Positions 1 through 64,000 of a stretch of DNA of 64,000 bases are shown here, one piece after another (the first letter of the stretch is position 1; every line of letters begins with the position of its first letter). The stretch lies in NCBI RefSeq assembly GCF_964194025.1, contig NC_134470.1, positions 65,906,001 through 65,970,000 on the forward strand. The letters run 5' to 3'. The DNA comes from Convolutriloba macropyga. Taxonomy: Eukaryota. A program made the position numbers and the translations under genes. The notes beneath the pieces were generated by a model. It worked only from the letters and a program-made list of their open reading frames with translations. It searched no databases and had not been told where the DNA came from.

Positions 1-308
1 CTTTACAAGAATTGTATTAGTAGAATCTGCAAGTGCGCAAAATACAATTTATCACAAAAAAAGGACAACAAAGTTTTATATTCTTCAAACCTCCCCATCA
101 CGTTGTCATCCAAATGATTGATCAGCACCTCAATTTCTGGCTCTCAAGCTCTTCCTGCATGGAGGGAAAAATATTTGTCCTGAAAGTATGTTGTCGAATG
201 GTTATTTAAGATTGACTCCTGGAAAGCATGTCTATTCTCAAATTTCGATGTCTAGGAGTGTTTTTCGTAATTGAAAAGATTTTTCTGTGTGCATTTTGTG
301 TTTTGCAG

Positions 309-578
309 ACGATATTCAAGTCCCTGACGGTTATTATATCAATGATTGCGAGTCATTCAAAAAAATTTTCTTTCATGATTCTGTCAAGTTCGGCGAATGG
401 GAATTTTTTGAGGCGAGGTGGGAATTTTTCTCCACCTCTCAAGGCAGGCTTGACATGACCAGGAAATCTACGTTTCACTTAGATTGCGCACAGAAACACG
501 CTAGAGCTGCTGTTTTGCGCTGTTCTGTGTCATTTCCGGAGAAACTTTGCTTCGTTTACAGCCCAAAAAAGAAAGAGG
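309..578 (+). other. Possible internal exon of an unidentified gene or element
   Basis: Polypyrimidine/ttttgcAG acceptor ending at 308, an open frame (DDIQVPDGYYINDCESFKKIFFHD...KKKE) and a possible GT donor at ~579. No recognisable domain. Confidence 0.2.
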
Positions 579-2164
579 GTAATAATCAGTATTTCATGAA
601 TATCTAAAGTACCTAACCAAATTAATTGGAGTTGGACGCATTTTTTTATACTGAACTACTCCTGCTTTCCTCTGCCGTTGCCTGAACCATTCTGGTAAAA
701 ATAATTAGTTAAGTTCAAAATTGGAAAAAAATAGATAGTTTTGGGCTCGTTAGGTCATCCAGAACTGGTACCCCAGAATACCTAATTTAGGCTACATATA
801 TAGGTTCGTTAGATTCCTCAGTTAGTTGAGAGTCTCCTATATACATTTAGAGGCAGTTTTATGTAGTTCAGATGCCGAATGTTAGCGAAACGTGACCCGT
901 ACCAAATGATCTCATTGTTTCATTCAATTCATCTTGAGCCGTAGTTTCATTCCTTTAAAAGCCGTTTTGTTTCAGCCGTTTTCAAGATATTTGCCAAGAA
1001 ACGCGACCAAATTTTTACATTCGTATTTGGTGCGTTTGGTTTTTCTACAAGTCTAACAAAACAGACGGATTTAGCCTCTAGAACTAGTTCCTCGATAATG
1101 GGGATTTCCCCATCTATGTTTTATAGGTCGTTTTCTGTAGTTTATATGGTCAATATTGGCTCTGTAAGTCACCTCTCGTATCTGACGAGATTGGTACGGT
1201 ACCTTAACTATCTAACATCTCTTAGAATGGACCGATTTGGATGATTTTTTGCCAAAGCGTATCAAAAGACAAACTTTGCTCCAGGTTTGGTTTTGTTTCG
1301 TTCAGCCAGTTGTGAAACATTGACAATTAAAGAAACCCCCAGTTTGACCTGCTGAAACAGGAGAACCGACATCTGCAACCTGCTACGGACCCGTAGATCT
1401 TACTGTTACCGTTGTTTCAGCAACTGGAAAGACTCAGTGTAAGCTAGTGATATTCCAAACAACATTTCGTTGTCTCAATTTGTTGAAGATGTATTAGACG
1501 TTTGGACATTTTAGTTCGTTCACGTCCTTTTTTGCGGCAATTAGCACCAACAACTCAATCGTTAACTCTTCCTGGAGGATTTTTTTTGTTTATTGAGTTA
1601 TATGCTCAGAGTGCGCACTATGCGTGCCTTCTCCGACCTAATAAAACCTAAAGAAGTACTCCTCAGAGGTTGTAAACTTGTCTCCAAGCTTGGGAAACGT
1701 CCCACTTTTTGATCGGACTTGGTCGGTTTTCACTATTAACTCAGGGTAGAAAAATATTTTCATTTTGTGGTACTGACAGCCTAGTTCAAGACAGCTCATG
1801 TATACAAGTCATATAGTGTTGTTTTCAAAAAACTTTTGAAATTGTCCGTGGGTCTTGCTTGTTGTCTTTTATGTATTATAACAAAGCGTTTTCTCAGAGT
1901 TGGTTTGCTTTGCTTCTTTCTGCTGCCGTCTCCTGTCAGGTGAGTTCTTTCCGCTTTATTGTTTGCTAGCTTGGCCAGCTTGCTTTCGGTCTGGTTTGCT
2001 CTAAACGACAGAGCAGCAGTTTTCGGATTGGTTTTTGGAACAAACCCAAAAGAACGCTTAAGCCGCAAATCCATGAAGCACACTTGCAGGATAAGTTTTT
2101 AATCCAAAGAGGGAACAAACCGCAAATTGGTGTGTTCACGTATCAGTTTTTGAAAAACATTGCC

Positions 2165-2655
2165 ATAGATGCTTTGCTAATCGGGGATTCCATCGTTGGC
2201 GGAATTGTAGCAGATGGAATGAAAACCATAGCAGTCCCAGGGGATAAAAAGGAAAACCTAACAAAAGTTATTACTGTTGAGGAACTGACTCAATTCCGTT
2301 ATTTTATTTTTGGCGAAGGAAACAACCTACAAGCCAGATCGCGCATACTCTCTGACATTGCTGAAGAGCCAGTTGCTTTATTTGCCAAACTGCAGCTACT
2401 TCTGTCAAAAGTCAGAGAGCTGCCTAATTTTCGAGTACTTGCAGTAATGAGTTTGAATCAAGTAGCCCCAGAGCCAAACATCAGAGGCCTATAGACGGCA
2501 AAATTCCTTGCCAGCGTACTTATCGGTATAATAACAGTCTTTGAAACAACCCTTAAACTCATATTCATGACCGTTTTGCAGACGACAATTTGACAGCGAC
2601 GGGATCCATTTGAGCATACGAGTGCAACAAAATTTAGCTTGTGCCATTAGAAAAA
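2165..2655 (+). pseudogene. Frameshifted SGNH/GDSL-hydrolase (retroelement ORF1 esterase-like) ORF, array copy 1 (A type)
   Basis: Block I LLIGDSIV, block II-like PG, block III-like FGEGNNL, and block V FDSDGIHLS in a shifted frame. Confidence 0.75.
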
Positions 2656-3724
2656 CAACCCTAAACCTCAAAAATTCACTATCGTATTGCAGACGATACT
2701 TTGACAACGACAGTGATACATTTGAGCAAACAAGTGAAACAAATTTTAGCTTGTGCTGTTAAAAAAGGTCAAATTGATTTTTTTAAATTCAATGCAAATC
2801 AAGAAAAACGAAACAATTTCCCATTCGTTTGACTTCTTTGATTTGCTTCTAATTTCAAAAAAAATTATGCATGATAGACACATAGCTAAATTCGTATATT
2901 TGGCAACAAATCAAACTGGACTGTCAAAGTGTATTCATTTAGTTTGAATAAGAGAGATTTTTATGCGTGTGAATTTATTGATTTAGAGAAACAATACAAA
3001 TTAAAAAATGTTGCTGTAATTTTGAAGTGCAAAAAAGTGTTAGCATTTCACCACTATTTTCAAGAAGGGTCATGTAGGAATCTCATAAACGAGTTGCACG
3101 TTTTTTGAGAGAATCTCATTATTGTAGCTAGGTATTGGGATTATGCCTTTCCCAGTTTTGAGCTGCAATTGTTGTTTTTCGAAGTTTTTCAGAGCGCCGT
3201 GAATTTTTTCCTGGCTCATGGGATTTTTGAAAACGATATTGTTGCTCAATTTCTTGCTACTGTTTGTTAAATCAGTTTTTTGACGCGTCAGATTTGAAAA
3301 TCCATCTACATTGATGAGGGTAAGTTTTATTGCTTAAACCAAATTTTTGCTGAAAAATTGATTGATGCTATAGAGGGTTTGCAATTTTTCTTTAAAAAAT
3401 GGTTATCTAAGAACCTCATGAATGAGTGGGGCAAAGATCTTTGGTTTTGGTCGTTTTACAGAAAATTCCGTACTTTTCTATTCTGGTCATGGCGATTTTA
3501 AGTAACAGCAGTTATGATCTAGAATCAACAGAGTCATTTATCAACCAGAAAACGTTCAAAACCAAAAATCCTTCAAAAGCGTCGCAACTGAGAAATATGT
3601 CCAAATCAGACAAATGCTTACGATTTATGTCTGAAAGAGATTAGCTGTAAACTGGAGTTCGAAAAAACAAAAGGTTTGCGGTCTAAGTAGATCAAAGAAA
3701 AACTGCGCCGCTTCACACATTAAA

Positions 3725-4071
3725 CTGTCAGTACCACTAACACCTGTGACTATATCCTTAAAAACAAGCCCACAGTTTTTAAGAATAAAAGTATATTTGA
3801 TTTGCGGATCTTTTTTGTGGCATTTAGTACCATCAATTCAATCGTTAATAACTCTGCCTGCAGGAATTTTTGTTTATTGAGTTACAAACTAAGAGTGCGC
3901 ATTATGCGTGCTTTCTTCTGACCTTTATAAAACCTCAAGAAGTACTCCCCAGAGATTTTAAATTTGTACACAAGCACGGGAAACGTCCCAATTTTTGACC
4001 GGACTTGGTCGGTTTTCGCTAATAACTCTGGGTAGAGGGAATATTTTCATTTTCTCTAGTGATACTGACAG
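3725..4071. mobile_element. MITE-like element inside the array unit (copies also at 7151, 10209, 13507; diverged right end at 1767-1779)
   Basis: 15-bp terminal inverted repeat ctgtcagtaccacta (3725-3739) / tagtgatactgacag (4057-4071) with 1 mismatch. Non-coding interior of ~350 bp. Confidence 0.55.
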
Positions 4072-5590
4072 CCTAGTTCAAAACAGCTCTGATGGTATGC
4101 ACGTCATATAGTGTTGTTTCCAAAAAGTTATATAAATGGTCCGTGGATCTTGCGTGTTGTCTTTGATGTTCTTTCATGTATTAAAACAAAGCTTTTTCCA
4201 GAGTTTGTTTGCTTTGCTTCTTTCTGCTGCCGTCTGCTCTCAGGAGAGTTCTTTCCGCTCTAATGCTTGCTAGCTTGGCCAGCTGTCGCTGGCTTTCGGT
4301 CTGGCTGGCTTTAAACCGCAGAGCTGCAGTTTTTGGATTCGTTTTTTGGATCATGTTCCCACATAGTGGGTATGTGTTCTTGCAAAGCAAGAATGTTCAT
4401 CGAAGCTTTGCTCTCATCTTAGATTTTTAATCTTGCACTTTTTTGTTCGCTTCCACTTTCTTTTTGGTCTCGATTGCTGTGAACCGCACCGCTTCGTTTT
4501 TCAGAGCGGTCTTCATTGCTTGCTAGCTTGGCCAGCTGTCGCTTGCTTTCGGTCTGGTTTGCCCTAAACCTCAGAGCTGCAGTTTTTGGATTCGTTTTTT
4601 GGAACATGTTCCCACATAGTGGGTATGTGTTCTTGCGAAGCAAAAATGTTCATTAAAGCCTTGCTCTCATCTTGGATTTTCAGTCTTTCGCTTTTTTGTT
4701 CGCTTACTTTTTCTTTTTGGTCTTATTTTCTCTGAACCAGACAGCTTCGGTTTTCAGAGCGGTCTTTTGGTCCGAATTCTTACGTCGACAAAGTCGCGGG
4801 GGGGAAGGAACAATAGAACCGAGATTTGTACGGTTTGGTCAAGAAGTTAAGCAATGGATACTAAAATTTAGAGATCGCAGAGTTTGGGGAAAGGGGCTTT
4901 GAGGCGAAACGTTTTTCAAGCTTACTTAGAGGCCAAAAATAGCTTCACAAGTTGGTCACACTTATCTTAATATGATGTATTTCTAATGATCTAGAACAAA
5001 GTTTTTAACAGTTATTCTGTTTCCCTTTTGGTCGGCTTTTTGATCTTTTTGAAACTGCGGACTGTTGCTTGAAAAACATATGCAAAAAAAATTTTCAAAA
5101 AATCAATCAGATCAAGTAGTTATTCGATAGTATTTGATTTTTCAGATTTCTCTTCTGCATCAAATTCAAGACGTTTGTTTACTTCAATGGAGTCAAGATT
5201 CAACACTGACAAGAAAGCAGACCGCACTGCATGCAGGTTTCTTTACTTTTTCTCTGCAAACTTACTAATTTTTTGGATAAAGTTTTGGCCACAACTTGAG
5301 TTTTAGCTTTATTTAAGACTGAAAACCGTAAACTTCGATTCAGTGGTTTAATGAACCGCTCTTGAACGGCAAATTTAGCAATGTTGAGAGCAAAAAAGCT
5401 CATGAAGAGTTTAGAGTCAAAGTGAGAAACAGTTAAAAGAGTGCACAAATTTCTTTTTTAGAATCGCAAATCCAAAAGACCACTTAAGCCACAAATCCAT
5501 GAAGCAAACTTGAGGGACAATTTTTTAATCCAAGGAGAGAACAAACCGCAAGTTGGTGTGTTCACGCATCAGTTTGAGATCAATATTGTC

Positions 5591-6081
5591 ATAGATACTT
5601 CGCTAATCGGGGATTCCATCGTTGATGGAATTGTAGCTGATGGAATGAAAACCATAGCAGTCCCAGGGGATAAAAAGGAAAACCTAACAAAAGTTATTAC
5701 TGTTGAGGAACTGACTCAATTCCGTTATTTTATTTTTGGCGAAGGAAACAACCTACAAGCCAGATCGCGCATACTCTCTGACATTGCTGAAGAGCCAGTT
5801 GCTTTATTTGCCAAACTGCAGCTACTTCTGTCAAAAGTCAGAGAGCTGCCTAATTTTCGAGTACTTGCAGTAATGAGTTTGAATCAAGTAGCCCCAGAGC
5901 CAAACATCAGAGGCCTATAGACGGCAAAATTCCTTGCCAGCGTACTTATCGGTATAATAACAGTCTTTGAAACAACCCTTAAACTCATATTCATGACCGT
6001 TTTGCAGACGACAATTTGACAGCGACGGGATCCATTTGAGCATACGAGTGCAACAAAATTTAGCTTGTGCCATTAGAAAAA
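5591..6081 (+). pseudogene. SGNH esterase relic, array copy 2 (B/A chimera)
   Basis: Same motifs. The 5' part matches copy 5 and the 3' part matches copy 1. Confidence 0.75.
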
Positions 6082-8648
6082 CAACCCTAAACCTCAAAAA
6101 TTCACTATCGTATTGCAGACGATACTTTGACAACGACAGTGATACATTTGAGCAAACAAGTGAAACAAATTTTAGCTTGTGCTGTTAAAAAAGGTCAAAT
6201 TGATTTTTTTAAATTCAATGCAAATCAAGAAAAACGAAACAATTTCCCATTCGTTTGACTTCTTTGATCTGCTTCTAATTTCAAAAAAAATTATGCATGA
6301 TAGACACATAGCTAAATTCGTATATTTGGCAACAAATCAAACTGGACTGTCAAAGTGTATTCATTTAGTTTGAATAAGAGAGATTTTTATGCGTGTGAAT
6401 TTACTGATTTAGAGAAACAATACAAATTAAAAAAAGTTGCTGTAATTTTGAAGTGCAAAAAAGTGTTAGCATTTCACCACTATTTTCAAGAAGGGTCATG
6501 TAGGAATCTCATAAACGAGTTGCACGTTTTTTGAGAGAAACTCATTATTGTAGCTAGGTATTGGGATTATGCCTTTCCCAGTTTTGAGCTGCAATTGTTG
6601 TTTTTCGAAGTTTTTCAGAGCGCCGTGAATTTTTTCCTGGCTCATGGGATTTTTGAAAACGATATTGTTGCTCAATTTCTTGCTACTGTTTGTTAAATCA
6701 GTTTTTTGACGCGTCAGATTTGAAAATCCATCTACATTGATGAGGGTAAGTTTTATTGCTTAAACCAAATTTTTGCTGAAAAATTGATTGATGCTATAGA
6801 GGGTTTGCAATTTTTCTTTAAAAAATGGTTATCTAAGAACCTCATGAATGAGTGGGGCAAAGATCTTTGGTTTTGGTCGTTTTACAGAAAATTCCGTACT
6901 TTTCTATTCTGGTCATGGCGATTTTAAGTAACAGCAGTTATGATCTAGAATCAACAGAGTCATTTATCAACCAGAAAACGTTCAAAACCAAAAATCCTTC
7001 AAAAGCGTCGCAACTGAGAAATATGTCCAAATCAGACAAATGCTTACGATTTATGTCTGAAAGAGATTAGCTGTAAACTGGAGTTCGAAAAAACAAAAGG
7101 TTTGCGGTCTAAGTAGATCAAAGAAAAACTGCGCCGCTTCACACATTAAACTGTCAGTACCACTAACACCTGTGACTATATCCTTAAAAACAAGCCCACA
7201 GTTTTTAAGAATAAAAGTATATTTGATTTGCGGATCTTTTTTGTGGCATTTAGTACCATCAATTCAATCGTTAATAACTCTGCCTGCAGGAATTTTTGTT
7301 TATTGAGTTACAAACTAAGAGTGCGCATTATGCGTGCTTTCTTCTGACCTTTATAAAACCTCAAGAAGTACTCCCCAGAGATTTTAAATTTGTACACAAG
7401 CACGGGAAACGTCCCAATTTTTGACCGGACTTGGTCGGTTTTCGCTAATAACTCTGGGTAGAGGGAATATTTTCATTTTCTCTAGTGATACTGACAGCCT
7501 AGTTCAAAACAGCTCTGATGGTATGCACGTCATATAGTGTTGTTTCCAAAAAGTAATATAAATGGTCCGTGGATCTTGCGTGTTGTCTTTGATGTTCTTT
7601 CAAGTATTAAAACAAAGCTTTTTCCAGAGTTTGTTTGCTTTGCTTCTTTCTGCTGCCGTCTCCTCTCAGGAGAGTTCTTTCCGCTCTAATGCTTGCTAGC
7701 TTGGCCAGCTGTCGCTGGCTTTCGGTCTGGCTGGCTTTAAACCGCAGAGCTGCAGTTTTTGGATTCGTTTTTTGGATCATGTTCCCACATAGTGGGTATG
7801 TGTTCTTGCAAAGCAAGAATGTTCATCGAAGCTTTGCTCTCATCTTAGATTTTTAATCTTGCACTTTTTTGTTCGCTTCCACTTTCTTTTTGGTCTCGAT
7901 TGCTGTGAACCGCACCGCTTCGTTTTTCAGAGCGGTCTTCATTGCTTGCTAGCTTGGCCAGCTGTCGCTTGCTTTCGGTCTGGTTTGCCCTAAACCTCAG
8001 AGCTGCAGTTTTTGGATTCGTTTTTTGGAACATGTTCCCACATAGTGGGTATGTGTTCTTGCGAAGCAAAAATGTTCATTAAAGCCTTGCTCTCATCTTG
8101 GATTTTCAGTCTTTCGCTTTTTTGTTCGCTTACTTTTTCTTTTTGGTCTTATTTTCTCTGAACCAGACAGCTTCGGTTTTCAGAGCGGTCTTTTGGTCCG
8201 AATTCTTACGTCGACAAAGTCGCGGGGGGGAAGGAACAATAGAACCGAGATTTGTACGGTTTGGTCAAGAAGTTAAGCAATGGATACTAAAATTTAGAGA
8301 TCGCAGAGTTTGGGGAAAGGGGCTTTGAGGCGAAACGTTTTTCAAGCTTACTTAGAGGCCAAAAATAGCTTCACAAGTTGGTCACACTTATCTTAATATG
8401 ATGTATTTCTAATGATCTGTCAGGTGAGTTCTTTCCGCTTTATTGTTTGCTAGCTTGGCCAGCTTGCTTTCGGTCTGGTTTGCTCTAAACGACAGAGCAG
8501 CAGTTTTCGGGTTGGTTTTTGGAACAAACCCAAAAGAACGCTTAAGCCGCAAATCCATGAAGCACACTTGCGGGATAAGTTTTTAATCCAAAGAGAGAAC
8601 AAACCGCAAATTGGTGTGTTCACGTATCAGTTTTTGAAAAACATTGCC

Positions 8649-9139
8649 ATAGATGCTTTGCTAATCGGGGATTCCATCGTTGGCGGAATTGTAGCAGATG
8701 GAATGAAAACCATAGCAGTCCCAGGGGATAAAAAGGAAAACCTAACAAAAGTTATTACTGTTGAGGAACTGACTCAATTCCGTTATTTTATTTTTGGCGA
8801 AGGAAACAACCTACAAGCCAGATCGCGCATACTCTCTGACATTGCTGAAGAGCCAGTTGCTTTATTTGCCAAACTGCAGCTACTTCTGTCAAAAGTCAGA
8901 GAGCTGCCTAATTTTCGAGTACTTGCAGTAATGAGTTTGAATTAAGTAGCCCCAGAGCCAAACATCAGAGGCCTATAGACGGCAAAATTCCTTGCCAGCG
9001 TACTTATCGGTATAATAACAGTCTTTGAAACAACCCTTAAACTCATATTCATGACGGTTTTGCAGACGACAATTTGACAGCGACGGGATCCATTTGAGCA
9101 TACGAGTGCAACAAAATTTAGCTTGTGCCATTAGAAAAA
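8649..9139 (+). pseudogene. SGNH esterase relic, array copy 3 (A type)
   Basis: Copy 1 shifted by 6484 bp, with an extra premature stop (TAA) after AVMSLN. Confidence 0.75.
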
Positions 9140-12074
9140 CAACCCTAAACCTCAAAAATTCACTATCGTATTGCAGACGATACTTTGACAACGACAGTGA
9201 TACATTTGAGCAAACAAGTGAAACAAATTTTAGCTTGTGCTGTTAAAAAAGGTCAAATTGATTTTTTTAAATTCAATGCAAATCAAGAAAAACGAAACAA
9301 TTTCCCATTCGTTTGACTTCTTTGATTTGCTTCTAATTTCAAAAAAAATTATGCATGATAGACACATAGCTAAATTCGTATATTTGGCAACAAATCAAAC
9401 TGGACTGTCAAAGTGTATTCATTTAGTTTGAATAAGAGAGATTTTTATGCGTGTGAATTTATTGATTTAGAGAAACAATACAAATTAAAAAATGCTGCTG
9501 TAATTTTGAAGTGCAAAAAAGTGTTAGCATTTCACCACTATTTTCAAGAAGGGTCATGTAGGAATCTCATAAACGAGTTGCACGTTTTTTGAGAGAATCT
9601 CATTATTGTAGCTAGGTATTGGGATTATGCCTTTCCCAGTTTTGAGCTGCAATTGTTGTTTTTCGAAGTTTTTCAGAGCGCCGTGAATTTTTTCCTGGCT
9701 CATGGGATTTTTGAAAACGATATTGTTGCTCAATTTCTTGCTACTGTTTGTTAAATCAGTTTTTTGACGCGTCAGATTTGAAAATCCATCTACATTGATG
9801 AGGGTAAGTTTTATTGCTTAAACCAAATTTTTGCTGAAAAATTGATTGATGCTATAGAGGGTTTGCAATTTTTCTTTAAAAAATGGTTATCTAAGAACCT
9901 CATGAATGAGTGGGGCAAAGATCTTTGGTATTGGTCGTTTTACAGAAAATTCCGTACTTTTCTATTCTGGTCATGGCGATTTTAAGTAACAGCAGTTATG
10001 ATCTAGAATCAACAGAGTCATTTATCAACCAGAAAACGTTCAAAACCAAAAATCCTTCAAAAGCGTCGCAACTGAGAAATATGTCCAAATCAGACAAATG
10101 CTTACGATTTATGTCTGAAAGAGATTAGCTGTAAACTGGAGTTCGAAAAAACAAAAGGTTTGCGGTCTAAGTAGATCAAAGAAAAACTGCGCCGCTTCAC
10201 ACATTAAACTGTCAGTACCACTAACACCTGTGACTATATCCTTAAAAACAAGCCCACAGTTTTTAAGAATAAAAGTATATTTGATTTGCGGATCTTTTTT
10301 GTGGCATTTAGTACCATCAATTCAATCGTTAATAACTCTGCCTGCAGGAATTTTTGTTTATTGAGTTACAAACTAAGAGTGCGCATTATGCGTGCTTTCT
10401 TCTGACCTTTATAAAACCTCAAGAAGTACTCCCCAGAGATTTTAAATTTGTACACAAGCACGGGAAACGTCCCAATTTTTGACCGGACTTGGTCGGTTTT
10501 CGCTAATAACTCTGGGTAGAGGGAATATTTTCATTTTCTCTAGTGATACTGACAGCCTAGTTCAAAACAGCTCTGATGGTATGCACGTCATATAGTGTTG
10601 TTTCCAAAAAGTAATATAAATGGTCCGTGGATCTTGCGTGTTGTCTTTGATGTTCTTTCATGTATTAAAACAAAGCTTTTTCCAGAGTTTGTTTGCTTTG
10701 CTTCTTTCTGCTGCCGTCTCCTCTCAGGAGAGTTCTTTCCGCTCTAATGCTTGCTAGCTTGGCCAGCTGTCGCTGGCTTTCGGTCTGGCTGGCTTTAAAC
10801 CGCAGAGCTGCAGTTTTTGGATTCGTTTTTTGGATCATGTTCCCACATAGTGGGTATGTGTTCTTGCAAAGCAAGAATGTTCATCGAAGCTTTGCTCTCA
10901 TCTTAGATTTTTAATCTTGCACTTTTTTGTTCGCTTCCACTTTCTTTTTGGTCTCGATTGCTGTGAACCGCACCGCTTCGTTTTTCAGAGCGGTCTTCAT
11001 TGCTTGCTAGCTTGGCCAGCTGTCGCTTGCTTTCGGTCTGGTTTGCCCTAAACCTCAGAGCTGCAGTTTTTGGATTCGTTTTTTGGAACATGTTCCCACA
11101 TAGTGGGTATGTGTTCTTGCGAAGCAAAAATGTTCATTAAAGCCTTGCTCTCATCTTGGATTTTCAGTCTTTCGCTTTTTTGTTCGCTTACTTTTTCTTT
11201 TTGGTCTTATTTTCTCTGAACCAGACAGCTTCGGTTTTCAGAGCGGTCTTTTGGTCCGAATTCTTACGTCGACAAAGTCGCGGGGGGGAAGGAACAATAG
11301 AACCGAGATTTGTACGGTTTGGTCAAGAAGTTAAGCAATGGATACTAAAATTTAGAGATCGCAGAGTTTGGGGAAAGGGGCTTTGAGGCGAAACGCTTTT
11401 CAAGCTTACTTAGAGGCCAAAAATAGCTTCACAAGTTGGTCACACTTATCTTAATATGATGTATTTCTAATGATCTAGAACAAAGTTTTTAACAGTTATT
11501 CTGTTTCCCTTTTGGTCGGCTTTTTGATCTTTTTGAAACTGCGGACTGTTGCTTGAAAAACATATGCAAAAAAATTTTTCAAAAAATCAATCAGATCAAG
11601 TAGTTATTCGATAGTATTTGATTTTTCAGATTTCTCTTCTGCATCAAATTCAAGACGTTTGTTTACTTCAATGGAGTCAAGATTCAACACTGACAAGAAA
11701 GCAGACCGCACTGCATGCAGGTTTCTTTACTTTTTCTCTGCAAACTTACTAATTTTTTGGATAAAGTTTTGGCCACAACTTGAGTTTTAGCTTTATTTAA
11801 GACTGAAAACCGTAAACTTCGATTCAGTGGTTTAATGAACCGCTCTTGAACGGCAAATTTATCAATGTTGAGAGCAAAAAAGCTCATGAAGAGTTTAGAG
11901 TCAAAGTGAGAAACAGTTAAAAGAGTGCACAAATTTCTTTTTTAGAATCGCAAATCCAAAAGACCACTTAAGCCACAAATCCATGAAGCAAACTTGAGGG
12001 ACAATTTTTTAATCCAAGGAGAGAACAAACCGCAAGTTGGTGTGTTCACGCATCAGTTTGAGATCAATATTGTC

Positions 12075-12564
12075 ATAGATACTTCGCTAATCGGGGATTC
12101 CATCGTTGATGGAATTGTAGCTGATGGAATGAAAACCATAGCAGTCCCAGGGGATAAAAAGGAAAACCTAACAAAAGTTATTACTGTTGAGGAACTGACT
12201 CAATTCCGTTATTTTATTTTTGGCGAAGGAAACAACCTACAAGCCAGATCGCGCATACTCTCTGACATTGCTGAAGAGGCAGTTGCTTTATTTGCCAAAC
12301 TGCAGCTACTTCTGTCAAAAGTCAGAGAGCTGCCTAATTTTCGAGTACTTGCAGTAATGAGTTTGAATAAGTAGCCCCAGAGCCAAACATCAGAGGCCTA
12401 TAGACGGCAAAATTCCTTGCCAGCGCACTTATCGGTATAATAACAGTCTTTGAAACAACCCTTAAACTCATATTCATGACCGTTTTGCAGACGACAATTT
12501 GACAGCGACGGGATCCATTTGAGCATACGAGTGCAACAAAATTTAGCTTGTGCCATTAGAAAAA
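12075..12564 (+). pseudogene. SGNH esterase relic, array copy 4 (B/A chimera)
   Basis: Copy 2 shifted by 6484 bp. Confidence 0.75.
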
Positions 12565-15376
12565 CAACCCTAAACCTCAAAAATTCACTATCGTATTGCA
12601 GACGATACTTTGACAACGACAGTGATACATTTGAGCAAACAAGTGAAACAAATTTTAGCTTGTGCTGTTAAAAAAAGGTCAAATTGATTTTTTTAAATTC
12701 AATGCAAATCAAGAAAAACGAAACAATTTCCCATTCGTTTGACTTCTTTGATCTGCTTCTAATTTCAAAAAAAATTATGCATGATAGACACATAGCTAAA
12801 TTCGTATATTTGGCAACAAATCAAACTGGACTGTCAAAGTGTATTCATTTAGTTTGAATAAGAGAGATTTTTATGCGTGTGAATTTATTGATTTAGAGAA
12901 ACAATACAAATTAAAAAAAGTTGCTGTAATTTTGAAGTGCAAAAAAGTGTTAGCATTTCACCACTATTTTCAAGAAGGGTCATGTAGGAATCTCATAAAC
13001 GAGTTGCACGTTTTTTGAGAGAAACTCATTATTGTAGCTAGGTATTGGGATTATGCCTTTCCCAGTTTTGAGCTCCAATTGTTGCATCTACATTGATGAG
13101 GGTAAGTTTTATTGCTTAAACCAAATTTTTGCTGAAAAATTGATTGATGCTATAGAGGGTTTGCAATTTTTCTTTAAAAAATGGTTATCTAAGAACCTCA
13201 TGAATGAGTGGGGCAAAGATCTTTGGTTTTGGTCGTTTTACAGAAAATTCCGTACTTTTCTATTCTGGTCATGGCGATTTTAAGTAACAGCAGTTATGAT
13301 CTAGAATCAACAGAGTCATTTATCAACCAGAAAACGTTCAAAACCAAAAATCCTTCAAAAGCGTCGCAACTGAGAAATATGTCCAAATCAGACAAATGCT
13401 TACGATTTATGTCTGAAAGAGATTAGCTGTAAACTGGAGTTCGAAAAAACAAAAGGTTTGCGGTCTAAGTAGATCAAAGAAAAACTGCGCCGCTTCACAC
13501 ATTAAACTGTCAGTACCACTAACACCTGTGACTATATCCTTAAAAACAAGCCCACAGTTTTTAAGAATAAAAGTATATTTGATTTGCGGATCTTTTTTGT
13601 GGCATTTAGTACCATCAATTCAATCGTTAATAACTCTGCCTGCAGGAATTTTTGTTTATTGAGTTACAAACTAAGAGTGCGCATTATGCGTGCTTTCTTC
13701 TGACCTTTATAAAACCTCAAGAAGTACTCCCCAGAGATTTTAAATTTGTACACAAGCACGGGAAACGTCCCAATTTTTGACCGGACTTGGTCGGTTTTCG
13801 CTAATAACTCTGGGTAGAGGGAATATTTTCATTTTCTCTAGTGATACTGACAGCCTAGTTCAAAACAGCTCTGATGGTATGCACGTCATATAGTGTTGTT
13901 TCCAAAAAGTAATATAAATGGTCCGTGGATCTTGCGTGTTGTCTTTGATGTTCTTTCATGTATTAAAACAAAGCTTTTTCCAGAGTTTGTTTGCTTTGCT
14001 TCTTTCTGCTGCCGTCTCCTCTCAGGAGAGTTCTTTCCGCTCTAATGCTTGCTAGCTTGGCCAGCTGTCGCTGGCTTTCGGTCTGGCTGGCTTTAAACCG
14101 CAGAGCTGCAGTTTTTGGATTCGTTTTTTGGATCATGTTCCCACATAGTGGGTATGTGTTCTTGCAAAGCAAGAATGTTCATCGAAGCTTTGCTCTCATC
14201 TTAGATTTTTAATCTTGCACTTTTTTGTTCGCTTCCACTTTCTTTTTGGTCTCGTTTGCTGTGAACCGCACCGCTTCGTTTTTCAGAGCGGTCTTCATTG
14301 CTTGCTAGCTTGGCCAGCTGTCGCTTGCTTTCGGTCTGGTTTGCCCTAAACCTCAGAGCTGCAGTTTTTGGATTCGTTTTTTTGGAACATGTTCCCACAT
14401 AGTGGGTATGTGTTCTTGCGAAGCAAAAATGTTCATTAAAGCCTTGCTCTCATCTTGGATTTTCAGTCTTTCGCTTTTTTGTTCGCTTACTTTTTCTTTT
14501 TGGTCTTATTTTCTCTGAACCAGACAGCTTCGGTTTTCAGAGCGGTCTTTTGGTCCGAATTCTTACGTCGATAAAGTCGCGGGGGGGGGAAAGGAACAAT
14601 AGAACCGAGATTTGTACGGTTTGGTCAAGAAGTTAAGCAATGGATACTAAAATTTAGAGATCGCAGAGTTTGGGGAAAGGGGCTTTGAGGCGAAACGTTT
14701 TTCAAGATTACTTAGAGGCCAAAAATAGCTTCACAAGTTGGTCACACTTATCTTAATATGATGTATTTCTAATGATCTAGAACAAAGTTTTTAACAGTTA
14801 TTCTGTTTCCCTTTTGGTCGGCTTTTTGATCTGTTTGAAACTGCGGACTGTTGCTTGAAAAACATATGCAAAAAAATTTTTCAAAAAATCAATCAGATCA
14901 AGTAGTTATTCGATAGTATTTGATTTTTCAGATTTCTCTTCTGCATCAAATTCAAGACGTTTGTTTACTTCAATGGAGTCAAGATTCAACACTGACAAGA
15001 AAGCAGACCGCACTGCATGCAGGTTTCTTTACTTTTTCTCTGCAAACTTACTAATTTTTTGGACAAAGTTTTGGCCACAACTTGAGTTTTAGCTTTATTT
15101 AAGACTGAAAACCGTAAACTTCGATTCAGTGGTTTAATGAACCGCTCTTGAACGGCAAATTTATCAATGTTGAGAGCAAAAAAGCTCATGAAGAGTTTAG
15201 AGTCAAAGTGAAAAACAGTTAAAAGAGTGCACAAATTTCTTTTTTAGAATCGCAAATCCAAAAGACCACTTAAGCCACAAATCCATGAAGCAAACTTGAG
15301 GGACAATTTTTTAATCCAAGGAGAGAACAAACCGCAAGTTGGTGTGTTCACGCATCAGTTTGAGATCAATATTGTC

Positions 15377-15853
15377 ATAGATACTTCGCTAATCGGGGAT
15401 TCCATCGTTGATGGAATTGTAGCTGATGGAATGAAAACCATAGCAGAGTCAGGTGATAAAGAGGAAAATCTAACAAGTTATCGCTGATGAGGAACCGACT
15501 CAATTCCGTTATTCTATGTTTGGCGAAGGAAACAACCTACAAGCCAGATCTCGCGTACTCTCTGACATTGCTGAAGAGCCAGTTGCTGTATTTGCCAAAC
15601 TGCTGCTGATTCTCTCAAAAGTCAGAGCTGCCTAATTTTCGAGTACTTGCAGTAATGAGTTTGAATTAGGTAGCCAAACAACAGTGGCCTATACACGGAA
15701 AAATTCCTTGCCAGGGTACTGATCGGTATAATAAGTCTTTGAAACAACCCTTAAACTCATATTCATGACCGTTTTGCAGACGATACTTTGACAGCGACGG
15801 GATCCATTTGAGCATACGAGTGCAACAAAATTTAGCTTGTACCATTAGAAAAA
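15377..15853 (+). pseudogene. SGNH esterase relic, array copy 5 (B type)
   Basis: SLIGDSIVDG...; early frameshift; DGIHLS retained downstream. Confidence 0.7.
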
Positions 15854-16255
15854 CAACCCCAAACCTCAAAAATTCACTATCGTATTGCAGACGATACTTT
15901 GACAACGACAGGGATCTATTTGAGCAAACAAGTGCAACAAATTTTAGCTTGTGCTGTTAAAAAAGGTCAAATTGATTTTTTTTAATTCAATGCAAATCAA
16001 GAAAAACGAAACAATTGCCCATTCGTTTGACTTCTTTGATTTGCTTCTAATTTCAAAAAAATTTATGTATGATAGACACATAGCTAAATTGGTATATTGG
16101 GCAACAAATCAAACTGGACTGTCAGTGTATTCATTTAGTTTGAATAAGTGAGAACTTTATGCTTGTGAATTTCTTGATTTAGAGAAACTAAACAAATTGA
16201 AAAAATGTTGCTGTAATTTTGAAGTGCAACAGTGTTAGCATTTCACCACTATTTT

Positions 16256-16760
16256 ATAGATAGTTTGCTAATCGGGGATTCCATCGTTGATGGAATTGTA
16301 GCTCATGGATTGAAAACCATAGCAGAGTCAGGTTATAAAGAGGAAAATCTAACAAAAGTTATCGCTGATGAGGAACCGACTCAATTCCGTTATTTTATGT
16401 TTGGCGAAGGAAACAACCTACAAGCCAGATCTCGCGTACTCTCTGACATTGAAGAGCCAGTTGTTGTATTTGAGAAACTGCTGCTACTTCTCTCAAAAGT
16501 CAGAGAGCTGCCTATTTTTCGAGTACTTGCAGTAATGAAGTTGCTGCCTCGCTTTGAATTAGGTAGCCCCAAAGCAAGCATCAGTGGCTTATAGACGGCA
16601 AATTCCCTGCCAGGGTTTTCAACGGTTTAATGACACTGTCTTTGAAACAACACTTACACTCATATATTCACGATCGTATTGCAGACGATACTTTGACAAC
16701 GACGGGATCCATTTGAGCATACGAGTGCAACAAAATTTAGCTTGTGCCGTTAGAAAAACA
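16256..16760 (+). pseudogene. SGNH esterase relic, diverged copy 6 (most complete motif set)
   Basis: LLIGDSIV ... FGEGNNL ... MKLLPRF ... (frameshift) ARVFNGLM ... (frameshift) FDNDGIHLSIRVQQNLACAV. Retains the LLPR motif that is deleted in the other copies. Confidence 0.8.
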
Positions 16761-18360
16761 ACCCTAAACCTCATAAAATCAGTATCGTATTGCAGACGAT
16801 ACTTTGACAATAACGGGATCCATTTGAGCACGCGAGCGCAACAAATTAAGCTTGTGTCATTAAAATTTTTCAATTGTGCCAATTCTCAATTCAATGCAAA
16901 TCAAGAAGAGTGTAACAATTGCCAATTCGTTTGAATTTTTTTATTTGCTTTTAATTTCAAAAAAAATGAGTGATAGACACTCAGTTAAACTTATATATTT
17001 GAATACAAATCAATCTGAACTGTCAACGGGTATTCATTTAGTTTGAATACGTGTGAACTTTATGCGTGTGAATTTATTGATTTGGAGAAACTTAACAAAT
17101 TGAAGAAACGTTGCTGTCATTTTTAAGGGCAATTAAGTGTTAGCATTTCACCACTATTTTTAAGAAGTGTCATGTAGAAACTTATTAAACGAGTTGCACG
17201 TCTTTTGAGAGAATCTCATTTTTGTAACTAGGTATTGGGATTACTCTTTTCTCATATGATCCGAGCTGCAATTGTGGTTTTGAGAAATTTTCAGAGCGCC
17301 GTGAATTTATTCCGGGCTCATGGGCTTATTGAAAACAATATTGTTGTTCAATTTCTTGCTAGTGTTTGTTGAATCAGTTTTTGGCGCGTGAGATTTACAA
17401 ATCTTTCTAAACTGATGCGTGTAAGTTTTATTGCTTAGATTAAACAAAGTTTTGCTGAAATTTTGATGCTGTAAAGGGTTTGCGTTTGAACGTAGTTTTT
17501 TAAAAAAAAACAACGGTTATCTAAGAATCTCATGAATGAGTGGGGCAAAGATCTTCGGTTTTGGTCGTTTTACAAAAAAATTCCGTACTTTTCCATTCTG
17601 GTTATGGCGATTTTAAGTAGCATTTGTTCAGAAATATGATCTGGAATGAACAAAATCAGTATCAAAAAACAAAATCTGAACCAGAAATGGTATAATCCCA
17701 TATAGCCCGGTTTTGGACTTCATCTGCTTGAATTTTATTCTTATTAATTGCTTTCGAACGAAGACTTCTCATCGCTAATAAAACAGAACTAAAAATTCTT
17801 GCTTCGCTCTTAGTTGAAATCAATGATTGCAGGCAACTTGGCAGTCCTTATGCCAGCATAATTGTGCCTCACTAAAGAAAAGGCTGACACCGTTTTTGGT
17901 GACCATCAAGAAAACAGAAGATTGGTCAAAACTCAGATCGACAGCACAGATGAATTCATATTCAACAATTTCATTGATTACGAAGCTGTACACACGGCCA
18001 TATTACGCGATTCGAATTTCGACAACCTGTATAAGTATAAAAAATGTGTGATTTAATCCTTATCCGGAGGAAAAGTGCGCCAATTTTATTTGTTGCTCGA
18101 CACCTTAAATGCTTACAGAAACGTGATTCTGGCTGTGGACGTAAACAACTTGGCAGCTCGTAATGGCCCCGGCGAAGAACCAGCTGACATCTTAGAGCAA
18201 ATACGGGCTTTGTACAGTGCAATTCAGAAATCTTGAGAACCACCCGAGAGTGATTTTTTTACGGTATTGAAATGGACTAGTTACACGCACTTCAACATAC
18301 AGAGGTTCAACCCCAAGTTAACTCAGTCAAGTTTGTCACGCTTTAAAACGCAGATTTAAA

Positions 18361-18503
18361 NNNNNNNNNNNNNNNNNNNNNNNNNNNNNNNNNNNNNNNN
18401 NNNNNNNNNNNNNNNNNNNNNNNNNNNNNNNNNNNNNNNNNNNNNNNNNNNNNNNNNNNNNNNNNNNNNNNNNNNNNNNNNNNNNNNNNNNNNNNNNNNN
18501 NNN
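18361..18503. other. Assembly gap (143 N)
   Basis: Run of N. Confidence 1.
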
Positions 18504-18668
18504 ACACATGAACATACATATACATACATATATACATATATACATTCATACATACATACATATACAAACAAATACCTACACACACATACACAAACACTCA
18601 TAAACCACAGAAAAAACAAGAAAGACGCATAAACACGTACACCCAGACAAACGTACACATACACACAC
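18504..18668. repeat. Imperfect (ACAT)n/(AT)n/(AC)n microsatellite
   Basis: acatacata tacatacata ... cacacataca directly after the gap. Confidence 0.9.
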
Positions 18669-18854
18669 GCCGTTCTAAGATTTGAATAAATTAAAATACG
18701 CAGATGTCAGCGGGTGTTGCTGTCCGCTTCGAATTTTGACTAAGCGGAATCTTTTCGGCTTCGACCGTTAATCTAGAACTTAAAAAATAAATTTTGCAGA
18801 CGTTAGAGCGTGTTTGTGTCCGCCTCGAATGTTTAGACCTATAAGCTAAGTTGA

Positions 18855-19810
18855 AACAAGGAGGCTCGGTAAAAGGCGATTGCATATGAGGTTCCGACCC
18901 CGCTCATCCACAATTTTGGCATAATTGTCTACCCAATGAGGAACAGATAGAAAACCCCAAAAATTCAAGTATTTTTCAAAAAAAACTGCGTATGAACGAA
19001 AAGATAGCCTCCAAAGCAAATAACTCAGTGGAGTAAAAAAAATGAGGCATTAGATTCATGAGATATGCCAATATTAAGAAAGCGAGTCAAGACCAACAGC
19101 AAAATCAAACAACAACAACAAGCATTATTTACAACAAAAAATTTATGTCCAATTGAAAAACAAAACTTAAAAACAAAGTCAAAATAGCGTCCGGTAAAAC
19201 TGAAGCTAAATAAAAACAACTTGTAATTCACCAGAAAAGATATGGGACCAGTCCATAACAAGTATTGGTAGCAATTAGACAATAAAGAACAAAAACAGTA
19301 AATTTAAAAAATTCGCTTTATTTTTTTTAAAACAATTAATTTTAAAGTAATGAAAACCATTGGAAATCATCTAAAATATCCCATAGGTTTACGATTGCCA
19401 GTATTTCTCAATATGGGAATAAAGAACTGTCTATACAATTTCTAGGCGGTTACAAAAAGAACAACAAATAGACAATTAAAAAATCAGATAAATTTTGACA
19501 GAAGACGCTTTTGAAGCCGTAAGGCCATACTTTTAACCTCAAAAAATGTTGGATTGCACGTCCTTCGATTTCCGATAATGTATTATGTGACCTTTCATGA
19601 AACCAGGTAACATGTCGACAAAAAAGAAAAAAGGCAAAATTAAGTAATATTTGTTTTTTTTTCGAAAAAAAAAATATTTCCAAAGACATGAAAGCCATTA
19701 ATTACAAAAAAATTATTAAAATAGGTTACTTTGTTCTTCCAAAGGAAGCCCTCGAGACCTGCAATGATCCAAAATATATCCTACTACAAAAAAAGGTAAA
19801 AATCTGACAA
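18855..19810. mobile_element. Old dispersed repeat beginning AACAAGGAGGCTCGG (possibly Helentron/HINE-like)
   Basis: Same 5' end and collinear patchy similarity with 35805-36330; a short end fragment at ~34980-35030. Confidence 0.55.
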
Positions 19811-21725
19811 AAATCAAATTAATTTTCTTTTTTTTTTGTGAAAAACCAGCGTCGAAACCAGTAAAGTCACAACGAATTCTTCAAAAACATTAGATTTTGT
19901 GACAACAATCCCTTCGACACCTTCCCTTGACAACAATGTTGTCATATTTGGCCTGTAATTAACGCGACTAGGCAACAAACAGACATTAAAAGGAGCAAAA
20001 TTGTTCTTTTTTATTTTGGAAAACAATTATTTTCAAAGTCGTGAAAGCGAACAGCTATTTACAAAAATCAGAAAATCGGCCCATCTATTTTTCCCTGAAA
20101 AACCAATGAAACCGGGTCATTGTACAGGGTAATTTCATACGATTAAAAAGACGAAGAAAAAATGACAGTTAAAGACAAAACTAAAAAAATTCATTTAAAT
20201 TCTTCGAGAAAGTATTGTCGAAGCCGTTAAAACCAGAGTCTATATCCTTCAGGATTTCGATGATATCAATTGTGCCTTATTTTGAACGCCAATAATGTGA
20301 TAAATCATCTGTCAATACCGTGATAATATGACAAAATCAGAAAACTCGAAAAATGGGCAAATACATGAAAATGAAAAAAAAAATTGAAATCAATTAGTAT
20401 CAAAACAAGAAAACCATAACTTCAGGTGTAAAACCGCAATAAAGGTGGAAATTGAATTCAGTAGAAAGAAGAAGCATTCTTTCGTTGCTGACACAAAGCT
20501 ACAAATTGACCAAATTAAGAGAAAAATGGAGGCAAATTTTGATAAGCCATTATTTAATTAAAAATCAAATATTTTTAAAACAACCATAAGCTTTCAAGTA
20601 ATAAATTGGATACAATAAATCGGAGCTAATTAGGAAGCAAATTGGACCAATCACTAATGAGCTTTGATTTGAAATGTTCTGTTATTTAATTAATATTTCA
20701 AAAAAGTTCGAATACTTTTTATAAAAAAGAACGACTGATTACAATCCGAATTTTTTTGGATTGTAACAGTCCAAGATCGGTCCAAAACTAGCTCTGCTGA
20801 TGCTGCTTCTCCACAAAGAACACTTAATTTTTCGAATGTTATAGATAGATATTTTGTTAGTTCAAAAATCAAAAATAAATGCTGCGTACTTGATAATCAA
20901 CGAGTAAATTTAGCAAAAAAGGGCAAAGTTTTAATTACGGAGTACTCGCAACGGAAGTTGAAGTAAAAATCGCCCTTTTCAGTCTACAAAAATTGTGTTA
21001 GGAACAATTAGAAGTTGAGCCCATAAAGTCATCAATAGCGACGGTAATGATTGAATTTGGCGTGAATGTCCTCAGGTATTTAGAGCTCCCGTCTTTAACT
21101 ATTTGTTTTGCTTTTTAGAAATTGAAAACTTTTTTTTTGATCTAAACTGTTTTGCAGAACTGATTTGGAGAGCTTTTTTAAGCCTGGTCGTGTACATAGT
21201 GCTCTGCTCAATTCACTTATAACTTTTTCGTAACTCCGCACTGGTGGTCCCAAGTCCGGAATGAAAAACGAGACGGGTAACATAACCAGAACATACTGGA
21301 AAGATCTCAAAAGGTTGGTTAAAAACTCAACAAGACCCTTTTTCCGAAACTTTTCATTATATCTTTCTTCAATCAGCGCATCTTTAATTAGGGTGGACTT
21401 ACATATTAGTGTAATTTACGGGTGTAAACGATAGAAAAAGTGTAAAAGAGAGGAAAAAGCTGTTAATGGTGAAATCTAAATAGTGTAAAAAAGTTTAATG
21501 GTGTAATCAAAAGAGTGTGTGTCACAAATAGTTTTTCCACCCTTATTAAGAGGGGCACTAACGGTGTAAAAATCTTATTTTTAACACTCTTTTACCCGTG
21601 ATATTTAGGCAAAATCCTCGGCCCGGGAAGTGACATTCCAGGATTGCAGCAAAAGCTAATCAACAAATAGCAGGCGGGTATAATAGTAAACAATCCAATG
21701 ATATTAAAGGAAACGACCCAGTCTA

Positions 21726-24700
21726 TTAGCACAAGAGGAAAGTGTCCTCAAGGGGCGACTGTTGATTAAGAGTCATAAGAGGTATATTAACTTTACCAAC
21801 ACAGGATGAATTTACAGTGCTGAACTGATAATAGCACACGGACACCTCCAAGTACAAGTTTTCCCACGAATTTCCGCCAATATTAAACGTGAACAACTGA
21901 TTAAAGATCGGACAGCTTGAGTTTTTGATATCTGTTTTTTGTTTGAAGCCATCCACTCTCATTAGCAACTTCTCGTCAACTGGAAGCAATTTCAATTTGA
22001 CGTAAACATTTGAGTTCAAGCTATCTTCTTGAACCTCCATTGAGTAACTGGAGGTCATGAGGTCTATACATCTCTTAACTAGCACTTTAACTTGAGATTT
22101 TCGTTCGTCGCACGTTACTTTCATATCAATTTTCCCCCCAAATTGGGAAGATGATTGCATGGAGCTCATTGATGGACTTGAATGGATATTTGAGCTACTA
22201 GTGCTGCTGTGGTAATAGTAGTCATCATTCAAAGTGAAACTTTTATCTTCGGGCAATGACTGAAAAAACGTATAGACAGCATCGCTGTTTCTAACAGAGC
22301 TCGTATTCGAGGCATAGATGAAGTCAAGAAATTGTTGAATTGCGTTCCGCCTGTAACCCAGTCGGGTACTCTGCTTGCCCAGAATCTGCTGGATGTTGAG
22401 GATGAGACGAGACTTTGGGTCTTTGAAGAAGTCTGGGTAGCGGCTCTCGAGAAGCGTAAGGAGTTGTTTGAAATGCGACCATCTTCGGAACACAAAGTAA
22501 TTATTTCTTCTTTCCGTTGTCACTTCACACACGTACACGTGGTATCTAAAAAGCCACGCATTGATATCCACATATGATGTTCTTCATCCAATCTCGAAAG
22601 CAAACAGGGATAAATATTTCAGCACTTTTAAAACTGCAATACTGAAAAATGTCCAAGAACTGGAACAAAATTACCAGAAAAAGAACACTATAAGACTCGT
22701 ATAATTTGAGACCATTCGCCTACTATGATTCCACACACTAGCACAATGGTTCATATTTCAAATTTACACAGCAGCAGGCACATTGTCCAAATAACTGCTA
22801 AATACAATTGCGAATAGTAAAAAAAATCAAGCTGCTTATTTCATTCCACTCATAAAGCCTTTTCTTGTCGTGAGCAGCCTATATTATAAACGAGTGCATT
22901 ATGGACCTTCAAATGGCTTGAAGTATCCTCGAGTTGCCTTAATATTAGTCTTAAGTAATTTAGAGAGTGAAGAATGCCATAATTAAGCATAAAGCGGGGA
23001 AGAGCGGGATAAATAGATGAACAAGATTCCGCCTTTGATCTTGTGAAATGAACAAATGTAAATGAGCATGTGAAAAAAACAGCGTCAAAAGAATTCCGCA
23101 AACGATTCGCTGCAGCAAAAAACAATAGAACTGAATAGCCGTTAAAATTTAAAGGAGACAAATTTCAATCTGAACTGCAAACATTTGGGATCAAAGGAAA
23201 AGCAACAAGAAAAAACTAAAAGAATACTAAAAATGTTTCTCGAAAATTTTGCATATTCTGCTTCACAAGGAAGTCATATCACTCCATAAAAATATCTTTC
23301 TGCCGGCTCACAAGCTGATCTAAGCTAGAATCAAAAGATGAACAACAGATAACAATTTGATAAGAGAAAATTGCTTTGAAAAACCTTTTCTTATCTTGAT
23401 CAATCACGCATCACTAAAAACATTGAAGTTGTTTATTACTCAAACACTCCTCTGTAAATGAAATAGTATCTCCGCTGAAGAGCGGATACTGCCAAACAAG
23501 GAAATTATTTAACAGTTCAAAAATTACCAATACGAACAAAGAAAGTGACAGTTGATTTTTAAAAAATCTCAACGCCAACAACCAAAGAAAAGTTGGACTA
23601 TATGTAAAAGTTAAGCGGAGAGTTAAATTAAAAATATAACCGACTAACGTCAGGCGAATTGCTATCAAACAACTAGCGGGCAGTTGGCTTCGTCAGTAGC
23701 TAGCCACGGTTGTGAGGCTAGCTTTAGCTTAATTGAAGAGGCGTGAGGTGAGCTCAGCGCGGGATGCACCGGGCGGCCGATGGGGGGTAACAGTCAGGAG
23801 GGGAGTGGGGGCAACATAAGGAGGGGGTGGACAACGATGGGAGGATTTTTTGGCTGCCCACTTAATGCCCACTGAGCGCTACCTGTTCATCCCGTTTTTG
23901 AGGACGAAAAGTCAAATGGGTCAGAAGAAAAATCGGTCAAGCGAAAAATCGCATACAAAAGACCAACAGGACTAATATAATTGCTACAAACTTTGTTTGA
24001 GAGCAATTAATAATGAATTTCCTGATAAAATGCTTGAATTACTTCTCAGAAAATATTTGAGATTTGTATGCTAAAAAATTATATTACATAACTTTGCATG
24101 ATAGTCAAACAATTTTCTTTCAGTAGGAGCCAACAGCCCTACCTTTAATTAACATGAATTAAAGAGGCGAAATGAACTAAAGGGTCCACTTAATTTAGGA
24201 GGGGCGTTGGCTCCTAATGATCTCGAATTATACAAACTCCTTTAAAAATGCAAAAACGATAATTAAAATTTTGCATGATAGTGACTCATGGATTGCACCT
24301 TAACCGCGATAAATTGCTTCATGTGAAGAAATGAGATACATATGAAAATCAGAAAGAATTTTAACTTTTGTTGAGACTGACTCAGTTCCATTTTCAAAAA
24401 GGAGACCATTAAATTACAACAAAGATATAACTTTTTCGAACAAATTAAATTCCTATCAAACAGATCGAATGCAGACTAGCGACAGAAATTCGATAAAATA
24501 TTAAAATAAGAACGAAAAAATTGTTTCAATTGTCAAATTTGAACACAAAAATCTAAACTAACTCTCCTCAAGCTCCCACTCAAAAGTACGGCATTAAAAG
24601 TTCTTTCCGGTGTTCAATTTTCTTCAACGAAATTTCGCGTCTCAAATATACTCCAATAAAATATCGATTAAGAAAGACACGCAACCAATATTCCTCTCTG

Positions 24701-27700
24701 GGCAGTAAAAACTAAGACAACCGCAATATAGCTATGCTCAGCTTACAGCTTAGCTCAAAAACCAACAGAATACAGTAGCTTAGGATGAACGACAACAGCA
24801 GCTTACTTCTCGTGATCAGAATCGAATCTCTGCTGGATTCCGGCTATCTTGACCATGAGTATCTCGCCAGCTGAGGAGTCGTGACGACTGACGTTGTTGA
24901 GAGTGAAGTCAAACAGTCGCTTGCTTCTGGCAGATGAGAGGCCGGTCTGCCCCAACGCATGAATCACGAAATTCAAGCTGGTCACTATTGACTTGTCTAT
25001 GCTCTCGTTGATCTTCTGGGTGAACATCTAATCAACAAAAACAACAATGACTTCACTATGCTTCTGTCGTGGTAGAATAAAGCCAAACCTAAATGACAAC
25101 GCGCTAGCATTCAACTGCTTAAATCATTTGGTGAACTGATTATCTTTCTTCAGGGAATCATTTTTTTATTTTGAGATTTCTATCTGAGCTATGTTTCTAT
25201 TATAACACACTATGAATGAATTAGATTTAATTCATTAGAACCTGAGTAGCTTCGTCCTCGCTCAAGTGGGGTTGCAACCTCTGGACCAGAAACTGGATTT
25301 CCCTTGACATCTCCGGCCGCTCACCCCCAATCATATGCCTTACAACTCCAATCACGAAGTCAGCATTGCGTCTGACCACATTGTAAGCTTGACAGCATGT
25401 CTTTACAAACTCGTAGTACCAATCTGATACGTCTGAATTTGAACGGTTGATTGCGTAGAACATATCTTTTGTCAGAATAAACGGAGTTCGATCCCGATTC
25501 ACTGGCCCAAATTTCTGCGTATGGCCAAAAATGCGTCCGTAGTCTATATGGAAAAGATGACCGCTGTTGAGAATCATCACATTATCATTGTGCCGGTCAC
25601 AAACTCCTAATATATACGTGGCCACACAATAGGCAGCAGTTGATAGCGAAAAATTATCCAAGGCAGTTTCGAAGTCGGTAGCATCCGGATTCTTCTGTCG
25701 TAGCCACTGGTAGATACAATTCCAGCTCAAAGCACCAGTGAAACCCCCTGATATTGTTTGCAATTGGCAGAGAGTGACTGCATTGGGAACCACTTCAATA
25801 AAACCGGTTGTAGGCGTGCATGGAAAAACTCCATACGATACAAATCTCAGATCAAGTCCATCAGAAAGCCACCAAGAGTTCATAAACGTCATCAATAAAG
25901 ACATTAATTGGTCTTGACGAAGATCGTCACCAAATTTGTAAATCACTTCGAGCTCAAAATCACTTTTGGTTGTGAAAAATAAATGCATTGGCTTGGCGTT
26001 TGACTTCGCATGAAGGAAACATTTTGTGACATTGAAAGATAAACACGTTCGACCAGGTGGGAAAAATGATGCAATTGACCGATGGCCGTTTTGAAACAAA
26101 GTCTCATTCAATTCTGCAAGAAACGACTGCAGCACACCTGTGTCTTTCTCGTAACTTGTGTCTGTGTAAAATTTTTGTAGCTCCGATTCCAGTTGATCTT
26201 GTGCTTGGAACCATTCAACCACGCTAGCCGGGCAAACTTCAGCGATGGCTGCTTTATAAACATCAAACATCTGTTTGTAATGGGGCGTTGAAGTGCATAA
26301 AGTAAAACTTCTAAACAGCGAAATTCCGAAGAGCAAAGAATGTGCACATTTCTCGAGTAAAAACTCCACCAAAGCATTTGCAATATAGATCTCATACTTG
26401 AGGCATTCACAGAGCACAGGTATAAGGACAATCAGCTCGTCAACGGTGAAGTCAAGATTCTCGACTGCGAATTGACGCAACGCGGCGTCTGAGAATCGAT
26501 AAAGCAAAATGACAAAGGCATAGAACTTATTGATTTGTCCACAGCAAAGAGCGACCAGCTCCGGAATCTGACAAGTATGGGCGAAACTCCACGTATTGAC
26601 ATTGGTTAAAAGAACATCAGGTAGACAGTTGGATCCATAGGACTCATCCGTCAGAAGACTTCGTCTATATTGCCAAATAAGATCACAGTCATCACGAATC
26701 ATGCCACCTCGTTCATCTGTTGGAATTGGGATTTCCGGGTTCCTCAGAAGAATGTTTTGATGCTTGTGCTGGAAAATCCGGTCCATTCGTTTAAGCCTAT
26801 TGTTCCTAAGAGGACTGTCTGGAACTTTTCTGGCGTCTGAGTTGGCGTAGTCACCAATTTGGGCTTCACTTTGAACACTTGAGAACACGATGGGGTTCTT
26901 ATCAGGGTGAGGATTTGCCATTTGAAGATGAAGAATCGGACATGTGTTCATGCTAGTGGCAGAGTTTAAAGTAGGAGAGCTTAAGTGGGTGAAGTCGGGG
27001 TGTGGCAGGTTGGGTTTCACCCAAAAGGGCAGGAAAGAATGACTGTCATTGAAGACACCATTGCAGTCAAAAACGGAACATGCGACTGATGCCAGCTTAA
27101 CTTCTGCCAAATTACTCTCAGATATGTAAAACAAAGATACGCTCAGCACAACTTCACGTGGTAAGTCACAAATTCTTACTACGCCAGAATCAACCGGGTC
27201 TGTGAAGGTCACAGTTTGATTAATTTTAACAGAAGACTTCGATCTGACATTGTGCCAGAAATCACGAAAAGTTGATTTGTAGATTACTCTGCTGTTGTAA
27301 TACATACACAAATCTATGCTGATTTTAGAGAGCGATTCTTGAATAGAAAGGGAACCAATATTGCTGATACTGAATATTCTCACTTCGAAGTTATCACTTG
27401 TGGCAGTTGTCATAATGGGCATCTTTGTCAATTCTTTGCAGTGTTTAAGGTACTGGAATGATGCGATTAGATATTTGCTGAGATCTAAGGCTTCAACCAT
27501 TACGGCTTCTCTGTACAGTGAAAGATCCGAAGCCGTTGAGTTTTCTAACCTCTCAAATGCGTCTGATAAAGGTGCGTAGTCTATATTAAGAAAACTACTC
27601 AGTAACTTTGCACTTTGAATAAACTTCATTACCCTCCTATCGGTAAGGCTCAATTGTTTGCCTTTTTCGCTGTCACTCGATATTGCTACATTCCATTCCA

Positions 27701-28958
27701 CGCTAAGTTGCACTAAATGTTCTAAGTGTTGAGCTAATGACCACGTAACCGCTTCAGAATGATTCAGCATAGACTTCTTCGACCTCTGCTTTCGTTTCTC
27801 GATTTTCCCATTTTCGATATCCTCATCTACATTTTTTACACAGATGTCAAGAGGCCGTTTTAAAGCCACCAGCTTGCGTACATTCAAGTGGCTTCCGATG
27901 ACTGAATTTGATTCTAAAAAGATCTGGCAGCCGCTGAGTCGGACCAAGTAGTTACCTGGAACTACGTGGTAACTAGCCATCCAGTAGTCAAGCAAACCCT
28001 GGGCAGTTTGAGACAATTTGCAGTTTTTGTACTCCAAGTACGGCTCCTTGGAGCTTCTTTCGTCGTCATTGATAAAATATCTCACTTTGATTCTAATATT
28101 CGCTAGATTATCAGGCTGTTTTTCAGATGTAGTTGTACTTGGTGATAGATCAAAACCCACAGCCATGCAGTTTGACTGCGAAAATTCAAAGCTGTCCGAT
28201 CGAAACTGGACTTTGTCAATGCAGCTCTTTAACTTCTCAACCGGCTGCAAACAAACAACACCAAAATTAGACTTTGTTGTTCCACTTGAAGTTATTTCTG
28301 ACCTGGAAGTTCTCCTAGCTGCTTTAGGCGGTGCCGAACGCTTTGCAGGCACAGGCGGCTGGTCATTGATGTTATTTTCGACTTTTCTGTAACTTGAATC
28401 GGTCACTTCAGAGAAAGCCCTAGTTATGACACCAGGTTCCGGTCTTGGAGGTAAGGGCGGTCCGGATATACTGTTTGCCGGCGAACGTGGGGGTCGCGGA
28501 GGAATCTTCGGAGGTACTAGAGTAGACTCATCTTGTTTAGTTGCAATTTGATTAAAACCTTTGAAAAGCTCCTCTAAAGAGTCTGCCTTCTCGGGGACCA
28601 AGGGATCAAACTCCTCGAGATACGATGAAGTATCTGGTGATGATGTTGCAATGTCGGGAACCGAAGTCGTAGACTGAAGAGGGGAACCGCAACTCTCATT
28701 GTTCAAATCAGTCGAGCTAATTGAGACGTTTTGGCTGCTTCTTTTGTACCTAACAACTGGACTACAACTTCCAGATTTGGGAATCTTGAGAAACCCAGCT
28801 GCTCCAACTGTTAAACGCCCATTCGTGGAAGCAGAAAGCTTGGGAGTTGAAAAGAACTGGGATGCATTGTCATTTATGAGGACGTTTAGGTCTTTTGCAT
28901 CGCCACTCTTACTCCAAAGGTCGGGGTTAGATTTGTCAGGAGATTCTCGATGCGCCAT
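21726..28958 (-). CDS. PIK3C2: Class II phosphoinositide 3-kinase (Pro-rich N-terminus, RBD/C2/helical, kinase, PX, C2), ~1585 aa; exons 28958-25242, 25027-24807, 22545-21726
   Basis: Kinase motifs YKFGDDLRQD, LGVCDRHNDN, HIDYG, RDRTPF; class II signature SLNFVIHALGQ; PX (VFRRWSHFKQL) and terminal C2 (YVKLKLLP...KQKT...PIFNQ). GT-AG junctions keep frame (EATQ|MFTQ; DHEK|YHVY); total 4758 nt. Confidence 0.95.
23638..23985. repeat. Dispersed repeat in the PI3K intron, shared with the TopBP1 intron
   Basis: accgactaa(c/t)gtc...gcgaa start and ttaatgccc...tttgaggacg...gaccaacaggactaatataatt end both match 32441-33052. Confidence 0.75.
24124..24216. repeat. Short foldback/MITE-like inverted repeat
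   Basis: Exact 11-bp TIR taggagccaac / gttggctccta, extending imperfectly inward (ccct.cct..aatt / aatt.agg.aggg). Confidence 0.65.
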
Positions 28959-29395
28959 GAAAATAGCTTACAGATGATTTGACCAAACTCAATACAGTTC
29001 GGTCGTAACTGAGTATATAGCACAAACTGTTACACATCTAATCTAAAAGCATTCGTTGTTCAACATGAGATCTTGAACAATAACGAAAGGTTTGACTATA
29101 ACTCGCATTTTGTTGAACCTACTTCACATCTACATTATGCACAAGGAAACTGTTTCAAGGTCATAATACTAAAAGGTTGGAACTCTTCAAATGAATCTAA
29201 ATCCAGTCAAATTTTCTCAATCAAAATGTGATCAAGTTTATATCACTTCATTTAATCTCTTAGTTTGATACGCACTACATATGTCGAGTTAGAAAAAACA
29301 AAGCGTGTAATCTGAACTGAAATCTAATTAGATTGTGATGACATTGCAAAACAAAGTTCAAAACAAACAAAATACAAATAGACCGTACTAATTCA

Positions 29396-32300
29396 TTAGA
29401 ACACCTTTATGCGTTTCGGGGTGGGTTCTGTCGTCTCTGGGGGATCTGTAACCAGGTAGGATTGCTTATCCACATTTTCCAATATAAGGTAATCAGCTAT
29501 GTACTCGCTTTTGAAGCATTCCACGCCATTGGCTGTTAGCTGTATGCAACTCACCAAACTCATGTCAACTTTGCTGGGCTCCAAAAATGCATGTGTAGCG
29601 CCTACAGTGTTAGTAAATGGTGGCTGCTCGTGCAAAATCTCAGCTCCACCCGCAATTAAAATGGAAGCTAAGCCTTTGGTTTTTGCTTTGCTGGTGTGAA
29701 AGAGAACTTTCCAAGATGTATACGCCCCGCCAGAATAAATTCCCTGCTGCCCTACGAGAATACGCCACCTTTTGGCAGCTTTGGCCACGTTGTGTAATTT
29801 TGGCTGAAGCGCCGCGAACCCGACTTTGTCGGAACCCCATTCGTAATCTTCCTCGTTTAAAAAGCGTCCCGCTTTGGTGGAATCCTCAAGGTAGTTGCAG
29901 CTGAGAACCCACAACCCCTTAGCAACAGAAGCTATATACTTCTCACTCTTGAGAGGAACTTTGCATACAAGGTGTGATGCAGAGACGTCAAAAGAGGAAG
30001 AGTCGGGAATGAACGAGGCGCCAAGATTGTCAATCATATTCTCCAAATACGGTCTCTGTTCACGCGGGATATTAGTTATCTGGAATATCCTCGTTTTCTT
30101 CACAGATTTTGGAGTCAAATGAGCAATGCCTTTATTAGTCACGGACTCTTCAATATTTTCGGCTGATGCGATAGAGTTGTTGTTATTACCATATGAATTT
30201 GATTCTGCGTCCCATCCGATTTGAACACTCTGAGAACACTCAACATAATGATCAACTGACTTCTGAAACTTCGAGAGTAAGTTGGTCGGCAGTTTCGAGA
30301 AACTGTCGTTAGTGTCATCATTCGCTATCGCTTTCGAATGTTCATTGAGAATTTTTGGTCGTTCTCGAGACGTGCTTGCAGAGGTCGGGGCTGAAGCAAT
30401 TTTGCTCAACGCACCTGGCGTTCCCTCTTTCAGCTTCGCTAACGATCCTCTCAAATCGAAATTAAGCTTTGAAGGTGTTGAGATGACATTCTGTGAATCA
30501 TCTAATTTATTAATATTATTCTCCAAAACTGAAAAGGACGCGTTTTCTTCCGAAGGAATAGGCGTTGGTTCCAACGTCTTCAAATTTTTACTTCTATTTC
30601 GAGTGGTGATCTTCGTCGTTGCTTGACGCGTCTTTTGTTGGGCAACAGTTGGTATTAATTTTGGTCGGTAGCTTTCCTCCGGAACTTTGCGTTCTTCCTT
30701 TCTACAATCTTCGACCCACATAGAAGATACTAACATGATATTCATCTCGTCGCACAGTTTAGATTCTTGTCCTTTATCTTCAATTTTTGAATCGTCGACA
30801 ATAAAATGCGTGCAATTTGCTGTCAAATTTTCAGCAACAGAAGCTCCCATGCTTTGCATAGCTTCAGTCAATTTTATTCTATCTTCTCCGGAAATTGTTA
30901 CGTGTAAGTGCGCAACTACATTATCCAAAACTAATAATCTGTCTTCGGATAACTTTGCCTCAGTAATATCATTGAAGTTAAGGTAACTTTTACTAATCTC
31001 ATCCAAAGCATCCAGACCTCTTTCACCAAAACAGGATGTCTGTCGTTTCACAATCTTCACTGCTTCACAATCCGAGTTCAATGTCTGTGACGAGCTCAAT
31101 GGTTTTACCGCAGCATTTGACCTCCGTTTGGCCTCCGCTCTCACCAACATTGGCGATTCATTTGGCTGTTGCAAATCTGACGGCCTTTTAAGCTCAAATT
31201 CGTCTATTGGCAACAGCTTCTGTGCTTGGCAACAATTGACAACCCAAACTGGTTTGACAAAGCAAACATCATCTGAAGTTGTCCGCGCCAGAAACTCGGT
31301 TGGAGGAAGTTGTTCACATATCACATGAGTGACACCCTGCTGGTAAGACTAAAACAAGGCCGGTTCCAAGCAAAACATGCCAAATTGCAGGCTGATGCAA
31401 TTACAGCTGACCCTTACTAAAAAACAAGCTAACTTTATGAAACGTTCTGATTATTACATTTCATACATTCTCACTTTTCCTATAAAGTTGACTATTAAAA
31501 TTCAGTCCTCTTAAGCTGCCCGTTTTCAAAAAGTTTAAGTGCCAAAAAAACCAAAATATTGGGATTGATTCAAAAACTATGCAACCTTGTAGCAATCTTA
31601 AATTGCCCTTTTCAGTGAGTTATTTGTTATTGCTTACATTTTCATTTTTGTTCGCAAGTTTTGCTCAGGCGATATTTTGTATTTAAAATTGGAATTAATG
31701 ACACAATGCAATGGCTTAAAAACAGTATCAGTGAAAATATCATGAGGTAAATTAGTTTCATGTTAGAGGAAGATATCATAGAACTGCCTTTAATTAAAAT
31801 TTGTTTCAAATTTCATATAACTTACCAATGTATTCAACGAAGAATAGAGCATGCTGACATTAAAGTGTGCTTTTCACTCGATAGTGCAAATTATATGTCA
31901 GGGAACAATACGCACCAAAAGCGCCATGTAAAAAAGCCACAAAAGTGATGGATTAATAAAAAACGGATTCAATTGGACAAATTTCTTAAGATACCCGATG
32001 AAAACGAGTTCTATCAATTTTTGTGCCACCATCTGGGGCAACTTATCTGTGGAGATTTTGAACCCTATTGATTAAAGTAACGGGAAAATGACGGAGTTAC
32101 TATAGCACAAAAATTACAGCTGAATAAACTGAAAATTCCTGAAATTATTATTATTATTATTAAAATTCCTCAATTCTCCACGACATCTGAAAACTGATAT
32201 ATCTGAACAAACTACCCTCGGAAGAATTGCCCACCAACGACAGCCGAGGAGCTGGCTGTAGTTAAATTTAAGCTGGGGAGGCTCGCCTCAATGCACACGG

Positions 32301-34538
32301 ATAAAAGCTGGGGGCAGGAAAAAGTGTGTGCTTTTGGGTGGGGGTGGATGGAGGCAAACCTCCCAAAAACAACAAAAAAAACCTCCCAACCCTTCATACA
32401 ATTATTTTTTGGCTCCTAAAAACTTTCCATTAAAAAAACAACCGACTAATGTCGTGCGAAAAGCTCTCAAATGACTGGCGAACAGTTAATTTCGTCATTA
32501 GCTAACTGCAGTTCAGGGCGGATAGCTGGAACGATGTAAAGGGGTTTGATCACGACGTTGCCTATCCTTCCTTCTTTGTCGTATCATGTCTCTTTTCTTC
32601 CAATTATTTCAAGTTACAAGTTTCAATTATTTAGTTTTCTTGTTTGGTTTCCATAAATGACATCAAAGGTTACAACTCATTTCCGTTTTACATGACTTTA
32701 CTTTCATCTTTTTGTTAGCAATCATTACAAACATGGCGCTTTACACAAACCAATCAGCAAATAAGGCCATTTACATTGATTCAATGAAGAAGTTAATACT
32801 GGGCATTAACAGGGCTGGGGATTGGGGGTGAAGGGGGGGACGCTAGAAACCGCCCTTCACAAAGTAAATTCATGTCTCTAAAACAGTTTTGGTGAATCGC
32901 ATACTTAAAGTCGAGCAAGCATAAAGGCTCTAAGAGAACTTAATGCCCTCTGGGCGTTACCTGCTCATCTCGCTTTTGAGGACGCCATGTCAAAAGGATC
33001 AGACGAAGAACGAAAAATTGCATTAGACCAACAGGACTAATATAATTTCTACTTCACAATTAATATAATTTCTACTTCAGCAATTAACAAAAGCAACTGA
33101 AATACGTCATTTTTGACACCTAGCGTTTGCGGGCCCCCAACGGACCCCTATCTGTGGCCAGGTCTCTCATCCGCTGTCGGATGTAATCCGGAAACCGTGG
33201 GCCAGTTACGCGCGCAAAGCGGCCCGCCACGGACAACTTAAAATACAACTATCTCTTTCGGCGCACCTGAGCCATTTGTCTATATTTGGCTTGATTGTCC
33301 GTCACCGAATCAATATAACTTGAATCAACGTAACCAATACTAAAATTAAATTGATTTTTAGCATTTGGCACTCGTATTTATTGTCAGAGATCTTCTATTT
33401 CAGAAACAACGAAGACACAACATACCATGTAAACTGTAGCTCCACATCGCTTCAACAGCTCTTCTATCGTTTGTGTCTCGGCTTTGGCAAGTCCCAATAT
33501 ATGAGCTTTACAAAACTTCAAAATGTCAGAACACTCTAGTGAGCAAGGCAACTCATCCGTTTTCAACAACAATGATTTCCTTTGTTGGCTATCTGTACTG
33601 AGAGATGATTGATTGAGCCCAATAGAAATAGCTGAAACGCTTTGCACATCTGACCTTGAAGTATCAAATTTGTACAAATTTGGATCACAAAAATAACCCT
33701 TTTCTAAGCAGTCTGACAACCATCGCTGTGTAATCACCGGAATTTTCCATTTTATGGCGAAAGCCAGTTTCTGTTGACCAACCGCGGCCTCGGTTGCTAT
33801 CAAATGGGTAGTTTGTTTGTCTTTCAACTCTGGACTGTATTTTCCTCCGTTGTCCAAGACGGCCTTTTCCACTAATTTCCTGTCGGCTAGTGGCAAACCA
33901 CTCACACAAATTGAACATCCAGCTAAAATCGGCACTTTGAACTCTGACATAAATTGGTCGCCAGTGGCGAATATCTGTCGTTTCCTCATGTCATAAGCCG
34001 TGTAAACCCAATCCGGGGTCAAAATTGGAATCAGCATTTGCGTAGCAACTATGTACTTTTTAGAGCCCACTGAATGGCAGATTAAATGGGTTGTTTGCAC
34101 GTTTAAATCACCTCCGTACTTTCCACCCATTAACTCGACCAATTTTCTGATCTTGTTTCGGGTTGAAAAATCAACATCTGTACAACATGCGACAACATTG
34201 TGCATACTTATGGAGGCTAACACTTTTCCAACAGTACTGTGCAACACGATATCGTGCTTCATGCTCATGATACAGGCCATTGGGCTAATCGCTCTACTTT
34301 TTAGAACTTCAACAATATGATCAAAAGCCACTCCCTCAAGTTCGTCCAAGATATAGCAGCTTCGCTTGCTATTTCTCTCACATGGTTGAAGTTCCATTAT
34401 TTGCGAAGGGAACATTTCAGTGCCATTAACGCCGTATTTGTGTCGGTATAGATTCATATACTCAATCATGGCACCACTTTTCTCAGAGTCATCGCTCACG
34501 ATAATAATTTGATTCCTTTGATAGCGAGATCTAGCCAT
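29396..34538 (-). CDS. TOPBP1: TopBP1-like BRCT scaffold, ~1021 aa; coding exons 34538-33426 and 31348-29396
   Basis: BRCT0/1/2 (LVELMGGKY...TTHLI...SVGSKKY; LAGCSICVSGL); BRCT3 joined across a phase-0 GT-AG intron (GATVYM|SYQQGVTHVI); BRCT6-like domain; ATR-activation motif SQSVQIGWD; BRCT7/8 (SEKYIASVAKGLWVL...EEDYEWG...AAKRWR). Confidence 0.93.
32441..33052. repeat. Dispersed repeat in the TopBP1 intron (same family as 23638-23985)
   Basis: Shared 5' and 3' blocks with a different interior. Confidence 0.75.
33120..33290 (-). mobile_element. Candidate non-autonomous Helitron 3' end or GC-rich structured element
   Basis: On the minus strand a GC hairpin (gggtcc-gttgg-gggccc) lies 7 nt before a terminal CTAG; further hairpins internally. 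Confidence 0.4.
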
Positions 34539-35804
34539 AACCTGAAAAACGCTAAAAATTTTTAAATTCTAAGAATTATTCATACGCTATTAACATTTAT
34601 AGCTGTTAGTTTGACATCTTTTACGAATTTGCTTCACGTTTTTCTGCTTGCATAAGTAGCAAAAATTCAAGATGTTTTTGAAAACCAAATAGAACAAATT
34701 TTGGATAACAATTAGCAAAGCACTTGTTTTCAAACCGGGAGAGGACAAATTTTTTTACTGTAAATTCTTCAGTTAGAGGCGGCATGAAATTTCTGCAATA
34801 ACGTACACTAGAGATCACCTAATTAATTTAAGCACTTCCGACATTTGGAATTTTTAAAAAATGCTCCCAAGTAGCACCCATAAATAGACCATTGCTTCAG
34901 TGAAGAGGGAACTTAGTGGGAGCAAATTTAGTTTATATAAGTAGGAGCGAATTTATAACGAAAAAAGATCAGATTTGATAAGGAGGCTCGAAATGTGCGG
35001 TCGGATAGCGTTCCGAACCTCTCATCCATAAACTTCAAAATCAAAATGTCTTATTCAGCGGAATTTTAAAAAAACGAAATAAAAAAATGTCTTGAAAGAT
35101 ATCTCTTTACATTGTTCGGCAAAAAGAATCCAAGTTTGTCGGAACAATAGGTTTTTAATTTTTCAAAATTAATTCAATCACCTAAATAACGATTCATTGA
35201 TTATATCAAAGAATGTTCTTCTCAAGAGCTCCATCTACGATCTCCGTTTAGTTTAAAAAAAAATAGGACATTTTTAGCATGGATGCCATAAAAAAACTGC
35301 AGCTTCAATTAGAGAACAAACCCTTGACAATAATTGCCTCAGTTATCTTTGATGTCTCCTAATATTTGCAGCACTAAAGTTAAATTGAGGCCCTAAATCT
35401 AATTCATAAAGATTAGAAAGACCAAATTAAATTTCAGACGATAAAACTTTTTGGTATGCACAGTTGTTCTCCTCATGCCTGCAAATCTACATCATAAAAA
35501 TTATTACAGGAAATAATTTAACCAAAACTATGCATTAATTAAAAAATTGTACTTAATATTAAAAAATGTAATTAATACCAAAATGTTTGTAAAAATGAAG
35601 AGGTGGGTGACTGCATTTTGAGCCTTCTGTAGCCGCCCGCTCAATGTCAAGTAGAGCTTTCTAAATGCTCAGAAGATTTTCCGTGGTTTGGATGACGATG
35701 GCACACTAGAATGTAACTAATCGGAAAAAAAAACATCTAGAAACTTTGTCCAATTGTCCGGAAATAATGTTGCTAAATGCGCAGCATACCTATTATGGAA
35801 GCAG

Positions 35805-36330
35805 AACAAGGAGGCTCGGTAATATGCGTTCGGACGTAATGTTCCGACCTACTCAAGCACGCTTTTGACTTAATTACCAATCAGCTCAAACTAATTAACC
35901 ACTTAACAAATTGAATGATGCCTTACTAGAGATGTGGAGGGCCGATGCTGTTAAGGAGACTAGGACAGGAAAAAACAACAAAATCAAATAAAACGACAAG
36001 CATTACTTACGACTTAAACTCAATATCATGAATAAGTCAAAATAGCATCAATAGATAATCGAACCAATTGACCTGCATGTCACAATGATAGATAGGGACC
36101 TGTCTTTTTCAGAATAATTAACAAGTAGATAAAAACAAAAAGAGGCGAAGTAAAAAAACATTTTCATATTTTGAAAATGATTTAATTCAGTCATAAAAAC
36201 ATTAGCTATCAAGTGAAATCATTAAATGGTTTCCTTAAAACATTCTCACGAGGCCACTGTGACCTGCCAAAATCCATGATGTCATATGACTACAAAAAGA
36301 ACGAACACAGGCATAAATCAAAAAGTCAGT
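35805..36330. mobile_element. Second copy of the AACAAGGAGGCTCGG repeat
   Basis: Collinear with 18855-19810; near-terminal palindrome tcgga-cgtaatgt-tccga. Confidence 0.55.
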
Positions 36331-39300
36331 TCAAGTTTGCGAGGAAACGGTGAAGCCTATAAAATCATAATCTATTCACTAAAAAGTAAATATATTCAAA
36401 TTCTCCTTCTTTCGATGCCATAAAAGCGTTTTGTGACATGTCACTAATATGCCATTAATGTCATAATCGGACAAGATAGTCTCAAAAATGGAAAATGACT
36501 AAAAAATATGGGAATTCGTAATATCAACGCCAAAAGACCATTATTTAATTGATAAAATAGGACTGAATACTACGTTGTCTTTCACGTTGACCTCTCTTCA
36601 ACTAAAAATTAGCAAATAGATTATTTTTGTATGTGCTTAACATGTCATTAAGGAGATCATGCCAATTGAGCATGTCGTCAAGGAGACTTAAGTCAAAAGA
36701 CTACAAAATATCATTAAAGGAGTGCTCACAATTTCGCATACAGTTTTACATACAAACTGCGTTGAAGCCAAAATAGAAAATAGAAAGCCTTTTAGCTGAA
36801 ATTATCTTGTATGTTTATAGACCGTCTATTGCAGATAAACTTGACTTGTCATTAACTGAGTTGGGTCCTGAAATTCATTCTGGTCTGTAATTAACATAAA
36901 GGCCAAAATATTATTTTCTTTTAATTTCAGCGCGCCAACACAATCCGAACAACTTCTGCAAAATAAAACTTCCATAACTAGACAAAAATGATCTTTCTAA
37001 TGCTGATGCCGGGAAACATTAAGCAATCATTAAAATTTTACAAAAACAATTTTTCGGAGACATGAAAACCATGAGTTTTACTCAGAACACATTGTTTTTA
37101 TTCGAACTTATTTGTTCAAAAGCGTGACCTCTTACTAATAGATTCTTCAAATTAACGCAAACCTGCATGTAATTGGGATGTAAAAATGCGAAAACATATT
37201 TTAGAAAAAAGACAGACTCAAATACAACCCGGATCCTTTTGAGCTCAAAAATCAACCATGATACAAAATCTGGACAATTTGTTATCTGGACAATTTGCAA
37301 TGCTGCTAAATAACGCAACGGTTCCAAACAATGTCGTAAGTTTCTATGGCAATTGAAGATCTTAATATATTAAAAATAAAAATCTTTTTTCAATAAAGAC
37401 TTAAATTAACGAAAGCTAAAAAGTTTCAGAATACTTTTTGTTAACCGGAGATAAAAATAGCTCTTATCTGAGCAAACGGCGATTGTATCAGCAGTTTTTA
37501 TCTGTGCACTGCAGGTCAAACTGGAAAAGGTGAAGCAAATAAGAAAATTTGATCCGAATTAAAATTGCTGAATGTTCAAAAATTTCGCCAAATCATAAAC
37601 AGAACAATTGGTCCAAACAATTCAGCAACTCTTTTTCATCATGAAAAGTAAAACCAATGAGAGACTATTGTATATAGTTTTATCATGTTTTTTAAAGCAA
37701 AAATTGATCAAAGCTATCAAAAACGACTAAAAAGGTGAATTAAAAAACGGAAGTTAGGCTAACGTTCACAAAACTATAAACCCCAGTAACTCCTTGGAAA
37801 AAACGAAGTTTTTCCAAGTAACACTAATAAAATGTAAAAATTATTATGTAGTAAATTTGCCACTGTACTTTGCTCTTTAAAATCGCTGTTCATATTCATT
37901 TTATGGCTAAATGCACTTTAGCTAAATCAAAGAAAATTAGAGAAAAAGACTCACAAAATTAGCAGAGAAAAGAAATTCGACCGATTTGTAAATTTAGACC
38001 AATCTGCTAGATTGTCGAGCCCAAAATGCACCAAATTTGTTTAATAGGATTACGCCAGCAGTTTTTCAGCATTGCTTTTGACAAATATGAACGGAAAGAA
38101 CGGCTATTTTGACACCAATTAATCAAACAAACAACAGAATAACAAATTTGTCAGGAGAACCGTAAAATCAGATCAACTTTCTGAATAGGGGGGTCAAATA
38201 GCCGTTTTAAAATAAAAAAAGTTAGTGCAATGAACTTGAGAAAAATAGAAAATGCGCTGAAAATCCTGATTTAACGCCAGTTTTAATGAAACGGACTCAA
38301 CTCAGGCTAACGGATTCACTATTTGCAGTAAGAGTCAAGCCGAACAATTCAGCAAATCTCTACAAATTCAGATTTTAAATAATGACAAACAATTTTTATC
38401 TTATATCAACAAGAATATGTTTAAATTGAAAAAAAAAATCCTCTTATCATCTAAAAGACATCAAAAATGTGAAAATCAGTTGAATGTTCACTTCACATTA
38501 CATTAAACCCCAAAAACTAGTTGAGAATGAAGAAACTAAAAAATTCTCCAATGAAAATATAATACGCTCGAGAGGATCTATTTGGTCCCTCTCCCCATCT
38601 TATTGGGCATAAATTTTACGCCTACTCCCTTTACGCTATTAGTATTTTTACATAGTAACATGCTCTATAACAACTCGTAATGGGTGAGCGGGATCATAAA
38701 AACACAGGGGGCCGAAGCAGATTAGATCCGGAAAGCAGACGTATATCACCGTCCCACCTACTGATGGTACAACTCATCATCATATGTCAAATATACACTA
38801 TGTTAAAAAAAACTGAATTCCGATCCACGTCAACGAGTACAATTGATATTAGTCCGGCAGTGTAATTATTTAAATGGATTTATTATTTACATATTATAAC
38901 AGAAAACTTGAGTTAAATTCAAATTATGTCGCATATTTCAAAATAAAAATTAATTAAGTTTATAAAGTCAACCCTACCAGGAAACAGTAGTTCTAATTCA
39001 TTTTCCAAATTTAAAGCCATGCCATGTTGAACAAGTAACCTTCCACAAAAAAGGGTTCCTTTTGTAAGCTGAGGAGAAGAAAGTTCTAAGTTGCTTGGGG
39101 AAACTTTTTTTGGTCTTGTTTGATTTTATTTTCGCTGGGTAGTTCATTCCAATCTAGTATCGCTAATCTAACAAAAGAGTTTTGCCTTTTTATAGAGAAA
39201 AATTTTTGGTCCCAGAACAATTTTTTTGTCCTTATAGACTCATGAAGATTCCAGGTGATTAAAGGACGTCCCGATGTTGGTGAAAAAGCAGGTCGTAACT

Positions 39301-41538
39301 GTTTTTTTATTTTCCAAAAGTATTGTAATCTTTTTGTTTTTAAAAAGAGTTTTACGGGTAGTATATTCCGACTGCATTTGATATCTTGAACAGATTCAAA
39401 TTTCTGTCTAAAAAAGGTTGCTCATAATGACCAGTTAAGCTGTTTCTCAACAGACATTATTAAATTTTGCTCAATTGCGTGAATGATAACCGCTGAGTAG
39501 TGCAAGTGACTTAATACTAGGGCATTTAGGACAAGTATCAATAGTTTTTGTGGAAATGATTTTCTAATAGCATAAATTGTTTTTATTCCTCGGGCCATTT
39601 TTCGTAAGATATGTTTCACTTCCTCTTGAAACGTTAAATTGCTGTCTATGTGACCCCCTAAATATATTACTTCAGGTTTCTCGTCTATTGGAATTGAATC
39701 TAAAATTATCTGTTCACTGAAATCATTTCTTTTGCTCTTACCAAATATCATGAATTCAGTTTTAGAGGTATTAACTGTGAGGTGATGTTCATGAAAAAAT
39801 CGAATAAGTTTGTTTGTATTTTGCTCTAACTTGATTTTGCTTTTGTCAATGGAGGTATCAAAAGTTAAAATAACGGTATCGTCAGCATATTGTATGAGTT
39901 CAGTTTCATTGTCAACTCTTGTTGCCATGTCATTAATGTACAGATTAAATAGGAGCGGACCAAGTACTGTTCCTTGTGGTAAACCTCTATGAAGCATTAG
40001 TTCATCTGATATGCATCAAAACCTAAGTTGCCTAACTTGATATCCAAAATGTCATAATTGATAGAATCAAAAGCTTTTGATAGGTCAAGAAATGCTGCTG
40101 TGACAAAATTGTTAATGTCAAATTGTTTCTGATGAATTCTGTGCAAAATAATAGGGAATCGATGGTAGAAAACTTTTTCCTAAAACCATACTGATTTTCA
40201 CTTAGTAATTTGTTGTCGTGAACGAACTGACAAATTTGATCCCTCAAGATGGTTTCAATGATCTTAGAAAGGCATGGGGTAATGGAAATTGGGCGATAGT
40301 TATTAGGTTCCTCAGGGTCATCTTTCTTGTATAGTGGTACAACATGTGCTCGTTTAAGATCATTGGGGAAGCAAGATAATTTGATGCAGTAGTTCACAAG
40401 GAAATTTAAATGAGGCACAATGACGGAGCTTGAGTCTTTAATAGCCCATGCAGGAATGTTTGATGGTCCAATCGGTTTATTTCTCCCCAGTGCCCTAACT
40501 GCGTCATGAGTCTTTTTCCGTTACATAGTGAAAGCTAAAAGTTTTTTGTTTAGGATTGCCTGTCCCAGAAGTCTGTAGTGGATGCTGAGGGACTTGGAAT
40601 TTCCCAAGTGTAGAGAAACGATAGTTCAACAGGTTAGCAATTTTTCTTGTTTGGGTTACATAATCACCAAATACATTTCTTAGACTGTAGATTCTGGGTT
40701 TTGTTTTTTCAGAGTTTCTTACTTCATTTATCAGCATCCACTTTTTTCTGTCACTTTCTGCTGCTTCAATAAAATTTCTATGAAATCTGTTGAAATCGTT
40801 GTCATTAGAAATACTAAAGTGGTTTTTTAGATCAAAGAAATTTTCATAGTCTTTATCATTCAAAAACCTATCTCGATCGACCATCAGTTGTCTTGATTTA
40901 ATCAATAAGGCTTTTGGTATTGTTGCCCCGGTTTAAACGAGTAGGAATGGTTTGGTTCTTTATATGTAAATCATAAGGAAGTATTACTGTTTCAAGCCTA
41001 GATCTTTCCAAGGTATCTAAATAGTTAATGTTATAGTCGCCCAGAAGTATTATCTTTTCGTTTTTCGTAATTGCATTATCAATCTTAATTGCAAGTTGGT
41101 CCAAAAAATCAGTGCTGTTTTGTTTATTGGGGTTATAAGTAACATTCACTAGTAAGGATGGACAAGTTGGTATTTTCAATGAGACCCATACACTCTCAAA
41201 ATTCCCCGTAAAAAGATTCAAATCATTACGAATTTTTGGAGAAAAAACTATGGAACAAGCATGATAACTCCACCACCTTTTTTGGTTTTCGTTCCGGCAG
41301 GCGAAATACGGTCAGATCTGAAACAACAGTATCTTTCTTTTTCAGGATTGAAAACGTTTATATCATCAAACTCACAAAGCCATGTTTCTGTGAAAGAAAA
41401 AAAGCAGTTAGGACCAAGATCGTGCACTAGCGTGCGTAGTTCTTTCTTTCTAAGAATGCTTGGTACATTTAGATGATAAATTTTTATTTCCGACTCTCTT
41501 CTTAGAGTCATTTTGATAGACTCATTGTATGTTAAAAC

Positions 41539-41580
41539 AGGTCCTGGGTTTGTTTCTATATCACCAGCCCTTAGGAGTAG
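41539..41580 (-). other. 2A-like (StopGo) peptide LLLRAGDIETNPG|P at the N-terminus of LINE ORF2
   Basis: Exact match to the D(V/I)ExNPGP consensus with the typical upstream Leu-rich tract, immediately before the APE domain. Confidence 0.9.
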
Positions 41581-42009
41581 CGTTAAGCTAATCAGAAAAA
41601 GAAACATAGTAATAATTTTACATCCTACAAATAAAAACCCTGTTTGTGGAAGGTACTTAAAAGCTTTTCCAAAGCCTTCGTCGAAAGTTTTTGTTTTGCT
41701 ATGTAATGTAATTGCCACTGTTGACGCGGGAATTCTTGAGGCCAACAGTAGCAAAACTAAATAAAAACATTTTGATTGTTGGGTTGACGAAAAGAAGATG
41801 TTCAATGTCATTTAGTTTAAACAATTGCAACAACAGTTCTCTAAATCATCAGTATTACAAATTATCGTTTTATTGGAATGGGGGTCTTTGATAGGATTGG
41901 GCATAATAATTAGAAGCACCTTTATAGTTTAGTGCGGAGTATCTTTGATTCACAGGCTGATAACTTTTGTTATAAGTCGATAAATTATTTCTGTTTGTTT
42001 GGGGGTAGT

Positions 42010-42883
42010 TATGGTTTATTTCGATAATTAGAGCTGTAGGCGTTTTGAGGACTTTTATTAATTAGGCTTTTCTTTTGATAGAGTCCTTTGGAACAGATGC
42101 TACCATTAGATGTCAAAAGAAGATGAGAAAGCAGCCAGTTTTTGAGAAGAGACACACCATGCTGGTAGTTTAAATGCACATTATCAAAATATAAGAAATT
42201 ATATCCAATGGAATCACTACCGTTATTATTATCCTTGTTACTGCACTATTTACATTTTTAATATTAGCATTAAGAAAAGATATCTTGAAAGATGGTTTAT
42301 CGGAATAGTAAGATGTAATATTATTGATTTCATCAATTTTTTCATTTTTATCCCGATACTGCTCAAAGTTTTTCAATGGTAGTATTTCGCAAACAACGCA
42401 AACATCTGGATTGAATTTTTCAATGCATAAGTAAATTAGTTTTTGGTGTTCAAGGAAATTTTCGTTGGCAGATTTACTATTATGTTTCAGCACGTTGTTT
42501 GTTCCGTCTTGAATTGCTAATGTTCGGATTTTTTTTGGGTCGTATTTGTTCAAAACTTTAATTTTCTCGTTGTCAGTGGACCCACGATAAGCATGAATTG
42601 CGCAGTCGATTAGAATAGATTTGTCGATCTCAACCTTGCCTATTATACTACTGCCAATAACAAGGTTTTCGCATTCCGGTGACAGTTCTTTTTTTGGGAA
42701 ATCGCGAACCAATTCGTTCGCCTCCGTCATGGTGCCTACTGTTTTATATTCTTTTGCAATTGGAACCCCACCCTGAACCGTCTCACCCCCTACCAGTTGG
42801 AGATTAGCCATATACAAACCAGACTCCATCATCTTGTTAAATTTTGTAATTGTATCCTCTATAAATTTCTCTTTTTCTTCCAA
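42010..42883 (-). pseudogene. LINE ORF1 with SGNH esterase domain
   Basis: NLVIGSSII (block I), AYRGS (II), QDGTNNV (III), CEILP, and YFDNVHLN (V) after a frameshift; charged helical N-terminal region. Confidence 0.8.
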
Positions 42884-43158
42884 TTTTTTGTAAGTTTTAA
42901 CATAGAGCTGGTAAATGTCTTGTTTGTTCAGAGAGGAATACTATTTATCATCGATCACTTTTGTTTATTAAACAATAATATTGCTTTACTGTGTGATTTG
43001 AGAGCTGTTATGTGTTTAGAAATGCATGAATAATGCTCAGAATCGAGTGTTTTTGACAAAATTCTTTAAGGTCAAAGAGGAGAAGGTCAGACTCTTTAAG
43101 GTCAGTGAGGATATTATTCGAAAGTAAGAGATTGTTCGAAAGTAAGAGAGATTACGTA

Positions 43159-44204
43159 CACTGCGTTACAAAAGTTACGGACATCTAAAGATTTTTAAAA
43201 AGCAATACCAACATCAAATAATACATTTTCAGTTCAAATGTTCTCTAATAACGGGTCATTACACATTTAGCATTTTTTAAAATCTAGCTGACTTGTTGTT
43301 TAGTTTTCAAACGTTTTCTCTTATCTGCGTCAATTTCGTTCGGAATTTCTTACACTTCTAAACTTTCAAACACAACTGTCTTTTTTCGTTATTCCTGCTC
43401 CATTATCGCCCATAAAACTTCAACAGAAATCAGATCTCACTGTATGCCGGCCATTCCAGTACCTTCCACTCCTTTTCTTGGAAAATTGCTGATTATCTTC
43501 TATTTATGCACAGGGTCACTATCTTGTTGAAAAGCAAGGTCCTGAAAAATTTTCTTCGTAGTTATTCAAAATTTCTCAACAACCGACAGCAATTAGCTTG
43601 TTTGCACGCCCAACAAGCATTTTCCGTTCATCTGATTGTATTGCAGCCCAAAACGTACGTGCTCGCACGTTTGACCTCAAATTTGTTTTATTCAAGAAAT
43701 TCAGTTTTTCTTCAGAAATGTTGTTTTTCTTCAGACTAACTTCCTGCAACATTTCTGCAGTATTTTTTAAGAAATCGTCTAACTGCACCTATGGATAATG
43801 TATCCTAGCAAGAGAAAGCGTTATGAGTCACTCTAAAACGCTCCAGTGAGGTTTTGGGATCTTTTAAACATCGTTAACTAACTTTCTAAATTTTTGACAA
43901 TTGTCGGGGACTTCCGCTCCATTTTTGGCCTCGAAACTGATGTTTTTCAGGCAACGTTTGTATGCACACTGTATTTTTTCAGTTGTTTTTGTATTTTTGT
44001 CCATGAAAATCCGACATCTCGTAGCGAGCCAACTCGGCAAACAGTGAAAGAACAATGCGGTTTAACCAATGAGAACGAAATTTCGTTTAGAACTTCTAAT
44101 TGCACACCTTTTTTTCGCGCATTGGTGGATATCAGGCTTATGAAGCACGAATAATGCTTTAAAAGCAGAAATTATGCTATACGTAACCTTTTGGTACCAT
44201 AGGG
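43159..44204 (-). mobile_element. Degenerate Tc1/mariner (Tc1-like) DNA transposon
   Basis: TA-flanked TIR TA|cactgcgttacaaaagttacggaca at 43159 and a decayed partner ...cgtaaccttttggtaccataggg|TA at ~44180-44204. Transposase remnants across frames: FWAAIQSD, FQQDSDPVH, WKVLEWPAYS, DLISVEVLWAIM. Confidence 0.8.
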
Positions 44205-44475
44205 TATTTATTTATTGACAAAAAGTGAGATAAGAAAAACAGTTGAGCATATAGTTCATCTAAGTAGAACTGGAATAGAAAAGTTACCAGAAAAGAGGTC
44301 AAATTAGTCCGACAAAAAACTGCATGAAAAACAACAGGATCTAAGTAATTATTCAACTTATTTGAAAGCAATTGAAAACCATTCACAGATAACACACCCA
44401 TAATGGGCGTTGCCAATATTTTAAATTCCTCTGACATTTAAAAATAATTCCTTACATAAAATACAAAATCAACAA

Positions 44476-45390
44476 TTATTTAAATCGAAAATATATCTGC
44501 CTAAATTTCAAAATTTTGCACCAATGTGTGTAGGAAATAATAGCACAAACAGAGGCCACAATGACAACCGAGTTCGTCGCTATAGTCTTTACCTTGTCTC
44601 GTTCCATCAAACTAACAATCGAAAGTTTCCTCGGTTCTTTGAAACCCGAAACTTTTAGTTGTTCGCGGATCAAAGTTTCTATTCTTTCCACGTAATTAAT
44701 AACAGAATCAAAACACTGAATACTCGTTTGGGCTTTCTTCCAAGGAAGCCCTGCTTTGACTAACGGAAACAAAAGGCCGAATAAATACCCATCAATAGAC
44801 GATAAATGATCGCCGAGTAAAAACTTCTTTGACTTCAAGTGACCACTAAGAACATCCAAAGCAATCTTCAAATCATGCAAAATTTTCACTTCCAGCTTTG
44901 CATTACTGTTAATCAAATCAGTTTCTCCAATCAAGTTCAAAAGTTCTCTTTTCTTGTATTTTGAATACAAAGTCGGAAGAACTACACCCCAAGGAAATGA
45001 ACAATTTCGTCCAAAAAGCGGCCGACTGTAACTAACTACATTCGAATGCTCACACCAAAATGTGTACAAAAATACAGGATAAATTTTCAATTTGATAAAT
45101 TCGCGAAGATGAACTTCGGACGCTTGCATCGAGCTCCATAGCAATTGATCGATTTCTGATTGCGTCAAATAATCATCATCTTTCTTAACAGAGACAAGGC
45201 TACAAGATTGCATAATTCTGGAAACGGGCGGAACTTCGTACTTGACAGTTGTTCCAATCTCGGGTAACTTTCGGTTGTCACCATTGCTTCTGTCAGATAT
45301 AAATTTTGTCAAAATCTGCAACGCACTCGGGTCAATTGAGATGCATTCCGAACTGTACAGCCATAAACCAATGCTATCAATGACACTCAT
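44476..45390 (-). CDS. Metaxin-1/3-like mitochondrial outer-membrane protein (GST-like fold, C-terminal TM), 304 aa, single coding exon
   Basis: SIDPSAL, FLYTFW...SRPLFG...FPW, LDVLSGHL...FLLGDHLSSIDGYLFG, and a hydrophobic C-terminal anchor. ATG at 45390 follows a tttcAG acceptor; a candidate 5'UTR donor lies at 46033. Confidence 0.85.
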   Translation of the reverse strand: MSVIDSIGLWLYSSECISIDPSALQILTKFISDRSNGDNRKLPEIGTTVKYEVPPVSRIMQSCSLVSVKKDDDYLTQSEIDQLLWSSMQASEVHLREFIKLKIYPVFLYTFWCEHSNVVSYSRPLFGRNCSFPWGVVLPTLYSKYKKRELLNLIGETDLINSNAKLEVKILHDLKIALDVLSGHLKSKKFLLGDHLSSIDGYLFGLLFPLVKAGLPWKKAQTSIQCFDSVINYVERIETLIREQLKVSGFKEPRKLSIVSLMERDKVKTIATNSVVIVASVCAIISYTHWCKILKFRQIYFRFK

Positions 45391-47204
45391 TAGCACCTGA
45401 AATCACCGTTTCGCGTAAATTTTAGCCTTACAATATTCTGTTGACATAAGACAGCACTGTAAAATTTATTGTGCTTCTTGGTCGAACTGCTTGTATTTTA
45501 TCTGTCAAAAAACTTCAAGCAAGTTGAAAAATAAATGCCTGTTTTTCATTCCTGGTACAAAATTTTTTGGCAAATTTGTTTGTTTTGAACAAATGGCCAA
45601 TTGCAAATCAGTTGACGGAGGTGTTCTTACCCTTTTCAAACCAAAAATGTCAACTAATGTCCATTCAGATACCCAATTACGATAGAAGTTATAAAACAAG
45701 ATTATCAAAAGTAAAAAACAGAAATTTCCTTTGGTCTTCATTAATTTCCGATAATTCCTGCCAAACTGACGTTGTTTTGAGTCTCCTTTCTTATAAATTT
45801 AAATAAAGTGCAAAACAAAAAATCCAGATTACAGAGAAAGACAAATTCAATACTGTCTGTTTTCATGCATTTTTTCTTCAAAAATTGGAGTAAAATGAGC
45901 TTCCCAATAGCCACCGAAAAAATGTAATTTTGCAAATAAGAAAAAGCTTCAATATTTGAAGTAAGAGGATATAGGAAAACAATTTCATCAGAGTTGCAAA
46001 CTTTTTTGGTCAAAACAAAGGTTAGTTTCTCACCTTCGCGCTTCGATTATTAGGGTTACTGCTATTAGCTGTTGTTGGGTTAAACCTCTCTAACTACTAC
46101 GGATTTTAAAGTTCCGAAAACCTTTTCTAGCAATTTATTTAGAGATAGAATTCAGAATTTTTTTACCACTTTCCTAACAAAAACGCAAATTTTCCTTCTT
46201 ATTGAACGATTGGGATTAGGGTCTCGAAAATTGATAATACCGGTTAGCACCTACAGGAAATATTGCTAAATGCGGTAGTTTCACAAAAATATGACTTAAA
46301 ACTATCAAAAAAAACGAAGAGATGCGGGCGCAAAGACATTTCATTTACAAAATAAGCGTAAGAGTTATGAAAGAAGCTAGGGAAAGAAGAATTGATACAT
46401 ATCGCATTCTTTAATGAAAAGGCTCTTATTTTGAGTTTCGCGATCGAAAAACGCTATCAATCCTTTATAGAAAACAACTAACCAATTGAAAAAACGGAAA
46501 AACAAAAAAAATTTCAAGTTGGAAAACTTTTGCTCCTCCCTTTTCAAACAATAATTTCTCCAGGAATTTTTTCATTGCTTGAAATACTGAATCAAAAAAT
46601 GAAAATTTCTGAGTTTTTACAAAAAAATCGTTTCTTTTATTCATGAAACCTATAATTGTTGAAACCTTCGTCACTTCAAAAAAAAAAATAGGCTTAAGAG
46701 TTATCATAAAAGCTAAGGAAAGCTAAGTTGATACATATCAAATTTTAATATAAGGCTATCAATTCGAGTTTCGCAATCGTTTGCAGAATACAACTACCCC
46801 ATTCAAAAAAAAGACATCCTCTTCCTTTTTCAAATAATTTTTGTTCGCATTTTATCGCTCGAACTACTGGATTAGAAAATATAAATTTCAGAGTTTTCAA
46901 AAAAAGACATTTTTTATTCATGAAACCTATTATTGTGTCCTTCGTTACTCGCAAAAATAAAATTTCGAAGAAACTTACAATTCTACGGAAAAAAATTTTT
47001 CAGAGAAAAGTACTTTTCTTCTTTTGGTTGTCTAGAGATAATCAACTCATAGTTAGTTATAGATAAAAAGATCCAAAGAGAATGATTTATTGTTTTCTTT
47101 TTTCTTAAAAATACTTATTAAAAGCATGTGATAGAAATAAAGCTTAAATCAAAAACGCACACACCCTACGCGCACACACACAAGAATTAAAAAAAAATCT
47201 ACAA

Positions 47205-47550
47205 CACATCTGAATGCAATAGGTCAAAGCAAATCAATATAATCTCCTCGATAATAAAATCTATTCATGCGAACGTCGCGAAAATAACATTGGATCAGTG
47301 GCTAATGCTCCTTCTTATCACGTTTCAAAGCCCATGTCCATTCCGGACAATCTTTCTTTTTGCTTTCGATGTGTCACCTTTGCAATGCTGCAATATAAGT
47401 CTCTAAAGCGTAGTGTTCAGTGCTTAGACATGTGAAAATTAACAGTCACTCAAAAAATATAAAAGAAGACTATATATTTATATAATTTATTTAACCCTTC
47501 CACCAAACCATCCACACCAGCACACACAATCACTTAAACACTCACATGCA
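47205..47550 (+). mobile_element. Diverged tRNA-related SINE-like repeat, copy 1
   Basis: A-box-like tggatcagtgg at 47291; collinear with 51840-52100, including upstream flank and the (AC)-rich tail. Confidence 0.6.
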
Positions 47551-47768
47551 CAAGAAAAGATATTTGTTACTAATTATATTGTTATCACATGGAAAAATGT
47601 TATTGATAATCAAACGAAAAGCTTTAAAATTAAAAACATGCCACCCGCACACACACACGCAGCAATTCAATATTTTATATTAGTTACCATTTCTCACCTT
47701 TCTATTTACCATTCACCATACCCCCTCTCTCCGCATTTTCTTTCCCCTGTTGCATCTGGTTTCTTTAG

Positions 47769-50700
47769 ATGTGGAGGAGGAGCGCAAGATTCTCACCACA
47801 TGAACTACCAGAGCCGTGCACGAACTTGGCAATGGACACATCCAGAATCAAGTGCATCACGGAAGAAAAGGCAGGAGCAGCAGTTCACGCAGAAGAGCTG
47901 GGCTGTTGGACTTTTGCAACGTTTTCAACTGCTACCATGACCAAAAACTTGACAACGTCGTAGTAATCACCGGTTTAAATGATCATCGCCTTTCCCCCTC
48001 CTCTTCCCTTGAACATCTCAAATATGTAATTCAAATAATTCTTGTGAAGTTTAATCCTTCAAACTTGATCATACCTAAGACAATGCACAGTTAAAAACAA
48101 TTTGCTTAACAAAAACTTGAATTTTGCATTTTATAACATTGACTCCAGTCCTTTAAAGAATTTCATGGTTTCCCCCTGAATTTAATAATTTTGTGATTTC
48201 TCGTGTATTCTGTAAAAATTCGGTTCATTTTTCTTTTTATGGAAATCACCTGTTCCTCTAAAATCTAAAGTTCCTCTACAATCGCACTTTAAATTTCATT
48301 TTAATAAACCTGTCAATAATGTCCATCTCAGACTTAATTTCTAGCCCTATGTAGCCTTCCTTCCTCATGTCGACTCAGTCTCACTGTAGCCAGTGCCAGC
48401 TACAACTCAGAGGCGATGGTATATGGTGCGTTTCCTGTGGTTATATCCACATTAGTTGTGGTTTTGCCTCTGGCTCTGAGTATATATGGATTCGAATGCC
48501 GACAATGTGCCAAACGCGCTGCCGATATAATAACCTTTAGACCCTCATCCACCGCTGACTCTGCAAACCCTGATATCCCCTTATCCAGGCAACCCACTCT
48601 CTTCACATTGGTCTTTTCATGGCAAAGTCCCAACAACGCTTTACAAGACAAAATCCGAAAAACTACAACACCACAGCCCAGTGGAAAGCACAGTTCTTTA
48701 ATGTGCACAAGAACCACAGCCCACTGGAAAGCACAGCTCTTTAATGTGCACAAGAACAAAAAGTTTGTGGATACCCTGAATGAGCTACTCCGACCGATAG
48801 CAGAAAATAAGCAACATGCAGAGTTTGTCCTCTACGCTGTCATGGTCATTCCACACGGTTCTGTCAACCAGACCATTAGCAGAAGACTCGGGATGTGATG
48901 CCAAGGAAAATTAGATGAGCTGTTTTCTGAAAGCAAAGCCCTTCAGCTCCGACTACAAGCTTCAAAGAACAATCAGAATGAAGGGTGCCACTTCAACCGC
49001 CTCATGCACCAAGGTAAAGTCTCCAGCGCTATCCGGCAGCAAGACCAAAATCATAAAGAAGGAATTCTATCTCAGTCAGTCAAGAGGTTCGTTGACTGTT
49101 CTCAGAGAACAGCACCCAGCTGCAAGCAAAGCCGACCCCGCACTGAAACTAGATGTCGAAAATCATGATCTTCCTTATCATCCTTCAATCTATAAAAAAA
49201 ATAAGCGCACAAAAAGGCCAACCCAGCTGCATTAAAAACCGATGGCATATCGAAACTGGCATATCGAATTGCCATTGAAACTTAAGCTCCACATTTAGCC
49301 ACTTACAATGACTCATCTAATCCCGCTTGACAAGAACCCTCTTGTCAGATCTTTAGGAAAAAGGACAGTTTTGCGGAGAATTATCGGGCGATGTATTGTA
49401 GCGTGTATCACACAAGCTCTGTAAATTCTAGGAGTCAAAACCCCGCTGTTCCTTGTGCAAAAGTGCGGAATAGAGTATGGCATTCACCCGCTGAGACCTT
49501 GCTTTAATGATGACAACGACGCACAACTACTGATTGATGCTAAAAATGCATTCAACCAACTGAATAGAATTTCTTAACTTCACAACATCTACAAGCAGTT
49601 TCCTTCACTCACAAGAGCTGTGAATAACTTACCAAGCACCATCTAAGCTGTTTGTCGAAAAAGACAATATTGGCTCAAGAAGTGACAGACAACTCAGGGC
49701 GATCCCCTTGCTATGGCAATGTAAGCCATAGCCACGTTACCGCCGATAAGTTGTGTTCAAACCAGCAGCACAGTACAGAAGTGTTATGCAGACGATGGCT
49801 CCGCTGCCTGAAAACTAAGAATACTCCGAGATTTTTCATAGCCTTTGTCTTAGTAGCAAACCTTGCGGATATCTGGTGAACGGTCCTAAATGTCAGTTAG
49901 TGGTTAAAGAGTCGAAACTGGAAGAGGCAAGAATAATCTTCCCGAATACTGATATCGAAATCACCAAAGGCACACGGGTTTTAGGCTCCGTGATTGGTGA
50001 TAGCTAATCGTTCTCTGATTTTGCCCTTGCTTACTCGCGTAAAAATACGTCTATGCTTGAGAAACTCCAGTCAATTTCGCAAACATCGACGCAGAATGTT
50101 TACAGCTGCTTAACCAAAGACGTCCAACAGACACTTGCTCACTTCAAGCGAACAACGCCCACCTTAACCGACGACCTGAAAGCCGTGCAAGGAACTCTGA
50201 ATGGGAAAATTATACCAGCCATAACTGGTCTCGACCACTGGATGGAATCCATCGGAGTATTTACGCCCTACCCTTGAAGCTGGGTGAGTTGAAAACAGCT
50301 AACTCGATTGCAGATAGACCTCTGGAACCCCCTTAAACAACCATGACCCTATCCAGGCGGAGCTCATTCAAAATCGTTTCCAACAGGATATCAAAATGGC
50401 CCCAATTAAGGAAGAGAAAACCAAGCCAGATAGTCTGAAAGAAGAAATGAATCAACAGAAAAAAAACTCTTTGGAACTCGCTTAACAAAAGGACGCTTCG
50501 AGCTAGTTAAATGTCCTGCTACTCAAAAAGTAAAATTTCTGTCTAATGAAGTTGAAGTTTTGCGATGGACTAGACTTACAACAATATGGCCGGGAAAAGT
50601 TCAACATCATGGATGCCCCACATTGTGCAAAAGACGGGCACACTCACATTCGCCATAACAAAATCCGAGAAACGTTTGTAGTTTGATGAACGAGGTTTGT

Positions 50701-51515
50701 TATGATGTCCAAATAGAGCCAAACGTTCAATCGCTTGAAGAAGAATCCTTTCCACACAAGCACTGATCCTTATTACAAGCACTGATAACGAGGCTCGACT
50801 GGACATCAAAGCTAATGAACTCGGTGAAACTCGATTCTCTAGGACTTTTTTCAATGTCAAAATTTTTGACCCCCTCGCCCGGAAACTATCAAAGATGCCT
50901 ACTCATATCACGAACACCTTAAAAATTTAAAATATGAGACCCGCATTATCGAAGTTGGAAACAGTTCTTTCAATCCTCTAGTTTTTGCCTGTTTTGGTAG
51001 TGATGGCCCCTCCGCCACCAAAGTAATAATAAAGTTAGCCAAAAAATTAGCCTACAAGAAAAACGAACGCTACTCAGACACCAACAACTTAATCCGAACC
51101 AAGGTAAGTTTCGCACTCCTTCGGAGCTGTCCCTTATATCTCAGGGAATGTAGAGCCGTCAAGAAGTAATACACACCTGCCGATTTTTCCGAGTCTGCAA
51201 CTGCTGAAGAAGGAAGGCTGCACAGTTCATAATTCACTAGCCTCGAATTCTTTCTTTTCTAATTATACTTCATTGCCTCCTACTTGTTGAACTAATTTTA
51301 CTAGACAGTGCTAAAAGCAGCTATTTGATTCAGCTTAGGTCAATGACCTTCGCTATACATCCATTGTGTTTACCTTCTGTTTGACGATGCTTTGAGCATG
51401 GGTTTTTGTGGTAAATTTACATACGCTGCTGTGATGTTTCATAGTGGGGGCTCACTGTTCGTCCATTGGGTGGATCACACCCCCGATTTAATTTTATAAG
51501 AATAAATTTTATTTC
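47769..51515 (+). mobile_element. Decayed CRE-like (RLE-type) non-LTR retrotransposon with N-terminal PHD finger, preceded by an SGNH ORF
   Basis: [70 protein letters not shown]; C-terminal HIRHNKIR...EP...ARLDIKAN...FNPLVF...VSFALLRS (restriction-like endonuclease); AATAAA at ~51501. Confidence 0.88.
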
Positions 51516-51839
51516 TAAAAACACTTAGAGACGAAAGAATAAAAGAAGAGAAATTGATAGTAGGGGTGAAAGAAAGAAAGCAAGAAAGAAAAAAATGGAC
51601 AAGTAGGAAAATAAGACAGAAAATAAACAGAATGAGAGCGAAATGTTGACAAAGGAACGAATATGATCTTTCTCACTATAGCTTCCCACGATATAGCATC
51701 TCCGAGTATGATTTTTTCACGGAAATGGGCGTATACGTTATATGATCACTAAGTGGGGCTACAGCGGGAAAAACTGAGCGCATTTTTCAAGTCTTTAATA
51801 TTCCCAGTTAAAAGTCGTTTTTCATCTTTTCCTCCACCA

Positions 51840-52100
51840 TACGCATATGCAATACATATCGAAGGAACTCAATATGATCTCTACTAATTTAAGATATATT
51901 CATGCTATCGTCGCCAAAATCCATTTGGCTCAGTGGTTAATGCTCCTGTTTAACACTCCGTAGACCCGGGTTCAATTCTAGACATGTGACAGTTATTACG
52001 TCACTTAATTAATATATAAAATTCTATATTTAAATAGTTTATATAACCCATCCACCAACCCAAATGCACATACACACGCGCAAACGCAGCCACATGCTAA
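51840..52100 (+). mobile_element. tRNA-derived SINE-like repeat, copy 2
   Basis: A box TGGCTCAGTGG (51926-51936), B box GGTTCAATTC (51969-51978), TTAACAC (Val-like) loop, no closing acceptor stem, AT/AC-rich tail. Confidence 0.7.
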
Positions 52101-52286
52101 AGGGATGACGTTTCTTTTATTTTCTCTACAAAAACCATAAACAGAGAAGTAAAAATTTGACCGCGCAAAAGCCTAGCACCCCATTTTCAAGAAAATGCTG
52201 GAAACAACTGAATTAATTAATAAAACATCAATAGCGCACAAAACAACGTAAAATCAAGACACAAAAGCATGAAAATTCTCAATAAT

Positions 52287-52809
52287 CTACACGTCGTCTA
52301 GTCGGGAGCCATTTTGCCACATGATCATTGATCGGTAGAAATCAATAACATACTGAGGATATTTATCAATCGCATCCACGCGTCTGATCAAGTCAATATT
52401 CTCGGTGCCTTCCCATTTTATGAGGAAAAAAGTTTCCCCTTTTTCGTCCATACCGCAGTCAACTATCTTCTGAGCTGGACGAGCCTCAACTTCCGTTGGT
52501 TTTCCTTTCCCCTCCTTCTAAAATAAATTGCATTAGTTCAAGTAAATAATAAAACTGAAACTGTCAACTGAATTTTGGCATATACGTCACCTTTTCCGGT
52601 TGACCAAACAAATGTTGCTGCACTCTTTCAAGCACTCTTTCAAATTCCTGAACTTTCAATGAACAAGTCAAGTTTTCTGAGAATTCCCATGATGCACCAT
52701 GCAAATCACATCCGCTCCACTTGATTAGGTATTCTATTTTACCTTCATTTCTTTCCCTCTTATCCAGTATTCGATCAACAATTTTTTGATTACCGCCAAA
52801 AACTGACAT
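52287..52809 (-). CDS. Divergent HP1/chromobox-family protein (chromodomain + chromoshadow), 149 aa; exons 52809-52591 and 52517-52287
   Basis: Chromodomain IVDRILDKR...IEYLIKWSG...SWEFSENLTC; 73-bp phase-0 GT-AG intron; chromoshadow AQKIVDCG...FFLIKWEG..IDLI...KYPQYVIDFY...MW; candidate 61-bp 5'UTR intron at 52892-52832. Confidence 0.9.
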
Positions 52810-52928
52810 TAGGCTCAACTACAATGCTAATCTGAAAAGATTGTGAAGTACGATACCTAGATTGAACATTAACTGATCAACCCAGAACTCACGCCTTTCA
52901 TTCTTCCGAATTTGAATTTCTAAAAAAA

Positions 52929-53103
52929 TTGGGATCTGTTCTGTTCCCCCCCCCCCAATATTTTTTATTACCCCCAGTTACAAATTATACGTTGTTACAT
53001 AGCACGTTACTATGTAAGAAAAGAGCACGTGCACCTGGGGGTCATAAAAGATTTATGCCCACTAGGCTGTGGGGGGGGGGGGGTAAAACAGAATAGATCC
53101 CAA
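52929..53103. mobile_element. Foldback MITE-like element
   Basis: TIR ttgggatctgttctgtt / aacagaatagatcccaa (1 mismatch), poly-C vs poly-G arms, inner cccccag/ctggggg, and a central ttacatag/ctatgtaa palindrome. Confidence 0.8.
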
Positions 53104-53253
53104 AATTGGGCAGCTTTTTACGCAAATATAGCTATTTATTGTCCAAAAAGACCAAAGATGAGTGAATATAAATGATTTAAATACAAAACGGAGTAATTTT
53201 GATTTCTGGGTTTTTCTTATTGTAGCCCAATGCGAAAGCCCCCAATTTACTAA

Positions 53254-55480
53254 ATGAAATCCATAATGCCAATCAGTTTGATTCGTAATAGAGAAAGTGA
53301 TGATCTAACAATAAAAACGGAGAAACTGATAAATAGCAGTTTGCATCAATTAATGAAACAGGAAAAGATAAGTGAAAAGATTTATCACAGGCTCAGGACA
53401 ACTGGGTCGCAACCGGTCAGGCTTTATGGACTTGCTAAAGTACATAAAAACGATACGTTGCTTCGGCCCGTTCTGTCAATACTCGGAAGCAGTTACGATA
53501 CAAAATTTCTGTCTCCCTTTTTCGAGAGGTTACCAGGTGCAAACATTGAGACCGACACGAAAGATGCCAGAGCCGCTTTAGAGGCTACCATATTAGATGA
53601 AGATAAGCTATTAGTATCTCTCGATGTTAAAAGCATGTACACCAAGGTACCGGTTGAGGAGGCAATTGAAATTGAGCATGAACTGTACTCCAGTGATGAG
53701 GTTCCCGAGATTCCGAAGTCAGCTATGAAGAGCCTTTTGAAACTAGTCGTAACCAATGTTCACTTTAAGTGGAATAAAATGTGCTATACTCAATCAGACG
53801 GTTTAGCAATGGGTGCTTCGCTGGCGGTAAATTTGGCAAATTGGTGGATAAATTTTTTTGAAAATTCCTTGCAGAACCAAATAAGGGAAGAGAGAACAAA
53901 ACTCCTGACATGCAGGGAATTTGCATTGATTGTAACCGACGCAATACTTTTAGAGGGAAAGGAGTCGAGTGCGAATCATGCAAAAGCTGCTTTCATGCAA
54001 AATGCCAAGCTATCACTGACAAGGAATATAAGAACAAGCAGGAAATTGTATGGATCTGTTCCTATTGTGCAGAAAAAGGTAGGACAGAGGACACGCAGAA
54101 ATTGAAATTATTCAAGAGGTATGTGGATGACAAAAAGTGCAATGTCAAGAGGAATCCTCTATATTACCTTGAGTATGCAAATTCTGTTCACAAAAACATA
54201 CAATTCACTCCTTAGACAAGCAACGGTAGTGGAAGCCTGGCATTCCTAGATCGAAACATAACTGTAAACGAAGATAGGAAAATTAACTGTCAACGGTATC
54301 AGAAATTGACCGATACTGGCATAATCCCACATTTCGGTAGCTGTGCACCGTTACAACATAAAAAATTATGTGATTCAAGGGACTGTGCATAGGATCTCCA
54401 ATGCAACCAATGACTGGCAATTCTTTGATGTAGTTTTAAGAGAAATCAAAGATTTGGACTGACGATCAGTATCCAACTGAGTGGTCATCGAGTATTGTTA
54501 ATGAGACGTTGGATAAAATAGTCACGAAAGAAAAAGGTTACAACCAAAACCCCCAAAAATGAAGTACATCTCAAAACAGTTTAAAGTTTTTTAAAAAATG
54601 AGCTTAAAGCGAGGTATTCAATACAGAGGAAAGATCACTCTAAATTTTGCGAGCAGACTGAAAAAATTCTGTAATGTTCAAATCATTTTTACAACGAGAA
54701 AATTAAGAACTTGCTTGCCCACACTGAAATAATCTTTTGATAAGAATCTGAAATCCCATGTGTATAAAAAGTTACATGTAATGGATGCAGTTCCATCTAT
54801 GTTGGCCAGCCGACATGTTAACACAAGAATTTCATAGCATCAAAAGAATGATTCACCAGTGGGACAACACATCGTTGAATGTTTTGGTACAGCGCATAAA
54901 ATTGAATGGGAGATTCTAGATGCATGTCGCGGGGTTGAAAAACTAATGATAACAGAAGCGATATACATAAAAAACTGAAACATCAATTAAATACGCGCGA
55001 CGAGCACCGGGAGCGCGAATTGACATTAAAGTATTAGATTAAATCAAAACAAGTTGATTTTTGAATTTCAAAAATTATTTTGGTGCACGTTAATTCGAAA
55101 TTTTGTAAGCCCCAACAAGTACACGAGAAAAACAAAAAGGAACGTTATTAAAAACTATTTTTAGGAATAGAAAACAATACACCCGGGATTTTCAAAAGAT
55201 CCGGAATAACGATTGAATTATTTTGGTTCTGTAAATTTTAACAAAATGTAAATGTGATTTTAACTGTAAATAATTTCAAAAATTTGTTGTAATTTTAACT
55301 CATTTCTTAGAATTCAATAGATAGAGTCAAATGCAAACTTATATACACTGTAAACAATTTCATTCGATTGTTAAACGTGACGATGAACGCAATGTTCGAA
55401 ATCGTTCGTTGTTTTAAATCAATTGAATCTTTAATTGTAATTCCTTCTTCTCTGCATTATTGGATTGAACTGACAAGGCT
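53254..55480 (+). mobile_element. 5'-truncated, decayed Penelope-like element (RT with internal PHD finger, C-terminal GIY-YIG, 3' pLTR-like tail)
   Basis: RLYGLAKVHK..LRPVLS, LVSLDVKSMYTKVPVEEAI, QSDGLAMG, RYVDD, SLAFLD, YQKLTDTG; GIY-YIG HVY/KVTCNGCSSIYVGQ...EAIYIKK...LN; stop at 55035-55037. Confidence 0.92.
55366..55420 (+). ncRNA. Degenerate minimal hammerhead-ribozyme-like motif
   Basis: gTGACGA-T-GAAC-gcaat-GTTC-GAAA core (55377-55401; the C of CUGA is replaced by G), flanked by imperfectly complementary ttaaac/gttttaa. Located where Penelope-like elements carry hammerheads. Confidence 0.65.
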
Positions 55481-55699
55481 AGCAAAATATAAACTTTAAA
55501 AGAACGGCATTTTTGGTCAAATTTCAGCTAAATTAGAGCAACCAAGTTATTTAATCCCAAAACGAAAACGACAATCTTATTCTAAATTTCATTCTGTCTT
55601 TCTCATTATGGCCAACAGCTTGGTGGGAATGAAGCGTTTAATCCCTCCTCCAAAAAGTAAAACATCCCATAAAGGAGCGCAGACTTGTTAAAACGGCTA

Positions 55700-57760
55700 A
55701 AACATCGCCACAAAACGCCTTCACTTACGACAGCTGAAGAAAACTTTTGTTTCTCACTCCAAAGACTCCTAATACTCGGAATCTTTTCCTGCACGCAGAA
55801 GAACTTTCAGAAATCATTGCTGCCGTCGTTTTTGTTTCGCTACCGATGCTGCACCTCACTTGTTTTCGCTACGGACTCGGGAGGAGGGACTCAACATCAG
55901 GAAGCCACTAGAACACGACGCGACTATGCTGGGTAACCCACTGCTTGTGAGCCTCCTGGGTTAGAAGACTTCGCGAACGTTTACCTCATATAGGAGAATC
56001 ACCCACCATAAATGCAACGTTCACTTAATAGGATGATAACTTGCAAATAAGTTACTCCGCTCGTTAACTGAATACAGACATCCCCTAGTCGAATTGGCAG
56101 TCGAACGAGCCCCGAACTGAATCACTACGTTCCCACTGAAACACTTAAGTTTCACGCACAGAATAGAGTTAGGTGACGGTTTTATATTGCCCTATGCTCT
56201 CCACTGGACCTGCAATAATTTAAAAATGGCGATTAGCTTTGAAACTGAACTACCGCCCCGACGCAAAGTAGATGCTAACATTCGATGTTGGAAGCACCCC
56301 TGAACTCGAAAGCCGTATGAAACTTTTAAAATCAAGTTCAAGTGAGTAGTCACAAACATGACTGAGACCCAATATTCCTCATACCTCTTTATTCTTCGCA
56401 GGTTTTCATATACATAGAGAAGACCCCGAAAAGGGAGCAAAATGCTAGACTAGCCAGGGAGGAGCGTTGAAAGCAATTAAAATCGACATCTCACACAGAA
56501 GGTATCCCATGAAGGCAGCTTCAATATCATCACCGGTGCTCTCAAACTATTGCTGACCAATTGGGGAAACAAGTCGTCCTTGTTTACCTTCGAAAACAGT
56601 CTCTAAAATCCTGTCTGAGAAAGGCTTTCTGAAGATTTTCAACCAGAAAAAGAACCAACTGGAAGTGCTTCTCACTGAAGCTCAGCAAAATGATTGGTAT
56701 GCTTGGTTCTGGCAAAAATTGAAACGCACATCCCGAAAGCAACCCGACATCGAGTAAATCTGCAACCATTGACATCAATGGTTTCGTCGCATCTAATGAA
56801 GAAAATCAATACGCTGTGGGAACATGAAAATTTTAGCTTGTCTCAAACACTGAAAATAAAGAAGATGTTCTGTATACTGGCTGAAAGAGTGAGCAGTGAT
56901 TAATCTCAACAAAAACCGAATTTCAACAGAAAAAAAATTAAACTTCTAAAGATATCTGAAAAGTAGGTTGCCATGAGGTTTTCAAAAGCAAGGCAACCAG
57001 CCCAAATGAAATTAGCAAGGCTGTTCTCAAAAACTGATGCGCATCTCTTGCAAAATCTTTGAAATACTTTGTGAAACTAAGATCAACAAAGGGCTGTACC
57101 CTAACCCTTGAAAATAGCAAACGTGGGTTCGGTATATAGGCAGGTTGAGCGAATGCAAATCGAAAAATAGAGATGAATCAACCTGCTCTGTAATAAATTC
57201 AAGTGTTCAAGAAAGTACCCTTGGAGTCACTCCATAGTTTTCTAGAGAACCAGATGCAAAACCAATTTGGTTTTCGCAAAGCCATACTTGCAGTACTACA
57301 ATTGACAACTTTTTTCAATGTTTCATACATTCAGTTGGACGATCCATAATCTACTGAGCCAATTTACTGTACTTAGACTTTGCAGGGCGCTCCACAAGGT
57401 ACCCCATAACCGACTGCTCAAGGAAATGGTATACTCAGGTATAAAACGAAACAATCAAATAACAAACTGTTAGTCTCTATCTCTTGTCAAAAATCTAACG
57501 TCAGTAATGTCACAAGCGGAGTTCCGCAAGATTCATTCTAGGTCTCCTGTTGTTGTTGGTTTTTATTTACGGCCTTCCAGAAATACTAACGAAGTGCCAA
57601 AGTTTCGGCTGTAAGGATGATTTTATGATTTGGTGAAATAGTAGTATATCAAACAACCCAGAAAGACCTTGGTGTGGTTGTTGCAAGCAACCTAAACTGA
57701 GCTGACAACAGCCATCAACTAACTTAAAAAACTACATCCTAAGTTTTTATACTGCTGAAC
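55700..57760 (+). mobile_element. Heavily decayed APE-RT LINE relic
   Basis: Scattered RT motifs QFGFRK (~57263), YLDFA (~57370), NVTSGVPQ (~57506), QKDLGVVV (~57659). The 5' boundary is uncertain. Confidence 0.7.
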
Positions 57761-57857
57761 ACATGACTACAAAAAACAGACAGCAACTTCTACGTAAGAA
57801 CGGAACGCCTGGCAATTATTTTCAAGATGTTTCAAATGTTCCAAATAATCTGATGTA

Positions 57858-58432
57858 AAGACTACAGTCTTGACATCAGATTTTTCTCTGGTCACACTAT
57901 CCTCTTCTAATAAAAAGAAATGTAATTTTTTAAATTGCAAAATAATTTTTTTTGGCAGCTTGTTTTAATTTTTGTCTGCAAGGTTGCAATTTGTATTCAA
58001 TTCTTTTAAAAACCAATTTATTCTGAGGAAACAGTGGCTCAATTTTTTCAATTTTTATAGTAGTAGCAGTAAAATTGCTTCATGAGGCATTATATATTTT
58101 TAAAAAATCAGAAAAAATATTTATAATGTTCATTCTCAAAATATTCATTAACAGCAGCAAGTAAAAAAGTTTCATATTTACTTTTACAAAGTCAGAAGTC
58201 CATTAAAAAAAGAAAGAAAGAATTTATTTCTTTGATCAAGTACCAAATAAGTAACAGCAAGTACAAAAAACAAACGTAAATATTGACTCGTACAAACATG
58301 ATCAAAGTGGATAGGCATTGGGCTATTTAAACCCACACGCCCTGCCCTTAAAAACTCAGCAAAGATGTTCCTATGATAACAAAAACAAAAAAAAATGAAG
58401 AAATGAAAAAATACTTAAAAAATATTTTTGCT
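57858..58432. repeat. Direct repeat copy 1 (~0.6 kb)
   Basis: Highly similar to 59904-60504 (offset 2046 at the 5' end). Confidence 0.9.
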
Positions 58433-58699
58433 ACATTCTTCAGAAATTAACAGCGGCCTAATTAAAGCTCAAAGCTCGTTAAACCTACTTGAGGCCTTCA
58501 AAATAAATTAGGTCTCTAAAATTGCTCGGTTTAAAAATTTTTCTTAAGTTTTTCAGAAACAATTTTAGCGGGAAAAATTCAAAAATTTTGAAAAATTGCC
58601 ATAATTCGGAAACTAGAAGGAATTGAGAGCTCATATTTTCTCATAAAAATCCCCCTCTCTGGTGCATTTTGTATTGAATCATATAATCTAGGAAAACTT

Positions 58700-59560
58700 C
58701 AAAGTCAGCATTAAAGTGTGCTAAAGGAATTTCAATCAACATTAGGTTCGTTGAAGTCACCCGTGATTATAATTTTGAAATCGTGAGTAGGAATGAATGG
58801 AGGTGACTATTAGTTCCAATCAACTCTGTATTTATTGCCTCTCGGAGGATTATAAACACATATATTAATAAGTAATTACTGGTTTGAGTGAAGAGTGAAG
58901 TTTCACGGCACAGGTAAAACCACAAGACATTTTTAGTGCTTCAAACTTAACAGGGGATTTGCAAAGAATGAGAACACTTCCGTATTCCCCAATTTTGCGA
59001 TCAGCTCGAGTTGCTGTTACATAGTCAGGATTCAAAGAATCATTGTCGACGAAATTATCATCGAACCAAGATTCACATAAACACACTATATCAGGATTGT
59101 GAAGTGATATCAAGATAGTTTACTGGATTCGTTTGTTAATAAACAGAAAATAGCGGGAAATGAGAGTGAGCAGTAATAAGTTTAGTCAATCACAGAAAAT
59201 TTCATTCCCGTCGACAAAGAGCTTGAGGTTTCGAATTTTAATTTTTGACCTAACTACATTGTTTTACAACAGCTCGTGACTTTTTTCAGGACCTTTTTTT
59301 TCTTGTCTAGCTTGTTAAGATAATTCAGGCACTACAAGAACACCTTTATCTTGATAGAGGCAATATTCAATTGCTTTGCTTCTACACTTTCTGGCGTCCC
59401 ATACATTAGCAGAAGTATCAAAAAGATGACGATTTTTGTCTTGCGCGTATCTTCCAAGACGACGGCAGTCCTCTATATTGACATCCACCAATTCCGTAGC
59501 ATATTGTCTCGGTAGAGTTTTTGTCACTGAGTAGACGTTCGTTTTGATTTTTTAGTTCGG
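58700..59560 (-). mobile_element. LINE fragment: ORF1 C-terminus plus APE N-terminus
   Basis: EDCRRLGRY...VPELS (ORF1-type); NPDIVCLCESW, RADR, VYNPP, ITGDFN (APE). Confidence 0.8.
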
Positions 59561-59903
59561 AATTTTCAGTCACGCCAATGAACTTGAGTTGCCTTTTAAA
59601 AGTAAAGTCAACGTTTGAGACTTGTTGGTAAAATGTCCGAGACTGAGGTTGAAATTCAATTGAATCTAAACAAAAAACGTGAGCTGAAACTTTGCTAAAA
59701 AGCTAAAAAAAAAACTCATTTTTTACAGGCCATCATTCCCTACAACAAGTTGAACTCAAGGGATTCCATATTTATGTCAGTTTAATAATCTACGATTTTT
59801 CCTGTAGGTTTGTCAAACTTCTCAGTTCAAATTCTGATGAAGCGCATTATCTGAATATCATGCTATAATAAACGACGGCATAAAGATGACCTGCTCAACA
59901 AAC

Positions 59904-60504
59904 AAGACTACAGTCTTGACAACAGATTATTCTCTGGTCACACTATCCTCTTCTAATTAAAAGAAATGTAATTTTTTAAATTGCAAAATAAATTTTGTTG
60001 GAGCTTGTTTTAATTTTTGTCTGCAAGGTTGCTATTCGTTTCAATTCTTTTAAAAAGCAATTAATTCTGAGGAAACATTGGCTCATTTGTTTCCACTTTT
60101 ATAGTAGTAGCAGTAAAATTGATTCATGAGGCATTATATGTATTTTTAAAAAATCAGAAAAAATATTTATAATGTTCATTCTCAAAATATTCATTAACAG
60201 CAGCAAGTAAAAAAGTTTCATATTTACTTTTACAAAGTCAGAAGTCCATTAAAAAAAGAAAGAAAGAATTTATTTCTTTGATCAAGTACCAAATAAGTAA
60301 CAGCAAGTACAAAAAACAAACGTAAATATTGACTCGTACAAACATGATCAAAGTGGATAGGCATTGGGGTATTTAAACCCACACGCCCTGCCCTTAAAAA
60401 CTCTGTAAATTGGGCATTAGGAATATTTCAGCAAAGATGTTCCTATGATAACAGAAACAAAAAAAATGAAGAAATTGAAAAAAAACTTAAAAAATATTTT
60501 TGCT
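59904..60504. repeat. Direct repeat copy 2 (~0.6 kb)
   Basis: See 57858-58432. Confidence 0.9.
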
Positions 60505-60633
60505 TGAAAAACTGCGATAACTCAGAAACTAGAAGGAATTGAGAGCTCTTATTTTTTCACAAAAATTCCATTCTCAAAGTTGATGTCGGATAGCATATAT
60601 CCAAGGCGTCATTTTAAGGATTTGCTAGAAAAA

Positions 60634-63600
60634 TTATTCAAAGATGTATTTCGCTATATCACCGTTATTAACCAAAAATGTATCCTTAAATTTATGATAT
60701 AAACTTTTTACAACTTTTTCATTTGATCCAATAATATTGTAGGGAAGAACAACGGCTTTGCTCAATGCATTGAAGAGCTTCGAAGCTCTGAATTTAACTG
60801 ATTGTTTTTCAATCATTCGCTGACGGTGCCATTAGTATTGTTTTTGATGCACTTCGCGTAGGTCTCGATGACAAAAACGAAAACAAATAATTATGGCAAC
60901 TTTCAGAACTTAAACCACTCAATGATTCCAAAACTAGCTTCAATAACTTGTATATCTGAAGCTGGTAGATGTTAAGAAAATTATTTTTTTTTACAAAGAT
61001 GTCATTAGCACTGACGGATTTTTAATAAATGAGTTTGAGTATATTTTTTGTAAGTTGTAAATGGGCAACAGGTTGCCATAGCTGCTGCACCTGTAGACTA
61101 GTATGCCATATTGGATGATAGAACTTATGTTCGTTTTATAATAATCAATAAGCTTGTTACGCAGAGCATAAGATCAGTTTTATTTATCGTCGCATTCTCA
61201 TGGACTTGAATCATCACCCTTCCGCCATAATTGTTACGATTTTTTACTTCAATGTTCGAGTATCCAAACAAACGAAAATTAGAAGTATCATCATCATCAT
61301 CTAAGTGTCTCCGTAAAGCGTATGATTTTGGGAAGTGATTCAAGTCCATATATAAAAGATTCCAATTTCAGCAGTTTGTTCCTGATTGAGCGGATGTTTA
61401 AATCCAGACAGATATCATCTGGGTGGGCTAAGATGCAGAGGGTTTATCACGGGACAGTAGGGGTTTGTGGAGGGGTTCAAGAGACTTGTGAGTTATTTTT
61501 TGGGGAGAAACACCATTAAACAGGCAAGAACGTCAAAGACGGGGCAGTTAATTAATTTACTTTTAACAAACATGTCATTAGCACTGTCGGATTGTTTAGT
61601 GAGTCTTGATTTCAGCACGAATAAATGAGAGACAAGGAAAACTTGAAGTCAATTAAAATGCCGAATTATTTACATACGGGCTCAAAGGAAATCTACTTTT
61701 TATCAATATCATACCTATTTCTGCTTGATTTCAAATTCATTTGAATGGTCTTTTTAAAATTCAAACAAAGTTCATTAGCATCTAGCCAGAGTTTAACATT
61801 ATCAATTTCTCTTTCCTCTAACTCGCATGACTTATTAAGAAACGTAAGATTTTTATCATCTGCAAAAAGGAGGACTTGAGCGTGTTTACAATGATTTGGT
61901 AGGTCATTTATGAAGATAAGAAAAAACAGGGGGCCTAGTATAGACCCTTGTGGTACTCCATGTTGTACTTTCAACCATTGCGAGGAAATTCAATTGACTT
62001 TTATTTTTTGCATTCGGCTTACGAGATAAGATTTCAACCAACACAAAACAATTCCTCTTATTCCATATCTTTCTAATTTATAAAGTAAAATTGTGTGATC
62101 AAGTGTATCAAACGCCTTCCGTAGATCCAATAAAAGCAGTTTATGTTCTTAACATTCCAGTTTTCCCTTTTCTCCAATAAATCAACTAAAACATTGATGA
62201 TACTATGCTTGTTTCGGAAGTCGAATTGACAGGGTGAGAGGAGCCCGAATTGCTCTAAGAGATTGTATTACACTGTATACATAGCACGCTCAAAAATGTT
62301 ACTGCATACAATTGAAAGTGAAAAAGGGCAGTAGTTATTTTCTTCTGATTTACTGCTTTTTTTGTGTAGAGGAAGTATCTTCGCATTCTTGGGCAATCCA
62401 GGGAAGAATCTATGAGTGAAGGAACAATTAATAATGTGTGCCATGAAGCGAACTGTAACAGGGGCTGATCAATTAATTATTATATTACTTAAGCCATCAT
62501 CACTAGATGATGTTTTGTGAGCCAAGCTATCAATGAGCCCCTCAACTTCAAACGTTGAGACCGAGTTGAAATAAAAAAAGACTTTTCATTGTCTGGAATG
62601 GGAATAGGAGGCACTTTATTGATCGACTATTGAAAACTATTAGGTACATTGACAAAATATTGATTGAACATTTCTGCCACGTCACCGAGAGAGGGTGACT
62701 GGTTCGCTTCATAACAAACGGTTAGAATAGGAATAGTTTTTGAGTGCGAACTTCTGCCACTGATTTTCTTAAGTAAATGATAAGTTTGTCTTGAATCACC
62801 AATGCAAGATATAAACTTATCTGCAAAGTCAGACTTTTTTATTTTTTGTATGCGTTTCCGAATTTTCTAAAACTTAATTTTGAAATTCGCCAGATATTCG
62901 GGATTATTGGGATTACTTTTTTTTTCTATGAGCTTTGTTACGCTTTTTTTTAGAGATTTTTCAAGGAATTTGTCAACCATATAGGTTTGTTATTTGATTT
63001 GATTTCCTTTTCCTTCTGCAATGGGGCAAACTTATCAAAGACCTTGATGAAACTTGAGATAAAGATTTCAAAAACAATGCTTGGATCATGACTACTTCAT
63101 ATTTTAACTTCCCTGAGACTCAGGTGTTCTTAGAGTTCATGCAGAAAGAGCTGTCTCCGAGATTCATCATGAATAAATTTTGTATTTCCAAATTTACTTT
63201 GGGCGTCATTCTGATCGAGGCCGTTGACCGACCAACTAGCTAGAATAGGATAAAAACCCTCAAGATTTTGATGGAACAGGATATTTGATTTATATAAAGG
63301 ATTATTTTGATAGATGAAATGATCTAAGCAGGTTGATGAATGATCAGTCTCTCTAGTTGGACGATCCGAACTATCGAACAGACTGAAGCCGTTTGCTTTT
63401 ATAGTATCGACATAGCTACCGCTAATCAAAATCTGAAATTTTGTATCGATGTTAAAATCCCCGCATATTATAAAAATCAATGTGGCAGAAGTATTAACTT
63501 GCAGATATTCATCATGTAACGCAATGAACTGGTTATTGTTAGTTCTAGGTTTACTGCAAATCACCAAGGTTTAAAATGTGTACGATTGGCTGATGATTTC

Positions 63601-64000
63601 AACTCATATCGCCTCTTTAAATGGAGTTTGCAAGGTTTTATTTATCGTCGCATTCTCATGGACTTGAATCATCACCCTTCCGCCATAATTGTTACGATTT
63701 TTTACTTCAATGTTCGAGTATCCAAACAAACAAAAATTAGAAGTATCATCATCATCATCATCTAAGTGTCTCCGTAAAGCATATGATTTTGGGATGTGAT
63801 TCAAGTCCATATATAAAAGATTCCAATTTCAGCAATTTGTTCCTGATTGAGCGGATGTTTAAATCCAGACAGATATTATCTGGGTGGGCTAAGATGCAGA
63901 GGGTTTATCACGGGACGGTAGGGGTTTGTGGAGGGGTTCAAGAGACTTGTGAGTTATTGTTCGGGGAGAAACACCATTAAACAGGCAAGAACGTCAAAGA
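60634..64000 (-). mobile_element. Decayed APE-RT LINE(s), with the APE 5' segment duplicated (61178-61540 vs 63636-64000)
   Basis: LNIRSIRNKL, ICGDFNID, PTRET..TCLDH (APE); DLRKAFDT, GVPQGSILGPLFFLIFINDLP, LLFADD (RT). Runs off the window end. Confidence 0.88.

Follow-up and report, generated by a model that had tools for sequence, protein, structure and literature searches.

A decayed Penelope-like element with a finger in the palm

The window, that is, the whole 64-kb stretch of Convolutriloba macropyga DNA that was analyzed, contains a dead, 5′-truncated insertion of a Penelope-like element (PLE) of the Penelope/Poseidon type (Table 1). Blastn comparisons with 30 copies of its family gave 79–83% identity from position 53249/53250 to position 55457/55460, with nothing beyond these limits, and this is the sole piece of the PHD-bearing PLE lineage within the window. 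The copy begins at around residue 270–287 of the 868-aa ORF of an intact sister family (see below) and is therefore truncated at its 5′ end. In tblastn comparisons, this intact ORF matched the window in three pieces and two frames, with query residues 455–645 (53805–54365) and 644–846 (54361–54969) lying in different frames; the frame-1 piece is 69% identical to residues 287–481 of the intact ORF, and the score of this decayed RT piece on RVT_1 is just under the Pfam cut-off. Downstream of RYVDD there is a TAG codon (54213–54215), a second frame switch at around 54361–54390 and several more stops. The endonuclease can still be recognized by the remnants YVGQ (54798–54809), EAIYI (54955–54969) and NTRDE (54990–55004), and the untranslated tail includes a mutated remnant of a hammerhead core (55377–55400), reading GTGACGA versus the CTGACGA-helix-GAAA of the intact family. 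The assignment to the Penelope-like elements, already proposed in an earlier note made from the letters of this DNA, is borne out by the RT plus C-terminal GIY-YIG endonuclease found in intact relatives.

Table 1. Features of the PLE copy in the window and of the intact element used for comparison.
Feature	Sequence	Position	Strand	Basis or remarks
Whole decayed PHD-bearing PLE copy	window	53250..55460	+	blastn, 30 family copies
RT fingers and palm through motif B	window	53254..53874	+	frame 1; RVT_1 22.9 bits, 69% identity to intact ORF
LYGLAKVHK	window	53422–53448	+	frame 1 translation
RT motif A, SLDVKSMYT	window	53617–53643	+	frame 1 translation
RT motif B, QSDGLAMG	window	53791–53814	+	frame 1 translation
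Frame switch, frame 1 to frame 0, in pre-PHD linker	window	53870..53880	+	three-frame translation; private to the window copy
PHD finger, C4HC3, 49 codons	window	53922..54068	+	frame 0; PF00628 28.6 bits
TGC (Cys) where the pocket-divider Trp is expected, codon before FH	window	53988..53990	+	private change
RT motif C, RYVDD	window	54117..54131	+	frame 0, shared with the finger
RT motifs D/E and thumb remnants	window	54132..54600	+	translations, tblastn
GIY-YIG endonuclease remnants, three frames	window	54700..55037	+	matching region of intact ORF: GIY-YIG 25.6 bits
Stop codon of the family	window	55035–55037	+	in the window copy
3′ untranslated tail, homologous to the family pseudo-LTR	window	55038..55460	+	blastn coverage to 55457–55460
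Intact element	L031	1761–6022	n/a	full element with pseudo-LTRs
ORF2, 868 aa	L031	2976–5579	n/a	RVT_1, PHD and GIY-YIG, all above Pfam cut-offs

The earlier note had pointed to some 100 codons between motif B and YVDD, where roughly 30 are normal, and to a complete C4HC3 PHD finger within them. Both observations hold: the gap from motif B to RYVDD is 302 nt (100.7 codons), compared to 28 aa in 94 PHD-less relatives, and it contains exactly the ligand pattern C-x2-C-x12-C-x2-C-x4-H-x2-C-x17-C-x2-C, with canonical spacing. On the Pfam model PF00628, the fragment 53862–54212 reaches its 28.6 bits with an E-value of 1.5e-6, above the cut-off of 24. Motif B is in frame 1 and RYVDD in frame 0, at a distance of 302 nt, so that one frame switch is needed between them; as the note had it, the finger shares the frame of YVDD and is separated from the upstream RT frame by a single frameshift. 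The Cys codon that the note had placed before the FH pair was also found. In sister copies a single frame covers motif B, the PHD finger and YVDD, and the frame switch is thus private decay of a dead copy, as is the replacement of Trp by Cys.

The finger is an in-frame part of an abundant family

A six-frame search of the organism's own 1.18-Gb assembly with the finger piece as query returned 3101 first-look candidates, and all 150 of those that were scored (150/150) had E < 1e-35, a result far beyond chance; the family of the window copy numbers in the thousands in this genome. The nearest copies to that in the window show 70–75% protein identity, and in seven of the loci retrieved (L002, L012, L015, L017 and L025–L027) one and the same frame runs from motif B through PHD to YVDD. 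Across 34 genomic copies the zinc ligands are kept in 91–100% of cases, and the position occupied by Cys in the window is a Trp in 32 of the 34 sister copies and a stop in the other two. A sister family, 53% identical to the window family over the finger piece, retains open frames of 869 codons in at least 13 copies, which show 99.2–99.5% identity among themselves; natural intact copies of this kind served as reference in place of a built consensus. The uninterrupted ORF joining RT, PHD, RT and GIY-YIG that the earlier note had suggested looking for is thus present, as the 868-aa ORF of L031 and in the other open copies, and the segment that this note had feared might be absent or out of frame elsewhere is found in other copies, in frame.

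The ORF2 of L031 contains RVT_1 (residues 334–482), PHD (498–546; 26.8 bits versus a cut-off of 24) and GIY-YIG (774–851; 25.6 bits versus a cut-off of 22.6) domains, as delimited with Pfam, and is preceded by an ORF1 for a basic, 219-aa product that is conserved in a distant member of the clade. ORF1 is in frame with ORF2, with a TGA codon at the junction of the two. The DKG motif is invariant in alignment A1 (D253 K254 G255). The intact GIY-YIG domain has two Cys between its GIY and YIG parts, followed by two His (CCHH motif), and upstream of it there is one single Cys and no CX2-5CxxC linker. The element ends in direct repeats of 433 bp (pseudo-LTRs) that are 99.5% identical. A pattern search located a candidate hammerhead core (CTGACGA-short helix-GAAA) in both pseudo-LTRs, and a permissive scan of two full elements produced no match to an Rfam hammerhead model at E ≤ 1.

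With the finger already part of it, the lineage seems to have been mobile until very recently, to judge from the 22 copies that are 98.9–99.5% identical to L031. Young copies share a common 3′ end and have variable 5′ ends, several of them being flanked by target-site duplications of 8–18 bp, and genome copies also occur in tandem with spacings of 3.2–3.8 kb. On contigs of public runs, for which the kind of library is not given, depth rises about 50-fold from the 5′ to the 3′ end, which is a signature of 5′-truncating target-primed reverse transcription. The flanks of the 22 young insertions have 38% GC, the same as the window, and no obvious preference for microsatellites, sequence or GC was seen at these sites, in an examination at the sequence level that is blind to any preference for chromatin.

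Relatives beyond this genome and a single gain of the finger

When 1.84 billion representative proteins were searched exhaustively with HMMER, using the segment from motif B through the PHD finger to motif C as query, 919 matches were obtained at E ≤ 1e-3 and 128 (representative clusters) at E ≤ 1e-10. Many of the matches are fragments, 31–40% identical, that span motif B, the finger and YVDD. The PHD-bearing database proteins all come from ENA assemblies, with none from NCBI or UniRef. One of them, P0058, must belong to another host, because it is at most 44% identical to anything in this genome. Likewise, intact finger-bearing ORFs of 891 aa and 847 aa occur on short contigs from Tara Oceans metagenomes (marine plankton), further such ORFs are present on two more ENA assemblies, and public runs labelled as two other organisms contain pieces about 99% identical across the finger. 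A feature search of the ESM Atlas retrieved one weak cluster (score 0.75) combining RVT_1 and PHD.

The spacing between motifs B and C is bimodal in this set of proteins, with 28 aa in the 94 PHD-less relatives and 90–116 aa in the PHD-bearing ones. We constructed a maximum-likelihood tree with 14 PHD-bearing and 36 PHD-less proteins (six of them chosen, the other 30 a random draw from those with 700 aa or more), after cutting the linker and insert columns from every row. The tree consisted of relatives found here and one protein from Clytia hemisphaerica; it was rooted at the midpoint, which fell on a long outgroup row. All 14 PHD-bearing rows (14/14) lie on one side of a branch with an SH-aLRT value of 100 and a stem of 0.89 substitutions per site, and the clade is nested among PHD-less PLEs, including that from C. 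hemisphaerica, so that one change of state suffices. We read this change as a gain since every other PLE, and telomerase, is without the finger. From the tree, therefore, the finger module appears to have been gained once, in a monophyletic subclade of PLEs. All of the 14 lineages sampled have kept it, over distances in the tree of as much as about 2 substitutions per site, and no loss was seen among the sampled members of the clade. The PHD-less query P0242 flanks a clean gap of 225 nt when aligned to intact copies; with P0242 as query, no closer PHD-less relative was found in this genome.

Variation within the module is not uniform. In an alignment of 20 clade members with a mean column identity of 35%, conservation is complete or reaches at least 90% at the eight zinc ligands (8/8), the Trp preceding the His (W220), the Val following the second Cys (V205) and another Trp ahead of the final Cys pair. 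The clade alignments A3 and A5 show no variation at the pocket Trp, a Cys in the window copy. The frequency of the majority residue is 0.51 in the finger, 0.23–0.26 in the two linkers and 0.74–0.82 in the RT motifs, a pattern that we take from the alignments to be that of a folded domain on flexible tethers. Every member of the clade that was sampled has the module, in frame and under purifying selection.

Fold of the finger and comparison with the Pygopus PHD

An AF2 model of RT residues 301–720 (pLDDT 75) had the TERT of Tribolium as its best match in the PDB. The separate model of the finger (pLDDT 86), which is a prediction and not a solved structure, displays a cross-brace fold with a two-stranded sheet (strands 18–20 and 27–29), and superimposes on the Pygopus PHD finger 2dx8 with a TM-score of 0.79–0.81 and an rmsd of 1.0 Å; it is followed, among structural matches, by MLL3 PHD6, MLL1 PHD3, BPTF and TAF3. 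Profile comparison of the finger with Pygopus gave an E-value of 1.9e-10, and the nearest fingers outside of PLEs, with scores about equal to that of Pygopus, are those of transposon-like proteins combining PHD with DUF6570, with an APE endonuclease or with SWIB. PHD fingers were also found in other transposon proteins of the same data, Helitron-like and LINE.

In hPygo1, the walls of the cavity for K4me2 are formed by W366, Y341 and D352 and its base by V350 and A356, with E360 and I357 serving the A1/T3 side, and residues Y341, D352 and E360 hold H3K4me2, A1 and R2 (PMC2726290). The PLE finger aligns an invariant W with W366, an invariant V with V350, a small residue (S or G) with A356 and an aliphatic residue with I357, whereas the equivalents of Y341, D352 and E360 are not conserved, being variable or basic across the clade. 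The PLE finger shares with the Pygopus PHD (PDB 2vpe, 2dx8, 4up0) the C-G-x-C start, the V base, the W-F-H-R core and the late W-x-C; conversely, the acidic EVND loop of Pygopus is replaced by a conserved basic/aromatic R-G-Y-S stretch, many fingers of the PLE clade end in CxC rather than in CxxC, and the BCL9/HD1 partner context of Pygopus is absent. The net charge of the finger is +1 to +10 in most members of the clade, in comparison with −6 in hPygo1, and a basic finger is not what one would commonly expect of a domain that reads the H3 tail, itself very basic. The scaffold of the histone-tail groove is thus preserved, with electrostatics unlike those of a typical H3 reader. As the lip residues are not conserved and the net charge is mostly positive, we do not claim membership of the subclass of H3K4-methyl readers.

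What the finger may do

Our preferred explanation, which we hold to be likely, is that the window contains a dead, 5′-truncated copy from a PLE subclade that once acquired, in the loop between motifs B and C, a module made up of a linker, a PHD finger and a second linker, and in which the finger would act as a docking module. The module comprises some 70–90 residues, with a hypervariable linker at either side of a Pygopus-like finger, and is seated between the helix of motif B and the hairpin of motif C (YVDD). From general knowledge of RT folds, this loop is presumably on the outside of the palm, and the finger may hang from the palm exterior by flexible tethers, ready to serve for the docking of the RT/endonuclease ribonucleoprotein during target-primed reverse transcription. 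As to the docking partner, our leading guess is the N-terminal tail of histone H3, bound as it is by the fingers of Pygopus, MLL or BPTF, a suggestion to which we would give somewhat less than an even chance. Histone reading is plausible from the residues of the groove, and is weakened by the data on charge and on the lip residues.

These same data are in line with a functional finger that is not a histone reader and that would instead bind nucleic acid (the 3′ end of the template RNA or the target DNA) or a protein partner (the product of ORF1 or a host factor). The positive charge of most clade members, the loss of the acidic lip residues used by Pygopus and the conserved R-G-Y-S in place of the acidic loop all go in this direction, as does the existence of an extra basic ORF1 product of 219 aa, conserved in a distant clade member. 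However, the best matches of the finger in both sequence and structure (Pygopus, MLL1 PHD3, MLL3 PHD6, BPTF and TAF3) are all readers of histone tails, and the Trp divider and the Val base of their pocket are invariant in the PLE finger; we consider a function of this kind a serious alternative, if somewhat less likely than the binding of a histone tail. Much less probable is that the finger does nothing for the element, being an inert passenger tolerated in a permissive loop and kept only since its misfolding would harm the RT. Its place in a surface loop, with a hypervariable linker on each side, would suit a passenger, and PHD fingers are a common accessory of other transposons in the same data, Helitron-like and LINE. 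A passenger would nevertheless be difficult to reconcile with the finger being kept by all of the lineages sampled (14/14) in a deep clade, where no loss was seen, and with the conservation of surface residues other than the ligands (the invariant W and V, the second W and R-G-Y-S).

The finger might also have been a one-off event in the window copy, whether by exon capture, a nested insertion, an assembly chimera or a chance pattern of Cys residues, and the frameshift immediately upstream of it, which exists in the window copy alone, would be in keeping with such an origin. To this we give practically no credence: thousands of copies, in this and in other genomes, have the finger in the RT frame, intact ORFs exist, the finger exceeds the Pfam cut-off and the PHD-less P0242 aligns to either side of a clean gap in the intact copies. 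A one-off insertion or a chance pattern was thus rejected on account of the in-frame copies found genome-wide and elsewhere and of the single clade in the tree, and the exon of a host PHD gene overlapping the element was rejected together with them.

Comparison with known elements

Transposons commonly carry PHD fingers as accessory domains (PMC8557442), and such fingers have been described in five families of Chlamys PLEs from Chlamydomonas (Craig et al., 2021; PMC8557442), where the finger either follows RT2a and precedes RT3(A) or is placed, in the EN domain, between the conserved H and E (PMC8557442). The proposal in the earlier note that no PLE with such an architecture had been described has consequently to be narrowed, because a PHD finger inserted within a catalytic domain of the polyprotein, be it RT or EN, is already known from Chlamys. 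What stands is the site and the clade: we found no description, in the full-text literature searched (Repbase and Dfam lying outside this search), of a PHD finger between motifs B and C or in an animal PLE with a C-terminal EN, and a survey of animal PLE clades makes no mention of anything inserted after RT4(B) and before the motif that follows (PMC8557442). Chlamys elements have an N-terminal EN without CCHH and belong to green algae, whereas the elements described here have a C-terminal EN with CCHH and are from an animal. The different site of insertion, in an animal element with a C-terminal EN, indicates an acquisition independent of that in Chlamys.

In other respects the elements resemble PLEs of the Penelope/Poseidon type, with which they share the order of domains, the DKG motif, a TERT-like RT and, at the C terminus, a GIY-YIG domain with CCHH and without the CX2-5CxxC linker, as well as pseudo-LTRs, 5′ truncation and variable target-site duplications (PMC8557442); the core pattern in the pseudo-LTRs is a candidate for the hammerhead ribozyme of such elements. 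They differ from these in the distance between motifs B and C, which in Penelope/Poseidon-type elements is 28 aa and here includes the PHD, and in the extra ORF1 upstream. On these sequence comparisons, the architecture is a conserved variant, of single origin, of a known kind of element, differing in site and clade from the Chlamys precedent.

There are parallels in other retroelements for a reader domain of the chromatin type, as chromodomains are carried on the integrases of chromoviruses. In those elements, as in the LINEs of CR1 type, the reader belongs to a different ORF or to one end of a protein, and is not within the polymerase palm. In the CR1-type LINEs it is the ORF1 proteins that carry PHD fingers (PMC8557442).

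Implications for Penelope-like elements

The clade shows that a whole folded domain can be accommodated in the palm loop immediately preceding the catalytic YVDD, and a distance of 90–116 aa rather than 28 aa between motifs B and C is diagnostic for this PLE subclade. PLEs are the closest relatives of telomerase among retroelements, and their choice of target is poorly understood. These elements offer a natural system in which to ask whether a retroelement of non-LTR type can read chromatin while integrating, in parallel with the chromodomains of chromoviral integrases, and cloning and assays are feasible, given that intact copies are many and nearly identical. It is conceivable, and to our mind doubtful, that the palm-embedded finger docks the RT complex on a particular state of the histone tail. 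Should this role in targeting be true, it would be, to our knowledge, the first case of a eukaryotic RT with a reader domain built into its catalytic core for targeting, and the start of target-primed reverse transcription would be chosen by the state of chromatin and not by the DNA sequence.

Coding and putative ribozyme features of PHD-bearing elements

Canonical Penelope-like elements (PLEs) are described as having a single ORF, whereas the intact PHD-bearing family, exemplified by locus L031 in the Convolutriloba macropyga assembly (G000), has an ORF1 in addition to ORF2. Both ORFs share the same reading frame, ORF1 ending in a TGA codon that is separated from the ATG of ORF2 by only one codon (GGT). 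No Pfam family matched the ORF1 product of this family. An ORF1 with 33% identity occurs upstream of the PHD-bearing ORF in contig L040 from Tara Oceans; the family to which the window copy belongs likewise has an ORF1, seen in copy L004. A putative minimal hammerhead core, missed by an Rfam search of two full elements at E <= 1, is present in each pseudo-LTR of the intact element.

Coordinates of features in the window and in the intact element (L031)
Feature	Location	Strand	Details
Chromo-shadow domain ORF	window 52290-52451	-	38.7 bits
Chromo domain ORF	window 52567-52818	-	Pfam Chromo, 47.7 bits
Inverted repeat	window 52929-53103		28 nt, 86% complementary; just upstream of the PLE copy
Hammerhead core, window copy	window 55377-55400		first base mutated
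ORF1, intact family	L031:2313-2975 (G000:C1)		219 aa, basic
Minimal hammerhead core, one per pseudo-LTR	L031:2112-2136 and 5937-5961		CTGACGA, 4-bp helix, GAAA

Genomic surroundings

The two minus-strand ORFs beside the PLE copy (window 52290-52818), each containing one domain, appear to belong to an HP1/CBX-like gene. The 5' end of this putative gene is around 430 bp from the truncated 5' end of the element, a promoter-proximal position that is a single anecdotal case. The arms of the inverted repeat are separated by 119 nt, with runs of C10-12 and G12-14 at their inner ends; since this stretch is common to two other loci, the repeat probably represents a small hairpin element present in several copies.

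Elsewhere in the assembly, the search for H3 revealed a tandem histone gene cluster (G000:C12:11363000-11415500), in which matches to H3-like and other core histones recur every 3-4 kb.

Matches in public runs and variation in other hosts

Two public sequencing runs labelled as other organisms (X6 and X7) yielded contig pieces around 99% identical to the young family (L031:2200-5800), with one mismatch in 355 nt and two in 376 nt. These pieces could originate from close relatives, from mislabelled runs or from recent horizontal spread.

In most of the distant clade members (alignments A2 and A4) the PHD finger is closed by C-x-C (W-x-C-G-C), whereas the families from the C. macropyga genome close it with C-x2-C; the last pair of ligands in the finger thus varies systematically.
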